NCBI GenBank assembly: GCA_016186145.1
Contig: JACPMF010000007.1
Coordinates: forward strand, 19,302-83,301
Direction: 5' to 3'
DNA length: 64,000 nt
Source of the DNA: Candidatus Sungiibacteriota bacterium
GTDB lineage: Bacteria; Patescibacteriota; Minisyncoccia; Sungbacterales; SURF-37
In this document: piece by piece, positions 1 to 64,000 of the stretch
Numbering within the stretch: the stretch's first letter is position 1
How the letters are laid out: each line of letters opens with the position of its first letter
Notes under the pieces: model-generated
The model's database searches: none
Seen by the model: only the letters and a program-made list of their open reading frames with translations
Told to the model about the DNA's origin: nothing
Program-made: the position numbers and the translations under genes

Positions 1-340
1 CCATCGCCGGCATGCGGCGTCATCGGAAATTGGCGGCAAACTCTTCACGGCCACCCAATGATGGCGAGAAACGACTCCCGAATCCGGATTCGTTGAAACA
101 TTGTGAACTTCCACGACCTCGTCGGTCGGATGGTGAATCAGATGCCCAACTTCCTCAAACACTTCAGCGGCTGCCGAAATGGCAATCGTGCGATCCTTGG
201 AAGCACCGCCGCCAACGAGCTTTCGCCCGCGATCTTTTTCCTTATCGATAACAACAACAAATCGGTCTTCTGCCAAGCTTGCCGGCAGAAGAACAAAAAC
301 CGAAGTAGGAAGGTCTGGAAGGCCCAATAACTCATCCATG
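1..340 (-). CDS. hypothetical protein, 5' part only (gene continues past window start)
   Basis: I translated the reverse complement by hand. ATG at 340..338 opens a frame that stays open to position 1 (MDELLGLPDLPTSVFVLLPASLAEDRFVVVIDKEKDRGRK...). It is absent from the ORF track because it has no stop inside the window. I recognise no family. Confidence 0.35.
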
Positions 341-738
341 GCTCTGTTCCCCCTTTCTTGGGAAGGTACTGCGATGCCTACAGACTATCACAAATTGACT
401 TTTTCGTCAAGGACAACTAAAATTTATAAAGACCCCCATAGTCCCGATTCGTCCTGCGCTTTGCGTAGATGACGAATCGAGGATCCTCGATTTTCTTGCT
501 GCGGCTTCGCCGCAGAGAAAATCGGGACTCAATGGGCGAAAAGCGTTTAAATAGTCCCGCAACTTCCGCGACCAAAGGGAACGAGAAGTTGGCGAGAATC
601 CCGCACCTCCCAAACTGCTGACCTGTTAAAATATAGAGTCAGTATCGCGGAAGTACGGGATCGCGCACTCTAACCTCATCCCGCTTTCAGCGGGATTCGG
701 GATGGTGCGGTGACTTTTCACGGGATTATGGCTTTTTT
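341..738. other. ~400-nt noncoding structured region with repeated CGGGAT/ATCCCG motifs; contains one copy of the 'AATCGAGGATCCTCGATT' palindrome element (441..530)
   Basis: No convincing ORF. It contains a perfect 18-bp palindrome at 473..490 flanked by the inverted pair GTCCCGATTCG / CGAATCGGGAC, a GC hairpin GCTGCGGCTTCGCCGCAG, and a further hairpin ATCCCGCTTTCAGCGGGAT near 690..712. Confidence 0.3.
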
Positions 739-811
739 GCACCCATAGCTCAGCTGGCAGAGCAGTTGCCTCTTAAGCAAACGGTCGCAGGTTCGAATCC
801 TGCTGGGTGCA
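739..811 (+). tRNA. tRNA-Lys (anticodon CTT)
   Basis: Cloverleaf folded by hand: acceptor GCACCCA/TGGGTGC, D-arm GCTC..GAGC, anticodon stem GTTGC/GCAAC with loop CTCTTAA (anticodon CTT), T-arm GCAGG-TTCGAATC-CTGC, discriminator A. 73 nt, no encoded CCA. Confidence 0.9.
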
Positions 812-825
812 AAAAATTCATCTAA

Positions 826-885
826 TCCCCGAAAAAGCTGCAGACTCTTAATCTGTAGATGTAGGTTCGATTCCTACTGGGGGAA
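826..885 (+). other. tRNA-like fragment / pseudo-tRNA (anticodon arm with CTT loop, T-arm GTAGG-TTCGATT-CCTAC, 3' acceptor half), lacking a D-arm
   Basis: Anticodon stem GCAGA/TCTGT with loop CTCTTAA and a perfect T-arm at 861..877, followed by TGGGGGA, which pairs 6/7 with TCCCCGA at 826..832. Only 5 nt separate the acceptor and anticodon stems, so there is no D-arm. Looks like a tRNA 3'-half remnant, such as an old att site. Confidence 0.4.
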
Positions 886-917
886 TTAAATCTGGAATTA
901 TAGATATTCAACTACTA

Positions 918-1853
918 TTACAGGGATTCGATCCCTGTAGAGAAAAGGGCCAACGCATTTTTTGTCGTCATTTCTGACACTTCTTCTACCGATAAATTTT
1001 TAAGCTCAGCAAGCTTTTTGGCAACCTCAATAACATATAGCGGTTCGTTGCGTTTGCCTCTGTAGGGAATGGGCGCCACGTAAGGAGCGTCTGTTTCTAG
1101 AAGTATGCGCTCCATCGGAATGTATTTTACAACTTCGTCGTAGTCGCGCGAAAAAGTTATGACGCCGCCGAAAGAAAACGAAAACCCCAAATCAAGAAGT
1201 TCTTTTGCGTCCTCTTTGACACCGGAAAAAAAATGAATAATGCCGGGAGGAGAACTTAGAACTTGGAGCTTGGAACTTAGAATTTGAATCAGGTCGGGAA
1301 ACGCTTGACGGCAATGAATCATCAGGGGCTTTTTAACCTCGGCGGCTAACTTGATTTGTTGAAGAAAAACTCGATGCTGTTTTGCTTTTCTCTCTTCTAT
1401 AGGCAATCCGCCTTCGCCACAGGTTTCGGCGGATGCTCGTTTTTGTTGTCGCTCGCGTTGCTCGCGAACAAAAACGGCATAATCTAATCCGCATTCGCCA
1501 ATCGCAACAACTTTCGGGTTCTCTGCTAATTTTTTGTAATACTCATAATCAAAAACCTCTCCCCTACTTTCAAATCCTCCTAATTCCTTATTCGTAATTC
1601 CTAATTCCTGTTCATCGTGATATGACTTTTCCGTGTGAATCGGATGAAGCCCCACAGCCGCATACACACCCTCCGTGTATTTTTCGGTAAACCCTACCGC
1701 CCGAGCCGCCGTGTCTTTTTGCGTGCCAACATTAACCATCCACACCCCGGAATCTCTTGCGCGCTTGATTACCAAATCAGCGTCGTCCCGAAACGCCGCG
1801 AATTGAACATGGGTGTGGATATCAAAAAGTTTTGGGATTGACAGAAATTTCAT
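918..1853 (-). CDS. tatD: TatD-family metal-dependent hydrolase/DNase
   Basis: N-terminal DIHTHV motif, GLHP, ECGLD, C-terminal ETDAPY. Contains an in-frame insertion (...ILSSKLQVLSSPP...) encoded by a tandem array of AACTTRG octamers at 1250..1290. Confidence 0.85.
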   Translation of the reverse strand: MKFLSIPKLFDIHTHVQFAAFRDDADLVIKRARDSGVWMVNVGTQKDTAARAVGFTEKYTEGVYAAVGLHPIHTEKSYHDEQELGITNKELGGFESRGEVFDYEYYKKLAENPKVVAIGECGLDYAVFVREQRERQQKRASAETCGEGGLPIEERKAKQHRVFLQQIKLAAEVKKPLMIHCRQAFPDLIQILSSKLQVLSSPPGIIHFFSGVKEDAKELLDLGFSFSFGGVITFSRDYDEVVKYIPMERILLETDAPYVAPIPYRGKRNEPLYVIEVAKKLAELKNLSVEEVSEMTTKNALALFSTGIESL

Positions 1854-1924
1854 AAAAAGAGTACATTAAAAACACTCATCAACTATAGTACATTTATAAA
1901 AGGAAAAACCAAAAGGAGGTTGTA

Positions 1925-2314
1925 ATGAAGGGGATTTTCACGCTTCTGGCGATTCTGACAGTCCTAATGACTCCTATTGCCGCATTTGCCCTTGAACTCC
2001 CTGCCAACTATCAGACAAAGAGCGAGCTCGACGGCCCTTACGCATGCGACAAGGGAAAGACGACTGTTAAACAGTACATCAACGATGACGAGGAGTGGGG
2101 CGTCTTGGAGGTTTACACGGAATCAGGAGATACTTTCATCAACTTCGGAACAGCAAAGGGCCAAACCTTTGCCATTAAGAACGCATCGGAAACGAAAGAC
2201 GTATCTCACAAAGAGTGGGATGAAGCGCTGCTCAAGAGCGCACCCGTGGTCTTCCACACCCTTCATGGCACCGGCCGACCCGACTGCGTGCCGGCTCCGG
2301 CAAAAACAAATTAA
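1925..2314 (+). CDS. secreted hypothetical protein (signal peptide)
   Basis: Strong RBS AAGGAGGT 5 nt upstream of the ATG. Hydrophobic N-terminal signal peptide ending AFA. Followed by a rho-independent terminator. Confidence 0.55.
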   Translation: MKGIFTLLAILTVLMTPIAAFALELPANYQTKSELDGPYACDKGKTTVKQYINDDEEWGVLEVYTESGDTFINFGTAKGQTFAIKNASETKDVSHKEWDEALLKSAPVVFHTLHGTGRPDCVPAPAKTN

Positions 2315-2320
2315 TCCAGG

Positions 2321-2347
2321 CGGGGGAACAATACCCCCGTTTTTTCA
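2321..2347 (+). terminator. rho-independent terminator
   Basis: Hairpin CGGGGGAACAATACCCCCG followed by a T7 run. Confidence 0.6.
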
Positions 2348-2541
2348 TTGTTTGCCTGCGAGCGTAAACCGATAGCCACAACGCGAGCAGATGCAAACAA
2401 TAGAACCCCGCACTAATTTTGCAACGGCAGTAGTAAAATTAATTGCTATGCTTAATATGTTTTGCAGACGCGAGTTGCGTGCGCCGAATAGGCGCACCCG
2501 TAAATAGGCGAAGCAGCTCGCCCCGATTTTACCCGCAAAAT

Positions 2542-4062
2542 TTAATGCGGGGTCTCACCTAATCTAGGAAAAAGAGCTTTCTCTTTTCTAACAACTAATA
2601 CCGAATCTTCAATATGAATCTGCTCCTTTATTTTTTCGGCTGTTTCCGGTAAAAACGGCTCCAGTAAATTGGCGATGGTGGAAATAACATAACCGGCATT
2701 TATAACAACGGCTTTCAAATCATCTCCGGCAAGCATCCAGGGCTTCTTCTCATTGATATATCTGTCGCTAAGCGAAACAAGCTTCCAAACGCTAATCAGC
2801 GCCTCGTTCAGCCGGAACCCCTCAAGCTGGCGCTCGTACTCCAGAAAAACATTCTTACAGCCGACGCGTATTCTTTCTTCAATTTCTTTTTCTCCGCCAG
2901 AGGCGGAGAAATCAAAACGAATCGGCCCGAGCTTCGCGCCAACCGCAGCAATCCGGGCCACCAGATTACCGAGTCCGTTAGCCAAGTCTCCGTTATAACG
3001 CTCTTCAAATTTTTTATAGCTAAAGTCGCCGTCTTCATACGAAGGAAATTCGCGCAAAAAATAATATCTAACTGGATCAGCTCCATATTTATCGACAACC
3101 TCATCCGGCGATATCACATTACCTACCGTTTTAGAAATCTTTTGGCCTTCGACGTTTACAAAGCCATGAACAAAAATTGTTTTGGGCAATTCAAGCCCTG
3201 CTGACAAAAGCATCCCCGGCCAGATTGCGGCGTGAAAACGCAAATTGTCCTTACCGACAACCTGAACGTCAGCCGGCCACCACTTAGAGAATGCTGAATG
3301 CTGAATGCTGAATGCTGAATCATCGTGGCCGTAGCCGATGGCAGAAATGTAGTTTACCAGCGCGTCGCACCATACATACATGGTTTGCGTCGGATCGTCC
3401 GGCACCGGCACGCCCCATGGCAAATCTTTGCTGGGTCGGGAAAAACTCACGTCCTCAAGGCCGCTTTTTATTAACGAGAGAATCTCATTTCTTCTCGAAT
3501 CCGGCAAAACGTTCATGCGTCCGGAAACGATCGCCTGCTCTATTTGTCGGGAAAATTTTGACAACCGAAAAAACCAATTTTCTTCCTCAACGACCTCCGG
3601 CTCTTTTTGGTGATCCTGGCATTTCCCGCCGATCAAATCTTTTTCGGTTATAAACGCTTCGTGCCCCACGCAATAAAGGCCGCGGTATTTTTTCCAATAT
3701 ATATCCCCTGAATCTTTCAGCGCCCGCCACATTTTTTGAGCGCCGGGCCAGTGCCGTTTCTGGTCGGATGTTCGTATGAAATCGTCGTAAGAGATATTCA
3801 GAAGTTTTTGCATATCACGGAACTTCTCTGAATTTTCATCAACCAGCTCTTTCGGCGTTTTTCTTTCTTCTTCCGCTTTTCGAACTATCTTTGCGCCATG
3901 CTCGTCGGTGCCAACCAAAAAACGGACATCGTCGCCCTTAATCCTTCGGTAGCGCGCAAGAACATCGGCAATAAGCGGATCCAAAATATGGCCGACATGG
4001 GGCGCGGCGTTAGCATACGGGATGCTGGTTGTAATATAAAATTTATTTTTTTGATTTGACAT
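2542..4062 (-). CDS. metG: methionyl-tRNA synthetase
   Basis: Class I aaRS HIGH-type motif (PHVGH) near the N-terminus and KMSKS-type motif KISKT. The track ORF extends to a TTG at 4239. The ATG at 4062 (MSNQKNKFYITTSIPY...) is the more plausible start. A divergent gene starts at 4135. Confidence 0.9.
   Translation of the reverse strand: MSNQKNKFYITTSIPYANAAPHVGHILDPLIADVLARYRRIKGDDVRFLVGTDEHGAKIVRKAEEERKTPKELVDENSEKFRDMQKLLNISYDDFIRTSDQKRHWPGAQKMWRALKDSGDIYWKKYRGLYCVGHEAFITEKDLIGGKCQDHQKEPEVVEEENWFFRLSKFSRQIEQAIVSGRMNVLPDSRRNEILSLIKSGLEDVSFSRPSKDLPWGVPVPDDPTQTMYVWCDALVNYISAIGYGHDDSAFSIQHSAFSKWWPADVQVVGKDNLRFHAAIWPGMLLSAGLELPKTIFVHGFVNVEGQKISKTVGNVISPDEVVDKYGADPVRYYFLREFPSYEDGDFSYKKFEERYNGDLANGLGNLVARIAAVGAKLGPIRFDFSASGGEKEIEERIRVGCKNVFLEYERQLEGFRLNEALISVWKLVSLSDRYINEKKPWMLAGDDLKAVVINAGYVISTIANLLEPFLPETAEKIKEQIHIEDSVLVVRKEKALFPRLGETPH
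3291..3318. repeat. heptanucleotide tandem repeat (GAATGCT/ATGCTGA)x4 inside metG, encoding a repeated SAFSIQH-type peptide
   Basis: Four perfect 7-nt units counted directly in the sequence. A 7-nt unit is not a multiple of 3, so any single-unit slippage would frameshift metG. Confidence 0.8.
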
Positions 4063-4134
4063 GGTGTTCGCCCCCATGGTACAGATATTACTACGTTCTT
4101 TCAACAAATCAATTTCGCAATACGGAGGAAAAAA

Positions 4135-4836
4135 ATGGCCAGGAAAAGATTTCTTTACACGATTCTTGCCATTGCTGCCATTATCGCTCTTTTTACGACT
4201 ATTACTGTTTACAAACAAGAAAAAATTCAAAAGATTCAAGAAATAAAAGGGGGTTCAATTTCTACAAATACCGAAGATGCCGCAAAAGACTTACCGGAAT
4301 CCTCCACAATTAGGCAGGCGGCCCTGCTGGCAAAAAATGCGGCTGATAAACAGCGGGCTGAAGAAAAAAAGAGGTTAGACGAAGAAAAAAATATAAAAGC
4401 TGCCGAGGTAATCAGTAACGGATTAATGCTATACTATTTCAACGGTGGAAATAGCCCAACAAACCACATACCCTCCTCTGGCGTGATTAGATTAAAAACT
4501 GACAAATACGACAATTACAATCACAACAAGTTTGCCCCGGAGGTTTTCGCTCTATACCCTAAGTGTATGAATGATGAAGATAGAATGTACGTGGAACAAA
4601 CTTGTATATACACTGCATTCATTCTCGACAGAGTACCGCGCAACAAAGAACTCTTCGGGGCACTAGCGCTTGCGCGAGATGCCGGCATACAAATCGTATT
4701 AACTTATGCTGATAACAATGAACCTGGTAGCTTGTACAAAAGTACTAATACGCGGGGAACACCCCAGATATGGATTAATATTCTCACCACTGACCAAGCC
4801 ATTATAGATTATCTCACCAAAGACGCCAGTAAATAG
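4135..4836 (+). CDS. hypothetical membrane-anchored protein (N-terminal TM helix)
   Basis: A 233-aa ORF with a hydrophobic segment LYTILAIAAIIALFTTITV after a basic N-terminus. No family recognised. Confidence 0.5.
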   Translation: MARKRFLYTILAIAAIIALFTTITVYKQEKIQKIQEIKGGSISTNTEDAAKDLPESSTIRQAALLAKNAADKQRAEEKKRLDEEKNIKAAEVISNGLMLYYFNGGNSPTNHIPSSGVIRLKTDKYDNYNHNKFAPEVFALYPKCMNDEDRMYVEQTCIYTAFILDRVPRNKELFGALALARDAGIQIVLTYADNNEPGSLYKSTNTRGTPQIWINILTTDQAIIDYLTKDASK

Positions 4837-4844
4837 CCGAAAAA

Positions 4845-4868
4845 AGAGCGCTCGAAAGCGCTCTTTAA
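4845..4868. terminator. bidirectional hairpin terminator between convergent genes
   Basis: GAGCGCTCGAAAGCGCTC perfect hairpin flanked by an A-run upstream and a T-run downstream. Confidence 0.5.
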
Positions 4869-5924
4869 TTATCCGTTGCCGCCATACTGAAATACCCCCC
4901 TCTTTTTACGGTCGGTATCCGACAAAAACTCTACAAGCACGCTTGCAACCGGAACCGCCAAAAGAAGGCCGAGAACTCCGCCGAGTTTTCCCCCGATCAA
5001 AAGCGCTATGATGACCACCAGGGGATTCAATCCGATTGTTCTTCGCATAACCGTAGGGACGATCAAATGGCTTTCAATCTGCTGGATGACGAAGTAAACG
5101 GCGATAATGATAAGCCCGAGAACGGGACTTTGCACGAAAGCAACCGCCACGGCGGGTGCTGCGGCAAAAATCGGCCCGATAACCGGAATAACTTCGAAGA
5201 TAGCGGCGAGCACCGCAAAAACCAGACTGTACCGGACATCCAAAAGAGTAAGCGCGATGTAAACCATAATGCCGACAATAACCCCGAGAAGCGCCTGGGC
5301 GCGCAGCCACTGACCAAGCTTCTGCTGCGCCCTCAACCACAAGTCAACCGCATATTCCTCGTACTCAAGCGGAACAATCAGGCGGAGAAAATTCTCAATC
5401 CCTTTTTCCTGGGTCGCGAGGTAAAACGAGACGACAATGGTAATCACCGCAACGGTTACGCCGCCGAAAAAATCCACCGTCAGCGCAAGAGTATTCTCGG
5501 CAAGCTGTTGAAGCTGGCCGGGCGCTGCGGCAAAAAGTTCCTGCCGGTTCTCAACGAATAAACCCGAAAGAGGAACACCGGTAAACGATTGGATTTCCCG
5601 CAGAAGTTCGCGCTGATAAATAGGATACGAAGAAATAAAATTCTGAAGCTCGCCTACAACTGCCGGCAGGGCAAGATATATAACGCCGATAAGGAAAACG
5701 GCAGCAAGAGCGTAGATCACAATAACAGAGATAATCCGTGACACACGGTACTTTCTTCCGAACTGGACGATGGGTTCGATTGCCGATGCGAGAACCACGG
5801 CAAAAAGAAGGGCGGCCAGTATTTGCCACAGGTAGTATGCGGCAGCAACCAAAAACACGAGCCCCAAAAGACGGAGAAAGGTTCCCCAAGTAATGTCTAT
5901 TTTTTCTAGTTGTTTGGTAGGCAT
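4869..5924 (-). CDS. AI-2E family transporter (PerM/UPF0118-like permease)
   Basis: About 350 aa, multiple TM helices, with a conserved C-terminal block (...LNPLVVIIALLIGGKLGGVLGLLLAVPVASVL...) typical of AI-2E/UPF0118. Confidence 0.7.
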   Translation of the reverse strand: MPTKQLEKIDITWGTFLRLLGLVFLVAAAYYLWQILAALLFAVVLASAIEPIVQFGRKYRVSRIISVIVIYALAAVFLIGVIYLALPAVVGELQNFISSYPIYQRELLREIQSFTGVPLSGLFVENRQELFAAAPGQLQQLAENTLALTVDFFGGVTVAVITIVVSFYLATQEKGIENFLRLIVPLEYEEYAVDLWLRAQQKLGQWLRAQALLGVIVGIMVYIALTLLDVRYSLVFAVLAAIFEVIPVIGPIFAAAPAVAVAFVQSPVLGLIIIAVYFVIQQIESHLIVPTVMRRTIGLNPLVVIIALLIGGKLGGVLGLLLAVPVASVLVEFLSDTDRKKRGVFQYGGNG

Positions 5925-6125
5925 GCCAAATTTATTTAAATTTTGGAGCGAAGCGATAAAATTTAACTATAAATTTGAGCACCCCGTTAGATGCGGAAAT
6001 ATAGTAGTTTTCTACGCCTGGTAAAGTTATACGTGTTATACTTTTTGTAAATTTTTTTATGGTTTGTTCCGCTATCTAACGGGGTAAAGGTTTGGCGGCT
6101 GCGATTTTTGCGCCTGCCGCTTAAA
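5925..6125 (-). promoter_or_regulatory. conserved structured upstream element, copy U1 (family also at 18405, 34662, 56461)
   Basis: Sits directly upstream of the start codon. Shares the flanks ...TTTATAGTTA...AGCACC[hairpin]GGTAAAGGTTT with the other copies. Long-range stem CACCCCGTTAGAT / ATCTAACGGGG. Confidence 0.5.
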
Positions 6126-6142
6126 ATCGCAGGCCAAGCCCT

Positions 6143-7411
6143 TTATATTTTTAACAACTTCTCCAGCTTCTCCCTCTCATACGCCGGCCCCAGAAGCGCT
6201 AGGTTCATTGTCTCCTCCTTTATTATATCACGAGCAACGCTCTGAATGTCTTCAACACTCACCGCATCGAGCTTTTTAAAAACCTCATCAATGGTCAGCG
6301 GCTTGCCGGTAAGAATCTCTTCGCCGCCGATAAAAGTGGCGAGGTTGGAAGAAGACTCCATGCCAATCAAGCTCGTTCCTTTTACGTAATCCCTCGCTTT
6401 CTTAAGCTCCTCTTCGGGAACCTTCAAATCGCGTATTTTCCTATACTCGCCGAGAATTGTTTCGATCGCTTTATCAAGCTTTTCTACGGGAACCCCGGCA
6501 TATGTCGCGAGGTAACCATAACGGCTATAATCGTCGAAACTCGTTGAAATATGATACGCGAGGCCAAGCTCTTCCCGTACTTCCAAAAACATGCGGGAGC
6601 TCATACCGCCGCCAAGAATCGTTGCAAGAAGGGACGCGGGCCATACACGCGGATCGTCCTTGCCGAAACCGCGAAAACCAAGAATAACGTGCATCTGATC
6701 CGTTTTCTTTTCCTCGTGAAAAAACGCGGGGGAAGATTGTCCTTCTTTGACTTTTGGCTGCGTCCTTGGCTCTCCGTCACGAAGGTCCCGGAAAGTCTCT
6801 TTTATTTTCTCAACCACCGCAGCCTCATTTTTAATGTTTCCGGCAACAATCACCGCAGTGTTTTTGGCAACGTACTGGCTATGAAAATAATCGACAAAAT
6901 CATCCCGCTTGAGAGATTTGATAACGGGTTCTTCGCCAAGCGTCTCCCACCCTGCCGGCTGATCTCCATATAACAACCTCTCCCAAAGGTAACCGGCCCG
7001 CTGGGGCGGATCGTCATGCCGCATGTGCATTTCTTCAATTATTACTCCCCGCTCGCGCTCTATCTCTTCTGCGGGGAGCGTTGAATTCAAAAATATGTCC
7101 GTCACTACATCAAAGGCCTGATCAAAATACTGGTAGCCGACTTTGGCAAAGTACCCCGTATATTCATTCGAGGTGAATGCGTTATACACCGCACCAAGGC
7201 CGTCGAGCTCAACCGCGATCTGAATTTTTGAAGGCCGTTTTACGGTGCCCTTGAAAAACATGTGCTCAAGAAAATGCGAGATGCCGTTGTTCTGCCGTGT
7301 CTCATGATTTGATCCGGTTCCCACAAAAATCAAAACCGTCACGGTGTTTGTCCCGCTCATTGAGGCCGTCAATATTCTCATCCCATTTGGAAGAACTTCT
7401 TTTTTGAACAT
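6143..7411 (-). CDS. M16-family zinc peptidase (insulinase/pitrilysin-like)
   Basis: HxxEH inverted zincin motif (HFLEHMFFKGT), about 420 aa, peptidase M16 architecture. Confidence 0.85.
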   Translation of the reverse strand: MFKKEVLPNGMRILTASMSGTNTVTVLIFVGTGSNHETRQNNGISHFLEHMFFKGTVKRPSKIQIAVELDGLGAVYNAFTSNEYTGYFAKVGYQYFDQAFDVVTDIFLNSTLPAEEIERERGVIIEEMHMRHDDPPQRAGYLWERLLYGDQPAGWETLGEEPVIKSLKRDDFVDYFHSQYVAKNTAVIVAGNIKNEAAVVEKIKETFRDLRDGEPRTQPKVKEGQSSPAFFHEEKKTDQMHVILGFRGFGKDDPRVWPASLLATILGGGMSSRMFLEVREELGLAYHISTSFDDYSRYGYLATYAGVPVEKLDKAIETILGEYRKIRDLKVPEEELKKARDYVKGTSLIGMESSSNLATFIGGEEILTGKPLTIDEVFKKLDAVSVEDIQSVARDIIKEETMNLALLGPAYEREKLEKLLKI

Positions 7412-7420
7412 GCGAATTTT

Positions 7421-7645
7421 CTAAAGTTTTAAAAACTCTTTAAGAGAAAGACCGGCTTGTTTGAGGATCTTTAACAACAGGCCGCGACCGATATCTTTAC
7501 CGCCGTGCATTGGAACAGATGTCAGATGTTTCGTTACAGGATGCTGAAAGAAATAATGGCTGCCCTTTGCGTATATAAAACGAAAACCGGCGCGAACCAA
7601 TTTTCTTATAACCGTCCGGGCACCTATAATTGGTAATACGCTCAT
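7421..7645 (-). CDS. hicA: type II toxin HicA (YcfA-like mRNA interferase)
   Basis: 74 aa. ...KGSHYFFQHP...VPMHGGKDIGRGLLLKILKQAGL... matches the HicA/YcfA family. Overlaps the upstream hicB-like ORF by 4 nt. Confidence 0.8.
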   Translation of the reverse strand: MSVLPIIGARTVIRKLVRAGFRFIYAKGSHYFFQHPVTKHLTSVPMHGGKDIGRGLLLKILKQAGLSLKEFLKL

Positions 7646-7911
7646 GCAACTGGTGCAAAAGAAGAGCGCCCATGGTTCTTTATTATTTGAATTACACCCT
7701 TCCTTTCCGCGTTAACTATAGCGCTAGCTTCAATGGCGCCTTCCACAGCTTCGGCAATCATTCGCCTTGCTTCAGCAATGGTCCTTCCCCAAGAAACCGC
7801 GCCCGGGACAGTACGAGCTTCCGCGGTAAAGCCGCCCATATCTTTCTCCGGCTCAAAAACGCACTCAAAAACTCCGTACTTTGTTTTTATAGATAAAATT
7901 TTCTTTACCAT
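7642..7911 (-). CDS. hicB: HicB-family antitoxin (UPF0150 / RNase H-like fold N-domain)
   Basis: 89 aa. YGVFECVFEPEKDMGGFTAEARTVPGAVSWGRTIAEARRMIAEAVEGAIE has the HicB N-domain pattern. 4-nt overlap with hicA. Confidence 0.7.
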   Translation of the reverse strand: MVKKILSIKTKYGVFECVFEPEKDMGGFTAEARTVPGAVSWGRTIAEARRMIAEAVEGAIEASAIVNAERKGVIQIIKNHGRSSFAPVA

Positions 7912-7938
7912 AAACGTACTTTAACACGTAAGCAGTCC

Positions 7939-9324
7939 CTATTGCAACCGTTCCGCGAAATAACTTTCCAAATCTTTCGCCGCAACTCTTTCTTGTTTCA
8001 TGCTGTCCCGATCCCGCACCGTAACTGTTTCGTCTTCCAGCGTCTGAAAATCAACAGTCACACACCACGGCGTCCCTATCTCATCCTGGCTGTAGTAGCG
8101 TTTACCGATATTCCCGCGGTCGTCCCACATCACCTGAACTTGGAATTTACCTGCCCGCCGGCCAGGCAGGGAACTTGGAGCTTTGAAAAGCTGATATATC
8201 TGGCGCGCTTTCTCAACCAACTGCGGCTTATTGGCAAGCAATGGAAACACGGCAACTTTGTACGGCGCGAGCCGCGGATGTAATTTTAGAACCACCCTGC
8301 CTTCTTCTTCATGATATGCATCAAGCAGAAAATACAACAACGGACGCTCGACGCCGCAGGAGGTTTCAATCACCCACGGAATGAAACGATCTTTTACCTC
8401 CGGATCAAAATACGAAAGATCCTCGCCGCTGAATTTTGCATGTTGTGACAAGTCCCAATTACCCCGATTATGAATTCCCTCAGCCTCTTTCCACCCAAAC
8501 GGCGTTTCGTATTCGATGTCCCAGGCCGAACGCGCATAGTGCGCCCGTTCATCCGGCGCGTGCTCCCGAAAACGAAGTCTATCCTTATTCAAGCCGAGCC
8601 CAATATACCATTTCATTCTTTCCTCTTTCCAAAATTCAAAAACTTCCGCCGCCGCTTTCTCTTCCGGACGCACGTAATACTGCAATTCCATTTGCTCAAA
8701 TTCGCGGAGCCGATAGGTAAAGTTCCCTGGCGTAATTTCGTTCCTGAAGGCTTTTCCAATCTGGGCAACGCCGAATGGAATTTTCGGATGCATGGAGTCG
8801 AGGATATTCTTAAAATTCACATGAACGCCTTGCGTTATCTCCCCGCGGAGATACACGGTTGATTTAGATTCTTCAACCGCGCCAAGCCTTGCTTCAACAA
8901 GAAGATTGAACTTCCGCGGCTCAGTCCAATCAACTTTCTCTTTCTTTGCTTTATGCCCCTCCCCGTGCGCCCTTATCTCTTCGTCAAAGTCGGCGCGGAT
9001 TCTTTCGTGGCATGTTTTGCATTCAACCAAAGGGTCGGTGAAAGAAGCGGTGTGTCCCGAAGCCTCCCATACTTTGGGGCTCATCAGGATCGAGGCGTTT
9101 ATCCCGAAAACATTTTCGCGGCGCAACACCATGTACTCCCACCACTGCTGTTTGAAATTAAATTTCAACTCCGCACCCAACGGGCCATAATCCCATGTTC
9201 CGGAAAGCCCGCCGTAAATCTCGGATCCGGGATAAATAAATCCGCGCCGCTTTGCAAGGGAGACAATTTTATCCATCAGCGATTGAGTTTCCTCTTTCAT
9301 CTTTTTCTTTTTAGTCTGAACCAA
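7939..9324 (-). CDS. glyQS: glycyl-tRNA synthetase (dimeric GlyQS type)
   Basis: N-terminus ...MDKIVSLAKRRGFIYPGSEIYGGLSGTWDYGPLG... with class II motifs. The track start is a TTG. ATG at 9300 (MKEETQSL...) is more likely. Contains an in-frame palindromic insertion (APSSLPGRRAGKFQ). Confidence 0.9.
   Translation of the reverse strand: MVQTKKKKMKEETQSLMDKIVSLAKRRGFIYPGSEIYGGLSGTWDYGPLGAELKFNFKQQWWEYMVLRRENVFGINASILMSPKVWEASGHTASFTDPLVECKTCHERIRADFDEEIRAHGEGHKAKKEKVDWTEPRKFNLLVEARLGAVEESKSTVYLRGEITQGVHVNFKNILDSMHPKIPFGVAQIGKAFRNEITPGNFTYRLREFEQMELQYYVRPEEKAAAEVFEFWKEERMKWYIGLGLNKDRLRFREHAPDERAHYARSAWDIEYETPFGWKEAEGIHNRGNWDLSQHAKFSGEDLSYFDPEVKDRFIPWVIETSCGVERPLLYFLLDAYHEEEGRVVLKLHPRLAPYKVAVFPLLANKPQLVEKARQIYQLFKAPSSLPGRRAGKFQVQVMWDDRGNIGKRYYSQDEIGTPWCVTVDFQTLEDETVTVRDRDSMKQERVAAKDLESYFAERLQ
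8136..8178. repeat. in-frame GC-rich palindromic insertion element inside glyS (family also in the femAB-family, Mur ligase and tatD genes)
   Basis: GAACTTGG-AATTTAC-CTGCCCGCCGGCCAGGCAGG-GAACTTGG: hairpin CCTGCCCG/CAGGCAGG flanked by a direct GAACTTGG repeat. Near-identical core to 28583..28610. Confidence 0.5.
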
Positions 9325-9573
9325 ACGCGCGGTCGAGGCAATTTCTTACCAACGATTTTTAATTCCGCCAATCCCGCCGTACGGCAACTCTGTAGCCCCG
9401 ACAGGCTTGGTCTTTCGCGAAGCGAAAGCTGTCGGGGCGAAAGCGTAGCGAGGGCGAGCCGCTGGAGTCCAGACGCGAGAGCCCTCCGCGAAACTCGCCG
9501 CAGGCGAGTGAGTCGGAGGCTCCCGTCTCCGAGCCGGAGCGGTGCCGTTAGGCGGGATGGGCGGAATAATGCG
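9325..9573 (-). other. GC-rich (~65%) highly structured intergenic region immediately upstream of glyQS; candidate leader/ncRNA
   Basis: Nested hairpins: GCCCCGACAG...CTGTCGGGGC enclosing CTTTCGCGAAGCGAAAG, plus GAGGGC...GCCCTC and CTGGAGTCCAG. No credible ORF. The track's 272-aa + strand ORF spanning it overlaps glyS antisense and is rejected. Confidence 0.3.
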
Positions 9574-11469
9574 CTACGGTACTACCCTCCACTGGGTGCT
9601 GTCCCGAACCGTATCTTGCTGAAGTTCAATGGTAACATTTCCAACAGTAACCTTGAGCGGCTCTTTCGTAAAGTCGTCAACCCCTTCCGCGCGCACTCCG
9701 GAGACAAGAACCGGGGAAAGGCCGATTTGATCTTCGCCCGGGATAAGAGAAACGCGAAACGCAAGAGTTAATTGCGGCCGTAAAATTCCGGCGCCTGCGG
9801 CAAGACGCGGAACATTCCAGACAACCTCATTGGACGCGGCATTAAAAACTGCGGAACCCGCCACTTCGCCTACGGTTCCGAGCCAACGGACGTTTGCCGG
9901 AAGCCCCCCTCTAACTTCAAGGTTCACCGCATCGTTGGTTTGATTCGCAAGCTGCCAGAAAACCGTATAGGTCGTCTCTTCCCGCACTTTCGGCGGCAAC
10001 GGACCGGAGTTCTGGACCGAAGAGTCAAAATATGCCGCGTGCCCCTTCAGAGTAAGCATGGTGCCGATTTTAAAATCAAGCTTATCCTCATATCGAAGCT
10101 TTATGCCGCGAAACTCTTCCGGTACAACAGAAAGATCAATGATGCCGAGGGAACTTAATGTAAAATTTCTGTCCGAAGAGCTCCTCAAAGGCGGCGAGGG
10201 CCGGAGTATTACCGAAAAATTCAAAACACCTTCCTGCCCCGGGTTGACCCTTTTCAATTCGGGACGGGTTGCCCCGGCCCAACGAATTTCGTGATTCAAG
10301 GGATCGTAAACGCCATTATCAATTCGCAATGTCGTTAAATTAACGAGCCCTTCGGAAAGACGCACGGCAACAGTCATACCGTCGATCGGTTTAGAAAGAT
10401 TATTTTTATAGGACAAGGCGAAATTAAGAAGTTCTCCGCCGACAAAGGTCCCGCTCCTTCGGCTATTTACGGTCTGCCGCAAAAAAAGAAACGGGGAAGC
10501 AATTTTGGGTCCGCGCGACTCTTCAAGAAGAGTAAACCATTCGCGCGTCTCGGAACGATATTGCCCCAATGACGCATTGAATGATTTTGTTTCTTCCGGC
10601 TCGCCGCGAAGCATGCCCTTAACAATTATTTTTTTTGAAGTACCGCGCCCAAAATCTCCAAGAGCCCAAATGTTATTCTCAAAGTCCGGCTTCGGATCTG
10701 CAGAAGTAAATTCAAATCCTTCCGGATAGTCGACACGGAGCGCAAGTCCGCTGACGACAGATACCGCCTCGCTATCAACCAAAAACTCCATAGAAACGTC
10801 CTGCGCGGAGGATATTTCTTCAGGACCCGATACGGTAACAGCGAACGGAACACGCGAAATCCGAAACATCCGAGAGGCCCTCTTGGTAAAACGGCTTTCA
10901 AGATTTCCCGGCTGGTATATTGCAAGAACAACCAATTCGGCTTCATTGCCGATCTTGCCCAAACTTTTGAACGCAATGTCATGTTTCACCTCTTCATTCG
11001 GGGCTATCTTTTCAAAAGTAACCTGCTCGCGGCTTCCCGGTTTCGCCTCGCCAGTCGGAGGAAACAACACGACCGTGTGATCCGGATAATTGATCGTGAG
11101 CTCTACATTTTTAAGTTCGGATCTACCGGTGTTCTTCACAAAAATAGAAAAATCAGCCCGCTCGCCCGCCACAACGCCATCAGGCCCGGCGATAACAATT
11201 GCAACTTCTTCCCTGACAAAAAAGACCTGATACCCCACATACAAAACAACGCCCGCAAGAACCACAAATGAAAAAATAAAAACATTCAAAAACCACCGGC
11301 CCCGCTTCGGCGCCGAGGGAGCCTTCTCTCCACGCAGAGACCTGTCTGTCCAAAATGTCTTGGCTCCATCTCCCCTCTTTTGCGAACGGAAACGCTCTCT
11401 TTCAATCAACCTTTTCTCCGGCTCTTCCCGGCCGTATAGCTTTTGGCGAAGTTCTTCAAGTGATGGCAT
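9574..11469 (-). CDS. large membrane-anchored hypothetical protein, N-terminal TM plus ~550-aa extracytoplasmic region
   Basis: 631 aa. Cytoplasmic K/R/E-rich N-terminus, one TM (WFLNVFIFSFVVLAGVVLYVGY), then beta-rich repeats resembling DUF11/CARDB-like surface domains. Confidence 0.6.
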   Translation of the reverse strand: MPSLEELRQKLYGREEPEKRLIERERFRSQKRGDGAKTFWTDRSLRGEKAPSAPKRGRWFLNVFIFSFVVLAGVVLYVGYQVFFVREEVAIVIAGPDGVVAGERADFSIFVKNTGRSELKNVELTINYPDHTVVLFPPTGEAKPGSREQVTFEKIAPNEEVKHDIAFKSLGKIGNEAELVVLAIYQPGNLESRFTKRASRMFRISRVPFAVTVSGPEEISSAQDVSMEFLVDSEAVSVVSGLALRVDYPEGFEFTSADPKPDFENNIWALGDFGRGTSKKIIVKGMLRGEPEETKSFNASLGQYRSETREWFTLLEESRGPKIASPFLFLRQTVNSRRSGTFVGGELLNFALSYKNNLSKPIDGMTVAVRLSEGLVNLTTLRIDNGVYDPLNHEIRWAGATRPELKRVNPGQEGVLNFSVILRPSPPLRSSSDRNFTLSSLGIIDLSVVPEEFRGIKLRYEDKLDFKIGTMLTLKGHAAYFDSSVQNSGPLPPKVREETTYTVFWQLANQTNDAVNLEVRGGLPANVRWLGTVGEVAGSAVFNAASNEVVWNVPRLAAGAGILRPQLTLAFRVSLIPGEDQIGLSPVLVSGVRAEGVDDFTKEPLKVTVGNVTIELQQDTVRDSTQWRVVP

Positions 11470-11520
11470 AAATAAAACTGGTTGCTGATTACTAGAGGCT
11501 ATCTCAAAAACACTTTTTCT

Positions 11521-11618
11521 GCGTCTTTCCGCGCAGCATTCTGCATTTATCCGCGGAGCCTCCGCGGAATAACACGGATTGCAACGCGGATTTATGCGGA
11601 AATTGAATTTTGAAATGA
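11521..11618. repeat. intergenic repeat family R2, copy A (palindromic TCCGCGGA units; copy B at 37811..37910)
   Basis: ...ATCCGCGGAGCCTCCGCGGAATAACACGGATTGCAACGCGGATTTATGCGGAAATTGAATTTTGAAAT... aligns at about 80% identity with 37841..37910 in the same orientation. Confidence 0.5.
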
Positions 11619-11857
11619 GTTCCAGTTACTATTATAACACGGCCCATGGCAATGAATAACCGCACCGCACTTCGAGTGGTGACCTCAGTGGAACCAAGCG
11701 GTGCGGTATCTATGCAACGCTTGGCCTACTCCGCCGTAGTAGCTACGGCTACGAAGGCTGGACGGTACTGGCGGTTATTGTTTCGTCGCCGCAATTCACC
11801 CCACACATAACAAGTTATGTGTGGGGTATTCTTGCGGACGAAACAATAAACCTTGTG

Positions 11858-11885
11858 TTGCGGTTGCCAAAAAGTAGTGTATAAT
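11858..11885 (+). promoter_or_regulatory. sigma70-like promoter (-35 TTGCGG, 16-nt spacer, -10 TATAAT) for the 11929 gene
   Basis: Perfect TATAAT at 11880..11885, 43 nt upstream of the ATG. -35-like TTGCGG with a 16-nt spacer. Confidence 0.4.
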
Positions 11886-11928
11886 GAAGAACAACCAAGA
11901 TTACAAAGCATAAAAACCATAAAAAATT

Positions 11929-13968
11929 ATGGAACGAGCGCCAAGGCCACAATTCGAAAAAGACGACAACAAAGAAGTCTCTCAAGCATGGGAGGCAGGA
12001 CTTAAACGAAGGGGTATTGAGCCGCCCGCCGAGCGTGAGCTGGCAAAACAAGAAGAGAAAGGAGACCTCAAGAGCCGCTACGATATTGCAACAGAACGGG
12101 TTGCAAGAATTCCAGAAAGACCCATAGAAACTGACGAACACGGACAGATGCTGGAGCAGGATGCTGAAATAGAAGTGCCATCGGCAGAGCCGGGGTTGCT
12201 TATCGAAAAACCCTCAACACGGATAGAGCAAGGGCGATTTTCAATCAAAGACCGCCTTGACGTTCTTCGGGGAAAAGGAATGGGACGGCTTGCGCAAGTT
12301 GCGGCACTCAGCGCGCTTGCACTTCTTAGCTCAGGAGTCAAACCGCCTGAAACCCGCGGAGCTCCAGCCGGCGGACAAGGAATAAGTGCGCCAAAAGATG
12401 CAATACCCATGAGAGAGTCCGGAAAGGAAACTGAATCGCGCGCTACCAAGTGGCCGGGGTGGGTTGGCAGAATGTTTGAGGTAGACAAAAAAGGAGAGAT
12501 ACATTTCAACCCCTGGGTTATCCTTGCTCCGGTACAATTTGTGTGGAAAGGGGAAATGAAACATGCAAACGAAAAAACTTTTGCGCCTCCTTACGAATAT
12601 GCCAGGCAATTTGAGGCAGATGCGGCCGCCAAACGCCCGCTACGACCGGAAGATCACAAGAAAATTACCAATTATGTGGGTCAACAGCTAAATCGGAGAT
12701 TTGTCGACACCATAGGCACCCTGGGTGAAGGCGTTGACCGCTTTAACTACGGAGCGCCAAAAGAAAACCAGGGAGAAATCACCTCAATTCAAATAACGGG
12801 GTTTGCCTCTCCCGAAGGCCCAAGAAGCAAAGGGCCAAGCACGCTTGCGCCCGGTAAAGTTGACCAAGAAAACTTGCGCCTTGCAAAAGCAAGAGCCGAG
12901 GCGGCCTTGGGCTACACCAAGGCCGACCTTGCGAAGGTTTCAGAAGCGACCGGAATAAATATAGCTGTCCTTGAAAAAACACTACAGAACGTTAAAGCGG
13001 AGGAGGTTCAATTTTCGGATGCCGAGCTTAAAGAACTTGCGAAACTTGCCGCAGGCCACAAGGGCGCAGACGATCTTGAAAAAATCTTCAACCTTGTTGC
13101 TGACTACAATGACGATTCTGAACAAAAAGACCCAAGTAAAAAGAAAATAAAAGACGCCAAAACAGTTAGCCGCCTGCATGATATTGTCGGTTCAAAAAGA
13201 AAAGCGGAAATCCAAGTAACGTACGACGGAAAAAATGTCGAGCGCCATTCTATCCCCATTCCCTGGCTTCCGCTTTTGCTGCTCGTACCGCTTATGCGTC
13301 GCCGACGCGGAGAACCAACGCCCGAACCGCCCGTTACTCCTGAAAGCGGCGAGCCAGATTTGCACGACCGTTACCCGTTTTTAGGGAAACGCCCCGTAGA
13401 AAAGGAGTCGGAAGAAACAAAAATCGCGCCCGAAGAGGAAAAAACTCTCCCGCCAAGCGCCCAAAATATAGAACGCGCCCGCCTTCTGGAACAAATTCAC
13501 AAAGACGTAACAAGCACCCGCCTTCCGGAGAGGGGCACAAAGGAATTCGAAGAAATGGAAGAAGCAACTTATACTGACGACCTCTACCAGTTCTTCGACG
13601 ACCCCGAAAGCATCCGGCTTGGTATTGACTACCGCGCAATGGCGGATGATCTCGACCAAAAATGGGATATTTTCAAAACATCGGACGAACGAGAAAACTA
13701 TCTCGCAAACGAAATTCTTAACGCATGGAAAAAGAAAGACCGCCTCTGCCGAGTTGAAGCCGGAGTTTCGGAAGACAGTCTTGATAACGGGCTTGATTAC
13801 GAGAATCAGCCGCGCCAAATCCAATGGGCCAAAATGCATGCGCGATCTCTTCTCCGAGTGATTGACAAAAGAAAAGAATTTAGCGAAAGCGAACGAAAAC
13901 GAATTGATTACCTCGACCTCCTCTCCCCTCAAGTGAAAAAGATGATCCAACGGAGAGGCCGCCGATAA
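11929..13968 (+). CDS. large hypothetical protein, acidic/low-complexity, with an internal hydrophobic segment followed by RRRR
   Basis: 679 aa. PIPWLPLLLLVPLMRRRRGE around residue 440 resembles a PEP-CTERM-like sorting anchor but is internal. ...IQITGFASPEGPRSKG...ENLRLAKARAEAAL... is weakly OmpA-C-like. Confidence 0.55.
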   Translation: MERAPRPQFEKDDNKEVSQAWEAGLKRRGIEPPAERELAKQEEKGDLKSRYDIATERVARIPERPIETDEHGQMLEQDAEIEVPSAEPGLLIEKPSTRIEQGRFSIKDRLDVLRGKGMGRLAQVAALSALALLSSGVKPPETRGAPAGGQGISAPKDAIPMRESGKETESRATKWPGWVGRMFEVDKKGEIHFNPWVILAPVQFVWKGEMKHANEKTFAPPYEYARQFEADAAAKRPLRPEDHKKITNYVGQQLNRRFVDTIGTLGEGVDRFNYGAPKENQGEITSIQITGFASPEGPRSKGPSTLAPGKVDQENLRLAKARAEAALGYTKADLAKVSEATGINIAVLEKTLQNVKAEEVQFSDAELKELAKLAAGHKGADDLEKIFNLVADYNDDSEQKDPSKKKIKDAKTVSRLHDIVGSKRKAEIQVTYDGKNVERHSIPIPWLPLLLLVPLMRRRRGEPTPEPPVTPESGEPDLHDRYPFLGKRPVEKESEETKIAPEEEKTLPPSAQNIERARLLEQIHKDVTSTRLPERGTKEFEEMEEATYTDDLYQFFDDPESIRLGIDYRAMADDLDQKWDIFKTSDERENYLANEILNAWKKKDRLCRVEAGVSEDSLDNGLDYENQPRQIQWAKMHARSLLRVIDKRKEFSESERKRIDYLDLLSPQVKKMIQRRGRR

Positions 13969-13972
13969 CTTT

Positions 13973-14006
13973 AAAACCATCCCGCAGGAAGCGGGATGGT
14001 TTTTTA
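13973..14006. terminator. bidirectional rho-independent terminator
   Basis: AAACCATCCCGCAGGAAGCGGGATGGTTTTTT: 9-bp GC stem with A/T runs on both sides, between convergent genes. Confidence 0.7.
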
Positions 14007-15224
14007 TTAAACCCGCAACAACGGCTGAGCCACCCTAAGCGGAACGAGCGCGGTAACCAATGTCAAGAAAAGAAGGAACCCTCCGAGCACCGAAAACGCG
14101 GCTCCGAATCCGAAATAATACGCAACAACTCCGCCAATAAGCGGCCCCACGAAATAGCCAAGACTCTCCCCGAACATTTTAATTCCGGATACGTATTCTT
14201 TTTTGTGGTGCGAAGAAAGCCGGTCAAACATAGTAAAAATTGCGGGGAGAATAAGGGCGTCCCCCACGCCGGAAACCAAACCGAGGACCAGCAGTAAAGC
14301 CGGACTTGCCGTAAGCGAAAAACCGAACGCAGAAAGCGCATGCAAAAGTAGTCCGGCAACAGTAATCCCTTTTGCGCTTTTCCTGTCGAGATACCTACCG
14401 ACAATTAAACTCATAAAGAATATTGGTAAGGTAAAGCCCGCGTATATCAGGCCGATTTGAAATTCCTCAAGCCCCAAACCCTTCGTGTACAACGGCTCGG
14501 CAATGGCGATAAACCCCCAATGAAGCGCGAAAACAAAAAAGATAAAGGCAACAAACACTCCTTCAAACCCAAGACGGGCAAACTCGGAAAACCCAGTCTT
14601 AAAAAACTTATCCCGCGTTACGAGATCAAGAAGGGACCGACGAAAACCCTCGTGATTTTTTTCCATCGGCAAAGACACATATGACAAGACCATCATACAA
14701 AGAGAAACGGCAAATGTTATCAAAAATGCGTACTCGAGTTGTACGCCAATAACGACGCCGGCGGCTATCGGCCCAATAGAAAAACCAAGGTTGTGAAACC
14801 CTTCGAGAAACGAGTTGAAGCGGCCGGTGCTTCCGGCAGGAGTCAGGGCCGTTTCTTCAGCATCCCCGGGAATAATAAATGACTGGGTTGCGATTTCATA
14901 AAAAACAAGGGCTGCAACAAAAAAGAACGGGTTTCTCAAGGCGATGAAGGCAAGAGACGAAATCGCAAGCATGGCTCCCGAATAAAAAATAGTTTTGCGG
15001 CGGCCGAACCGTTTTGCAAACTCCCCGACCGGAACATCAATAACGGTTCCAAGAATCTCAGGAAGTGCAAAAACCACCCCAAGCACGGCGAGATTAACAA
15101 AAATGCTTTCCGCAAGTATCGGCAGTGTCAGGGAAAATGTTCCATAGACAATGCCAAAAAGAAACTCAAGCGCCACAAGCGCCCACAATCGCCTTTTTAT
15201 CGGCCGTCCGTGTAAATGCCGCAT
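14007..15224 (-). CDS. MFS transporter
   Basis: 405 aa, about 12 predicted TM segments, MFS-like two-fold repeat architecture. Confidence 0.75.
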   Translation of the reverse strand: MRHLHGRPIKRRLWALVALEFLFGIVYGTFSLTLPILAESIFVNLAVLGVVFALPEILGTVIDVPVGEFAKRFGRRKTIFYSGAMLAISSLAFIALRNPFFFVAALVFYEIATQSFIIPGDAEETALTPAGSTGRFNSFLEGFHNLGFSIGPIAAGVVIGVQLEYAFLITFAVSLCMMVLSYVSLPMEKNHEGFRRSLLDLVTRDKFFKTGFSEFARLGFEGVFVAFIFFVFALHWGFIAIAEPLYTKGLGLEEFQIGLIYAGFTLPIFFMSLIVGRYLDRKSAKGITVAGLLLHALSAFGFSLTASPALLLVLGLVSGVGDALILPAIFTMFDRLSSHHKKEYVSGIKMFGESLGYFVGPLIGGVVAYYFGFGAAFSVLGGFLLFLTLVTALVPLRVAQPLLRV

Positions 15225-15264
15225 AACAAAAGATCACCTTGAGATACTTCAACCCCAGCGAATT

Positions 15265-15660
15265 ATTCAACAATTTTCATACCCTCCATAGCGAGCTATC
15301 CCTAAAATTTTCTATTATGATTATGGAAGCGTGACTACATAGTATAACAACCGCTCGAGCATTCCAAACCTTTTCATCTTAATCCGAGCGAGCCATATGC
15401 CATAATTTTTCATTACGGAGATGCAACTACAAATCGACGAGGAGGGTTGAAATAAAATAACAAAAATTTGTTTTAATCACCCCAGCCAAAGCGAGGTATT
15501 GAGAAAATTTTTCATTGCGAAGGCATGAGTACAAATTAACGAGCGGGCAAAACAAAATAACGAAAATTTGCTTACTTCAAATTTTCGTTACTCATTTTGT
15601 GCAGTCCGCGAGACAAATTTGTTCATGCCGCAGCCTGAAAAATTTTCTCAATACCGAGCA
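15265..15660. repeat. degenerate direct repeats (about five copies of TTTTCATn(14-25)CGAGC units) in a 435-bp intergenic region
   Basis: Units start at about 15274, 15376, 15405, 15505 and 15580. Inverted copies GAGGTATTGAGAAAATTTTT (15494..15513) and AAAAATTTTCTCAATACCGAGC (15639..15660) are also present. On the minus strand each unit begins ATGAAAA, giving tiny ORFs of 12-30 codons. Confidence 0.45.
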
Positions 15661-16155
15661 TCAAGTATGCTTATCCGCCACCACCGACGCCCCAAACGCA
15701 TTCGGCTTTATCACGGGCTGAAACCCGAAACCCCTGACCATCCCCACCACGCGATCAATCAAATCTTTCGTCGGTCCATTCTCCCCGACATCAATATGGA
15801 TTGTAATCTTTTCGTCCCAAAGCGCATCATCGCCGAGCCGCTCCCGAAGCCTGCCGCGAAGCTCCTGCGCAAGGGTAACTGATCGTATCGTCTCCTCATA
15901 AATACGGTCCTGCAAAGTATGAAAAATCTTTTTCTCGCCGTTAAACCAAAAGTGGATCCCGCCGTTGCCAATGCGCCAAACGGTTACTGCGCTCACGACA
16001 CTCACAGGATTTGTGGAAGAAGAATCGGAACCAATAATAATTTGATACGCCCTGTCTTTCTTTGCGTTTATGTATAAGCCGATTTCGTCTATCATCCCGT
16101 CAAGCGTAAGGTCTCCTTTTGTCCAACTGTGGAATATGGCTTCTTTATTATCCAT
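15661..16155 (-). CDS. YkuK/DUF458-family RNase H-like protein
   Basis: 164 aa. ...YQIIIGSDSSS... resembles the DUF458 (YkuK) signature. Downstream member of a likely three-gene operon. Confidence 0.5.
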   Translation of the reverse strand: MDNKEAIFHSWTKGDLTLDGMIDEIGLYINAKKDRAYQIIIGSDSSSTNPVSVVSAVTVWRIGNGGIHFWFNGEKKIFHTLQDRIYEETIRSVTLAQELRGRLRERLGDDALWDEKITIHIDVGENGPTKDLIDRVVGMVRGFGFQPVIKPNAFGASVVADKHT

Positions 16156-16189
16156 ACTTGTGACTAAACCCTAATGGCTAGTGGCTATT

Positions 16190-17023
16190 TTAGAACAACG
16201 TTTGCACCGACCCCGCCGGCTCATCAAGCAACCGCGCCGCAAGGATTCTTCCGATTCTGAAATTACGAACATCCTTCCGCAGGTGGCAATACGCTTCAAT
16301 CGTATCACCGGCGACTTTCCGAACCTCTATTTTTCTCTTTTTACGATGCCCGTCTCCGGCATCTTCACGCGAAATATACTCAATCTCAAGCGCCCTATTC
16401 TTTGCTGCCGCCTCTTCGGCGCACCTCCTAACTTCTTCTTCAGAAGAAAAACTCCATTTTACCGGAACCGCGACCCGCTTGCCGTCGATGATCGAATCAA
16501 ACAACAAGTGCCCGTTCTGTTTCCCAAACTCGTAAAGATCCCTCGTCAAACGTACGTCCTGAAGACAGTACCGCTCAAGCTGTTCCCAATCCCCGGCGCG
16601 ATACCACTTCAAAGAATCAAGCCCGTGACCGAGCTTTGCAGCACCCAATGTCGCCTTAGCCAAACTATCAAGACCTATCCGATGCCCCAGCCGTGCAGTA
16701 ACATCTTCAAAAATATCCAGCGCGGGAATTTTAGAAAGATCAACCGAAACATGCGGCTGAAGTACGGGCAAATCAAATAAACGAATATTAAAACCGATGA
16801 TACAGTCCGCCTTATCAAAAATGCCGTTTAACTCGCCGAGTTCGTTCTCCCGAAAACCAAAAAACTTATCGTCGCGATACGAATAAAGGCCAATATATGA
16901 AACCCCAAGAGCGGTTAGGTTGTTCCTGCCGCCGACCTCATCAAACGAATACCTGGTTTCAAGATCAATTACATAGTCGTTACGCATGTTGTTATTTGTA
17001 TCAGAAAAACCCCAGGAAATCAA
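16190..17023 (-). CDS. DEDDy-type 3'-5' exonuclease fused to a C-terminal WYL-like domain
   Basis: Exo I YVIDLETR, Exo II IGFNIRLFD, Exo III YCLQD. The C-terminal 60 aa (...RKIEVRKVAGDTIEAYCHLRKDVRNFRIGRILAARLLDE) fit the WYL domain pattern. Confidence 0.65.
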   Translation of the reverse strand: MISWGFSDTNNNMRNDYVIDLETRYSFDEVGGRNNLTALGVSYIGLYSYRDDKFFGFRENELGELNGIFDKADCIIGFNIRLFDLPVLQPHVSVDLSKIPALDIFEDVTARLGHRIGLDSLAKATLGAAKLGHGLDSLKWYRAGDWEQLERYCLQDVRLTRDLYEFGKQNGHLLFDSIIDGKRVAVPVKWSFSSEEEVRRCAEEAAAKNRALEIEYISREDAGDGHRKKRKIEVRKVAGDTIEAYCHLRKDVRNFRIGRILAARLLDEPAGSVQTLF

Positions 17024-17052
17024 TTATATAAAAATTGCCTCCGGAGGAGGCG

Positions 17053-17433
17053 CTAGTAATGTTCATAGTCCGGGGTAAATGGTTTCCCCTCTTCGTAATT
17101 CGGACAAAACTGTTTATGTTGAAGTGTATGTTCATGGCCAGAACCCCAGCAAAGTGGACAATAATGCATACCAGAAGAACCCAGCGGTTGGTATAGGGTT
17201 CCCGGCTTTTGAAACTCAAACGTCATTCCCGAGCTTTCTGCAAGAAACTTAACTCCTTGAAGAAAACCGCTCAGCGTCTTCAACGAACTGAAGGTTACTA
17301 CGCTTTTCGTGGAAGACACCAACCCTATTTTTGTGACTGTCAGCTGAAGGTCACGCTTTTTGTCTATTTTCTCTTCACCGATAAGGGTTATTTTCGCCAC
17401 AATCTTTGCCATCACCGGCTCCTTTTTTGACAA
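17053..17433 (-). CDS. hypothetical protein with C-terminal Cys/His zinc-ribbon-like motif
   Basis: 126 aa. ...HYCPLCWGSGHEHTLQHKQFCPNYEEG... Lies 29 nt upstream of the exonuclease-WYL gene on the same strand. Confidence 0.45.
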   Translation of the reverse strand: MSKKEPVMAKIVAKITLIGEEKIDKKRDLQLTVTKIGLVSSTKSVVTFSSLKTLSGFLQGVKFLAESSGMTFEFQKPGTLYQPLGSSGMHYCPLCWGSGHEHTLQHKQFCPNYEEGKPFTPDYEHY

Positions 17434-17471
17434 ATTACCAAACTAATTGGTTGCATACCCGCAAATGAAAG

Positions 17472-17981
17472 TCAATCGTATTTTTTAATCTCAGCGGTCA
17501 TACTATCGTTAACCTCAATATGAAAGCGATCGGCAATGCCCGCATTAACTTCCAACACCATATCTGCCTCAACGGGCGGCGAATATACCTTTAACTTCGA
17601 ATCCGGAACCCCCGTCCCGGGCGGTGAAACATTCTTTGCAATATAAACGATCTTTTTATCGCGCAGCCAAATAATATCTATCGGAAAGCGCATATCTTTC
17701 ATCCAAAAAGAATAAAAACCAGGTTTATCAAAAGTAAAAAGCATGCCGGCGTCCCTCGCAAGAGAATCTCGGCCGGACAGGCCCCGGGCGCGCAGAATCG
17801 GCGTGCTTGCTACCCCAACCCTTAACAGCGCTTCGCGGATTGAAATCTCAATAATGCCGGTCTCTTGCAAATTGCTTCCCGGCAGAAATTCTAAAACGAA
17901 AAAATAAAAAAAAAGCGCCAACGGAAAAACCATCAGCAATGCCGCGACACGCCAAAAATTTCTGCGAAGCATTGAGACCAT
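17472..17981 (-). CDS. DUF192 domain protein with N-terminal TM
   Basis: The ...FPIDIIWLRDKKIVY...VLEVNAG... pattern is characteristic of DUF192. Confidence 0.65.
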   Translation of the reverse strand: MVSMLRRNFWRVAALLMVFPLALFFYFFVLEFLPGSNLQETGIIEISIREALLRVGVASTPILRARGLSGRDSLARDAGMLFTFDKPGFYSFWMKDMRFPIDIIWLRDKKIVYIAKNVSPPGTGVPDSKLKVYSPPVEADMVLEVNAGIADRFHIEVNDSMTAEIKKYD

Positions 17982-17990
17982 ACAGAGCGT

Positions 17991-18404
17991 CTAGAGGAAA
18001 AAATAAGTATCGATCCCCCACGCACCCGCACCCAAAAAAATGAGCGCTGCGGCCATCGCAAAATACGCAAGATCCAATTCCCAACCGCCTTGTACCGTAA
18101 AACCGACCTTCCCCCACTTTGCCTTCCACATGGCAACCAACATGCTTATTGCGATAAAAACCGCCGCAATTTGAGTGTAGAAACCAAGAAGAACCGCGAT
18201 GCCGCCGAAAAATTCCGCAACACCCGATACAATAATCCAAAACTTTCCCGGCCTGATGCCGATGGAGTCAAACCACCCGGCAGTTCCGGTTCGCGCTTCG
18301 CGGTTAAAAAGCTTCGGGTAGCCGTGAACGATAAAGGCCAGCCCGAGGACAAGCCGAAGAATGAGCGCGGCGAAATCGCCGTATACGAGAAGTGAATAAA
18401 ACAT
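17991..18404 (-). CDS. DoxX-family membrane protein
   Basis: 137 aa, 4 TM helices, LRLVLGLAFIVHGYPKL... matches the DoxX pattern. Confidence 0.75.
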   Translation of the reverse strand: MFYSLLVYGDFAALILRLVLGLAFIVHGYPKLFNREARTGTAGWFDSIGIRPGKFWIIVSGVAEFFGGIAVLLGFYTQIAAVFIAISMLVAMWKAKWGKVGFTVQGGWELDLAYFAMAAALIFLGAGAWGIDTYFFL

Positions 18405-18546
18405 GCCAATTTTATTTATGAGCGTTAGCGAATAACTATAAAATTGAGCACCCTGTTAAATAATTTCGCCTCTGGCGAAAATCCCTTGTCAATTAAAATC
18501 GTAGATTTTATTTGACAAGGGATTTAACAGGGTAAAGTTTTGTTCC
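18405..18546 (-). promoter_or_regulatory. conserved structured upstream element, copy U2
   Basis: Abuts the doxX start codon. Three stems: CCCTGTTAAAT/ATTTAACAGGG, ATTTCGCC/GGCGAAAAT and CCTTGTCAATTAAAA/TTTATTTGACAAGG. The last stem carries compensatory G:C to T:A changes relative to copy U3. Confidence 0.55.
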
Positions 18547-18593
18547 TGAAATCTGTTCGACCTGTCTCCAAATCTCAGACAAAAGCTCTACCT

Positions 18594-19238
18594 TTAATTT
18601 GCCGTCAGCCACTCTGCAACCTCGTCCATAAAAGCAGGTTCCTTTTCAAATATCGTTGTGCCATGCCCCGCGTTTTCAAACACTTTTACCACCTTCTCAA
18701 CGTAGACAGGCGCCATTTCTGAAAGAGTCTTAACTGTGTCTGCTGAATACGGGTCATCGAGAGACGCGACAAAATAAATGCTTTGACCATCCCGAAGCCG
18801 GCTTATCACGGGTTCCGTTTTAACGCCACGATAGTCGAGGCCCGGTGAAAGAAGCATGACTTTAGAAATCTCCAGATGTCCTGCCGCATATTCGAGCGCG
18901 AGGTTCGCCCCGATTGACGCCCCGGCGAGCGAAATCGACGAAGCTTTTTTTGATTTCAGAAATTCAACCCCTGCCCCGATATCTTTAATCGACGCCCGGT
19001 GATCTTTATCAGAAAATTTCTTATATCCGTCTGGTCCGCCTTCGGATTCGCCGTGCCCGCGTAAATCAATGGCGAGCGCCTGAAAACCGCGCTCAACAAG
19101 TTTTTCTGAAAAATCATACCAGCTTTCTTTGGTTGCCGGCATCATATGCACGAGTAAAACCCCCCGCCTGCCGGACTCCCCCGCATAGTTACCCGCAATT
19201 TTAACATTATCGCCCGTAGTTATTGTTACTCGTTCCAT
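18594..19238 (-). CDS. alpha/beta-fold hydrolase (dienelactone hydrolase-like)
   Basis: GASIGA nucleophile elbow (GxSxG) with an HG...E pattern. 214 aa. Confidence 0.8.
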   Translation of the reverse strand: MERVTITTGDNVKIAGNYAGESGRRGVLLVHMMPATKESWYDFSEKLVERGFQALAIDLRGHGESEGGPDGYKKFSDKDHRASIKDIGAGVEFLKSKKASSISLAGASIGANLALEYAAGHLEISKVMLLSPGLDYRGVKTEPVISRLRDGQSIYFVASLDDPYSADTVKTLSEMAPVYVEKVVKVFENAGHGTTIFEKEPAFMDEVAEWLTAN

Positions 19239-19340
19239 AGTGCCGGGCGGCGTCGGAATACTGACTCGTTTATATGGAGAAAAAACAAAAACGCCCCTCC
19301 TCCTTATACTATCACGCCGGCAACCGCAGCGATAATAGGT

Positions 19341-19895
19341 TTAATCACGGAAGCGATGGATCTGATAAGCGGCAATACCAAAAGCCACAGCAACATTCAA
19401 CGATTCTTTTTTTCCAGACATTGGAATTTCTACCGCCTTATCGGCCGCCTTAACAAGAGAACGCGGCAATCCTTTTACCTCATTGCCGACAACCAGCGCC
19501 ATCGGAAAGTGCGGTTTTAATTTATTAAGCGCGACGCTTTGGGGTGATTGCTCAAGCGCCACTATTTGCACCCGTTTCTTTTTTAGCTCCTTCAAAAGCT
19601 GGGAAACAGACGTTCGCTTTTCCCATGCCACCCAACGCTCCGCGCCAAGCGCGGTTTTTGAAATTTTTTCATGGGGCGGCGCAGGCGTATAACCGGTAAG
19701 GTAAATTTTCGAAACCCCGAACGCGTCACTCGTTCTAAAAACGGAGCCGACATTCTCACGGCTCCGAATGTTGTGACAAACGATATAAAAATCTTTCCGG
19801 CTGTTATTGTTTTGACGGGACACGAGTTTTCTCGATAATAGGCGGATATAGCTCCGGATCAATAACTCGGGTAAAACATGTCCGCCCGATACCAT
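19341..19895 (-). CDS. SpoU/TrmH-family RNA 2'-O-methyltransferase
   Basis: SPOUT motifs ...LEQSPQS...LVVGNEVKGLP...VEIPMSGKKESLNVAVAFGIAAY. The track ORF runs to 20093. The ATG at 19895 (MVSGGHV) leaves a 92-nt overlap with the upstream gene. The start is uncertain. Confidence 0.7.
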   Translation of the reverse strand: MVSGGHVLPELLIRSYIRLLSRKLVSRQNNNSRKDFYIVCHNIRSRENVGSVFRTSDAFGVSKIYLTGYTPAPPHEKISKTALGAERWVAWEKRTSVSQLLKELKKKRVQIVALEQSPQSVALNKLKPHFPMALVVGNEVKGLPRSLVKAADKAVEIPMSGKKESLNVAVAFGIAAYQIHRFRD

Positions 19896-20763
19896 GCGTC
19901 CAGTTTTCAGAAAGGCCTTGATACGCAGGCGTCCGAATACCAAATGGGGATTCCGCAGTTTCGGCGCCGCTGGTTTTAAAATCAGCGCAAAGTTCAAACC
20001 GCAGCCCTCCAAGAACCCTGTACTCGTAAGGCCCGCCGCTTTCCGGGTCTTGAGGTACGGCGTATCCGGAAATATCGTCGCGTAATTCTTCAAGTATTAC
20101 AGGCAATTTTTCTTTTCTCTGCCAGTAATTTACGATCTGCCACTGAACACTCTGCAAATCCTGAGCCCTTCGTTCATCAAACTTTCGCAAACGCTCGCGG
20201 AATGGGGAACCGGCAACAAAAAACCCGGCAACGGCCGAAACAACAACGATACCAACGACGACGAAAATAAACACGCGCATCCGTGGGTCTTGGGAAGCCA
20301 TTTCCTCGTGGCGAATATTCCAAAGGTAGTAACAAAAGACGGCTGTTGCAATGAATAATATCGTAATAATTTTGAGCAAAAAGCGAATAGAAAGATCTCC
20401 GCCAAGAAAATTATAAATAAGGGCAACGATATCGCCGATAATAAGCCCTGAAGCGGCAAAAAGCGTAAAATAGTAAAGCCACTTCCGGCTCTTCAGTTCC
20501 CGTTTTTCAGGATTGAAAGAAACGTCTCTGGCAAGCACCCAACTCGTCCAGACATAAACCGGAAAGACGACAACAAGCGCGGCAAGCGCCCAACGAACCG
20601 CGTCACGCGAGCCCTGCGGAAAATACGAAAGCTGGTCGGGAAAAAGAAGATCAATAAATTGAAAAACCAGTACGCCAAAACTCACGGCGGAAATGTAAAG
20701 CGCAATGATCGCAAGAAGATGCATAAAGACATCTTTTGGGGATATTTTGACGTTATGTTCCAT
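19804..20763 (-). CDS. hypothetical integral membrane protein (5-6 TM) with C-terminal soluble domain
   Basis: 319 aa. Several hydrophobic helices in the N-terminal 200 aa. No family recognised. Confidence 0.55.
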   Translation of the reverse strand: MEHNVKISPKDVFMHLLAIIALYISAVSFGVLVFQFIDLLFPDQLSYFPQGSRDAVRWALAALVVVFPVYVWTSWVLARDVSFNPEKRELKSRKWLYYFTLFAASGLIIGDIVALIYNFLGGDLSIRFLLKIITILFIATAVFCYYLWNIRHEEMASQDPRMRVFIFVVVGIVVVSAVAGFFVAGSPFRERLRKFDERRAQDLQSVQWQIVNYWQRKEKLPVILEELRDDISGYAVPQDPESGGPYEYRVLGGLRFELCADFKTSGAETAESPFGIRTPAYQGLSENWTHGIGRTCFTRVIDPELYPPIIEKTRVPSKQ

Positions 20764-20954
20764 AAATTTCCGGCTTCTTAATTTCTCTGCGCCCCGAGCA
20801 TGCCTTTACTATATTCCCTTGCAATTTTTACAACAAGCTCTTGGATTTTTGATTCGGCCTCCTTGGAATTCAAAATTTCGCGCCTGATTTGCGCTTTTTC
20901 TTTTCTCAAAAATTTACGTATTGATTTCGGCAATTTTGAAACGCGCATAGATCG

Positions 20955-21167
20955 TCAAATCCGACCCCATTCGTCAAAACCAATACCCGCCTGACGCAAA
21001 ATCTCCGCAATGAGATGTTTTGAAATATCGCCTCGGTGAGGGTTTGGGATACGAATTTTAACTTCTCCTTTTGCCATAAATAAGTGACGACCGCCTGAAT
21101 AGGGGCCGTCAAATCCGTGTTTTCTTAATTTCCGGACTAAATTTCGCCAGGAAAGATTTTTAATCAT
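20955..21167 (-). CDS. hicA: type II toxin HicA (second copy)
   Basis: 70 aa. ...GGRHLFMAKGEVKIRIPNPHRGDISKHLIAEILRQAGIGFDEW... matches the HicA/YcfA pattern. Confidence 0.8.
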   Translation of the reverse strand: MIKNLSWRNLVRKLRKHGFDGPYSGGRHLFMAKGEVKIRIPNPHRGDISKHLIAEILRQAGIGFDEWGRI

Positions 21168-21177
21168 AATGCATCCG

Positions 21178-21423
21178 CTATCGTACCCTTACCAACATAC
21201 GGCGATCAATCTTAATTTCAAAACCCGGAACTCTTTCATGATCCCTCACCTTCAATAACAACCAATCTTCAAGAACCTCGCGCAACTCCTTTCTACAACT
21301 TTCTAAATTATCTGCATCCGCCCACACCCCTCGCAAACCAACGATCTCACCGAAGTAAGTTCCGTCTTTCAGGATTTTGTATCGAGCTTTTTTCAATTGC
21401 CGGTCTATAAATTCACTAAACAT
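21178..21423 (-). CDS. hicB: HicB-like antitoxin (short form)
   Basis: 81 aa. YKILKDGTYFGEIVGLRGVWADADNLESCRKELREVLEDWL has the HicB N-domain pattern. 10-nt gap to hicA. Confidence 0.65.
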   Translation of the reverse strand: MFSEFIDRQLKKARYKILKDGTYFGEIVGLRGVWADADNLESCRKELREVLEDWLLLKVRDHERVPGFEIKIDRRMLVRVR

Positions 21424-21491
21424 ACTTTGATATTATCATACTTCATACTATACATGCAACACTACGGCTATTTTTAAATTTTTATACCCCC

Positions 21492-21531
21492 AATAACATT
21501 CTCATATTCTTAAGAATATGAGAATGTTATT
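21492..21531. promoter_or_regulatory. perfect 40-bp palindrome upstream of hicB; candidate operator
   Basis: AATAACATTCTCATATTCTT|AAGAATATGAGAATGTTATT, a perfect inverted repeat about 70 nt upstream of the hicB start. Confidence 0.6.
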
Positions 21532-21749
21532 CCCTGCAGCCTTTTTAAATTTTCCAAACAACACCCTAACATTCTCCCCAGTAGTAGAACGCTGCGCGTT
21601 AACTACGGGGCAGGCAAGTTTGTTGGTATGTTATTTTCCATTGCCCATGGCACTTCTGTTACTTCAATGGTGCCCCGTGAAGTACTTGCCTTCCTAATGC
21701 CTTTTTGCTACCTTGATTATGAAACATTTTTTACAAAGGAGGTGTCGTC

Positions 21750-21953
21750 ATGTTCTTTGTTATCTTCTTTGTTATCGGTATCGCTTTACCTGTTGCGACC
21801 ACTTTTATCATTTACGGGATAAGGTTAGTCAATCAGGGGAACTTTCTTCTTGGCAGCTTGTCATTCTTTGTTGTCCTATTTCCAATTGCAGCAATAGTGG
21901 GGAAAATCTTTGAGAACTACTCCAAGCCTTCTTCAAATGAACCCTGTCAGTAG
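21750..21953 (+). CDS. small hydrophobic membrane protein (2 TM)
   Basis: Strong RBS AAGGAGGT 5 nt upstream. 67 aa, two hydrophobic helices. Followed by a terminator. Confidence 0.5.
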   Translation: MFFVIFFVIGIALPVATTFIIYGIRLVNQGNFLLGSLSFFVVLFPIAAIVGKIFENYSKPSSNEPCQ

Positions 21954-21976
21954 CGACCATGCCGGTCGCTTTTTTC
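21953..21976 (+). terminator. rho-independent terminator
   Basis: GCGACCATGCCGGTCGC hairpin followed by TTTTTT. Confidence 0.6.
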
Positions 21977-22011
21977 TTGTCCCCACTATCCTCTGCGAAC
22001 CGTGGCAGCGT

Positions 22012-22911
22012 TTATATTTCTTTCCGTATCCCCGCCACAAACTCCTTTAACTTAGAGACAACATCCGAAACGTCAAAACCGTAAGCTGGAAAAGAAGCAA
22101 GCTCTGATCCGCCTTCAATTCGGCCGCCCCCCCCTTCATCCGTATGAAAATCAGAGCCGGCGGTTCTTAAAATGCCGTACTTGTCGGCAAGCCGGTATAA
22201 GAATTTTACCTGTTCCTCGGTCTGGGCCGGATTAAACGCTTCAAGCCCGTCGAGCCCCCATCCGATAAATTTTTTAAGCCGTTCCTCAAGTTGAACAAAA
22301 TCAAGCTTGTGGATTGCCGGATGCGACCACACCGCAACTCCGCCCGCGCGATGCAACAGGCCTATTCCGGACTCCATAGAAATACTCTCACGCTCAACAT
22401 AGGTCGGTTTCCCTAAAACAAGATATCCCTCAATTACGCTTTTAACGCTTGCCTCCTCGCCGAGGATTTTTTTATTTTCAGGATTCGCAAGCAACGCCTG
22501 CGCAATGTGCGGCCGGCCGACCGAAGAACCGGTTGCCTGCCGCAAAACATCTTCATAGGTTATCCGGAACCCTGCCGCCTGAAGCCGTCTTACAATTTCC
22601 TGCGCTCTGGTAACCCGTTCTTCCCTGATTGCAACCAGCGTAGAAGCGAGTTCTGCGTTTTTATCATCAATCCCAAAACCAAGAAGATGAAAAGACGCCT
22701 TGCCGTCATTCACGGAAAGTTCGATGCCGGAAATGATTTCCACGCCATACTCTTTCCCGGCAGAAAGCGCTTCGGCAACCCCGGAAACCGTATCGTGGTC
22801 TGTGATTGCGATTGTTTCCAGTTTCAATCCGGCAGCGCGCCTTACTAACTCTCGCGGCGCATATTTCCCGTCAGACATCGACGATTGAATTTGAAGGTCG
22901 AAAGAATTCAT
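22012..22911 (-). CDS. PHP-domain phosphoesterase
   Basis: N-terminal ...ETIAITDHDTVSG... plus further His/Asp metal ligands typical of the PHP (polymerase/histidinol phosphatase) family. Confidence 0.8.
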   Translation of the reverse strand: MNSFDLQIQSSMSDGKYAPRELVRRAAGLKLETIAITDHDTVSGVAEALSAGKEYGVEIISGIELSVNDGKASFHLLGFGIDDKNAELASTLVAIREERVTRAQEIVRRLQAAGFRITYEDVLRQATGSSVGRPHIAQALLANPENKKILGEEASVKSVIEGYLVLGKPTYVERESISMESGIGLLHRAGGVAVWSHPAIHKLDFVQLEERLKKFIGWGLDGLEAFNPAQTEEQVKFLYRLADKYGILRTAGSDFHTDEGGGGRIEGGSELASFPAYGFDVSDVVSKLKEFVAGIRKEI

Positions 22912-22974
22912 AACTTGAAAGTTCGCATCATCAGCTTAACAAAAAAGCCGCCTTTTGATAAGACGGCGCATTTT

Positions 22975-23916
22975 CTAACTTTCTCTTGAATTTTCTTCCA
23001 ACCGTAAAAGATAACTCCACCTCCTGTCCACTCGTTCCTGAAATTCGCGAAGCAACTCGGGAGAATTCATAATGGAAGCAAAACGCCGCTGATGTTTGAG
23101 AAATTCTTCAACCGGTTTTCCTCTTTTTGGTCGGGTGAGGTGCAAACAGTCATCAGCAACTTCTACCAGTGGAAAAACCCGCGTATCAACCGCAAGCGCG
23201 GCGAGCTCCGGAGCGCTCGAAGTGTCGCACTTCCAGCCCGGAGGACATACCGACAAAACATGCAAGCACCGAAATCCTTTTTGATCCGCAGCTTTCGCGA
23301 CTTTTGCATAAAAATCGTTGAGCGTTGGAACAGAAAGCGCCAATGAGGCGAAATAGGGAATTTTGTGCGAAAGCATTATCCCAAGGATATCCTTCTGGGC
23401 AACTTCCTTGCCATCAGGGCTTGTCTGAGTCCTCGCACCCTCCGGCGTTGCGCCCGATTCCTGCGCACCGGTATTACCATATGTCTGGTTGTCATTGATG
23501 ACATAAAGAACATTTGCATTCCGAATGGCCGCGCCAGAAAGCAATCCAAGCCCGATATCAAACGAGGAGCCATCACCCGCCCACACAATCGTGAGTTCGT
23601 CGTCAGCCAGCCATTTTCGCTCCGACATAATACTGATACCCTCACCTACAGTAGCGCCCGCGATAAAAGGCGTATTCACAAGATTTGTCCCGAGAAAAGA
23701 AACCCCGTTCCAGCCGCTGCCGATTGACCAGCACGAAGCCGGAACCACCACAGCACGAATCTTTTTCGTCCGCCCGGAAGGAAGCGGCTGGGAAACAATG
23801 CTCAAGATGTGCGCCATGGCAATTGCAGAGCCGCATCCGGGGCAAAGCCCGTGCCGCGAGTCAAGAAACGATGCAACCGAGATGTCCCTTGGTTTCATCC
23901 GCGCCCCCCCAGCCAA
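22975..23916 (-). CDS. porB: pyruvate (2-oxoacid):ferredoxin oxidoreductase beta subunit (TPP-binding)
   Basis: CPGCG near the N-terminus. TPP motif GDG...DIG... N(x)YGNTGAQES. 313 aa. Confidence 0.85.
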   Translation of the reverse strand: MAGGARMKPRDISVASFLDSRHGLCPGCGSAIAMAHILSIVSQPLPSGRTKKIRAVVVPASCWSIGSGWNGVSFLGTNLVNTPFIAGATVGEGISIMSERKWLADDELTIVWAGDGSSFDIGLGLLSGAAIRNANVLYVINDNQTYGNTGAQESGATPEGARTQTSPDGKEVAQKDILGIMLSHKIPYFASLALSVPTLNDFYAKVAKAADQKGFRCLHVLSVCPPGWKCDTSSAPELAALAVDTRVFPLVEVADDCLHLTRPKRGKPVEEFLKHQRRFASIMNSPELLREFQERVDRRWSYLLRLEENSRES

Positions 23917-25121
23917 TACGTCTTTTTGAGAGGTCCGATTTCTTTCCGAACGGCATCAAGCATATCAATAAAACCTCTTTCTGAAAGATCCTGCCCACCG
24001 AAACCGCCGACGAAACTATGAATATCCGCGCCGTTGTACCTGCATGCGCCGCCTGATAGGCGAAGTTCGTCGGCAATTACTCCGTTCCCGTTCGGCAAAA
24101 TGCTTCTGTCAATCACAACAACCTTGGATACGTTTCCAATGGCAGCCCGCAACTCTTCTGCGGGAAACGGCCTGAAGAAACGGAGGCCGATTACCTTTAC
24201 ATCCTCGCGGGATCCGAATGCCTCTTCAACCGTTCCCGTAACCGCGCCTGCAGAAATAACTGCAACGTCCGCGTTCACGCCTCCATTGACCCGGAAAAAC
24301 CCATTCCCATAACACCGCCCGGAAACACGCTGCCAGTCATTAGCGATTTTAGGAATAAGACTCTGTGCCGAACGCATCGCGCCGACAAGCGAACGCTTTC
24401 TTGCAGAATGTTCTTCCCAGTCGTATGGGCACTGTAAATTCATTGCCGCCGATCCATCCTCCCCGGGAAGAACGGAATCTTTTCTGCCGTGTCTCGGCGG
24501 AAGAAATTCACGCACCTGCTCTGATGTCGGAACACCAACCGCTTCGGCGGTATGGGATAACATGAACCCGTCCAAATTCACCAGAACCGGCAACGAGACG
24601 GATTGATCCTCAGACAAACGGTATGCCCACAGGATCATATCCAGCGCCTCCTGAACGCTTGCGCAGTAAATCTGCGGCATGAAAAAATCGCGAAGCAAAA
24701 GCGAATCCGTCTGATCCGGATGAATAGACCACGGAGCGCCGAGCGAACGGTTCGTGTTTGCAATAACAAGCGGCAGGCGCGCAGTCGTTGCCCAATGCAA
24801 AAGCTCGAACATAAGTGCGAGCCCCTGGGAAGAAGTTGCGGTCCCGTATCGCCCGCCAGCCGTTGCAACGCCAATACCAAGCGCCATGGAAGCGAGTTCG
24901 GAATCCATATTCCGGTATGTTGTGGAAATCACGCCCCTGCTTGCAAACGCCGCCATCTCCTCTGTTATCTCGGTTGACGGCGTGATCGGATAGCCGCCGA
25001 AAACATCAAGCTCCGCAAGCGCGAAACCATGCGCTGCGGCCCTGTTTCCGGTAAGCACCATCCGCCCGCTTCTCAACTTACCGTCCATGATCGCCGCCTC
25101 CTTGCATGACCGCGCTATCAA
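23895..25121 (-). CDS. porA: pyruvate:ferredoxin oxidoreductase alpha subunit
   Basis: ...MVLTGNRAAAHGFALAELDVFGGYPITPSTEI... is the typical PorA N-terminus. About 400 aa. Overlaps the porB start by about 20 nt (operon). Confidence 0.85.
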   Translation of the reverse strand: MIARSCKEAAIMDGKLRSGRMVLTGNRAAAHGFALAELDVFGGYPITPSTEITEEMAAFASRGVISTTYRNMDSELASMALGIGVATAGGRYGTATSSQGLALMFELLHWATTARLPLVIANTNRSLGAPWSIHPDQTDSLLLRDFFMPQIYCASVQEALDMILWAYRLSEDQSVSLPVLVNLDGFMLSHTAEAVGVPTSEQVREFLPPRHGRKDSVLPGEDGSAAMNLQCPYDWEEHSARKRSLVGAMRSAQSLIPKIANDWQRVSGRCYGNGFFRVNGGVNADVAVISAGAVTGTVEEAFGSREDVKVIGLRFFRPFPAEELRAAIGNVSKVVVIDRSILPNGNGVIADELRLSGGACRYNGADIHSFVGGFGGQDLSERGFIDMLDAVRKEIGPLKKTYWLGGRG

Positions 25122-25944
25122 GCTTTGAACTTTCTTCGAGCCGCATGATTATGGCATCCAGCGGACAAATTGCAACACAAATGGCGCAGTAATTACATTT
25201 CTCTTCATGGATGACATAACGGCCGCCTGCCGTAACCTCGATGGCTCGCTTTGGACAAAAAAGATAGCAGAGATTGCATGCCGTGCACCGTTCGTCGGGT
25301 TGGACAAGATACGGAAAGTTTCGACTCTTAATCAACAGCTGCCACACCGGCATTCCGTCGGCCATAAGCCGGACAACAGTCCTTTTGCCCTCCAAAAAAG
25401 CTTTTTGATTTTCAGAAACTTTCTGAGGCAACGCCTCACCCAAAACAGCATCCGCAAGATCGTCCGGGAACTGGGCCCCGAAGACCGATTCCAAAATACG
25501 CGCCACTCCGCCGGCCATCGCTGAATTGACCACTGTGAACGGATCTGACGGCTCGCCGATACCGCAACCAAGCGAAATGCTTCGGCAGTTCAGTGTATAA
25601 ACCAACCAATCGTGAGTCAGCCCCATAAACTGGTTCGGTGCCGAAGTGTTGATAACAACAATCCCGCCGGGCTTCAGCCCTTCGAGGGCTTTGGCCAGCT
25701 GAACTCGCTCGTGGTCGAAGACAACAACCATATCGGGCTCGCTGATGAACGAATGCGTTGAAATTTTTTTGCGGCCGCAACGAAGATACCCCGCAACCGC
25801 CGCCCCTCGCCGCTCTCCGCCAAAAAATGGAAATGCCTGCACTTGAAAACCGGAACGCAAAAGAATCGGAGCAAGCATCTCCTGGATCATGCTTTTTAAA
25901 CCCTGCCCGCCCAAACCGTGAAAGCGGATTGAAAACCTGTCCAT
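25078..25944 (-). CDS. porGD: pyruvate:ferredoxin oxidoreductase gamma subunit fused to delta (2x[4Fe-4S] ferredoxin) subunit
   Basis: N-terminal gamma-subunit motif FHGLGGQG. C-terminal CTACNLCYLFCP and CNYCAICVAICP ferredoxin motifs. Confidence 0.8.
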   Translation of the reverse strand: MDRFSIRFHGLGGQGLKSMIQEMLAPILLRSGFQVQAFPFFGGERRGAAVAGYLRCGRKKISTHSFISEPDMVVVFDHERVQLAKALEGLKPGGIVVINTSAPNQFMGLTHDWLVYTLNCRSISLGCGIGEPSDPFTVVNSAMAGGVARILESVFGAQFPDDLADAVLGEALPQKVSENQKAFLEGKRTVVRLMADGMPVWQLLIKSRNFPYLVQPDERCTACNLCYLFCPKRAIEVTAGGRYVIHEEKCNYCAICVAICPLDAIIMRLEESSKLDSAVMQGGGDHGR

Positions 25945-26098
25945 AATCTCTTCTCCTTTTTATAAAGGTATTTCGTTGTCAAAGTTCACACCTCTAGTGG
26001 TAATCCAAAAGATGACACCGGTCAAGCATTTAAATTTGACAGGCTTAGTATATGTGTTATGGTGTCGCCACGTGGACAACCCCTTTTAGGAGGTAAAA

Positions 26099-26476
26099 AT
26101 GAAACAGGGCTTAGCGTTTGCGCTCGGGATTTTTGTTGGAAACTGGCTTGCGGTCCCATTGCTCTTTGGTAAGCCAACACATGGAGACGGTTTCTTCACT
26201 GGATTGATTGCAGCGATCTTTGTGCTTTGTATAACTGCGCTTATCATACACCTGCGGAATTGCGCCGTATGCAACCGTGAAGGAGGTGAAACTATCGGTA
26301 AAAATAAACATGACCCTTACGATTCGCCACCGCCGGATCTCCTTGAAGACGACGACTGCTGTAGTTGCCCGTGCTCACCGTGTCGAACAAATCCGCCACG
26401 GCAAGATGGGATAGCTGAATCACAATGTTGTTCATGCCACGACCTCGGTGAATTTGACGAAGGCGGCAGTGGCTAA
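26099..26476 (+). CDS. small Cys-rich membrane protein
   Basis: RBS TAGGAGGT upstream. Two TM helices followed by a C-terminal Cys cluster (CAVCNREGG...CCSCPCSPC...CCSCH). Confidence 0.5.
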   Translation: MKQGLAFALGIFVGNWLAVPLLFGKPTHGDGFFTGLIAAIFVLCITALIIHLRNCAVCNREGGETIGKNKHDPYDSPPPDLLEDDDCCSCPCSPCRTNPPRQDGIAESQCCSCHDLGEFDEGGSG

Positions 26477-26501
26477 TTCGCCGCCGTCTCACAAGCCCCA
26501 G

Positions 26502-26528
26502 GGGCGAGCACTGCTCGCCCTGTTTTTA
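26502..26528. terminator. bidirectional hairpin terminator
   Basis: GGGCGAGCACTGCTCGCCC followed by TGTTTTTAT. Preceded by a second hairpin GGCGGCAGTGGCTAATTCGCCGCC. Confidence 0.6.
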
Positions 26529-27860
26529 TTTCGGCCCCATTAATTCTTCCTTGGCAGCCTGCCTGTCGTCCCACGGTATTTTTACTCCGGCAGGACCCAT
26601 GATAAACCGTTCCGCCCCCTTGCCGGTGATAACCACCGTATCGCCGGGCATTGCGAGACGCAGAGCTTCACGAATTGCTTCACGACGATCGATATAGCTT
26701 TTAGCTTTTAGCTTATAGCTTATAGGTACGCCCACCGCAACATCATCTATAATTTTTTGTGGATTTTCATCGTATGGGTCTTCGTTGGTCAAAATAACTT
26801 CGCTGCAAAACTCCGAGGCGATTTTTCCCAACTCCGGGCGTTTCCATTTATCGCGCCCGCCTCCGGCAGCACCCAAGACGCAAAGGAGCTTAAATCTTGG
26901 AGCTTGTCCGCCGAAGGCGGATCCACCTCTGGCGGAGAGCTTGGAGCGCTTACGAAGCGTTTCATAAACTTTCCGCAATGCATTTGGAGTGTGGGCGTAA
27001 TCGACAACCACGCGAAACGGTTCGTTTTGAAGAACTTCAAGCCGACCGGGAATACTCTTTATATGTTTAAGAGCGCCGGCTATATTTTCAAAAGAAACCC
27101 CAAAAGAACGCGCCGTAGCGACAGCCGCAAGGATGTTAGAGACATTAAATTGCCCGAAGAGCGCTGAATAAAAATCTATTCCGCTCACCCGAAAATATAT
27201 TTCGTTTTCGCAAGAAACATTGCTCACCGAAAACTCAACGCCGCCAACAACCAAAGACGCCGTGCTGTAAAAATTTATTTTCGCGCGTGCTCGCTTTGCA
27301 AAAAATTCCCATGCCGGATCGTCGCGATTCAAAACTGCAATTCCGTCGGAACCAAGCGCCTCAAAAAGCTTTGCTTTTGCCGCACGGTATTTCTCAAAAT
27401 CGCCGTGCGACTCAATATGCTCCGGCGTCAAATTCGTAAAGACGGCACAATCAAATGTTATAAACCGGTGCCGAAATTGCTTGATGCCCTCGGAGGTGAC
27501 CTCGATGACGGCAAACCTCGCTCCGGCTCTTCGCGCATCGGCAAGAAACCGCTGGACGGCAAACCTTCCCGGCATGGTCATTTTGAGAACATTCGGCCGC
27601 TCGCTTTCATTAATCTTGAAACGAAGAGAGGAACAGGAGGCAACCGAATAACCGCTTTTCAAAAAAATCTCGTGCAGCAAAGAAACAACGCTCGACTTTC
27701 CATCCGTTCCGGTCACCCCAATGACAACGAGACGGCGCGAAGGGAAAAGATAAAAAAACGCCGCAAAAAAAGCCAGTAAAAAATGGTAAAACGGCTGAAG
27801 CATTTTGAAAATCGGCCGCGGAATAATTTTTTTTAGCAGGGCTAAAACGGAATTTGACAT
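26526..27860 (-). CDS. Mur ligase family protein (MurE/MurF-like UDP-N-acetylmuramoyl-peptide ligase)
   Basis: P-loop VIGVTGTDGKSS. Central and C-terminal Mur ligase domains. Short TM-containing N-terminus. Contains an in-frame palindromic insertion (...LSARGGSAFGGQAPRFK...). Confidence 0.7.
   Translation of the reverse strand: MSNSVLALLKKIIPRPIFKMLQPFYHFLLAFFAAFFYLFPSRRLVVIGVTGTDGKSSVVSLLHEIFLKSGYSVASCSSLRFKINESERPNVLKMTMPGRFAVQRFLADARRAGARFAVIEVTSEGIKQFRHRFITFDCAVFTNLTPEHIESHGDFEKYRAAKAKLFEALGSDGIAVLNRDDPAWEFFAKRARAKINFYSTASLVVGGVEFSVSNVSCENEIYFRVSGIDFYSALFGQFNVSNILAAVATARSFGVSFENIAGALKHIKSIPGRLEVLQNEPFRVVVDYAHTPNALRKVYETLRKRSKLSARGGSAFGGQAPRFKLLCVLGAAGGGRDKWKRPELGKIASEFCSEVILTNEDPYDENPQKIIDDVAVGVPISYKLKAKSYIDRREAIREALRLAMPGDTVVITGKGAERFIMGPAGVKIPWDDRQAAKEELMGPK
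26884..26958. repeat. in-frame palindromic insertion element inside the Mur ligase gene
   Basis: GAGCTTAAATCTTGGAGCTTG-TCCGCCGAAGGCGGATCCACCTCTGGCGGA-GAGCTTGGAGCGCTT. Shares CTTGTCCGCCGAAGGCG(G/A)ATCC with 28556..28580 and is flanked by direct GAGCTTGG repeats. Confidence 0.45.
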
Positions 27861-27930
27861 GACAACCTATTTATAAAGCTGCGTTCTACGCGTCTCGCGC
27901 AATCCTTCAATGCTTTGACGCATTAAAGTG

Positions 27931-28914
27931 TCACCGCTTGCGTCTCAAAACGCGGAGGACGCTATAAAGAAAATACAGGCCGGGCCGATACACAACGTCC
28001 ACGGCCGAGGGGTATTCGATAACCTGCCCGCCGAAACCAATCTTGAACCGCGTCACTCCCGGCCACCGTCTTTCATCGACCCCCCAAAAATCGTAAAAGC
28101 CAAACCCGCGGTTTTTCGCTTCACGTATAATTTCCCAATGCAGAAGATGGGGGGCCATCATCTCTTTATACGCCCGGGACGAAGCTCCGTGTAGGTAAGT
28201 CGCCGTATGTGACGGCCCATAAAAATTGATAAGCGCGGCCGCCAAAATTTTATCTTCATAACGAGCAAAATAGAGTTCATTCCAAAAATTATCTGAACGG
28301 GTTTCAAAAAGAAACCGGTAGTGACGCTCGTCGTGAAGAGAAAAGCCATCCCGCTGCGACGTCTCGCAGAGAAGAGAAAAAAAGTTCCGGAATTGATCGC
28401 GTTCAACTCTTTGGACAACAACACCGTGCCGTGCCGCAAGACGAATATTGTAACGCGTCTTGGGGTGCATCTCCAAAAGCAACGCATCCTCGGTCTTTGA
28501 TAAATCGAGAATCAGCGTCTTTTGCGGCTGCAATGAATACGATTCGCGAACTTGAAACTTGTCCGCCGAAGGCGAATCCCCACCTGCCTGCCGGCCAGGC
28601 AGGGAACTTGCTTGCCCGCCGAAGCTCCAGCGTAGGCGGGGGGTTTGGAACTTTTCGATTGGTTCTACTCTTAGAAAAATACTTTTCTCCTCTTTTGCAA
28701 CTTTTTCCGCGCTTTCCAAAAATTTTTTGAGATCGCTTTTATTTTCAAAATGCGGCCGCGGAGCATACGCATAACCAAACCCGAAAGGAAGGGCGTGCTG
28801 AATCATAAGCGCGCCTTCCGCCCGCCATATTTTTCTTCCAATTCTTTGCTGAAACTGCTCCCATTCCGATGACTGTAAAAAAGAAATTTCCCGTTCTACT
28901 GAATATGCCATCAT
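27931..28914 (-). CDS. FemAB-family aminoacyl-tRNA-dependent peptidoglycan peptidyltransferase (FemX-like)
   Basis: About 327 aa, FemAB/GNAT-like fold signature (...YLHGASS...). Next to the Mur ligase gene. Carries the longest in-frame palindromic insertion (RWSFGGQASSLPGRQAGGDSPSADKFQV). Confidence 0.75.
   Translation of the reverse strand: MMAYSVEREISFLQSSEWEQFQQRIGRKIWRAEGALMIQHALPFGFGYAYAPRPHFENKSDLKKFLESAEKVAKEEKSIFLRVEPIEKFQTPRLRWSFGGQASSLPGRQAGGDSPSADKFQVRESYSLQPQKTLILDLSKTEDALLLEMHPKTRYNIRLAARHGVVVQRVERDQFRNFFSLLCETSQRDGFSLHDERHYRFLFETRSDNFWNELYFARYEDKILAAALINFYGPSHTATYLHGASSRAYKEMMAPHLLHWEIIREAKNRGFGFYDFWGVDERRWPGVTRFKIGFGGQVIEYPSAVDVVYRPGLYFLYSVLRVLRRKR
28535..28660. repeat. in-frame palindromic insertion element inside the FemAB-family gene (longest copy)
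   Basis: GAACTTGAAACTTG-TCCGCCGAAGGCGAATCCCCACC-TGCCTGCCGGCCAGGCAGG-GAACTTG-CTTGCCCGCCGAAGC-TCCAGCGTAGGCGGGGGGTTTG-GAACTT: central hairpin CCTGCCTG/CAGGCAGG, repeated CCGCCGAAG modules and GAACTTG direct repeats. Confidence 0.5.
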
Positions 28915-29552
28915 TTTGCGGCTCCGCCGAGGTTTCTCAGCGCCTCCTTGATTCTTTTTTCCGGGCTGATTACTTCATTCGGCACCCGCCGAAGCGCTTC
29001 ACGAGCCTCGCTTTGTGAGTAGCCGAGCGAAACAAGCGCTTCGAGCGCATCTGCTTCTTCTTTTAACTCCGGTGCTTCTACTAAAACCCCCTTTCCGGCC
29101 ATTTTTTCTCTAAGCTCTAAAACAATTTTTTCCGCGGTTTTTCTGCCGATACCGGAAACTCGAGTAAGATATGAAGTATCGCCCGCGGCAATCGCCCTTT
29201 TAAGCGTGTCGAGCGGCGCGATATTCATAATGCCAAGTCCGCTTTTCGGCCCGATGCCGGAAATATTAATAAGCATCTCAAAAAACTCAAGCTCCGGATG
29301 GTGTAAAAATCCATAAAGCTCAAGCGCGTCTTCCCGCACATACAGGTGCACCCATAACTTTACCCTGAGCGAAGTCGAAGGGTTGGAACTCTCGTCTTTT
29401 TCTGGTATTTTTTTGAGCGTTTCGGGCGCAACGAATACGCGGTAACCAATGCCGCCGGCATTAATGACAACGTAGCGCTGGCCCTTAAAAACTGCTGCAC
29501 CGTCAAGATATGCAATCATCTCATTTTCAGCATAACACGATTCCGCAAACAA
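28911..29552 (-). CDS. ruvA: Holliday junction DNA helicase RuvA
   Basis: MIAYLDG...VINAGGIGYRVF... has the RuvA OB-fold N-terminus, then HhH motifs (GIGPKSG...GIGRKTA) and a C-terminal domain. The likely start is the ATG at 29519. Confidence 0.9.
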   Translation of the reverse strand: MFAESCYAENEMIAYLDGAAVFKGQRYVVINAGGIGYRVFVAPETLKKIPEKDESSNPSTSLRVKLWVHLYVREDALELYGFLHHPELEFFEMLINISGIGPKSGLGIMNIAPLDTLKRAIAAGDTSYLTRVSGIGRKTAEKIVLELREKMAGKGVLVEAPELKEEADALEALVSLGYSQSEAREALRRVPNEVISPEKRIKEALRNLGGAAK

Positions 29553-29599
29553 AAAAGCGGATTATTCCAACCCGCCCATCTAAAGGACATCGATCACAA

Positions 29600-29887
29600 C
29601 TACCGCTTCTTTAGCGTAATCGCTTTCAGTTGACACTTGGGATTACTACACTCCTGGCGCCGTTCCCCGCTTTCGCCTACTATATCTTCCGAAAGTTCTT
29701 CGCTACACCATGGACATGGAGACCGAAACACAGGATTCCACCCGCGGATCCAATAATACAGAAGAAGAAAGACAGCAACCAACACGCCCCCCGCAATTGC
29801 AAGTACGCCAACACCCCAAAGCTGATGCCACATGCTCCCAGCGTCCATTTCGGCTAACCCCTTTTTAATCTCAAAATTAAGGTGCAC
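29600..29887 (-). CDS. hypothetical small membrane protein with C-terminal Cys motif
   Basis: 95 aa, one TM (VLAIAGGVLVAVFLLLYYWI), then CPWC...C..C. Confidence 0.45.
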   Translation of the reverse strand: MHLNFEIKKGLAEMDAGSMWHQLWGVGVLAIAGGVLVAVFLLLYYWIRGWNPVFRSPCPWCSEELSEDIVGESGERRQECSNPKCQLKAITLKKR

Positions 29888-29914
29888 TATGGTAATAACA
29901 AATAGCGCTCTATA

Positions 29915-31957
29915 ATGTCAAACTTCAAACTTTTTTCAAATTTCAAACCAACCGGAGATCAACCGGGCGCCATTAGCCGACTAACGGCAAATCTGCACGC
30001 CGGCATTAAACATCAAACCCTCTTAGGGGTAACCGGTTCCGGGAAAACATTCACGATGGCAAACGTTATTGAGCGCGTGCAGAAACCAACGCTTGTAATC
30101 TCGCACAACAAAACGCTCGCCGGACAGCTTTACCAGGAATTCAAAGAGTTTTTTCCGAAGAATTCGGTCCATTATTTCGTGTCGTACTACGACTACTACC
30201 AACCGGAAGCATACATTCCCCGAACGGATACCTATATAGAAAAGGATGCAAAAATCAACGATATAATAGACGCCCTCCGGCACGCCGCAACCGCATCCCT
30301 CCTGACGCGCAACGACGTCATTATCGTCGCATCCGTATCGTGCATCTACGGCATCGGCGACCCGGAGGAATACGAAAAAATCACTCTTGATTTAGAAATC
30401 GGCAAAAAAATCGCGCGTCGCGATCTTTTACACTACCTTGTTCTTTTGCAATACGCCAAAAATGAATTTGATCCGCGCCAAGGACATTTCCGCGCGCGAG
30501 GAGACATGATAGAGATTTACCTTCCGTCCGGAGAAGAAATAATCGACGTGGAACTTGAAAACAATATAGTCGTATCGCTGAAGAAACGCCGGCAGCAAAA
30601 CCAAATTCACGATTCTGAATTCCAAACGCTTAATTCCGCGAAAATCTTTCCGGCGAAACACTTTGTCACGCCGCGCCAGAAACTTGAACTGGCCATAAAA
30701 AATATCCGCCAGGAACTGAAAGAACGCCTCTCGGCGCTCAAGAAAAACGGACGGCCGCTCGAAGCCGAGCGGCTGGAGCAACGAACCCATTTTGACCTGG
30801 AAATGTTGAAAGAAACCGGATATACGAACGGGATTGAGAATTATTCCCGCCACCTATCATTTCGCGAACCCGGTTCTCCGCCATCCACCCTTATCGACTA
30901 CTACCGCCACCGTTTTGGCAATCAGTTTCTTGTATTTATCGACGAATCGCATGTGTCTATTCCACAACTTCGCGGCATGTATCACGGCGACTATGCGCGA
31001 AAGCAAACCCTTGTTGATTACGGCTTCCGCTTGCCGTCTGCCATAGACAACAGACCGCTGAAGTTCACGGAGTTTGATAAAAAAATTAACCAACGAATTT
31101 ATGTTTCAGCAACACCGTCTGAGTATGAACTTAATCTGAGCCGCAGTTCGCATTCAGGCGTTCTAAGTTCTCCGCCAGAGGCGGATAAGCTCAAAGTCCC
31201 AAATTCATACGTCGTAGAGCAGTTCATCCGTCCGACCGGAGTTCTTGACCCGGAAACCGAAATCCGACCGACAAAGGGTCAAATCAAAAATGTCATCGCT
31301 GAAATTAAAAAACGCGTAGCCAAAAAAGAACGCTCTCTCGTCCTCGCTCTGACAAAACGCCTCGCAGAAGATATCGCCGAATACCTGCAGGAAGCGGGCA
31401 TCAAAGCCGAATACCTCCACTCCGAAGTAAAAACACTGGAACGCTCTGATATCCTCAAAAATTTGAGAACGGGAAAACATGACGTAATCGTCGGCATCAA
31501 TCTTTTGCGGGAAGGCCTTGATCTGCCGGAGGTTTCTCTTATCGCCATCCTGGACGCCGACAAGGAAGGATTTTTGAGAAACGAAACAACTCTCCTTCAA
31601 ATCATGGGGCGCGCCGCGCGGCATGTTGACGGCAAGGTGGTTCTCTACGCGGACACCATAACCGATTCGATGCGGCGGGCAATCGGCGAAACGAAGCGCC
31701 GGAGAAAAATTCAAGCGGAATACAACAAAAACAACGGCATTACCCCAAAAAAAATTGAAAAGGCAATACGAAAATCTCTCCTTGAAGAAATCGCTCCCGC
31801 CAAAAAGGAAGAAGAAATTTTTACGCCTTTAAACGCGCCCTCTCGAGAGGCTGTATCCGCCTTAGAGCGCGAGATGCGTAAAGCGGCAAAGGAGATGAAC
31901 TTCGAATTGGCCGCGAGAATTAGAGATCGTATTAAAATGTATAAACAGCAAAAATGA
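29915..31957 (+). CDS. uvrB: excinuclease ABC subunit B
   Basis: GVTGSGKTF Walker A, helicase motifs, UvrB interaction domain and C-terminal UvrB/UvrC domain (...EMNFELAARIRDRI...). 680 aa. Confidence 0.95.
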   Translation: MSNFKLFSNFKPTGDQPGAISRLTANLHAGIKHQTLLGVTGSGKTFTMANVIERVQKPTLVISHNKTLAGQLYQEFKEFFPKNSVHYFVSYYDYYQPEAYIPRTDTYIEKDAKINDIIDALRHAATASLLTRNDVIIVASVSCIYGIGDPEEYEKITLDLEIGKKIARRDLLHYLVLLQYAKNEFDPRQGHFRARGDMIEIYLPSGEEIIDVELENNIVVSLKKRRQQNQIHDSEFQTLNSAKIFPAKHFVTPRQKLELAIKNIRQELKERLSALKKNGRPLEAERLEQRTHFDLEMLKETGYTNGIENYSRHLSFREPGSPPSTLIDYYRHRFGNQFLVFIDESHVSIPQLRGMYHGDYARKQTLVDYGFRLPSAIDNRPLKFTEFDKKINQRIYVSATPSEYELNLSRSSHSGVLSSPPEADKLKVPNSYVVEQFIRPTGVLDPETEIRPTKGQIKNVIAEIKKRVAKKERSLVLALTKRLAEDIAEYLQEAGIKAEYLHSEVKTLERSDILKNLRTGKHDVIVGINLLREGLDLPEVSLIAILDADKEGFLRNETTLLQIMGRAARHVDGKVVLYADTITDSMRRAIGETKRRRKIQAEYNKNNGITPKKIEKAIRKSLLEEIAPAKKEEEIFTPLNAPSREAVSALEREMRKAAKEMNFELAARIRDRIKMYKQQK

Positions 31958-32360
31958 AAAAGTCCCGATTTTGTCAAAATTTTAATCGCTCATGTTCTAC
32001 ACATATATACTAAAATCGACCAGAACTGGTGAATACTACATTGGCTATACTGGCGATCTCTACCAACGCTTGTACGAACACAATAAAAACCGAGTTAAAG
32101 CTACACGCGGAAAGGGTCCTTGGAAAGTATTCAATCGGGAAAAATTTCTCACCGAGTATGAGGCTATTAGAAGAGAACGGCAAATAAAAAGCTGGAAAAG
32201 CCGGCGGATGATTGAACGATTAAAATTTTGATACAAAATCGAGGATCCTCGATTCGCCAGCCGCACTTGGCGCGGGGCGAATCGGGACAGCAAAGGAAAT
32301 GAATTTTGAACTCGCCGCAAAAATCCGCGACCGAATAAAGACCTATCGGAAAAATGGTTG
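31958..32360 (+). mobile_element. putative GIY-YIG insertion cassette at the uvrB 3' end, bounded downstream by a diverged ghost duplicate of the uvrB terminus
   Basis: 32291..32360 (CAAAGGAAATGAATTTTGAACTCGCCGCAAAAATCCGCGACCGAATAAAGACCTATCGGAAAAATGGTTGA) re-encodes AKEMNFELAAKIRDRIKTYRKNG* and aligns at about 75% nt identity with the current uvrB 3' end (31887..31957). It also contains the 18-bp palindrome AATCGAGGATCCTCGATT (32237..32254). Confidence 0.45.
31992..32231 (+). CDS. GIY-YIG nuclease family protein (single-domain, UPF0213/YhbQ-like)
   Basis: 79 aa. YTYILKS...YYIGYTGDLYQRLYEHN has the GIY-YIG motif with conserved Arg and Glu. Confidence 0.85.
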   Translation: MFYTYILKSTRTGEYYIGYTGDLYQRLYEHNKNRVKATRGKGPWKVFNREKFLTEYEAIRRERQIKSWKSRRMIERLKF

Positions 32361-32433
32361 ACGGGCGCAGACTTTCTAAGTATCATTTCAGAGCACTTTC
32401 ACAACAAACAGGAAGGTCGATTGGAGGCCCAAC

Positions 32434-32868
32434 ATGATAAATCTCGGATCGTCGTGCCGAACAAACCCGATACGAGCCATAGACGCACGGGAAGAAACTT
32501 TCGATATTCTCAGAATTGCGGAGTATCTTGGATGGGAAAAACTGGAAGCAGAAAGTGACGACATCGTATCAGGCAAACGCTGCCCCCGCTTTAAATTGAT
32601 GGTAATGCAAAAGGGAATACACGGCCAAAAAAACGTAATCGCAATAACGGAAGAAAGATCCGAGGCCTCTTACGGACCAACAATCGTTCTTAAAAAACCG
32701 GAAATGACAAGATTTTTATATTTTTTTGTCGACACTGAAGACGGCGGGGAGCAAGAAGTAAAAATGGTCACCATAACAAACTCTTCCGGCTCGCAGATAA
32801 TAATTCGAAAAGAATTCGGGCTCCAAAAACAAAACGAGCCAACCTATAACTTCCTCGCGATAATCTAG
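32434..32868 (+). CDS. hypothetical protein
   Basis: 144 aa. GGAGG 6 nt upstream of the ATG. Followed by a terminator. No family recognised. Confidence 0.45.
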   Translation: MINLGSSCRTNPIRAIDAREETFDILRIAEYLGWEKLEAESDDIVSGKRCPRFKLMVMQKGIHGQKNVIAITEERSEASYGPTIVLKKPEMTRFLYFFVDTEDGGEQEVKMVTITNSSGSQIIIRKEFGLQKQNEPTYNFLAII

Positions 32869-32890
32869 AACAACACCGCTTAAGCCACAT

Positions 32891-32918
32891 ACGTTACGTG
32901 GCTTTTTTCTTAACCAGC
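32891..32918 (+). terminator. rho-independent terminator
   Basis: AAGCCACATACGTTACGTGGCTT hairpin followed by TTTTTT. Confidence 0.55.
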
Positions 32919-32973
32919 ACAACGCACAACGTTAATGTTGACAAAAAACTCTCCTTTGATAAACTAATATCAT

Positions 32974-33180
32974 ATGGCAAATACTGTCCAGATACCAAAA
33001 CCCGTCCTTAGTGAATTTCTCGAGGCTGGAAGAAGATTTAACGCAGCCGAAGACGCGCTAGAAAATTTTTTGCTGGCCGCCGATAAGGACTTTATAAAAA
33101 AAATGCGTGATTTAAGAAACTTGCACAAGGCCGGAAAGCTTTCCGATTGGTCAAAACTCAAAACGAAATATGGCTTATGA
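32974..33180 (+). CDS. putative antitoxin of the RelE/ParE module
   Basis: 68 aa. Overlaps the downstream RelE/ParE toxin gene by 11 nt (typical TA arrangement). Helical and charged. The assignment rests on genomic context. Confidence 0.55.
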   Translation: MANTVQIPKPVLSEFLEAGRRFNAAEDALENFLLAADKDFIKKMRDLRNLHKAGKLSDWSKLKTKYGL

Positions 33181-33451
33181 TATCCGGCCGCACAATTCTT
33201 TCGAGCGGCCGTTTTCTAAACTCACAACAGGCGATAAAAAACGAGTTATTGAAAAGCTAGAACTTATAGCGCAGCACCCGGAAAAGACCGGAGCACCCAT
33301 GGGCAACCTGCCAGCAGATCTGCGAGGACTTCATAAAATAAGAGTCGGCGATCGGCGTTTGTTCTTTTGGGTAGACAATGAAAAGAAAGAAATTGTTCCG
33401 TATACTATAGATAAACACGATAAAGCGTACAAAAATTTGTACAAAAGCTAA
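33170..33451 (+). CDS. RelE/ParE-family type II toxin
   Basis: 93 aa. ...LRGLHKIRVGDRRLFFWVDNEKKEIVPYTIDKHDKAY is the classic RelE/ParE C-terminal pattern. Confidence 0.8.
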   Translation: MAYDIRPHNSFERPFSKLTTGDKKRVIEKLELIAQHPEKTGAPMGNLPADLRGLHKIRVGDRRLFFWVDNEKKEIVPYTIDKHDKAYKNLYKS

Positions 33452-33457
33452 ATAAGT

Positions 33458-33724
33458 ATGCCGATAACTAAATCAGCAAAAAAAGCACTGCGCCAATCGA
33501 TAAAAAGGCGCGCCAGAAACCTCAAACGAAAAGAGGAATTCAAACAAGCCGTAAAAGAGGTAAAAAAGCTTGTTGCCGCCGGGAAAACTAAGGAGGCCCA
33601 ATTACTGATACCGAAAGTTTATAAGGCCCTTGATAAAGCGGCGAAAACCGGCGCAATTAAAAAAAACGCGGCCGCAAGAAGAAAATCGCGCATCGCGAAG
33701 TTGATAGCAAAAAATAAGCAGTGA
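33458..33724 (+). CDS. rpsT: 30S ribosomal protein S20
   Basis: 88 aa, very basic. MPITKSAKKALRQSIKRRARN...LDKAAKTGAIKKNAAARRKSR matches S20. Confidence 0.9.
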   Translation: MPITKSAKKALRQSIKRRARNLKRKEEFKQAVKEVKKLVAAGKTKEAQLLIPKVYKALDKAAKTGAIKKNAAARRKSRIAKLIAKNKQ

Positions 33725-33734
33725 GCCGGCCAAA

Positions 33735-34661
33735 CTATCCTGTCTGCCGCCCCCCCACAAACAACTCCAGAAACGCAACCGGACCCGAAAGGCGTCCGGT
33801 TTTTATGTTTTCGTCCACGCGGAGAAGCCGCCGATAGTCGAAAATGATTTTTTTCAAAGACAGCCCGGCCGCGGTCTGATAAGTTTTTTTCGCAACAAAC
33901 TCATGAAGACCGAGCGCCCGGCCAACTGCCGACGGTGCTGTGTTTTTCTCGATGGCCGCGCGAAAAGAAATCAACGAACGAAGCGTTTTCGCGAGCGCGC
34001 CAAGAAGGTACAATTCATGCTCGCCGGCAAAAAGAAGCCGCAGAGCCGCCCCCAAAGAACGCCCTCTTTTACCGACAAATGAATCCGTAAAATCCCAAAT
34101 TTTTGCTTCCCGGAGACCCTCGCCATTTTCAAAAAGAAACCCTGCCTCAACTTTTGAAAGTTCACTGGTTAGTTTCCAAAGATCGCCGCCGGAAGAATCA
34201 AGAAGCAGTCGTTTGGCTTCTGACCGGAGAGTCGCCCCCCTACGGAGAAGTTCTTTCTCAAACCAGGAAGCGAGTTTTACTCCCGACAACAACCGGAATT
34301 CTTGAGTCTTTACGGCACTCTCTCGAACAGTAGAAAGTATCTCGCTTTCCTCAACCATAACCGGATCCCAAAAAACGAACGTACAATCTTTTGATGCGGC
34401 CCACTCCTTAAGAAGCGGCCTCACCAAAGAAAACTGTTTTTCTCCCGCCCCAGAAATTCTTTCGATAATAAAAAGCCGCCTTGGCGCCAAAAAAGACGGC
34501 GTGCGGCTCTCGTACCCAACCACTTCGATATTTTCCTCCTCGGCGTCAACGCGCTTTACAAAAGCAGCAGCCCCGCCGGCCTTCTTTCTAAATTCTCCGA
34601 CTATGCCGCGGAGAGTCATGCGGCTGCGGTAGGTATCGGGACCGGAAAGAAGATAGATCAT
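33735..34661 (-). CDS. holA: DNA polymerase III delta subunit
   Basis: 308 aa. N-terminus MIYLLSGPDTYRS..., AAA+-like clamp-loader delta architecture. Confidence 0.7.
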   Translation of the reverse strand: MIYLLSGPDTYRSRMTLRGIVGEFRKKAGGAAAFVKRVDAEEENIEVVGYESRTPSFLAPRRLFIIERISGAGEKQFSLVRPLLKEWAASKDCTFVFWDPVMVEESEILSTVRESAVKTQEFRLLSGVKLASWFEKELLRRGATLRSEAKRLLLDSSGGDLWKLTSELSKVEAGFLFENGEGLREAKIWDFTDSFVGKRGRSLGAALRLLFAGEHELYLLGALAKTLRSLISFRAAIEKNTAPSAVGRALGLHEFVAKKTYQTAAGLSLKKIIFDYRRLLRVDENIKTGRLSGPVAFLELFVGGRQTG

Positions 34662-34803
34662 GCGAATTTTATTTACGAGCGTTAGCGAGTAACTATAAAA
34701 TTCAGCACCCTGTTAAATAATTTCGCCTCTAGCGAAATTCCCTTGGCAAATAAAATCGAGGGTTTATTTGCCAAGAGATTTAACAGGGTAAAGGTTTTGT
34801 AGC
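34662..34803 (-). promoter_or_regulatory. conserved structured upstream element, copy U3
   Basis: Directly abuts the holA ATG. Stems CCCTGTTAAAT/ATTTAACAGGG, ATTTCGCC/GGCGAAAT (loop TCTA) and CTTGGCAAATAAA/TTTATTTGCCAAG. About 90% identical to U2 outside the covarying positions. Confidence 0.55.
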
Positions 34804-34846
34804 TATTTTTGCTTCGCCTCCGGCTCATAAAAATAGACAAAGCCCT

Positions 34847-35251
34847 TTATAGGTACTCGCTCCGTATAATCGTCTGAACTTTTTCGATAATTTCGCCCGG
34901 CGTAAAATAGGCCTTAACCAAGTAATCTTTCACTCCGAAACTTTTCGCGCGCCTTACATCTTCTTCCTGGCCGAGGTTCGAGAGAACCACAACGGGAATT
35001 TTTTTCAAATCCGGATCGTCCTGCATTGTCCGTAACACCTCAAACCCGTCAAGGATCGGGGGCAGAAGATCGAGAAGGATGATGTGCGGCCGCGGCTCAC
35101 CTTTCATTTTTACCAGCGCTTCTTGACCATTCTCCGCGCTTATTACTAATAAGCCCTCGCGCTTCAACTTTTCTGCAAGAAGCGTCAGCAAAAATTTATC
35201 GTCCTCAACGACCAAAATGACAAATTTGTTAAGCGCAATTCCGTTAGGCAT
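34847..35251 (-). CDS. single-domain response regulator (CheY-like receiver)
   Basis: VLVVEDD...D(54-equivalent)LLPPILDGFEV...K. 134 aa. Lies downstream of the histidine kinase gene. Confidence 0.85.
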   Translation of the reverse strand: MPNGIALNKFVILVVEDDKFLLTLLAEKLKREGLLVISAENGQEALVKMKGEPRPHIILLDLLPPILDGFEVLRTMQDDPDLKKIPVVVLSNLGQEEDVRRAKSFGVKDYLVKAYFTPGEIIEKVQTIIRSEYL

Positions 35252-35321
35252 GTTTTAACAAGTTTATTGCTCTCATGTTCCAACTATACCACAATGCTAA
35301 ACCGAATCCAGAACCCAAGGC

Positions 35322-37145
35322 TTATAACCCTTCTACTTTCCCTCGCGGCATATCGCGGGGGTCTAACGGAAAATTGAGTGAAAATGAGCTTCCTTTATTC
35401 TCCGCGCTTTCAACGGTTACGATTCCCTTGTGCCTCTCCATAACTTCATTCGCAATCCAGAGGCCCAATCCCGATCCTTCCGTTTGCACACGGATCGCGT
35501 TTCTCGCCCGAAAGAATTTTTGAAAAATGAATTTCTGCTGGTCGCGCGGTATCCCAATGCCCGTGTCTTTAACAATGCAACTGAGGGTTTTTCCAGAAAC
35601 CCGAAAAGAGATTTGAACGGACCCTTTAGGGGTGTACTTTACGGCATTATCCAAAATGTTAAAAATAGCGATCCGCAGTTTGCTTGCATCTGCGGAAATC
35701 GGCGGTAGCGCCCTATCCGGCTTCTCTAAAACGAAAGACAGCTGCCGCCGACGCCCACCGGCAGGATGCGAAATCTCTTCAAAAACTTCCCGTACCGCAT
35801 CATAAAGCTGGACGCGTTTAAAAACATACCCGAATCTTCCCTCCTCAATGCGCGAAACGTCAAGAAGATCGCTCACCAAACGAATAAGATAGTCGTTCGT
35901 AGTATGGGTTTTCCCAAGAATATTTTTCTGCTCCTCATTCAATGGACCGACATCTTGGTTTAAAACCGTTGCGAGAGCCCACTTGATCTCCGAGAGCGGC
36001 GTTCTCAACTGGTGGGACGCGACCGAAACAAAGTTTAACTTCATCTCTTCAGACTCTTTCTCCCGGGTTATATCATGAAGCACCGCGACATGGCCAAGAT
36101 TTTCATTTCCGACCCCTCGCACCGGAAGCTTGGCGACTTGAAAAGAAATTTTTTGGGGAGCGGCGATGGAAAACTCCTTCGTTTCAAAATCGTTAACCGG
36201 CAGTGTTGAAATACTTATGATGTTTTCCAAAAAAGCAGTTTCTTTCGGACGGCGCTTCTGCTGGAGGCGGATATCCGCGAGGTTCCGCCCCTCAACAAGC
36301 TTCCGCGGAACCCAAAGCAATTCCTCGGCTCTTGGATTGAAAAAAGTTACTCTTCCTTCCGGATCATACATGATAATCCCGTCAGCCAAGCTATTCACGA
36401 TAGCGATAGTTTTATTGCGCTCGGCAGCAAGGTCGGAAAAAATTTGCGCGTTGGTGATCGCCGTTGCTGCCTGATTCGCCGCAACCGTCGCAAGACGCAT
36501 CTCAAAATCGGTGAACGGGTGAACTCCCGGGAAATAGAGACACATTCCGCCAACAACTCCCCGTTTGCTTACGGTAGGAAGACAAAGAAGCGCGCGGTAA
36601 TCCTGTCTTCGTATAGCAGTTCTCCATTTCGGCCCCAAATCTTTTATGAGATTCGGGTCCGTTAAGATATCGCTCGTACCCCACGCTTTTCCGCTTTTTA
36701 CCGTCCTCCCAATCCACGCAGTTCCGAGGCGAATGGGGTATTTACGCGAATGTTCCATATACGCATTGGTCATCCCGTAATGGGCAGAAATAAAAACAGC
36801 CTTTTTGTCGGGGGTAAGTTCCCAAAAATTAACCCATTTCGCGCCAACCGCCTTGGCAATGATTTTTGCCATGTCTTCCAGAATTTTGTGCAAATCAACC
36901 TCTACCGTTAAGGTTTTTGAAACCTGCTCAAGGGCAACGAGAAGCTTCTGCTGCTTGCGGTGTTCTTTTTCAGAATGAATCGCGCTTATTCCTTTCGGCT
37001 TCGCGGCTATCGCGATGGTACGCCCTATTTTGCGATTGTTTGTCTTCGAATTTTTTTTGAAATTTCTCTCTCCCATTGAGTTCTGTGGATATCTTTTGAG
37101 CGGTCTCTTAAAAAATGATATACTAGGCGCGTAAAAGGTCAACAA
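35322..37145 (-). CDS. sensor histidine kinase with GAF/PAS sensory domains
   Basis: HisKA H-box SHQLRTPL. HATPase_c N/G1/G2 boxes (...DNAVKYT...DTGIGIP...GSGLGLWIA...). About 600 aa with N-terminal sensory domains. The true start is possibly internal. Confidence 0.85.
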   Translation of the reverse strand: MLTFYAPSISFFKRPLKRYPQNSMGERNFKKNSKTNNRKIGRTIAIAAKPKGISAIHSEKEHRKQQKLLVALEQVSKTLTVEVDLHKILEDMAKIIAKAVGAKWVNFWELTPDKKAVFISAHYGMTNAYMEHSRKYPIRLGTAWIGRTVKSGKAWGTSDILTDPNLIKDLGPKWRTAIRRQDYRALLCLPTVSKRGVVGGMCLYFPGVHPFTDFEMRLATVAANQAATAITNAQIFSDLAAERNKTIAIVNSLADGIIMYDPEGRVTFFNPRAEELLWVPRKLVEGRNLADIRLQQKRRPKETAFLENIISISTLPVNDFETKEFSIAAPQKISFQVAKLPVRGVGNENLGHVAVLHDITREKESEEMKLNFVSVASHQLRTPLSEIKWALATVLNQDVGPLNEEQKNILGKTHTTNDYLIRLVSDLLDVSRIEEGRFGYVFKRVQLYDAVREVFEEISHPAGGRRRQLSFVLEKPDRALPPISADASKLRIAIFNILDNAVKYTPKGSVQISFRVSGKTLSCIVKDTGIGIPRDQQKFIFQKFFRARNAIRVQTEGSGLGLWIANEVMERHKGIVTVESAENKGSSFSLNFPLDPRDMPRGKVEGL

Positions 37146-37168
37146 CTAAACTAGCAACAATCAACATA

Positions 37169-37717
37169 ATGACTCTATCAAAATTCTTGCCAGTCGCGGC
37201 AATAGTCGGCATTCTTGCCGCATTATGGATCATCGTCGGCGTAAAGTTCGGGCTTGTCCTCTGGGTTCCCTTTTTAAGCTGGGCGCTCTTCTTTGGGGCG
37301 GGAGCCGGCAAATTCAGCCGCGTCCCTAAAGAAGTCATCGGACTTCTCGGAGGAACCATTGCGGCAATATTAGTAGTTTGGCTTCTCCCTGTCTTTACCC
37401 AATACCTGGGAAGTTTCTGGGCGCTCCCAGCACTTGTCTTTCTTGCGGGCTTTACTATCGTGATGCTTGAACTTACCAACTGGTTTGAACTCGCCCCTGC
37501 CTATTTCTACAGTTTTGCAGGATTTTTTGCGTACCTCTTCGGTGGATTTGCGAGCACAACAACGGTGAACTCGCAAATGGTCACCATGTTCGTATTACTC
37601 CTTCTTGCCGGTACGGCGCTGGGAGTAATAAGCGGGTTTCTCCGCAAAACAGTTCTTAATGCGCTGGGTGTTCCTCCGGAACAGCAAAAAACAATTTTTG
37701 ATAAAGAAACGATTTAA
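37169..37717 (+). CDS. DUF1097-like inner membrane protein
   Basis: 182 aa, 5-6 TM helices, Gly/Phe-rich (FGGFAST), reminiscent of YcdZ/DUF1097. Confidence 0.55.
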   Translation: MTLSKFLPVAAIVGILAALWIIVGVKFGLVLWVPFLSWALFFGAGAGKFSRVPKEVIGLLGGTIAAILVVWLLPVFTQYLGSFWALPALVFLAGFTIVMLELTNWFELAPAYFYSFAGFFAYLFGGFASTTTVNSQMVTMFVLLLLAGTALGVISGFLRKTVLNALGVPPEQQKTIFDKETI

Positions 37718-37753
37718 GAACAAAACACCTCTTTTACAATACCAGTATACTCC

Positions 37754-37790
37754 GCGCTACAACTTCGTTGTAGCGCGTTTATTTTATTTT
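37754..37790 (+). terminator. rho-independent terminator
   Basis: GCGCTACAACTTCGTTGTAGCGC hairpin followed by GTTTATTTTATTTT. Confidence 0.55.
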
Positions 37791-37810
37791 AAAAGTCATC
37801 TCAAAACTTA

Positions 37811-37910
37811 CATCCGCGCTTTCCGCGTAACAATCCGCATCGATCCGCGGGGACTCCGCGGAAATATGCGGATAGCGACGCAGATTTATACGGAAGTCGA
37901 TTTTGAAATT
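37811..37910. repeat. intergenic repeat family R2, copy B
   Basis: CATCCGCGCTTTCCGCG...ATCCGCGGGGACTCCGCGGAAATATGCGGATAGCGACGCAGATTTATACGGAAGTCGATTTTGAAATTGAT is homologous to 11521..11618. Confidence 0.5.
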
Positions 37911-37914
37911 GATC

Positions 37915-40548
37915 CTAACTTAACTCGCCCCAATTTTTCCCTTTCTTGACGTCAACGCCGAGACGCACTCTTCCGCGCCAAACTCCCTCCATTGCGGATT
38001 TAATTTCCAAAAGAACCTCGTCGGCGCTATCCTCTTTTAGCTCGCAGAGCAGCTCGTCATGGATCTGCAAAAGCATGCTGGCTTTCCCCAAAAAACGTTC
38101 CCGGATCAAACCATGAACCTTTATCATGGCTTTTTTCACAACATCCGCGGCCGTACCCTGAATCGGCGTATTGACCGCCATGCGCTCTGCCTCGGATCGA
38201 ATCATCGGATGCGGTGAAACGATTCCCGGCAGCGTGCGCTTCCTGCCGAAGGCTGTTTTGACGAATCCGTGTTCGCGCGCGAACTCTCGGGTGTCCTCGA
38301 TAAATTCAGCAATACCCCGAAAGTCGTTGAAGTATTCCGCAATAAACGTTTCAGCCTCCTCAACAGTAATGCCAGCGGCCTCGGCAAATCCTCTGGCACC
38401 CATGCCATAGAGCACTCCAAAATTCAGCGCCTTGGCTTTCCGGCGCAATTCCGGCGTTACCTTTTCAAGCGGCACATTGTTAACTTCGGCGGCAGTCAAA
38501 GAGTGAATGTCAAAGCCGTTTTCGAACGCCTCGATCATCTTCCTATCATTGGCAAGGTCGGCGGCAATGCGAAGTTCTATCTGCGAATAGTCAAAAGAAA
38601 CAAGCGTCCAGCCCGATTCCGCCGTAAACGCTTTGCGGATTTCCCGGCCAAATTCCGTTTTCACAGGGATATTTTGTAAGTTAGGGTTCTCCGAAGCAAG
38701 GCGTCCGGTTTCGGTTCGTGTTTGGTTAAACGTAGTATGCAAACGACCGTCTTTGCCGACAAACTCGGGCAAAGGGTCAATGTAAGTGGTCTTCAACTTT
38801 GAAAGCTCGCGGTGTCGGATAATCTTTTCAACAATCGGGTGGCGCCCAACGAGTTTCGACAGCTCAGAAAACTTTGTCGAAATCTTACCGCCGCCGGTTT
38901 TCCGGATACCCTTCGTGGTTATGCCCATTTTTTCAAACAGGACTTCCGAAACTTGCTGAGGCGAACTGAGATTAAACTCTACTCCCGCCTCTTTATAAAC
39001 CGCTCCGGTGAGAGATTTGAGTTCTTTGCCAACCTTCATGCCAAGCCCTTTAAGCGGCTCAATGCGGAATCGAATTCCGCGCATTTCCATCTCGGCCAAA
39101 ATAGGAGCAAGCGGAATTTCAATGGCTTCAAAAACATCCCAGAGCCCTTCTTCTTTAAGGCGAACCTCAACTTTCGGCCCGAGTTTCAACAAAGTTTGCA
39201 GTGTTGCCGATACGTCGCCGGAGGGCGGCACACTCCCAAGCTCAGCGCCAGCCAAGCCCTCAAAAGAGTACTCACTTTTCCCGGGATCAAGAAGATGCGC
39301 GGCAAGCACAAAATCAAAAAGTTCTCTTCCTTGAATTCCCTCTGGGAGTAACACTTTGTAAACCGGCTTTGCGCCAAATACATATTTCCGCGTATCGGAT
39401 TCAAAAAATTCTTTTAGCGTTTCGTCAGAAAAATCCCTCCATGAAAACGAAAAAATTTTTCCGTTGGGAAGCATCATGACTATTTTTGACTCTTTTTCCG
39501 CAAACGAGATCGCCGCCGAGGAAACTTTTTTCTGCAACGCCCTTCGAAACGCCGAAACCCCGGGGAACCCCATCGAACTGAAAAGCGCGCCCTGATTTCC
39601 GGCCGGGACTTCATTTTTCTTCGAAACAGGTGCTGCCGCAACTTCTTTCAAGCGTTTCACCAGACTGAAAAACCCGAGATCGCGAAAAAGTTTTTCAACC
39701 GCATCGTCGCGGCGTTCTGCTACTCGAGAAATTTTTTCGAGTCCAAAATCAACCGGTGCGTCTTTTTTGATAGTTGCAAGCTCCCGCGAGAAAAAAGCGT
39801 CTTTTTTGCCCTGAACCAGTTTTTCTTTTACCGCTTCTCTGGCAACCAGCTTTCCGCTCTCAAGCGCCTGATAAAGCTTCTCGAGAGTTTCATAAGGAGC
39901 CAGAAGATCCGATGCGGTTTTCTCGCCAATACCCTTGACGCCGGGAATATTATCGGACGGATCGCCGCGAAGACCTTTATAATCAGGAAGGAATTTCGGC
40001 CCAATGCCGAACCTTGATCGCACCGCTTTCTCATCGTAAAGAACGGTATCGGAAACGCCTTTTCTCATGGTCCACACTTTTGTCTTCGGACCAACCAGCT
40101 GTAAAGTATCCATGTCGCCGGTAACAATAATAATTTCAACCTCCGGGTGTTTTTTTTGAGTCCTCTCGACGGCAGTTCCGATAACGTCATCGGCCTCAAA
40201 CCCTTCATTCTCGAAAACCGAAACGCCAAAAGCGGCGAGAACCTCTTTCACCCTTGGAATTTGCGCGTAAAGCTCGTCAGGGGCTTTTACCCGTGTCGCT
40301 TTATACTCTTTATATGCCTCGTGCCTGAAAGTCGGCTTGGGAGTATCAAACGCCGCAACAACATAGTCCGGCCTCTCCTCGCGAAGAATCCGGAGAAGGA
40401 TGGTTGTAAACCCATACACGGCATTCGTCGGCTCGCCCAAAGGCGATGTCAACGGCGGCAAAGCATGAAAAGCGCGATGGATGATAGCGTTGGCGTCAAT
40501 AAGAACTAATTTCTTTTTCGTCTTTTTGATTTTAAATTGTTTTGCCAT
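37915..40548 (-). CDS. polA: DNA polymerase I
   Basis: 877 aa. N-terminal 5'-3' exonuclease (LVLIDANAIIHRAFHA...) and C-terminal family A polymerase motifs (...RRKAKALNFGVLYGMG..., QIHDELL). Confidence 0.95.
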   Translation of the reverse strand: MAKQFKIKKTKKKLVLIDANAIIHRAFHALPPLTSPLGEPTNAVYGFTTILLRILREERPDYVVAAFDTPKPTFRHEAYKEYKATRVKAPDELYAQIPRVKEVLAAFGVSVFENEGFEADDVIGTAVERTQKKHPEVEIIIVTGDMDTLQLVGPKTKVWTMRKGVSDTVLYDEKAVRSRFGIGPKFLPDYKGLRGDPSDNIPGVKGIGEKTASDLLAPYETLEKLYQALESGKLVAREAVKEKLVQGKKDAFFSRELATIKKDAPVDFGLEKISRVAERRDDAVEKLFRDLGFFSLVKRLKEVAAAPVSKKNEVPAGNQGALFSSMGFPGVSAFRRALQKKVSSAAISFAEKESKIVMMLPNGKIFSFSWRDFSDETLKEFFESDTRKYVFGAKPVYKVLLPEGIQGRELFDFVLAAHLLDPGKSEYSFEGLAGAELGSVPPSGDVSATLQTLLKLGPKVEVRLKEEGLWDVFEAIEIPLAPILAEMEMRGIRFRIEPLKGLGMKVGKELKSLTGAVYKEAGVEFNLSSPQQVSEVLFEKMGITTKGIRKTGGGKISTKFSELSKLVGRHPIVEKIIRHRELSKLKTTYIDPLPEFVGKDGRLHTTFNQTRTETGRLASENPNLQNIPVKTEFGREIRKAFTAESGWTLVSFDYSQIELRIAADLANDRKMIEAFENGFDIHSLTAAEVNNVPLEKVTPELRRKAKALNFGVLYGMGARGFAEAAGITVEEAETFIAEYFNDFRGIAEFIEDTREFAREHGFVKTAFGRKRTLPGIVSPHPMIRSEAERMAVNTPIQGTAADVVKKAMIKVHGLIRERFLGKASMLLQIHDELLCELKEDSADEVLLEIKSAMEGVWRGRVRLGVDVKKGKNWGELS

Positions 40549-40602
40549 GCCAAACTAAAAAGTAAAAATGAAAAAGGAAAAATCAAAATGTAAAACTAAA
40601 AA

Positions 40603-40974
40603 CTACCGTCGGCCCTTGATAGTGAGAATGCTGGCACCAAGAATGTTGGCTATCTCAATAAGCTCGTTGAGCAGGAATTCTATTTCTTGTCTGTTGCCGC
40701 GGCCAGTATCACGGAGAACAGCCAACCAAAATCTGGATTCATTGGCCGACTTTAGCGCATGATGCAAGAAATTTGCGAAATCTTTTTTAGAGCTTGCTGC
40801 TTGGGCTTCTATATAGTTTGCTCCCACACTCCCGCCGCTACGAAATAATTGATCAACAATTCTCTGTGTAATAGTGTCTTTAGGAGCTGAATCAAGAAAT
40901 TTGATTAGACGTAGTACCCAAATATAAATGCGGCGCTTAAATTCAGTTTTGAATTTTTCCTTGTCGTTTTTCAT
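40603..40974 (-). CDS. four-helix-bundle protein (TIGR02436-like; 23S rRNA intervening-sequence protein family)
   Basis: 123 aa. ...RSGGSVGANYIEAQAASSKKDFANFLHHALKSANESRFWLAV... matches the characteristic motif. Confidence 0.75.
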   Translation of the reverse strand: MKNDKEKFKTEFKRRIYIWVLRLIKFLDSAPKDTITQRIVDQLFRSGGSVGANYIEAQAASSKKDFANFLHHALKSANESRFWLAVLRDTGRGNRQEIEFLLNELIEIANILGASILTIKGRR

Positions 40975-40991
40975 TTTTAATTTTTACCTTT

Positions 40992-41471
40992 TCATTTAAT
41001 AATGATGTGCCTATGTCCTCTTCCCTTATGCTTCAACTCTACCCACAGCGCATCTTTTGGAATATGCTTTTTTATCTTCTCCGGCCACTCAACCGCAACA
41101 AAGTTTTGCGCATCGTCGAAAACCCCATTAAACCAGGATGCCGCCGGCTCTTTTTTGCCGCCAAGACGGTACGCGTCAATATGAACCAGAACGCGCCAGG
41201 GCATACCGCGTTTTTTCACCTTGTATTTTTTCGCGATAACGAAAGTCGGACTCTGAACTTTTTCTGAAACGCCGAGCGCCTTCCCGAGACCCTGAACAAG
41301 CGTGGTCTTTCCTGTTCCAAGCTCGCCGGAAAGAGCAACGACTGCTGCCGTTCCGATTTTTGAAAAATCTTTTTTAAGTTTTTTAATGACAAAACGAGCG
41401 ACCCTTTTGGTTTCAACGGGATTTTTGGTGCGATACCTCATCGGCTTAAGCGTAACAAAAATTGAGGGCAA
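40992..41471 (-). CDS. tsaE: tRNA threonylcarbamoyladenosine biosynthesis ATPase TsaE
   Basis: P-loop ALSGELGTGKTTLVQGL. About 159 aa, YjeE family. Confidence 0.85.
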   Translation of the reverse strand: MPSIFVTLKPMRYRTKNPVETKRVARFVIKKLKKDFSKIGTAAVVALSGELGTGKTTLVQGLGKALGVSEKVQSPTFVIAKKYKVKKRGMPWRVLVHIDAYRLGGKKEPAASWFNGVFDDAQNFVAVEWPEKIKKHIPKDALWVELKHKGRGHRHIIIK

Positions 41472-41536
41472 ACCCCAACGCCAATAAAAAATCCCGACCG
41501 CGCGCGGCCGGGAACGAAAACCAAAACGTTGCCTCG

Positions 41537-42472
41537 TTACTCTCCCTTTTTCAACTCCTCGTCAGTAAGGTCATGGAACGAATCGGGGTGTTCAAGGTCG
41601 AATTTTGTCACATGCTGAAGATGATGCGGATCGAATCCCGCTTGACGGATTTCTTGGATCAGCGCGCGAAACTCCGCCCTGTCCTTAACTGCCGTTGCCC
41701 CGGCCCGGCGCGGAAGCTGGCGATCAAATACGATTTTTGATCCCCTCTTGACCTCTGCCCCGTTTCCCCGCCCATCGCTGTAAAACTGCGAGAGAACAAG
41801 GATGCGAGTGCCAACGTACACGGCCTCTTCAAGGTCGTGCGTGACAAAAAAAATCGTCATCTCGAACCGTTCCCAGAGTTCCAGCAAAAACACCTGAAGG
41901 TGTTCCCGCACTCCGGGGTCCAGCGCGCCAAACGGCTCGTCCATCAAAAGGATCTTCGGCTTCATGATCAGGGCTTGCGCCAGCGCTACCCGCTGCTGCA
42001 TGCCGCCGGAAAGCTCGTGAGGAAACTTATCTTTGTGTTCCGCAAGTTTGACTGCCTCGATGTAGAACATCGCTTCATCGTGAAATTCTCTACTCTTCCC
42101 AAGCGACCCCAGAATCCCATGCCCTAACCGCCTTCCAAAAACTACATTGTCAAACACCGTCAGAAACGGATAGAGCGAGTATTGCTGGTACACGATACCC
42201 CGGTCAACACTTGGGAAACCAACCGGCTTTCCACCGACCGAGACCTCGCCCGAAGTCGGGCGCTCTTCACCGAGAACCAATCGGAAAAGCGTTGACTTTC
42301 CGCACCCCGAGGGGCCGACCAAAGAACAAAGTTCTCCGCCGCGGACGGCGAGATCAACATTGTCAAGAACAACTTTCGGGCCATACGCCTTGTATACATC
42401 CTTGAGAAAAAGCACGCTCGCCCTTCGAAGCTCGTCGGCCGTTTTGATCATCCTCATCCCCCTATGACTCAC
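41537..42472 (-). CDS. ABC transporter ATP-binding protein (NitT/TauT family)
   Basis: Walker [10 protein letters not shown], signature LSGGMQQR, Walker [13 protein letters not shown]-loop, plus a roughly 60-aa C-terminal extension. Confidence 0.9.
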
Positions 42473-43334
42473 GAACCACGAAATACCAGGGATACTTCCA
42501 ACGCATATAAGTCCTTAACAGCCAATCTGCTGCAAAACCGAGAAATGTGATAAGCAAGACATACGGGATGATCACATCCATTGCCTGATAGCGGCGTACG
42601 AGATAAATGCGGTATCCCAGCCCCTCGCTTGCCGCAAACGCTTCGGCGGCAAGGAGAAAAAGCCATGCCGGCCCTAAAGAGAGCCGGACAGATTCGATCA
42701 GCCGAGGCATTACTTGCGGAAAAACAACCCTATACACAACACCAAGCGGCGATGCCCCAAGAGTTAACGCCTTCGTAATGTGTTCTTTCGGAAGTTTGCA
42801 TGCGGCAAGATGCACATCAAGCGACATCACCCACGCCGTGCCGATGAAAATCAAAACAACTTTCACCGTCTCGTGAACGCCGAATGCAACCAAAAGAATC
42901 GGGAGAATGGCAAGCGGCGGAACGATTGACAAAAATTTCGTAAACGGCAGAAGAAGCGCGCGAAACCCGGGGAAACATCCCTGATTCAACCCCAGGAAAA
43001 GAGCGCTAAGCGCGGCAAGCGCCATGCCCATGCCGAGGCGCCTCAAGCTTGAAAGAGTATCCTGAAGAAGAATGTAGTGCCCAGTGCGTAAATCTTCGGT
43101 TGCTACTAACTCCTTAACCGCTTCTGCCATTTTCATAACAGAGGGAAGATATTTATAGTCAGGATTCTCCTTAAGACGAATGTCAGATGCGATAAGATAA
43201 ACGCTTACCAAAACAGCAAACGGTACCAAAGCGAGAAACCAGTTCAAATACCTCCCTGGTCCGGCATGAAGCCCCCAAAAGCACGGGTTTCTCCTGCGGC
43301 GTTCCCAGAAATTCATTAGCTTTTCTCGCATCAA
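42462..43334 (-). CDS. ABC transporter permease (NitT/TauT family)
   Basis: 6-TM permease with the EAA-like loop (...ALTLGASPLGVVYRVVFPQVMP...). Confidence 0.85.
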   Translation of the reverse strand: MMREKLMNFWERRRRNPCFWGLHAGPGRYLNWFLALVPFAVLVSVYLIASDIRLKENPDYKYLPSVMKMAEAVKELVATEDLRTGHYILLQDTLSSLRRLGMGMALAALSALFLGLNQGCFPGFRALLLPFTKFLSIVPPLAILPILLVAFGVHETVKVVLIFIGTAWVMSLDVHLAACKLPKEHITKALTLGASPLGVVYRVVFPQVMPRLIESVRLSLGPAWLFLLAAEAFAASEGLGYRIYLVRRYQAMDVIIPYVLLITFLGFAADWLLRTYMRWKYPWYFVVRES

Positions 43335-43501
43335 TGCCTCCTGTTTTTCTTGTAAAGGTGCTTTTTCACTTTCGCGAGCATAACATAGAATTTAACAAGC
43401 GTCAAATTGACTTTAATAAACAGCTGTGGTACATATTACATATAGTTCCCTTTGTGTCGTGTCGGCGAAGGCGCAGACCCTAAAAACCCTGGAGGGTAGA
43501 C

Positions 43502-43759
43502 GTGAAAAGAGTTAACGTTACCGAAACCTTTGTTATCTTAATCGCCCTTGCGCTTGCTGGCTGCCACGGAGAAGAAGACTGGACAGGAGAAGTGCGGCTC
43601 ACCAACGGCACGACCCTTTCCTGTCCTGCAAGTGTTGACTTCAGCGGGGACCCAATTTCTTGTTATCAAAGCTCAACCACTGAAAATCATACGCCGATTA
43701 CCGTCCCTCGCAACCAGGTTTCTGAAATCCTTGTACGAAATAAAAAGACCTTGAAATAG
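43502..43759 (+). CDS. small lipoprotein (hypothetical)
   Basis: GTG start with GGAGGG RBS. Signal peptide with lipobox LAGC. 85 aa. Confidence 0.5.
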   Translation: MKRVNVTETFVILIALALAGCHGEEDWTGEVRLTNGTTLSCPASVDFSGDPISCYQSSTTENHTPITVPRNQVSEILVRNKKTLK

Positions 43760-43768
43760 ATCAGCCGC

Positions 43769-43795
43769 GGTCCTCCAAAAAAGGACCGTTTTTTT
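43769..43795 (+). terminator. rho-independent terminator
   Basis: GGTCCTCCAAAAAAGGACC hairpin followed by GTTTTTTTAT. Confidence 0.6.
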
Positions 43796-43847
43796 ATAAA
43801 AAAGCCCCGCTATCAAAGCGGAGCGTAATCGTATCTAAAGAACTTCT

Positions 43848-44915
43848 TTACAGCTTCCCTTCAGCGGCAAGCTGTACGTATGTTGAATTGAACCGAAGCT
43901 TCACATTCTTGGAGTTGCCCATGACCGAGCCGTCAGGGAACTGAATCCCGACATGATCAGGCGACTTCCCCTTGTAAAGCCCCTTCTTGTGGGAGAACGT
44001 GCGCACGAGATCCATCGTGCGCTTCAGTTCCGGGCTCTTGGTGAAAGCCGCGGCATCAGCCGCCCGATAAAACATGGCAGTAGTCGCAAGCTGCGCTTCG
44101 AACTCTGCCGGCGTCGCACCGGCCTGCTTGGCCATGAATTCCCGAGCCTTCTTCGCCTCGGGACCCCGACCGGACATCACCGCCATGGTTTCGTACCATG
44201 CCCCAACGAGCGCTCGCTTCACATTGTCAGGAGTATCAGTACGGACCACGAGCATGTCGATGATCTCGCCGGGAATCTTCGAAGAATCGAACACCATCTT
44301 CACCTTCGAATCGTTCCGCACCAGCATGAGGTGCGGGTTCCAGGTGACAATCGCCGCGTTCGGAGCGGAATCGTTTCGAAACGCAGCAACGATATCGGCC
44401 TCATCCGTATTCAGGAGAGTAACATCGCGCGGAGAAACACCGCCGCCGACAATCTCGAGCCCCCGGTAAAGGAGATACGTCGAGACAGAATCGTCGACGA
44501 TGTATGCCCGACGACCCTTCAGGTCGGCAAGCGTAGCGCCGTTACGAAGCACCACGCCGTCATTGCCATTTGAGAAGTCACCAACGATGAGAGCCGTCGA
44601 GTCGACGCCTCCAAGCGCAGGACCGATCAAAACGTCCATGTTTGTGATAGCGATGCCGCAGGCGTTCCCCGAAGCGTAACTGTCAATCGTTGCGCCATAG
44701 CTCGCGAAATGAAGTTCGACATTCGCCTTGTGCTTTTGGGCATGCTTCTTCAGTATGCCCGAAGCCTCCATATAGCCCCAAGGTTCCCAACCGGTATACC
44801 GTGACCATTCAACGCGGCACGGCTTCCCTTGAGCAGATACCCCCGAATTCATGAAAACCGCCGCAAGGAAAATCACGAGAATCACTCCGAGAGAAATCGC
44901 CGTCGTCTTCTTCAT
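43848..44915 (-). CDS. ABC transporter substrate-binding protein (NMT1/SsuA/TauA-like)
   Basis: Signal peptide MKKTTAISLGVILVIFLAAVFM. About 330-aa periplasmic-binding fold. Same cluster as the permease and ATPase. Confidence 0.7.
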   Translation of the reverse strand: MKKTTAISLGVILVIFLAAVFMNSGVSAQGKPCRVEWSRYTGWEPWGYMEASGILKKHAQKHKANVELHFASYGATIDSYASGNACGIAITNMDVLIGPALGGVDSTALIVGDFSNGNDGVVLRNGATLADLKGRRAYIVDDSVSTYLLYRGLEIVGGGVSPRDVTLLNTDEADIVAAFRNDSAPNAAIVTWNPHLMLVRNDSKVKMVFDSSKIPGEIIDMLVVRTDTPDNVKRALVGAWYETMAVMSGRGPEAKKAREFMAKQAGATPAEFEAQLATTAMFYRAADAAAFTKSPELKRTMDLVRTFSHKKGLYKGKSPDHVGIQFPDGSVMGNSKNVKLRFNSTYVQLAAEGKL

Positions 44916-44969
44916 CCCTGTTCCCTCCTTTTTGGGTTTGGGTGGTTTTTATATGTAAGCAATCAAAGA

Positions 44970-46211
44970 CTACTCAAGATCGATGTTAATCCGCGGCCGT
45001 GCAGCTTTCCCCTTCTCCATGTCTTGGATCGCGTGTTCTGCATCGGTAGTAAGCTGGTCAAGATCCTTAATGCTCTGCGCCATCTTCGGCAGAGACTCGA
45101 CGCGGAATCGCTGGATATCTTCAAGCGCTCCACGGATATCGGCAAACGCCGTCTTCATGACTTCAACCGGAATCATCTCGCCGGATGCAACCTTCTGAAT
45201 TTCAACGCCCTGCTTCCGAAGCCGTGCCGCAGTCCTCTTGATGAGTTCCGCGGTCGATTGGTTCACCGCAAGTAGCTTGTCGAGCTGCACCTGCTGATGG
45301 GCAAGGGCGATAGTCAGCGTCGTTGCCACCGTCAAACCGCTAATGGTCGAGGTGAGCGCAAGATCAATGCCGCGAATGAGTTCATGGTTCGTATCGACAA
45401 TCGTCTCATAAGCGATCACGCCCATCTGGTTGATACCGAGCTGCGTCTGAAGCGCCATCACTCGCTGACGAAGCGGGAACAAAAGCTCTTTCTGAATGAA
45501 AACGCGCTGCGAGTCGCTCTCGCCAAGCGTCCCGATCTTTGCTTCAAAATGCTTATCCATGAGCATGCCGACCTTGACGAGCTTTTGCAGCTTCAGAGTA
45601 AGCTCGCGCATTTCAATCTGATCCGCGCGAAGAATTTCGCAATCGCGCGCAAGCTGGCCTTTGCCGGTCCGGAGAGAACGCGCGATATCGTCGATGACCG
45701 TACGCGCCTCTTCAAACTGGATGAAATACGCCTTCACCCTGTCGCCAAGAACAGGAGTTCGGCCAAGCATCCGGCTAAACCATCCGCCCTCAAAATCCCA
45801 TTGGTTCGGATCGTGCTCTTCAACCTGGATCTTCAGGTCCGTCAGGACCTTAGCAACGTCGACAACGGCGTCTCCATCCTTCACGGTACGATCCAGCCTC
45901 GCCAAACGCTTGATCGGCTCGCGCAGCATCTCGGACTTGCGAGCAGAAGCGTTGACCACCTCAAGACCCATATTGTCTACCGCTTCCCGATTCGCGGCTT
46001 GCGCCTTGAAATCTTCCGCCTTGATACTCATCAGTTCAGTGGCATATTTCTCCGCAAGAGCAACGAGTTTCGGGTCTTCCTCGAGCCCGACATGAAGCTC
46101 CTTCGGGTCAACGAGACCGAGATCCTTCTTTAGCTGACTCTGATCCACGGCCTTTAGGGACTGAACGGACGGGTCTTCCGTAACAACGGTTTGCTGAACC
46201 TGTGCTGGCAC
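44970..46211 (-). CDS. TelA-like toxic anion resistance family protein
   Basis: 413 aa, highly helical/coiled-coil. Composition and length fit TelA/KlaB (pfam05816). I recognised it by pattern, without a profile search. Confidence 0.55.
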   Translation of the reverse strand: MPAQVQQTVVTEDPSVQSLKAVDQSQLKKDLGLVDPKELHVGLEEDPKLVALAEKYATELMSIKAEDFKAQAANREAVDNMGLEVVNASARKSEMLREPIKRLARLDRTVKDGDAVVDVAKVLTDLKIQVEEHDPNQWDFEGGWFSRMLGRTPVLGDRVKAYFIQFEEARTVIDDIARSLRTGKGQLARDCEILRADQIEMRELTLKLQKLVKVGMLMDKHFEAKIGTLGESDSQRVFIQKELLFPLRQRVMALQTQLGINQMGVIAYETIVDTNHELIRGIDLALTSTISGLTVATTLTIALAHQQVQLDKLLAVNQSTAELIKRTAARLRKQGVEIQKVASGEMIPVEVMKTAFADIRGALEDIQRFRVESLPKMAQSIKDLDQLTTDAEHAIQDMEKGKAARPRINIDLE

Positions 46212-46236
46212 GGCCTCCTCCTTCTTTTTCCTTTTT

Positions 46237-47157
46237 CTACTTTTTCACGCCGCTCTTTTCGTCATCAGCGTCTGCACGAATAAAAGAATCTCCGGTACTG
46301 CCTCGTGCGCGGCGGATAAGCGACTCCAGCTCTTCGCGCGCGGTCTCAACATCAAGGGTTGCCTCTCCACCCGTTCTCATCTGGGCAACCGCAAAGCGCG
46401 TTCGGTCAAGCTGTGTGAGCGCTTCTTCATTCCTCGTAAGGAGGACATTAATCTTCTCAAGCTGTTCCTCATGCACAAGCTTGCTTACCTTCAATGTTTC
46501 AACTTCTTCCTGATCGGCCTTTTGCAAAACCTTCATCCGCTCGAGTTTCTTCAAACGGTCGGTGATATACCTCATGTCGGTCGCATCAATGCTTTTCAGG
46601 AGATTCGCGATTTCGCGAAGATTGTCAAGAATCGCAAGATACAGCTGCTCGGCTGTTCCTAAGAAACGGCCGAACATCAGCTCTCCCTGGCTCAACTTAT
46701 CCGAAAGAATTTCGTGAAGGGCGTTAAACCCTCGCTCTGCAAGAGCAAACTGCTGAACACCTTGTTCCGCGTATTCGCTCCCAGCCCCTTCCGACTTGCT
46801 GAATGCGGCCAGTTCTCTCGTGAGCCGCTCCAGAACACCTTTCCGCTCGGCAATCATCTGCTCGCGGAGCTTCCGGATGTAATGGTTCGCAATCGAATCT
46901 TTCCTGAAGTAGTTAAACACCCAGCTGGAAAGACCGAGGCCGGTGCCACCCGCAGCGATGACGACAAACAAAAGCGACGGCTCAAGCACTGCCAAAGCCA
47001 ACGCGCCTATCAAACCGAGCGGAATCGTCACCATGGCAAAACCGTTCTCAAAAATCTTCTTCCGAACTGCCTTTGCTACCGACCCGCTTGAAAAATCGAC
47101 GGGTCCCGCCCGGGGCGCATCAACAGCTGGTATGTTTTTCTTCGCCACGCATATCAC
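46237..47157 (-). CDS. hypothetical membrane protein (2 TM plus coiled-coil; XpaC-like)
   Basis: 306 aa. Two N-terminal TM helices then a long coiled coil. The position directly upstream of telA resembles the xpaC-telA pairing in Firmicutes. Confidence 0.45.
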   Translation of the reverse strand: MICVAKKNIPAVDAPRAGPVDFSSGSVAKAVRKKIFENGFAMVTIPLGLIGALALAVLEPSLLFVVIAAGGTGLGLSSWVFNYFRKDSIANHYIRKLREQMIAERKGVLERLTRELAAFSKSEGAGSEYAEQGVQQFALAERGFNALHEILSDKLSQGELMFGRFLGTAEQLYLAILDNLREIANLLKSIDATDMRYITDRLKKLERMKVLQKADQEEVETLKVSKLVHEEQLEKINVLLTRNEEALTQLDRTRFAVAQMRTGGEATLDVETAREELESLIRRARGSTGDSFIRADADDEKSGVKK

Positions 47158-47166
47158 CCCCTTCTT

Positions 47167-48525
47167 TTAGTACGTCTCGGACATCAACAGCAGTTCCACG
47201 CGCGGGAGCCGATAACTGTACGCCCGGTCATTCGGTGACTCACCGGGCAGCAACGGCAGAGGCTCGTCAGAGCCCATACCAACCGCCTTAATCCGGTTCG
47301 TATCAATGGAGTAAGTTACCATAAGATACCGAGCAACGCTTTCTGCCCGTTCATGCGAGAGCTTCTTGTTCTCTGCCGGGTCTCCGGCAAGAGCAGTATG
47401 CCCTTTCACCAAGACGCGGAACTTCGGATAGTGACGAAGCTTTTCCACCGAGGCGTCAATCTTCTCTTTTTCCTGAAGATGAAGTTCGCCGCGGCCTGTT
47501 TGGAATACAACCGGCTCGATCTTCAAAGCGCCAACCGGCTTCAACGAAGCCCAGCCGGCATCGTTAAGCGGAGAAAACGCGGCTTTCAGAGAATCTTCGG
47601 AGGGAACGGGCGATTTCGCGCCGACGTCCATGAATCCGGACGCGCTTGAAAGAAGAAGGTCCTCGATGGGCTTCTTGTAGGTAAGGCGATACGGATCTTT
47701 GTCGGGAATCGGATTCGACGAAAAATCTTTGCTTGCGACGAGAATCTTTACCGTAGCTTCAATCGCCGTAATCAGTCCCGCGTCCGCTCCCCCTCCGACG
47801 CCAAACCATTTCTGGCCGTTATCGGTGAGCGACGCCCACTGGACGCCCTTCAGCATTGCTTTCACGGCGTCCGAAGAGAGTTTAGTCTCTTTCGCGACTT
47901 CCTGCTCAAGAAGAGCGGGGTTATCGCGATAATTCTTCAGCACCCGGAAATACGTCCCCAGTAAAAGGTTTATCGCCTCAGGATTGTTCGCCGCGAATTT
48001 CCGGCCAACCAAAAGAATGTCAACAATCAATCGCTCGGTATTCTCCGTGCCAAGAAGTTTAACCACGCCCTTTTGAGAAAGCGCCTTGGAAACGTCCGGC
48101 TCCCAGAGCACTGCGACTTCGACCTTGCGGCCGGAGAGCTTTTGCAACGCATCGGAAGATCCGTCGGTCTCAACCCGCCGCGCGCCGGTCACCAGAAGCT
48201 GCGGCACGTCAAAATGTTCTGCCGTTGCTTTTATCAAATGGTGGCTCGGAGAGTTCGGGGTAAATCCGACCTTGAAATCATTCCGCTTCTTGAGGGCCTC
48301 AAGATTCGACGCAACATCCTGCCACGCAAGAATGGCGTCACCGCCCTTTGATTCGTCGACAACGGCGATTATCGCGCCGGGAAACTTCCGGGGCGCGGCA
48401 TTCAGGATGTATGAATCGACCGTCGCCACCGCAAAATCAATCTCGCCCTTATCAAGACGTTCAACCCGCTTTGCATAGTCGGCCTTATCATCTTCGCACT
48501 GGAGCAACCATCCTGCGGAACGCAC
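47167..48525 (-). CDS. periplasmic binding (NMT1-like) domain fused to C-terminal OmpA-like domain; the N-terminal signal-peptide segment appears to sit in a different frame
   Basis: C-terminal ...RVLVKGHTALAGDPAENKKLSHERAESVARYL...GMGSDEPL is OmpA_C-like. The N-terminal part is similar to the SBP at 43848..44915. GTG start with a stop 6 codons upstream. Confidence 0.6.
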   Translation of the reverse strand: MRSAGWLLQCEDDKADYAKRVERLDKGEIDFAVATVDSYILNAAPRKFPGAIIAVVDESKGGDAILAWQDVASNLEALKKRNDFKVGFTPNSPSHHLIKATAEHFDVPQLLVTGARRVETDGSSDALQKLSGRKVEVAVLWEPDVSKALSQKGVVKLLGTENTERLIVDILLVGRKFAANNPEAINLLLGTYFRVLKNYRDNPALLEQEVAKETKLSSDAVKAMLKGVQWASLTDNGQKWFGVGGGADAGLITAIEATVKILVASKDFSSNPIPDKDPYRLTYKKPIEDLLLSSASGFMDVGAKSPVPSEDSLKAAFSPLNDAGWASLKPVGALKIEPVVFQTGRGELHLQEKEKIDASVEKLRHYPKFRVLVKGHTALAGDPAENKKLSHERAESVARYLMVTYSIDTNRIKAVGMGSDEPLPLLPGESPNDRAYSYRLPRVELLLMSETY

Positions 48526-48647
48526 TTCGTAGCACTTGCGTCACTCGTCGCCAGATGCTGGCGTTCCTGCCAGATCGGCTTTCCGAAACGAACCCCGACA
48601 ACGATCAAAACACCCAACACGAAAATCAGTATCGCAACCTTCCGCAT
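48402..48647 (-). pseudogene. signal-peptide ORF fragment (MRKVAILIFVLGVLIVVGV...) out of frame with the SBP-OmpA gene; likely frameshift or sequencing error
   Basis: 81-aa ORF with a canonical signal peptide, overlapping the 5' end of the 47167..48525 frame. The two frames are both open over about 48400..48540. Confidence 0.35.
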
Positions 48648-48755
48648 GTGCGAACCCCCTCATTCCTTATTTCCCTTATTAAATTGACAAAATTACTGCA
48701 TTAATCTGTAGCATAAACTCTACATTCTGTCAAGAAAAAAGAGGGCTTTGCCCTC

Positions 48756-49646
48756 TTACCTTTTTTCGCTTTTCAGCGCCTGCTTTGCAGCAAGCATATC
48801 GCGCATTTGCCCCTCGTCTAAAATCGGATAGTGCGGACTCAATTGCTTCAGACGAGCCGCAACAATTTCGGCAACCGTTGTGCGCGCGGACCACTTTTTG
48901 TCAGCCGGGATGACATACCACGGCGCGCGGGCTGTTGCCGTATTATTGATCGCGTCCTCGTATGCGCGCATGTATTCTTCCCAGTGTGCGCGCTCGCGGA
49001 TATCTCCCAAAGAAAATTTCCAATGCTTCTCCGGCCTTCTGATGCGCCGCAAGAAACGCTGTTTCTGTTCGGCTCGCGATATGTGCAGAAAGAACTTCAG
49101 AACCACAATACCGTTCCGAGTCAGATACTGTTCCCAGTTTCTGATGTCTTCGAAGCGCTGCTTCCAGATGTCCTCGCCGGAACATTCGCGAGGGAGGCGC
49201 TGCCTCAAGAGAAGTTCGGGGTGAACCCGTACCACAAGAACTTCTTCATAGTGCGAACGGTTGAAGACCCCGATTCGTCCCCGTTCAGGAAGGGCCCGCG
49301 CCGCGCGCCACAAAAAATCGTGATCAAGCTCCTCGTCGGAGGGCGCACGGAAGTTGGTCGTCTGAAAAGCGGTCGGTTTGATTCCGGAAAGCACATGTTT
49401 GATGACGCCGTCCTTCCCGGCCGTATCCATGCCCTGCAACACAAGCAAGACTCCATAGCTATTCTGCGCCCAAAGAATTTCCTGAAGCTTCCTTAACTGT
49501 TCAACTGCCTTTTCCAAACGTCCGAGCGCTTGCGGTTTATTTTGCAAAGAACCGGTCGAGGCCGAATTATAATCCTGAAGGCGAATCGGTCGTTCTCCCG
49601 TCACGATAAAATCTTCAAATTCCATTACAACGCCTCCGGTGTTCAA
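48756..49646 (-). CDS. ppk2: polyphosphate kinase 2 (PPK2)
   Basis: Walker A GMDTAGKDG, Walker B and lid motifs. About 296 aa, one-domain PPK2. Confidence 0.9.
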   Translation of the reverse strand: MNTGGVVMEFEDFIVTGERPIRLQDYNSASTGSLQNKPQALGRLEKAVEQLRKLQEILWAQNSYGVLLVLQGMDTAGKDGVIKHVLSGIKPTAFQTTNFRAPSDEELDHDFLWRAARALPERGRIGVFNRSHYEEVLVVRVHPELLLRQRLPRECSGEDIWKQRFEDIRNWEQYLTRNGIVVLKFFLHISRAEQKQRFLRRIRRPEKHWKFSLGDIRERAHWEEYMRAYEDAINNTATARAPWYVIPADKKWSARTTVAEIVAARLKQLSPHYPILDEGQMRDMLAAKQALKSEKR

Positions 49647-49745
49647 TTAAGTCGTGACGTTTCGCTTTATCGTAGATTACCTAAAAAACAAAATTTGTCA
49701 AGAAAAAAGAGGAGCGATGCTCCTCTTGGTGTTGTTATTTCTCGA

Positions 49746-50555
49746 CTACTGCTGCACAAACGCTTTCACGTCGAATACGGGTGATTCGGCAAGCACTGCT
49801 GCGAGCAGCGCCTCGCGAAGCGACTCCGGACTGCTTGCTTCCCGATAGTTGGTGCGCCCGACCTGGTTTAACGAATGCTTTAACCCAATACAGAATCCCG
49901 CGACGTCGACAACCACTGGCGATGTTGCAATAATTTCGTTAACGGCATCGGTAGGGTCGTAACCAAAATTTGCTTCTCCATCAGTCACGACAACAAGATG
50001 ATATTCGCCATAACCACGCTGGCGCCGCGCCTGAATCATAAGCTTTTCATACCCCGCCTTGATTGCGGTCGAAAGCGGCGTACCGCCATCGGCACGCAGA
50101 GCCCCAACCGCACCCTTGAACGCACGCCGGTGTTCCTGCCCGACGCCAAGCGGCACAAGCTCCTTAACGCCATGGTCGCTATTAAACACAAGTAGTCCGA
50201 GGTTCGCCCCGACGGGAACCTCTGCGGCAACCTCGCTCAAAACTCGCTTAGCGACATCTGCCTTTGGCTCTCTACTGTTGCATGCATTCTCTCTCATGCT
50301 CCCGGAGAAATCAGCAATGAAGTAATAATTATTGGCCAAAAGGTTTTCAACCAACAGAACCTCCTCACCCTTTGCGGGCGAAGGCGGCCAATTGGCTCGA
50401 ACGGCAAATCCGGGAATACTTTGCGCCGTGCCGTTGCTTTGAGAACCAGCGGCGTTCGTCGATCCCGACGATAAAGGAGCGCTGCCGTCACACGCACTAA
50501 GCGCGACGACGGAAAGAAGGGAAAGGCCGACCACGAAAATCGTTGGTCGCTTCAT
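49746..50555 (-). CDS. VWA-domain lipoprotein
   Basis: Lipobox LSAC. MIDAS DxSxS (ADFSGSM) and TDGEAN motifs of the von Willebrand A domain. Confidence 0.8.
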   Translation of the reverse strand: MKRPTIFVVGLSLLSVVALSACDGSAPLSSGSTNAAGSQSNGTAQSIPGFAVRANWPPSPAKGEEVLLVENLLANNYYFIADFSGSMRENACNSREPKADVAKRVLSEVAAEVPVGANLGLLVFNSDHGVKELVPLGVGQEHRRAFKGAVGALRADGGTPLSTAIKAGYEKLMIQARRQRGYGEYHLVVVTDGEANFGYDPTDAVNEIIATSPVVVDVAGFCIGLKHSLNQVGRTNYREASSPESLREALLAAVLAESPVFDVKAFVQQ

Positions 50556-50567
50556 AGCTTCCCCTCC

Positions 50568-52346
50568 TTACTGAAGCGGCTTGAAGACCGAGGCCTCGGC
50601 CTCGACCTGAATGATACGGAACTCAACCCGCATATTGTTTCTCCACTCCTGCTCGGTCTTCGGAGCGCACGGGTCAACCCCGCACATACCGGTCTTCGCC
50701 TTGACGATCCCGTGTCCGACCGTTGCAAACTGGCTCGGATCGAGACGCACGCTCTTGCCCTTCGCGTATGCAATGATGCTATCGCGAACGGCGTTCGCGC
50801 GCGTAAGACTCAAGTTTTTTGCCGCCTGCTCTACCTGCCGAAGGGCCGCTTCCGGAATACCCTGCTTCTTCTGCCGGAGGTACCCAAGCGGATCGCTATG
50901 GCCCTCGACGGTAATCACCGCTCCGCCGTAGGTAGAAACGAGTTCAACGACTTTCGCGAATGAGTCCCGATACAAGTCAGCAGGAAAAGCATTCTGATTC
51001 GGCTCGAAGTAGACTTCGAGAGAGAAAAGCTCGCCTTCGGCAAGCGTGCCCTGTTGCTGCTTCCTCGTAACAACCTTGGCAACCTCGCCAGTGTCGAACT
51101 TCGGCGCTTCAACTCCCTGAACATCGCGAAGACCCTGCGCAAGAACTTTGTAGTCCCAGCGAGCGTGATCAAGCGCGACGCGACCGGACAAAAGCCCGAG
51201 CGGAATAAAGGATGTCTGGATCTCGCCCGTCAGCTTATCGAGGTTCCTTGGATACGCCGGGTCCCCGAAAAACTTCACATTACCGCGGTACCCGACGAAC
51301 TCCGCATCTCCGTACATCCCCTCGGTATCGGCAACAGCGCTCGGACTGTCCATCAGAATGGTGGCGGCAGCTGAAATCATCTGCCGGTACTCGGCCTGAC
51401 GAGCAGTCTTGTTCTTCACCAGGTCACGAAGCATCTCTTCAGCGCGCATGAGAGCGCGGGTGAACTTCTGAACTTCGGCGCGATGCGCCTGCAGATAGTC
51501 AACACGCACCGCATAGACGTCCGCGATGACGCGGTTTGCCGTCTTTGTGGAAAGCATGATGCGCGCGCCCTTTACCGAATCCTCTGCGCCGCTCCCGGTG
51601 TTTCCGCCGGAAGTAAGCGCCAGGGCGTCAGGAATAATAACGAGCGCGGCATGCACCGACGGATCAGTGCGAAGAGCCGCGGCCGGCGTATTGTCATTGC
51701 CGGTAAGATCCTTCGTCCATTTAATGTTCACATCCTTAATGGAAAGCCCTGCGTCAGCAAGGATCTTCGCCAGATAATCAACATGCGGCCCGTATGCCTG
51801 AACGGCGATGGTCTTCCCGCGAAGTTCCTTCGGCGTCTTGATTCCGGACTTTACTACGAGAGCATCTCCGCCGTTCGACCACGTAAGTTGATAAACGACA
51901 ACCGGCTTGGTTTTCGGATCGCGAGAAGCGGCCCCGATGCACATATTGATCATTCCCAGCGTTCCGCGAAGGTATGGCGTCTCGCCGCGAATATACATTT
52001 CACACTGCTTCCTGAAATCATCTTCACGGAAAAGAACAAAATTCAAGCCCTCCTGGTCGAAAAAGCTTCCTCGCTGCGTACTCTTCTGATTGCCGTTTGC
52101 ATAAACCGTTGCGATATCGCCCCCCCACGTGATCAGAGGAACCTTAACCGAACCTGAACCGACATCGCCCGCCTTTGCAGTCACGACCTGGCTCAAGGGC
52201 GGCGATTGAATGTACTGCGGGACCGCTTCGCTAACCCCAGAAGAGACGACAACAAGTAGAACAGCAACGAACAGCGTGCTCATTCTTCGCATCTCGTGGT
52301 CCTCCTTTTCTCCGTTTTTGTTTTTCTTGTGTTTCTTGGAATCCAT
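50568..52346 (-). CDS. periplasmic binding (NMT1-like) domain fused to C-terminal OmpA-like domain (paralogue of 47167..48525)
   Basis: Signal peptide MRRMSTLFVAVLLVVVSSGVSEA. C-terminal ...ITVEGHSDPLGYL...LSLTRANAVRDSI... is OmpA_C-like. 592 aa. Confidence 0.7.
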   Translation of the reverse strand: MDSKKHKKNKNGEKEDHEMRRMSTLFVAVLLVVVSSGVSEAVPQYIQSPPLSQVVTAKAGDVGSGSVKVPLITWGGDIATVYANGNQKSTQRGSFFDQEGLNFVLFREDDFRKQCEMYIRGETPYLRGTLGMINMCIGAASRDPKTKPVVVYQLTWSNGGDALVVKSGIKTPKELRGKTIAVQAYGPHVDYLAKILADAGLSIKDVNIKWTKDLTGNDNTPAAALRTDPSVHAALVIIPDALALTSGGNTGSGAEDSVKGARIMLSTKTANRVIADVYAVRVDYLQAHRAEVQKFTRALMRAEEMLRDLVKNKTARQAEYRQMISAAATILMDSPSAVADTEGMYGDAEFVGYRGNVKFFGDPAYPRNLDKLTGEIQTSFIPLGLLSGRVALDHARWDYKVLAQGLRDVQGVEAPKFDTGEVAKVVTRKQQQGTLAEGELFSLEVYFEPNQNAFPADLYRDSFAKVVELVSTYGGAVITVEGHSDPLGYLRQKKQGIPEAALRQVEQAAKNLSLTRANAVRDSIIAYAKGKSVRLDPSQFATVGHGIVKAKTGMCGVDPCAPKTEQEWRNNMRVEFRIIQVEAEASVFKPLQ

Positions 52347-52520
52347 TATCGGCCAAAAGTTCTCTATCCACCTCCTTTTTGGCTTCCTCTAAAAAAGAAA
52401 AATGTTAATGTACACAATATACACTAGTACACTATTTTTAACTATTTGTAAAGGGCTCGGTGGACAATAAAATATTTTAATGTTATAATTTTTAAGCTCG
52501 TTGCCAAACAGAAAACGCAC

Positions 52521-53585
52521 TTGGACCAGGAGGATTCCGTGTTTGATGAAAACACCGTCGCCAGGCAGATTGCCAGCGGGCATAAGACCGGCCGCAAAAC
52601 ATTCGCATTTGACGAAAACCACGATCCGACAGAACCGATTACGATGTGGTTCCAGGATACAGGAGAAGGGTTGGGCTTGTTCGTAATTTTCTATACGCAA
52701 GCGTGCCGCTGGTCTCGATGCCTCGGCTGCAACCTTCCATCACTCTGCTCCCAATTCCCGGTCGGTTTCAAAAATGTCTTGACGCAGGTCGACCGCGTTT
52801 TTGCAAACCCCGCGGTCCAAAAGAGGCGCAGTGAAATCCGCCGGCTTATCGTGAGCAATAATGGTTCGGTGCTCGACCAAATCACATTCCCTTCAACCGC
52901 CTTAATGCATCTGGTGCTCCAAGCGCAACTGAATTTCTCCAATCTTTCCGTCCTGTGCCTTGAAACGCGCGCCGAGTATGTCGAACCGGCGGAACTGGAG
53001 TTTCTTGCGCGCGCAATCAAAGAGGGCGAGACCCCGACGGAACTTGAGCTCGCGATCGGTTTTGAGGCATTTGACGACAAGATCCGAAATAATCTGATGA
53101 AAAAAGGGCTGACGAAGAAAGTTTTCGAAGAGCTCATCGGCGATATGGCCGAACACCGCTTTCGCCTCAAGTGCTATCTGATGCAAAAGCCGATGCCAGG
53201 CATGACGGACGAAGAAGGAATCCGCGATATTCAGAATGCCATCGCCTACTTCGGAACCCTCTCCGCAGCACACGGCGGCAAAGACGCAGGACCCCGCGTG
53301 CAAATCAACGTACACTTGAACCCGACGTATGTCGCTAAGGGGACGATCTTGGAAAAAGCATTTTTGGAGGGCGGCTATACACCGCCGAACCTGCGCGATG
53401 TCGCCCGCGCGGCGCTCTTTGCAGAAAATCTTCCGCTGACCGTTTTCATTGGATTAAACGACGAGGGGCTGGCTGTCCCTGGCGGGTCGTTCATTCGTGA
53501 AGGCGATGACCCGCTTGTTGAGCGGCTTGAAAAATTCAACCAGCGGCAGGACTACAACATTCTTCATTCATTTGTCTCGTTATAA
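52521..53585 (+). CDS. radical SAM-like Fe-S enzyme with atypical CX4CX2C motif
   Basis: CRWSRCLGC cluster at about residue 63. Later ...IGFEAFDDKIRNNLMKKGLT... resembles the radical SAM TIM-barrel core. 354 aa. Confidence 0.45.
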   Translation: MDQEDSVFDENTVARQIASGHKTGRKTFAFDENHDPTEPITMWFQDTGEGLGLFVIFYTQACRWSRCLGCNLPSLCSQFPVGFKNVLTQVDRVFANPAVQKRRSEIRRLIVSNNGSVLDQITFPSTALMHLVLQAQLNFSNLSVLCLETRAEYVEPAELEFLARAIKEGETPTELELAIGFEAFDDKIRNNLMKKGLTKKVFEELIGDMAEHRFRLKCYLMQKPMPGMTDEEGIRDIQNAIAYFGTLSAAHGGKDAGPRVQINVHLNPTYVAKGTILEKAFLEGGYTPPNLRDVARAALFAENLPLTVFIGLNDEGLAVPGGSFIREGDDPLVERLEKFNQRQDYNILHSFVSL

Positions 53586-53711
53586 AGACAGGCAGCTTCC
53601 CCGGAAAGGAAGCTTTTTACTTATTATTGGGAAACAAGCAATTGACATTTTATAGAAAACATAGTAAAGTCATTTAAATGTTTCGGTACCTTAAAAACCC
53701 GAGGTGAAGCC

Positions 53712-55298
53712 ATGGCCGATGACATAGAAGGCCGCTGGGGGTCTGATAACTTCCTTGACGCGCTTGGGTTGTCGCACCTCAAATCAGTTCTCGGGCGCAG
53801 GCGAGGGCAAGCTTCCGAAATGAATCCTGCAACATCGAGGGGCTACGAAGAAGCGCTCGAAGCGGCAAGAAAAAAAATCCGCGAGCAGGGAATAGAGCTG
53901 CAACGGCTCTCTTCGCACCCATTCGACTACGCAACAGTTATCACCGTAAACCCGGGAGAACTGTCGGCAGTTATTATCCATGAAGGACGCGTACGCGAAG
54001 TAGCTTTACCAACCGGCAAAAACATTTTGCCCGGTGACACGGTTAAAATTTCAAGCGCCACAATGCAAATCATCGCCCAGGCCGCGCAGATTCCCGCCGG
54101 TAATGTGGGAATTTTACGGCGCGTGGGAACCGAGGCAAGTGAAATCGATTATCAGGGTGTCACCAAAGTTGTTCTCAATGGAAAATGCGCCGGCTCTCTT
54201 GAGACCGGCGACCGAGTACGACTCGACCAGCACGGATTCGTCATCACCGCAAAACTCGAAAGAGAAGAAGAGCGCTACCGCTTTTCCGAGGAAACCCACG
54301 TGCAGTGGAGCGACATCGGCGGATGCGACGACGCAAAAGAACTGCTTATCGAGGCAATCGAGCTTCCTCACGAGTTCCCGGAGCTTTTCAGCGCATACAA
54401 CAAGAAGCCCCCGAAAGGAATTCTTCTCTACGGGCCTCCGGGTTGCGGAAAAACAATGCTTGCCAAAGCGGCCGCAACGGCGCTTGCCGAAACCCACCGG
54501 AAGAAAGACGGCCCGGCCGGGAATATTCCTTCCGGATTCTTCTTTATCAAGGGGCCTGAACTTCTTGATAAATACGTGGGTGCCACCGAAGCAAAAATAA
54601 GAGAGGTGTTCGACCTCGCGCGCCGGCATGAAGCAAAGTACGGCTACCAGCCGGTTATCTTTTTTGACGAAGCCGACGCGCTTCTTTCAAAGCGCGGCTC
54701 CGGCATAAGCTCGGATATGGAACGAACCATCGTACCGATGTTCCTTTCCGAAATGGACGGCTTGCAAAAAGCCGGCGCCATCGTGCTTCTTGCGACGAAC
54801 CGGCCTGACGTTCTGGATCCCGCGGTCATCCGGGAGGGACGGATCGACCGAAAAGTGAAAATCCCGAGGCCAACCAAAGAAGTCTCGGTTGTCATCTTCG
54901 AACTGCATCTGAAAGGCGTGCCGTTTGCGAACAAAGACATCACGCACGAACTCGTCTCGCAATTCGCCGCAGACGCGCTCTTCTCCGACGAACGAGTGCT
55001 CTACGACCTTCTGCTCAATCCGGCGGACCAAGAGAAAAAAGCCGTTTTCGCGCTTCGCGAGCTGGTAAACGGCGCAATGATTAAAGGAGCCGTCGACAAG
55101 GCAACTTCTATTGCGCTCAACCGCGACAGAAAAGCCGGCAACAAGACGGCAACGGGCATTACGAAAGAAGATATTACAGCCGCTATTGATTCCGCATTCC
55201 GTGAAAACTTCGACATGAACCACGACGACGAACTTGAAGAATTCCGGCGCGAGCATGGCGGAGGAATCCCGCTGAAACGCGTGCAAGCGCGCGTGTAA
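53712..55298 (+). CDS. ARC/Mpa-like AAA+ ATPase (coiled-coil, tandem OB-fold interdomain, AAA module)
   Basis: Walker A GPPGCGKT. ...FFFIKGPELLDKYVGATEAKIREVF...IFFDEADALLSKRGSGISSDMERTIVPMFLSEMDG... closely matches the proteasome-associated ATPase (ARC/Mpa) family. No C-terminal GQYL. Confidence 0.7.
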   Translation: MADDIEGRWGSDNFLDALGLSHLKSVLGRRRGQASEMNPATSRGYEEALEAARKKIREQGIELQRLSSHPFDYATVITVNPGELSAVIIHEGRVREVALPTGKNILPGDTVKISSATMQIIAQAAQIPAGNVGILRRVGTEASEIDYQGVTKVVLNGKCAGSLETGDRVRLDQHGFVITAKLEREEERYRFSEETHVQWSDIGGCDDAKELLIEAIELPHEFPELFSAYNKKPPKGILLYGPPGCGKTMLAKAAATALAETHRKKDGPAGNIPSGFFFIKGPELLDKYVGATEAKIREVFDLARRHEAKYGYQPVIFFDEADALLSKRGSGISSDMERTIVPMFLSEMDGLQKAGAIVLLATNRPDVLDPAVIREGRIDRKVKIPRPTKEVSVVIFELHLKGVPFANKDITHELVSQFAADALFSDERVLYDLLLNPADQEKKAVFALRELVNGAMIKGAVDKATSIALNRDRKAGNKTATGITKEDITAAIDSAFRENFDMNHDDELEEFRREHGGGIPLKRVQARV

Positions 55299-55348
55299 AC
55301 CAAAAAATCAAAAACCTCATCGTACTGATGAGGTGTTTTCTTTTTGTG

Positions 55349-56329
55349 CTACTCCTTTACGTCGATGTCGAACCCGAAAATACTTCGCTTGCCGTATGTC
55401 GGAGGCGTTTTTGGGTCATCTTGAACCGACGTCACGTCATGCCAAAGAGGAGAATTGCGATCTTGCTGGAAAAGCCCTTGCCCGGGCTGTAAACATGCCC
55501 GCAGGTATTCTGTTTTTTTATCAGGCCCGTACACAATGCTCTCACCGCCAATAACTCCGTCGCGTTCAACGACCAAGGCGGAAATGATATAGTCCGCACC
55601 GTCCTGGTGAATGCCTTCAGGCGCATTCGTACCTTCGCCATCGGCGTCTGCAAAAATGCTTACCTGGTGAACTGCGGCCGAAAGCGTCTTAACTGCAGGT
55701 CGCACTTCCCGAATCATTTCCGCAACGCATCCGAGAAGGTGCTGGAAGTCAGGGTGGCCCGTAACCATTTCCGAAATCTCCTTAAAAGCGCGGGTGAAAG
55801 ACCGCGCGTCGCCGCTCTCCACATTTTGAGAAAAACTGTCTGCCGGACGCCGCGTAATTCTCCAACCCGCCGGCATAGACGGCTCGCGGTCGAAAAGAAG
55901 CCTGGCGATAGCGCGCTTTCTCCGCGGACGAATGCGCTCCAAAACCCACCGCTCTCCTTGTGAAAGCCGAACAATGAGATCGCCGACGTCCTCTAGCCCT
56001 TTTCTACCGGCATAATATTCGGGAAGAAGCGCATCGAGTCGGGACTTCTCATGGAAGAAGCGCTGTGTGAGATACGCCACCTGATCTCTTTTTACATCAT
56101 ACTCATCCCATGACAACAAGCTGAATGTTGGAGCGAGTTCACTGATGAACCGCTCCCGGTTAACCCCCAGACCTCCCAGATCAAACATGCGCACGGGATG
56201 TCCAATGGGGCTGCCCAATTTCGCCGAAAGAGCCGCCTCGTCAGCAAGATAACCGAAAAAGGGCTTTGTCATTGCTGTCCTCCGCTTTGAAAGAACACCA
56301 CAAACGATTTGCCCATTACTATACAACAA
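55349..56329 (-). CDS. hypothetical protein, possible 2OG-Fe dioxygenase-like (PF10014-like)
   Basis: ...APEGIHQDGADYIISALVVERDGVIGGESIVYGP... resembles the 2OG-Fe_Oxy_2 core. 326 aa. Confidence 0.4.
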   Translation of the reverse strand: MLYSNGQIVCGVLSKRRTAMTKPFFGYLADEAALSAKLGSPIGHPVRMFDLGGLGVNRERFISELAPTFSLLSWDEYDVKRDQVAYLTQRFFHEKSRLDALLPEYYAGRKGLEDVGDLIVRLSQGERWVLERIRPRRKRAIARLLFDREPSMPAGWRITRRPADSFSQNVESGDARSFTRAFKEISEMVTGHPDFQHLLGCVAEMIREVRPAVKTLSAAVHQVSIFADADGEGTNAPEGIHQDGADYIISALVVERDGVIGGESIVYGPDKKTEYLRACLQPGQGLFQQDRNSPLWHDVTSVQDDPKTPPTYGKRSIFGFDIDVKE

Positions 56330-56460
56330 AAAATAAAAATTGCAATATGGCGTGGCGGTTTACCAAACTGGAGCCGCATAAAAGTTTGGACAAATAAACA
56401 AAAGTGCGCTACCAATTAAAGGGCTTTATCCAAAATTTAGAGCCGGTGGCGAACAAATTT

Positions 56461-56637
56461 TGGTTACAAAACATTACCCTGTTAAATAATTTTGCCGCAG
56501 GCAAAATTCCCCTGTTAAATCTTTTGCCTTCGGCAAAAGAAAACCAAGGGTTTTATTTAACAGGGGATTTAACAGGGTGCTGAATTTTACAGTCGCTCGC
56601 GCTGCGCAAAATACTTACGCTCGCGAGTAAAATTTGC
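56461..56637 (+). promoter_or_regulatory. conserved structured upstream element, copy U4 (inverted in window coordinates but same orientation relative to its gene)
   Basis: TTACCCTGTTAAAT ... ATTTAACAGGGTGCTGAATTTTACAGT... ends at the ATG of 56638. Internal stems TTTTGCC(GCAG)GGCAAAA, CCCCTGTTAAAT...ATTTAACAGGGG and TTTTGCC(TTCG)GGCAAAA. Confidence 0.55.
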
Positions 56638-57762
56638 ATGTCCCCAAATGATCAAGCGCTTGCGCTTATAAAAAAGAGTAATGCGGTTGCCGTAGCGCTT
56701 CCGGAAAAAGCCGGAGTGGATGAAATTTGTTCCGCTGCGGCCGCGCTAAAAATTCTCACAAAACTCGGGAAAAACACCGGCATTTTTTTCTCGGGAACCG
56801 TCCCTGTAGTTTTTGAAAAACTCTTTCCCGCCAACACCCTCCTGCAAAACGGAGCAGACGTCCTTTCGGATTTCGTTATTGAAATAAACAAAACCTCGTC
56901 GCCGATCGGAGAACTCCGTTATCAAAAGACAGAATCAACGCTTTCGATAATTATCTCGCCAAAAGACCGGCCAATAAAAAAGGAGGACATCGTTTTGAAG
57001 TCGGGAAAAAAGAAATGCGATCTTCTCATCGCCTTCGGAGTGAACGAGCTTTCTGAAATCGGGCCGGCTTTTGAAAACTCGCCGGAACTTTTCTATGAAA
57101 AGCCGCTCATCGCATTCAGTTTATCTCCCGAGACAGAAACAGTGAGTGAAGTCAGCCTTGCCGATCCTGCCCGCAGTTCAATCTCGGAAATTTCAGGCGA
57201 ATTCTTTTTTGAGGCCTTCCCGGAACAAATCGACAAAGACGCCGCAACCCTTTTTCTTCTTGGAATCGTCTATAAAACAAAAAACTTCAGGAGCGGGCGC
57301 GTACGACCGAAAACCTTTGCCGCCGCCGCGCGGCTCATTGAGCGCGGCGCTCTGCTCGACGAAATTGTCAGAATCCTTTGGAAAACAAAGCCGCTGCCGC
57401 TCCTTCAACTTTGGGGCAGAGCCGCAGTCCGTTCGCGATACGACGAAGGAAAAAAATCCCTTATCGCCGTCCTCACCAAAGACGATTTTCTAAAAACGAA
57501 CACGACGCCGGAGAACGGCCTGCCGTTTGTCCTTGAACACCTTGAGGAACACTTTCTCCTTCCGAAAAACTTCGCGCTTCTTTGGCAAAACCCGCGCGAT
57601 GAAACAGTTAACTGCTTAATTAAAAATCCCCTCCACGACCACGAGAAAAAAGGGCTTACCCGATCACCGGCAAAAGAAGGATACCTTGAATTCTTAAAAA
57701 CTTTTGCCTCGTTCCAAGAAGCCGAAAAAACTGTTACGGCGCTCTTTGCTTACAACGTCTAA
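56638..57762 (+). CDS. DHH-family-like protein (NrnA-like architecture, catalytic DHH motif not evident)
   Basis: 374 aa. N-terminal ...AVAVALPEKAGVDEICSAAAALKIL... parallels the NrnA DHH region but lacks DHH. Confidence 0.45.
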   Translation: MSPNDQALALIKKSNAVAVALPEKAGVDEICSAAAALKILTKLGKNTGIFFSGTVPVVFEKLFPANTLLQNGADVLSDFVIEINKTSSPIGELRYQKTESTLSIIISPKDRPIKKEDIVLKSGKKKCDLLIAFGVNELSEIGPAFENSPELFYEKPLIAFSLSPETETVSEVSLADPARSSISEISGEFFFEAFPEQIDKDAATLFLLGIVYKTKNFRSGRVRPKTFAAAARLIERGALLDEIVRILWKTKPLPLLQLWGRAAVRSRYDEGKKSLIAVLTKDDFLKTNTTPENGLPFVLEHLEEHFLLPKNFALLWQNPRDETVNCLIKNPLHDHEKKGLTRSPAKEGYLEFLKTFASFQEAEKTVTALFAYNV

Positions 57763-57792
57763 TGTTTTACCGCGCCATCTGCTTTGGTTGGC

Positions 57793-58050
57793 TCAGCGAT
57801 AAATTGAGTGGTCGCCTACTGAATGAAACCAAACTATGCTTTTCCTTTCAAACTCAAAAACAATCCTGTGTTTAGCATCAATAGAAAAAGCCCAATACTC
57901 TTTGAGTCGGCCTTGTAATTTGTGAGTATTGAGCATCGGATGAAAAGGGTTCTTTCTGAACGCCTTTTCTTTTTCTTCGGCCAGCATCTTAATTCCCTTT
58001 GAAAGCCTCCTATATTCGCGTTCAAACTTTGAGGAATAGTAAATCTGCAT
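57793..58050 (-). CDS. RelE/ParE-family type II toxin
   Basis: 85 aa. ...LQGRLKEYWAFSIDAKHRIVFEFERKSIVWFHSVGDHSIY has the RelE/ParE fold pattern. Confidence 0.8.
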   Translation of the reverse strand: MQIYYSSKFEREYRRLSKGIKMLAEEKEKAFRKNPFHPMLNTHKLQGRLKEYWAFSIDAKHRIVFEFERKSIVWFHSVGDHSIYR

Positions 58051-58058
58051 CTAACAAG

Positions 58059-58274
58059 TCATCTTAGGTTTCTAAGCGACTTCAATAGTTTCCCATCGCC
58101 CCTTCTTAGTTCTTTACGGCTTTCTTCAAGCTCTTCGGCAAGCTTACCCTCCATCCAGAGGCGGATGAGCATGCGAAAGAACTCACTTTTACTGGAAAAA
58201 TTGCCGCTTTTAACGTTTTCTTCTACCGCCTTCACCATTTTTTCAGGCAAAGAAAGATTTATGATATTTCTCAT
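58059..58274 (-). CDS. ribbon-helix-helix antitoxin (ParD/CopG-like)
   Basis: 71 aa. LSLPEKMVKAVEENVKSGNFSSKSEFFRMLIRLW has the RHH pattern. 8 nt upstream of the toxin gene. Confidence 0.65.
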   Translation of the reverse strand: MRNIINLSLPEKMVKAVEENVKSGNFSSKSEFFRMLIRLWMEGKLAEELEESRKELRRGDGKLLKSLRNLR

Positions 58275-58403
58275 ATTTTTAGTTTATTAACTGTAATAAT
58301 TTATATTACAATTATAAGCGCTACGCAACCTGTGTCAAATCAACAACCGTACTAATATAAATGCGGCACGGGCAGTGTCGCACTGAGAACCAAATCGCTT
58401 CTT

Positions 58404-58745
58404 CTATGCGTCTCCTACAGAAAAAGCCAGCTTTGTCTCGGAGAAATGTATTCCGCAATCATGCATAACGCGCGCCAACCCGCGAAGTGCTTCAGCAATT
58501 TTTCTCTTTTCGCCAGTAGTCGGCTCTTTGTTTCCATAAAAACTTACCTCAACCACGGGGAAGATAAAACTTCCTGTGTTGAATTCATACTTCTTTAGGG
58601 CTGCGGCAATTCCCTGCTTTCTTTCGGATGGCACATCTTTACTAAGCCACGCCGTAACCTCGCCAGGAAGGCCGAAACCAAAAGTTACTATCTCCGAGAA
58701 GCCCTCGCGGACTTTGAAAACACCCGCTGTGTCTATGTGGGACAT
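58404..58745 (-). CDS. hypothetical protein
   Basis: 113-aa ORF. No family recognised. Confidence 0.4.
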   Translation of the reverse strand: MSHIDTAGVFKVREGFSEIVTFGFGLPGEVTAWLSKDVPSERKQGIAAALKKYEFNTGSFIFPVVEVSFYGNKEPTTGEKRKIAEALRGLARVMHDCGIHFSETKLAFSVGDA

Positions 58746-58865
58746 AAAGCCCTCCTGTATTCAGTTTATTTTCAAACAACGGTAAGTATAAACAAAAATA
58801 CTATACAAATAGTTTAGAAACAACCGCCCGTTCATATTTTTGCCGCAAGGCCGTATAATAAGCCT

Positions 58866-60533
58866 ATGCCTATTTTTGAAGAGGAAAAACAAAAAAAGAA
58901 AATTGCGGGCCTCTGGCGCCAAGAGGAAGAGGAAACAACAAAACTGCTTTCTGAAAAATATAAAGTCTCCTATTTGAACCTCGCAATAACGCCCATAAAC
59001 ACCGAAGCATTGAAAATCGTGCCTGAAGAAGAGTCGCGCCGGGCAGGACTTGCGGTCTTCCAAAAAATCGGGAAACGGCTTGAGATTGCCGTCGGCGGAC
59101 CAGACAGATCGGAAACTGTCGCCGCCCTCAAAAAACTCGCCAACGACGGATATGCCTATACCCTCCATCTTGTCTCAAAAACCAGTCTTGAGCACGCGTG
59201 GGGTTTTTTTAAACAGATCGCGGAACGCGGGGATGCCATTACCGGCCACATCCAAATCTCTGACGCTCGCCTCGAAGAATTTCAAAAAAGCCTTGCAACG
59301 CTCAAAGACCTTCAGGGGCTCCTCCACGAAATTGGGACAAAACGCACCACCGACACCCTGGAATTGATCATCGCGGGCGCCCTGAAAACAGACGCCTCGG
59401 ACATACACATAGAGCCGCAAGAAGAAATTGCCAGGATTCGATACCGCCTGGACGGAGTGTTGCATGACGCGGCAGACATCCCTACCGCCGTTTACAAACC
59501 GCTTCGCTCCCGAATCAAACTCATCTCCGAACTAAAACTCAACATAACCGCCAAAGGACAAGACGGGAGATTTACCATAAAAAGCGCCGGAACAGAAACA
59601 GAAGTCAGAACCTCCACCCTCCCGGGTCCCTACGGAGAAAACATTGTAATGCGAATCCTCTCCCCAAAAGCGATCGCGATGAAATTTGAAGATCTCGGCA
59701 TGCAATCGTGGGCAAGAGAACAAATGGAGCGCGAGCTGAAAAAACCAAACGGTATGATCCTTGCAACGGGGCCGACCGGATCGGGGAAAACAACAACACT
59801 CTACGGCTTTCTGAAAAAAATCCACTCACCGGACATCAAAATCGTCACGATTGAAGACCCTATCGAATACCATTTAACCGGCATTGAACAAACACAGGTA
59901 GAACCGGAACACGGATACGATTTTGCTTCAGGGCTTCGCTCCATCATCCGCCAGGATCCCGATGTCATCCTTGTCGGCGAGATTCGCGACCTGGAAACAG
60001 CAGAAACGGCAATGCACGCCTCCCTCACCGGCCATCTTGTCTTCTCCACCCTGCATACCAACAGTGCCGCAGGGACAATCCCGCGCCTTTTAGACATCGG
60101 CGTCAAACCGACCATCATTGCCCCGGCCGTAAATATCGCCATGGCGCAACGGCTTCTCCGCCGGCTCTGCACGGCATGCAGCGTAAAAGGGCCGGCAACC
60201 GCAGAAGAACGCAAAACAATAGCAGCGGAATTTGCTCTGTTTCCTCCTAAAATTAAAAAACCGGACATCCGCGAACTGGAACTTTCCCGAGCCACAGGGT
60301 GCCAGGCATGCAATCTCACCGGTTACAAAGGCAGAACCGGCGTTTACGAAATAATCCTCATCGACGATGCCATGGAAGCCCTCATCTTCAAGGACCCGTC
60401 TGAAGCAACAATAAAAAAAGCCGCCTTTGAACAGGGGCAGATCACTATGCGCCAAGACGGAATACTAAAAATCGTAGCCGGCGTCACAGACCTCGCTGAG
60501 CTAGAACGAGTAGTCGGCGGTGCAACAATGTAA
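58866..60533 (+). CDS. pilB: type II/IV secretion system ATPase (PilB/GspE family)
   Basis: N-terminal GspII-like domain, Walker A ATGPTGSGKTTTL, Asp and His boxes, and a C-terminal tetracysteine (CTAC...CQAC). Confidence 0.9.
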   Translation: MPIFEEEKQKKKIAGLWRQEEEETTKLLSEKYKVSYLNLAITPINTEALKIVPEEESRRAGLAVFQKIGKRLEIAVGGPDRSETVAALKKLANDGYAYTLHLVSKTSLEHAWGFFKQIAERGDAITGHIQISDARLEEFQKSLATLKDLQGLLHEIGTKRTTDTLELIIAGALKTDASDIHIEPQEEIARIRYRLDGVLHDAADIPTAVYKPLRSRIKLISELKLNITAKGQDGRFTIKSAGTETEVRTSTLPGPYGENIVMRILSPKAIAMKFEDLGMQSWAREQMERELKKPNGMILATGPTGSGKTTTLYGFLKKIHSPDIKIVTIEDPIEYHLTGIEQTQVEPEHGYDFASGLRSIIRQDPDVILVGEIRDLETAETAMHASLTGHLVFSTLHTNSAAGTIPRLLDIGVKPTIIAPAVNIAMAQRLLRRLCTACSVKGPATAEERKTIAAEFALFPPKIKKPDIRELELSRATGCQACNLTGYKGRTGVYEIILIDDAMEALIFKDPSEATIKKAAFEQGQITMRQDGILKIVAGVTDLAELERVVGGATM

Positions 60534-60715
60534 CTCACAACCGACAACTTACAACCAACGACACGATGTGCATTGTTATAAGTTGTATGTTGTTCGTTGT
60601 CAGCCAACGAGATAGCGAGTCCTGTTAGAAAATTTACATTCGCCGAATTACAACAACCATTGCCATTGCAACTACTATTGGTTTACTTTTCACCGCACTA
60701 TATAAATTTTCTAAC

Positions 60716-60890
60716 GGGGCGGGCGCCACTCACCTCTGGGCAATACTCCGGTTTGGGAACACGGAGGCCAGGATTTCCTCGTGGTATACCTCAGTACGCC
60801 ACAAGGACAACCAAAGTACCCTGACGGTAAAAAATCCCCATTAAGGCCCTTCGAGAACCTTAATTGCCCAGAGATGGCTGGCGCCCTACC
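60716..60890 (+). ncRNA. candidate structured ncRNA (6S-like closing-stem architecture) with -10-like TATATAAAT immediately upstream
   Basis: 5' arm GGGCGCCACTCACCTCTGGGCAAT (60721..60744) pairs with 3' arm ATTGCCCAGAGATGGCTGGCGCCC (60863..60886). About 175 nt. No ORF. -10-like box at 60701..60709. Confidence 0.35.
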
Positions 60891-60972
60891 GCGCAAGAAC
60901 TAAAAAGTATACATTATCAAAAGGAGGAACGCCCTCCTTTCATTGGTCTTATTATAGCAGATGATGTAAAAA

Positions 60973-61980
60973 ATGTCAACTGACCCCCAAAAGATAAAAA
61001 AAGAAGACGGATCTCTCGACGCCTCATTACGGCCCCAGCGCTGGGATGAATACATCGGCCAGGAACGAACCAAAGAAAATTTGAAAATACTGCTCGGAGC
61101 CGCCAAAAAACGCGGGGATCCCGTGGAGCACGTTCTTCTCTACGGTCCCGCCGGGCTCGGCAAAACCAGTTTATCTCACCTTATCGCACGGGAAATGAAC
61201 ACGAATATCCGCGTTACATCGGGTCCGGCAATTGAGCGAGTCGGCGACCTTGCGTCAATTCTTACAAACCTCCTCCCGCACGACATCCTTTTTATCGACG
61301 AAGCCCATCGGTTGAATAAGCTCATTGAGGAAGTCCTTTACCCGGCGATGGAAACAAGAACCATAGACATCATCATCGGCAAGGGCCCTTCTGCAAGAAC
61401 GATCCAAATAGAGCTCCCCCCGTTCACCCTTATTGCCGCAACAACCAGAATCGGCCTTCTTTCTTCGCCCCTCCGCTCGCGCTTCGGCGTCACTTTCCGA
61501 CTGGATTTTTATAGTAAAGAAGAAATAAATAAAATTCTCCGCCGATCGGCAAACCTTTTAAAAACAGAGATCAACGAGCCGGCCCTCCAAATAATCGCCG
61601 CTGCCTCCCGCTCAACACCAAGAGTTGCAAACCGGCTCTTAAAACGAGTCCGCGACTATGCGGAAGTGCACGCAAACGGCATTATCACAGAAAAAGAGGC
61701 CGCAGCCGCCCTAAAACTCCTGCAAATAGACGAGCTCGGCCTCGAACCGGCAGACCGGCGGATCCTCGAAACCATCATCAACAAATTTAGCGGCGGGCCC
61801 GTCGGGATCCAAACACTCGCCGCCGCAACGTTTGAAGAAGAAGAAACAATCGAGGAAGTATACGAACCATACCTCATGCAGCTTGGTTTCATTGAACGGA
61901 CTCCGCGCGGCAGAGTTGCAGCCGCTCGCGCTTATGAACATCTGGGAGTTAGTTTACCAAGGCAAAACAACCTAATCTAA
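60973..61980 (+). CDS. ruvB: Holliday junction DNA helicase RuvB
   Basis: Walker [10 protein letters not shown], Walker B DEAHRL, sensor motifs, C-terminal winged helix. 335 aa. Confidence 0.95.
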
Positions 61981-62088
61981 GGCAGTAATCAACGAAATAC
62001 AAATCTGTTGCGAATATACGAATCGCGCGCGATAAATTATTCGTAAATTCGTAATAAATTCGTTATTCGCTGATAGAGCGGAGCGAAC

Positions 62089-62289
62089 ATGATTTTAATT
62101 CTCGCCTCAATTTTTTCTCTCTTCGCGCTTGTTTACGCACTCATTGCCGGCGCAGTCCTTTATCATCTATGGCACTACACCCTCCCTGGCTGGACCGCGG
62201 CAAGATTTGTTGTTCCGACATTCCTGGTTATTTCGACATTTTTCTTTATCCTCGCCGCATATTTCCTTTTCAGTACGTCAGCGGGATAG
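62089..62289 (+). CDS. small membrane protein (2 TM)
   Basis: 66 aa, two hydrophobic helices. Immediately upstream of the bPH_2 protein gene. Confidence 0.45.
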   Translation: MILILASIFSLFALVYALIAGAVLYHLWHYTLPGWTAARFVVPTFLVISTFFFILAAYFLFSTSAG

Positions 62290-62316
62290 AATCAGCATCT
62301 ATCCGCTTCTAGATTT

Positions 62317-62850
62317 ATGCTAACTCTAGAACCAAACGAACAAATTCTCATGGTTATCCGCAGGCATTGGTACGCGCTTTTTCGGCACGCCGCGGTAATC
62401 ACTACCCTGGCCGTACTGCCGGCAATATTCTATATTCTGAACGGAGAAGCTGATACGCTTTCCAGAATCTCCGACCGTGATTTGGGACCGGCCATAAATT
62501 TCTTTTTCAGTCTGTACGCGCTCGGCCTGACCCTTTACGCATTTACGGTGTGGGCAGACTATTACCTCGATGTCTGGATCATAACCAACAGGCGGCTTAT
62601 CGATGTTGAACAGCACGGCCTTTTTTCAAGAACCATATCGGAACTGCCGATGGAAAAAATACAAAATGTGACGCTGGAAATTCACGGCCTTATGGCAACA
62701 ATCCTTCATTTCGGTAACTTGAAGGTTGAAACCGCATCGCGATCAACATTCGTCATCCGTGACGCCCCGCATATGTATAAAGCAAAAGGGCTGATTCTGA
62801 AATATGCGCATCAAAGCAGTGAACAAGCGGAACTAAGAACCAGGAGCTAA
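62317..62850 (+). CDS. bacterial PH-domain membrane protein (DUF304/bPH_2, YdbS/YdbT-like)
   Basis: 2 N-terminal TM helices then ...ITNRRLIDVEQHGLFSRTISELPMEKIQNVTLE..., typical of membrane-flanked bPH_2. Confidence 0.65.
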   Translation: MLTLEPNEQILMVIRRHWYALFRHAAVITTLAVLPAIFYILNGEADTLSRISDRDLGPAINFFFSLYALGLTLYAFTVWADYYLDVWIITNRRLIDVEQHGLFSRTISELPMEKIQNVTLEIHGLMATILHFGNLKVETASRSTFVIRDAPHMYKAKGLILKYAHQSSEQAELRTRS

Positions 62851-62933
62851 AAACGAGGACAGGCTATGGCACTAAAAAAGCCGGTATCTACCGGCCTTAT
62901 TTTTAGAACTATTCGTATATTCGCGATTACTGC

Positions 62934-63974
62934 TTAAAAAGGATTTCTAGCCCCTCTTACTTCAAAGTGCACATGGCACCCGGTCGAATTTCCGGTAGAA
63001 CCTATAGTGCCAATCTGCAAACCCTGGCTAACCGCCTGACCAACACTCACCGAAACGTCTTTAAGGTGAGAATAGAGCGTCTGTGTTCCGTTTGGATGGC
63101 TAATCACGATATACCTCCCATACCCCCCATTCCACCCATCGGACCGCGCAAGAATTACCGTACCGCCGGCCGATGCGAAAACCGGAAGACCGCATGAATT
63201 TGCCAAGTCAACGCCATTCAATCCGTGTATCCCGCGGCTCTTTCTTCCTCCGGAGATTGGACGAATATAATAACTGTCATACGAGGGATACCGGCTGATT
63301 TCCGAAGTAAAACGCGATGGCCCGCTTGTCTCAACCGGCCGCCAATCAAATTCGCCATCAGGAATAACGAGAGTCGATCCGATCTCCAACAGCCCGTCAA
63401 AAGAAAGACCATTATAACTAAGAATATCCCCGATGTTTCCTCTGTATTTTTTCGCTATTGAGTCAATTGTGTCTCCCTTTTTCACTTCGATTTGGACGCC
63501 GGAAATCGGCAAAATGACCAACTGATCGCCGGGCTGTATGGCGCGCGGGTTAGTAAGATTATTCGCCCAGAGAAGAGTATTTAAACTGATACCAAAAGAC
63601 TTTGCGATGACCGACGGATTGTCCCCGCGCTTAACCGTGTAGATAAAAATCTGCCCCGCGGAATTCTCCCACGAAACAGTACCAAGAGGATTCAACGGAG
63701 CCACCACGGCACTATCCTGCACAAAGGTAAGACCGGAATCATCCGCCGCCTTCAGCTGCCTGCCGGACAAACCGGCAAGAGTCGACTCAAGAGCCGGAAC
63801 CGCAGCAGAGCCGATGGATGCCTGAGTCTCTCTTATAAAGAAACCGGAAGACTGCTCCTCGACAACCTGCTGCCGAGACGAGTACCCAAAGAACCCAAGG
63901 AAGTCAGAAAAAAAACCGGCGTTTGCCTTAACCGGGTAGCTGAAAAACATAACAAAACCAACAAGAACCGCCAC
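62934..63974 (-). CDS. M23 peptidase with two LysM domains
   Basis: LysM repeats (...YTVKRGDNPSVIAKSFGISLNTLLWANNL... and ...VKKGDTIDSIAKKY...). M23 motifs H..D and HxH (GCHVHFEV) in the C-terminal part. Confidence 0.85.
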   Translation of the reverse strand: MAVLVGFVMFFSYPVKANAGFFSDFLGFFGYSSRQQVVEEQSSGFFIRETQASIGSAAVPALESTLAGLSGRQLKAADDSGLTFVQDSAVVAPLNPLGTVSWENSAGQIFIYTVKRGDNPSVIAKSFGISLNTLLWANNLTNPRAIQPGDQLVILPISGVQIEVKKGDTIDSIAKKYRGNIGDILSYNGLSFDGLLEIGSTLVIPDGEFDWRPVETSGPSRFTSEISRYPSYDSYYIRPISGGRKSRGIHGLNGVDLANSCGLPVFASAGGTVILARSDGWNGGYGRYIVISHPNGTQTLYSHLKDVSVSVGQAVSQGLQIGTIGSTGNSTGCHVHFEVRGARNPF

Positions 63975-64000
63975 CGCCGCGGCCTTATAATCCCATCGTT

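Follow-up and report, generated by a model that had tools for sequence, protein, structure and literature searches.

A structured RNA family encoded beside ruvB, on the opposite strand, in Parcubacteria-group Patescibacteria

Does the DNA between pilB and ruvB hold a functional RNA, and if it does, which strand encodes it, where does its transcription start and to which known system may it be compared? The question comes from a first-pass annotation that had placed a candidate structured non-coding RNA of ~175 nt between these two genes of the window, by which we mean the whole 64,000-nt stretch of DNA that was analysed. Its naming of the flanking genes agrees with the gene annotation, and the surroundings of the proposed RNA are the following.

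58866-60533, plus strand: pilB, flanking gene, encoding a PilB-type T2SSE ATPase
60534-60715, no strand assigned: lineage-specific spacer with many inverted repeats (among them I2 and I3), which separates the RNA from the pilB stop and is outside the conserved family
60973-61980, plus strand: ruvB, flanking gene, encoding RuvB

The kind of element that had been proposed is borne out: the segment has a conserved fold with a long closing stem and internal hairpins. The 24-bp inverted repeat that was said to close it is present, with hairpins inside it, at exactly the positions claimed. Its arms of 24 nt (60721-60744 and 60863-60886) are spaced by 118 nt and are 88% complementary, and a manual count of the arm duplex gives 21 Watson-Crick pairs, one G-U pair and two mismatches. 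The predicted folding energy of the 175-nt segment is -74.2 kcal/mol on the plus strand (z = -4.9) and -92.8 kcal/mol on the minus strand (z = -6.7), and for each strand none of the 200 dinucleotide shuffles was as stable. Since both strands beat their shuffles, and the minus strand does so by more, the structure exceeds what is expected by chance and the minus strand is favoured.

Related loci (designated below by L and a number) were collected by several routes. The best matches of the RuvB of the window are 74% and 70% identical to it, one of them belonging to a Candidatus Ryanbacteria MAG, and by this protein the window falls in the Patescibacteria/Parcubacteria group. An nhmmer search with the spacer as query led to L004, and a covariance model built from two sequences led to L001 and L011; in all three loci the RNA lies directly upstream of ruvB on the opposite strand. 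Metagenome contigs searched with a structural DNA pattern gave 31 matching loci, 15 of which were true by covariance model, and in each of these 15 the RNA lies after the pilB stop and before the ruvB start, in antisense orientation to the two genes. About 20 more Patescibacteria genome loci have the pilB-ruvB order, and their spacers give the same kind of fold. When the first covariance model was run with filters off, the top match was the pilB-ruvB spacer, on the strand of the RNA, in nine of ten loci. Model R2, which was built from the trimmed 25-sequence MAFFT alignment, recovers 23 of ~27 Patescibacteria ruvB loci, ten of them outside the training set with E values from 1e-20 to 3e-5, and gave nothing significant on ~53 loci of Bacillota, Chloroflexota and other phyla. 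In L003 and L010 the RNA adjoins ruvB though pilB is distant or absent, which identifies ruvB as the anchor of the arrangement.

Several other matches were judged separately. A mobile repeat of the MITE or REP-like type was considered as the source of the element and rejected, as the 64-kb window has one significant copy and the position next to ruvB is fixed across genomes. Viral contigs contained no match to either of the P1 patterns. The weak match of the first covariance model to positions 1420-1730 of L075, a Bacillota MAG, is regarded as a false positive because it falls on an array of GC-rich hairpin repeats, which also yields spurious microRNA-like Rfam matches. A 1.6-kb pilB-ruvB spacer of a Moranbacteria MAG (L020) has two R2 matches on the minus strand, at 2454-2564 and 3685-3824, and this double match may reflect a tandem second copy or a remnant. 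Within the window, R2 also gives a weak partial match on the minus strand at 34733-34782 (18.5 bits, E 0.0047), which is probably a chance hairpin.

Conservation of the structure was assessed in two alignments, one derived from the covariance model and the other a structure-blind MAFFT alignment of 25 distinct sequences. In the former, 94.2% of cells are paired and 32 of the 52 pairs are changed on both sides; in the latter, 93.4% of cells are paired and compensatory changes are seen in 21 of 25 pairs. The observed values were reached by none of 500 shuffles in either alignment, and slid partners were paired in 35-49% of cells in the model-derived alignment and in 39-50% in the structure-blind one. 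The orthologous pilB-ruvB spacers, which had been named beforehand as a check, have kept the structure with abundant compensatory changes, and this RNA structure is under selection. The claimed lack of coding potential was likewise upheld: the two overlapping ORFs are without a Pfam match, and no reading frame is open across 25 homologues.

The conserved fold is a four-helix junction formed by the closing stem P1, the optional hairpin P2, the long arm P3 and the hairpin P4. In 5' to 3' order of the RNA, its parts in the window are as follows.

60863-60892, minus strand: 5' strand of P1, the inner part of which, CUCUGGGCAAU, is the family-wide conserved 'P1 top'
60840-60864, minus strand: P2 hairpin, AUUAAGGUUCU-CGA-AGGGCCUUAAU, with two U-G pairs
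60770-60838, minus strand: P3 arm, with the base helix GGGAUUU/AAAUCCU, helices P3a and P3b, an internal loop (..UGG-UU / GUA-CUG..) and a CUUG-capped hairpin
within 60770-60838, minus strand: P3 core, which in the window reads GGUAC-UUUGG-UU-[GUCCUUGUGGC]-GUA-CUGAGG-UAUACC
60746-60767, minus strand: P4 hairpin, CCUCCG-UG-UUCCCAAA-CCGGAG
60716-60744, minus strand: 3' strand of P1, AUUGCCCAGAGGUGAGUGGCGCCC followed by GCCCC, completing the closing stem

The total length of the RNA in the family is 135-180 nt, with 15-25 bp in P1 and the equivalent of ~25 bp in P3, and ~5 nucleotides of the junction are unpaired in the window RNA. Three parts are conserved across the family at the level of sequence, namely the inner 11 bp of P1 (CUCUnnGCAAU/AUUGCnnAGAG), the P3 core with the consensus AAGGACRU..YUGGUU[hairpin]UUACUGR..UAUCCU, and the base of P4 with its pyrimidine/purine pattern. 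In the structure-blind alignment, compensatory changes affect 13 of 15 pairs of P1, where one column pair is divided between 13 G-C and 12 A-U, and helix P3b covaries as well. In the model-derived alignment, six of the eight P4 pairs are changed on both sides, with 96% of cells paired. The P2 stem is invariant within the clade of the window and is compensated in L011 (AUUGGGG/CCUCAAU). Distant members have either swapped it for an unrelated tetraloop-capped hairpin or lost it: an unrelated hairpin with a UUCG cap takes its place in L027 and L052, and its absence from L016, L024, L037, L076 and L008 results in a three-way junction. In L016, L024 and L037 the 5' strand passes from P1 to P3 with 1-2 unpaired bases, and in the distant members L002 and L005 the 5' side is nearly free of structure and a hairpin occupies the 3' side. 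A loop-loop pseudoknot between GGGG of J2/3 and CCCA of the P4 loop was tried and discarded, as it is not kept in L107, L105 and L096.

The first-pass annotation had read the element from the plus strand, an orientation that is contradicted by five lines of evidence; the RNA is encoded on the minus strand, opposite both pilB and ruvB. Among the consensus pairs of 14 distinct homologues, G-U and A-C combinations number 77 and 17, respectively, when read on the minus strand, and a plus-strand RNA would have A-C mismatches in place of the two U-G pairs of P2. With the covariance models, the minus strand outscores its mirror image by a factor of 5-6 (199.5 versus 30.7 bits for model R1, and 119.7 versus 21.6 bits for model R2). 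U-runs follow P1 on the minus strand only. The promoter scan of 60400-61100 found nothing on the plus strand upstream of the structure, and its one site, described below, is on the minus strand. Finally, the box TATATAAAT, to which the role of a -10 promoter element had been given, does exist as letters (60699-60707, 8 nt 5' of the GGGG at 60716), but that role is not supported: the box was not reported by the promoter scan, it is missing at the equivalent site of the closest relatives L094 and L004, and it is part of an arm (60700-60718) of the separate inverted repeat I3. A plus-strand element could in principle be an sRNA, or an intercistronic structure or terminator inside a pilB-ruvB transcript, as both neighbouring genes are on the plus strand, that strand also folds well (z = -4.9) and it has a weak terminator-like site at 60920-60940. 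Against the pairing asymmetry, the model scores, the position of the U-runs, the result of the promoter scan and the unconserved box, we consider such an element very unlikely.

Transcription of the minus strand would be driven by a sigma-70 promoter, TTGACA-17-TGcTATAAT (60979 to 60951, minus strand), which has 12 of 12 consensus matches and is the sole site reported in 60400-61100. The promoter and leader features are the following.

60974-60979, minus strand: -35 hexamer TTGACA, from the promoter scan
60951-60959, minus strand: extended -10 element TGcTATAAT, with the hexamer at 60956 to 60951 and a 17-nt spacer to the -35
60942-60946, minus strand: predicted transcription start, ~7 nt past the -10, placed purely by promoter geometry
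60915-60940, minus strand: terminator-like leader hairpin T1, AAAGGAGG-GCGUU-CCUCCUUU and then UUGAUAAU, between the start site and P1

The motif TTGACA-17-TGnTAnnnT is present in the sense of the RNA in 22 of 23 loci, eleven of which have 12/12 matches, and no ruvB-sense promoter was found at equal threshold in the loci scanned. On the plus strand the -35 hexamer is TGTCAA within ATGTCAA, which comprises the ruvB start codon (60973-60975), a Ser codon and the next base, so that RuvB begins with 'MS'. This overlap between the -35 and the start codon is seen in ~17 of 24 loci (the window, L094, L109, L108, L105, L096, L081, L001, L090, L002, L005, L013, L027, L031, L052, L068 and L033). The -10 and P1 are 9 to 291 nt apart, depending on the locus, whereas the position of the promoter relative to ruvB is fixed. 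As the promoter is anchored on ruvB and not on the RNA core, its conservation could partly serve regulation of ruvB instead of production of the RNA.

This arrangement bears on the possibility that the main role of the unit is in cis, that is, control of ruvB, and possibly of the 3' end of pilB, by a divergent or antisense transcription unit. Such control would operate through promoter occlusion or transcriptional interference, together with pairing with plus-strand read-through, and the fold would serve mainly for stability and termination. The -35 on the ruvB start codon and the promoter held at a fixed position relative to ruvB, at variable distance from the core, would fit it. So would the lack of a ruvB-sense promoter, as a result of which transcription may reach ruvB by way of the antisense of the RNA gene, and the end of the RNA, which in most relatives often lies 8-30 nt from the pilB stop. 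However, a role purely in cis leaves unexplained the invariant helices and the internal-loop module of P3 across lineages in which RuvB is only ~60-75% identical, and the conserved core overlaps no gene. We therefore regard it as rather unlikely to be the main role; cis and trans roles are mutually compatible.

In the leader, T1-like hairpins of the form GGAGGG...CCCUC with a U-tract are found in eight loci of the clade of the window, and similar leader hairpins occur also in L027 and L036. T1 may be an attenuator or a 5' stabiliser; supposing that it functions as a terminator, it would curb synthesis of the RNA. A mini-ORF spanning T1 (60943 to 60917, MKGGRSSF and a stop) was rejected, since it is not conserved in L004, L102 and L109, and no consistent candidate for a second promoter was found between T1 and P1. 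At the other end of the RNA, P1 is followed within 30 nt by four or more consecutive U in 22 of 35 family members (for example, GGGAGAUUUUUUGU), in which P1 would therefore double as an intrinsic terminator on the minus strand. The P1 of the window copy is without a U-run that would define its 3' end, and L011 has a separate canonical terminator.

The next gene downstream of the RNA is the convergent pilB in the window and in 18 loci examined, the exception being the ORF inserted in L004. This gene order weighs against reading the RNA as a riboswitch or some other cis-acting leader of the gene that follows it, a reading to which the aptamer-like junction fold with its conserved core lends some appeal, as does the same-strand membrane ORF of 114 aa after the RNA in L004. 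With a convergent gene next downstream in the window and in essentially all other loci, a P1 that forms a very stable putative terminator and for which alternative pairing is not evident, and no match to a riboswitch family, we hold a leader function to be extremely improbable.

The first part of the intergenic region, between the pilB stop and the RNA, does contain the additional inverted repeats that had been noticed there. I2 (60532-60555 / 60575-60598) is 79% complementary and I3 (60621-60639 / 60700-60718) is 89% complementary. Neither the rest of the window nor any related locus contains a match to this spacer of ~180 nt (60534-60715), and other insertions are found at the same place in L094 (a putative RelE/ParE-like pair) and L004 (a small membrane ORF). 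To judge by these sequences, the interval resembles a hot spot for insertions more than a part of the RNA. In L094, the closest relative, positions 1514-2183 between pilB and the RNA hold two plus-strand ORFs of 138 and 83 aa, and the 83-aa product has, by eye, the look of a RelE/ParE-type toxin. A separate observation concerns ruvB of L004 (2473-4825), which is interrupted by a stretch of N and by a large insertion; the product of the ORF 2639-4825 has 728 aa and becomes similar to RuvB again from residue 64. The insertion may be an intein in the P-loop region.

Taken as a whole, these results make it very probable that 60716-60892 contains the core of a structured, non-coding sRNA gene, transcribed independently from the minus strand, divergent from ruvB and convergent with pilB. 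In the mechanism that we propose, RNA polymerase would start at the sigma-70 promoter 60979 to 60951, with its -35 on the ruvB start codon, and a leader of ~50 nt with the U-tract hairpin would precede the core. The core folds into a four-way junction of P1, P2, P3 (an irregular arm with an internal-loop module and a tetraloop cap) and P4, and P1 with the U-run would act as an intrinsic terminator in most relatives. From the sequence evidence we infer an abundant, stable and trans-acting RNA, whose invariant helices (the P1 top CUCUnnGCAAU/AUUGCnnAGAG and the P3 core) would dock a conserved macromolecular partner, most probably a protein. RNA polymerase, bound in the fashion of 6S RNA, would be the most concrete candidate for this partner, although two of the comparisons by which 6S membership was judged, described below, turned out negative. 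Because the promoter is on the ruvB start codon, its firing and the rightward transcription of ruvB should interfere with each other, and expression of the two would thereby be linked. As for physiological function, we tentatively propose a housekeeping RNA specific to Parcubacteria-type CPR bacteria, transcribed from a promoter on the ruvB start. It could be a re-invented closed-junction regulator of the 6S type or the RNA subunit of an unrecognised ribonucleoprotein that is coupled reciprocally to RuvB expression, a proposal that is possible rather than probable at present.

The CPR/Patescibacteria form a huge bacterial branch, for the most part uncultured, whose genomes are tiny and in which few regulators are known; to our knowledge, as in the literature searched, there is no account of structured RNAs specific to their lineage. 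The strong covariation, the consensus promoter, the fixed address and the presence in most Parcubacteria-group ruvB loci make it unlikely that this RNA of ~170 nt is dispensable. It provides a concrete target in the search for a missing 6S-like regulator or a new RNA-protein machine in CPR bacteria. The overlap of the promoter with the ruvB start suggests, in addition, a simple switch by which the cell would either synthesise the RNA or express a DNA-repair gene.

Comparison with known systems began with the Rfam scan that the first-pass annotation had suggested beforehand together with its likening of the RNA to 6S. At the gathering score, Rfam 15 reported two tRNAs only in the whole window and nothing in 16 related loci. 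The second of the two is a short one (826-885, plus strand, 60 nt, 35.5 bits), located after tRNA-Lys(CTT) at 738-812 and in a place where ARAGORN is silent. With E <= 10 and relaxed filters, only microRNA-like chance matches were obtained in three divergent representatives (window 60400-61100, L031 3640-4061 and L002 2487-2944). ARAGORN found no tRNA or tmRNA in the region of the RNA. Inspection by eye discarded SRP RNA, RNase P RNA and 5S rRNA, an 11-nt tetraloop receptor and a mimic of the L11-binding region of 23S rRNA, the conserved motifs of each being missing. In the literature searched, the coverage of which is incomplete, neither this RNA nor a 6S of CPR bacteria was found to be described, and two surveys of orphan structured non-coding RNAs do not mention the present RNA (PMC11109978, PMC8632094). 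The RNA constitutes a family that is uncatalogued in Rfam and is located beside ruvB across Parcubacteria-group Patescibacteria.

6S RNA is a rod of ~200 nt, with closing and apical stems that are each broken by small loops; it binds the sigma-70/sigma-A holoenzyme and templates product RNAs. The present RNA resembles 6S (ssrS; RF00013) in its size of ~150-200 nt and in the rod shape given by a closing stem formed from the two ends and a long imperfect apical arm, as well as in its strong housekeeping-type promoter and its lineage-wide occurrence at one copy per locus. The hallmark of 6S is a large central bubble with relatively little structure, a mimic of an open promoter; 6S has been reported for the vast majority of bacteria, and 6S-1 of B. 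subtilis has a hairpin on the 3' side next to this centre (PMC8876501); a hairpin on the 3' side by the centre is shared by the RNA described here. In contrast, the latter has at its centre a three- or four-way junction that is closed, its hairpins covarying or being capped by tetraloops, instead of a largely unpaired bubble. An open bubble is contradicted by the covariation of P4, by the stable hairpin P2 and by the lack of an unpaired 5' strand in some members, and several members offer no such strand that could be used as a template. Further differences from 6S are the lack of a covariance-model match, the conservation of the helix sequences themselves and the fixed synteny with ruvB. Membership of 6S, to which the earlier likening pointed, is accordingly not supported by either the family search or the form of the centre.

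These likenesses and differences can also be weighed for a patescibacterial 6S RNA in a wider sense, homologue or functional analogue, that would imitate an open promoter and in this way bind the sigma-70 holoenzyme. In such an RNA, P3 would correspond to the upstream '-35-like' arm and P1 to the downstream duplex, and the 5' strand of P1 would be the template for short product RNAs (5'-AUUGCC...). A length of 135-180 nt with two long imperfect arms around a centre, the consensus housekeeping promoter, a single copy per locus in most members of the whole lineage and a sequence-conserved helix adjacent to the junction, the would-be template, are all consistent with this function. The same is true of L002 and L005, in which a near-unstructured 5' side and a 3'-side hairpin recall B. 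subtilis 6S-1, and of the fact that no 6S was detected in these loci despite the very wide occurrence reported for it among bacteria (PMC8876501). The Rfam 6S model, however, is silent at E <= 10 for the three divergent representatives, the junction centre is tight, with a covarying P4 and a stable P2 that is UUCG-capped in some members, and L016, L024 and L037 leave no bubble for a template. A 6S RNA of this kind appears to us a doubtful explanation.

The housekeeping RNA that we propose has features in common with other known systems as well. Y RNA and YrlA have a terminal stem formed from both ends and carrying conserved sequence, additional hairpin modules and a U-rich 3' tail. The present RNA shares the long end-formed stem with conserved sequence, the additional hairpins and the U-rich 3' tail; it differs in having no Rfam match and no recognisable bulged Ro-binding helix, and no rsr (Ro) gene was found among the neighbouring genes examined. 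Divergent or overlapping promoters and cis-antisense RNAs are comparable in that the promoter lies on the 5' end of the opposed ruvB and interference is to be expected, whereas the core of our RNA overlaps no gene and has an elaborate covarying fold. Orphan non-coding RNA motifs have been brought to light by comparative genomics, for example the raiA motif and other Breaker/Weinberg candidates. Like them, the ruvB-associated RNA is defined by covariation, has its own promoter and, in most members, a putative terminator, shows no coding link and belongs to a single lineage; unlike them, it falls outside the Rfam 15 families, has another architecture and is found in Patescibacteria.
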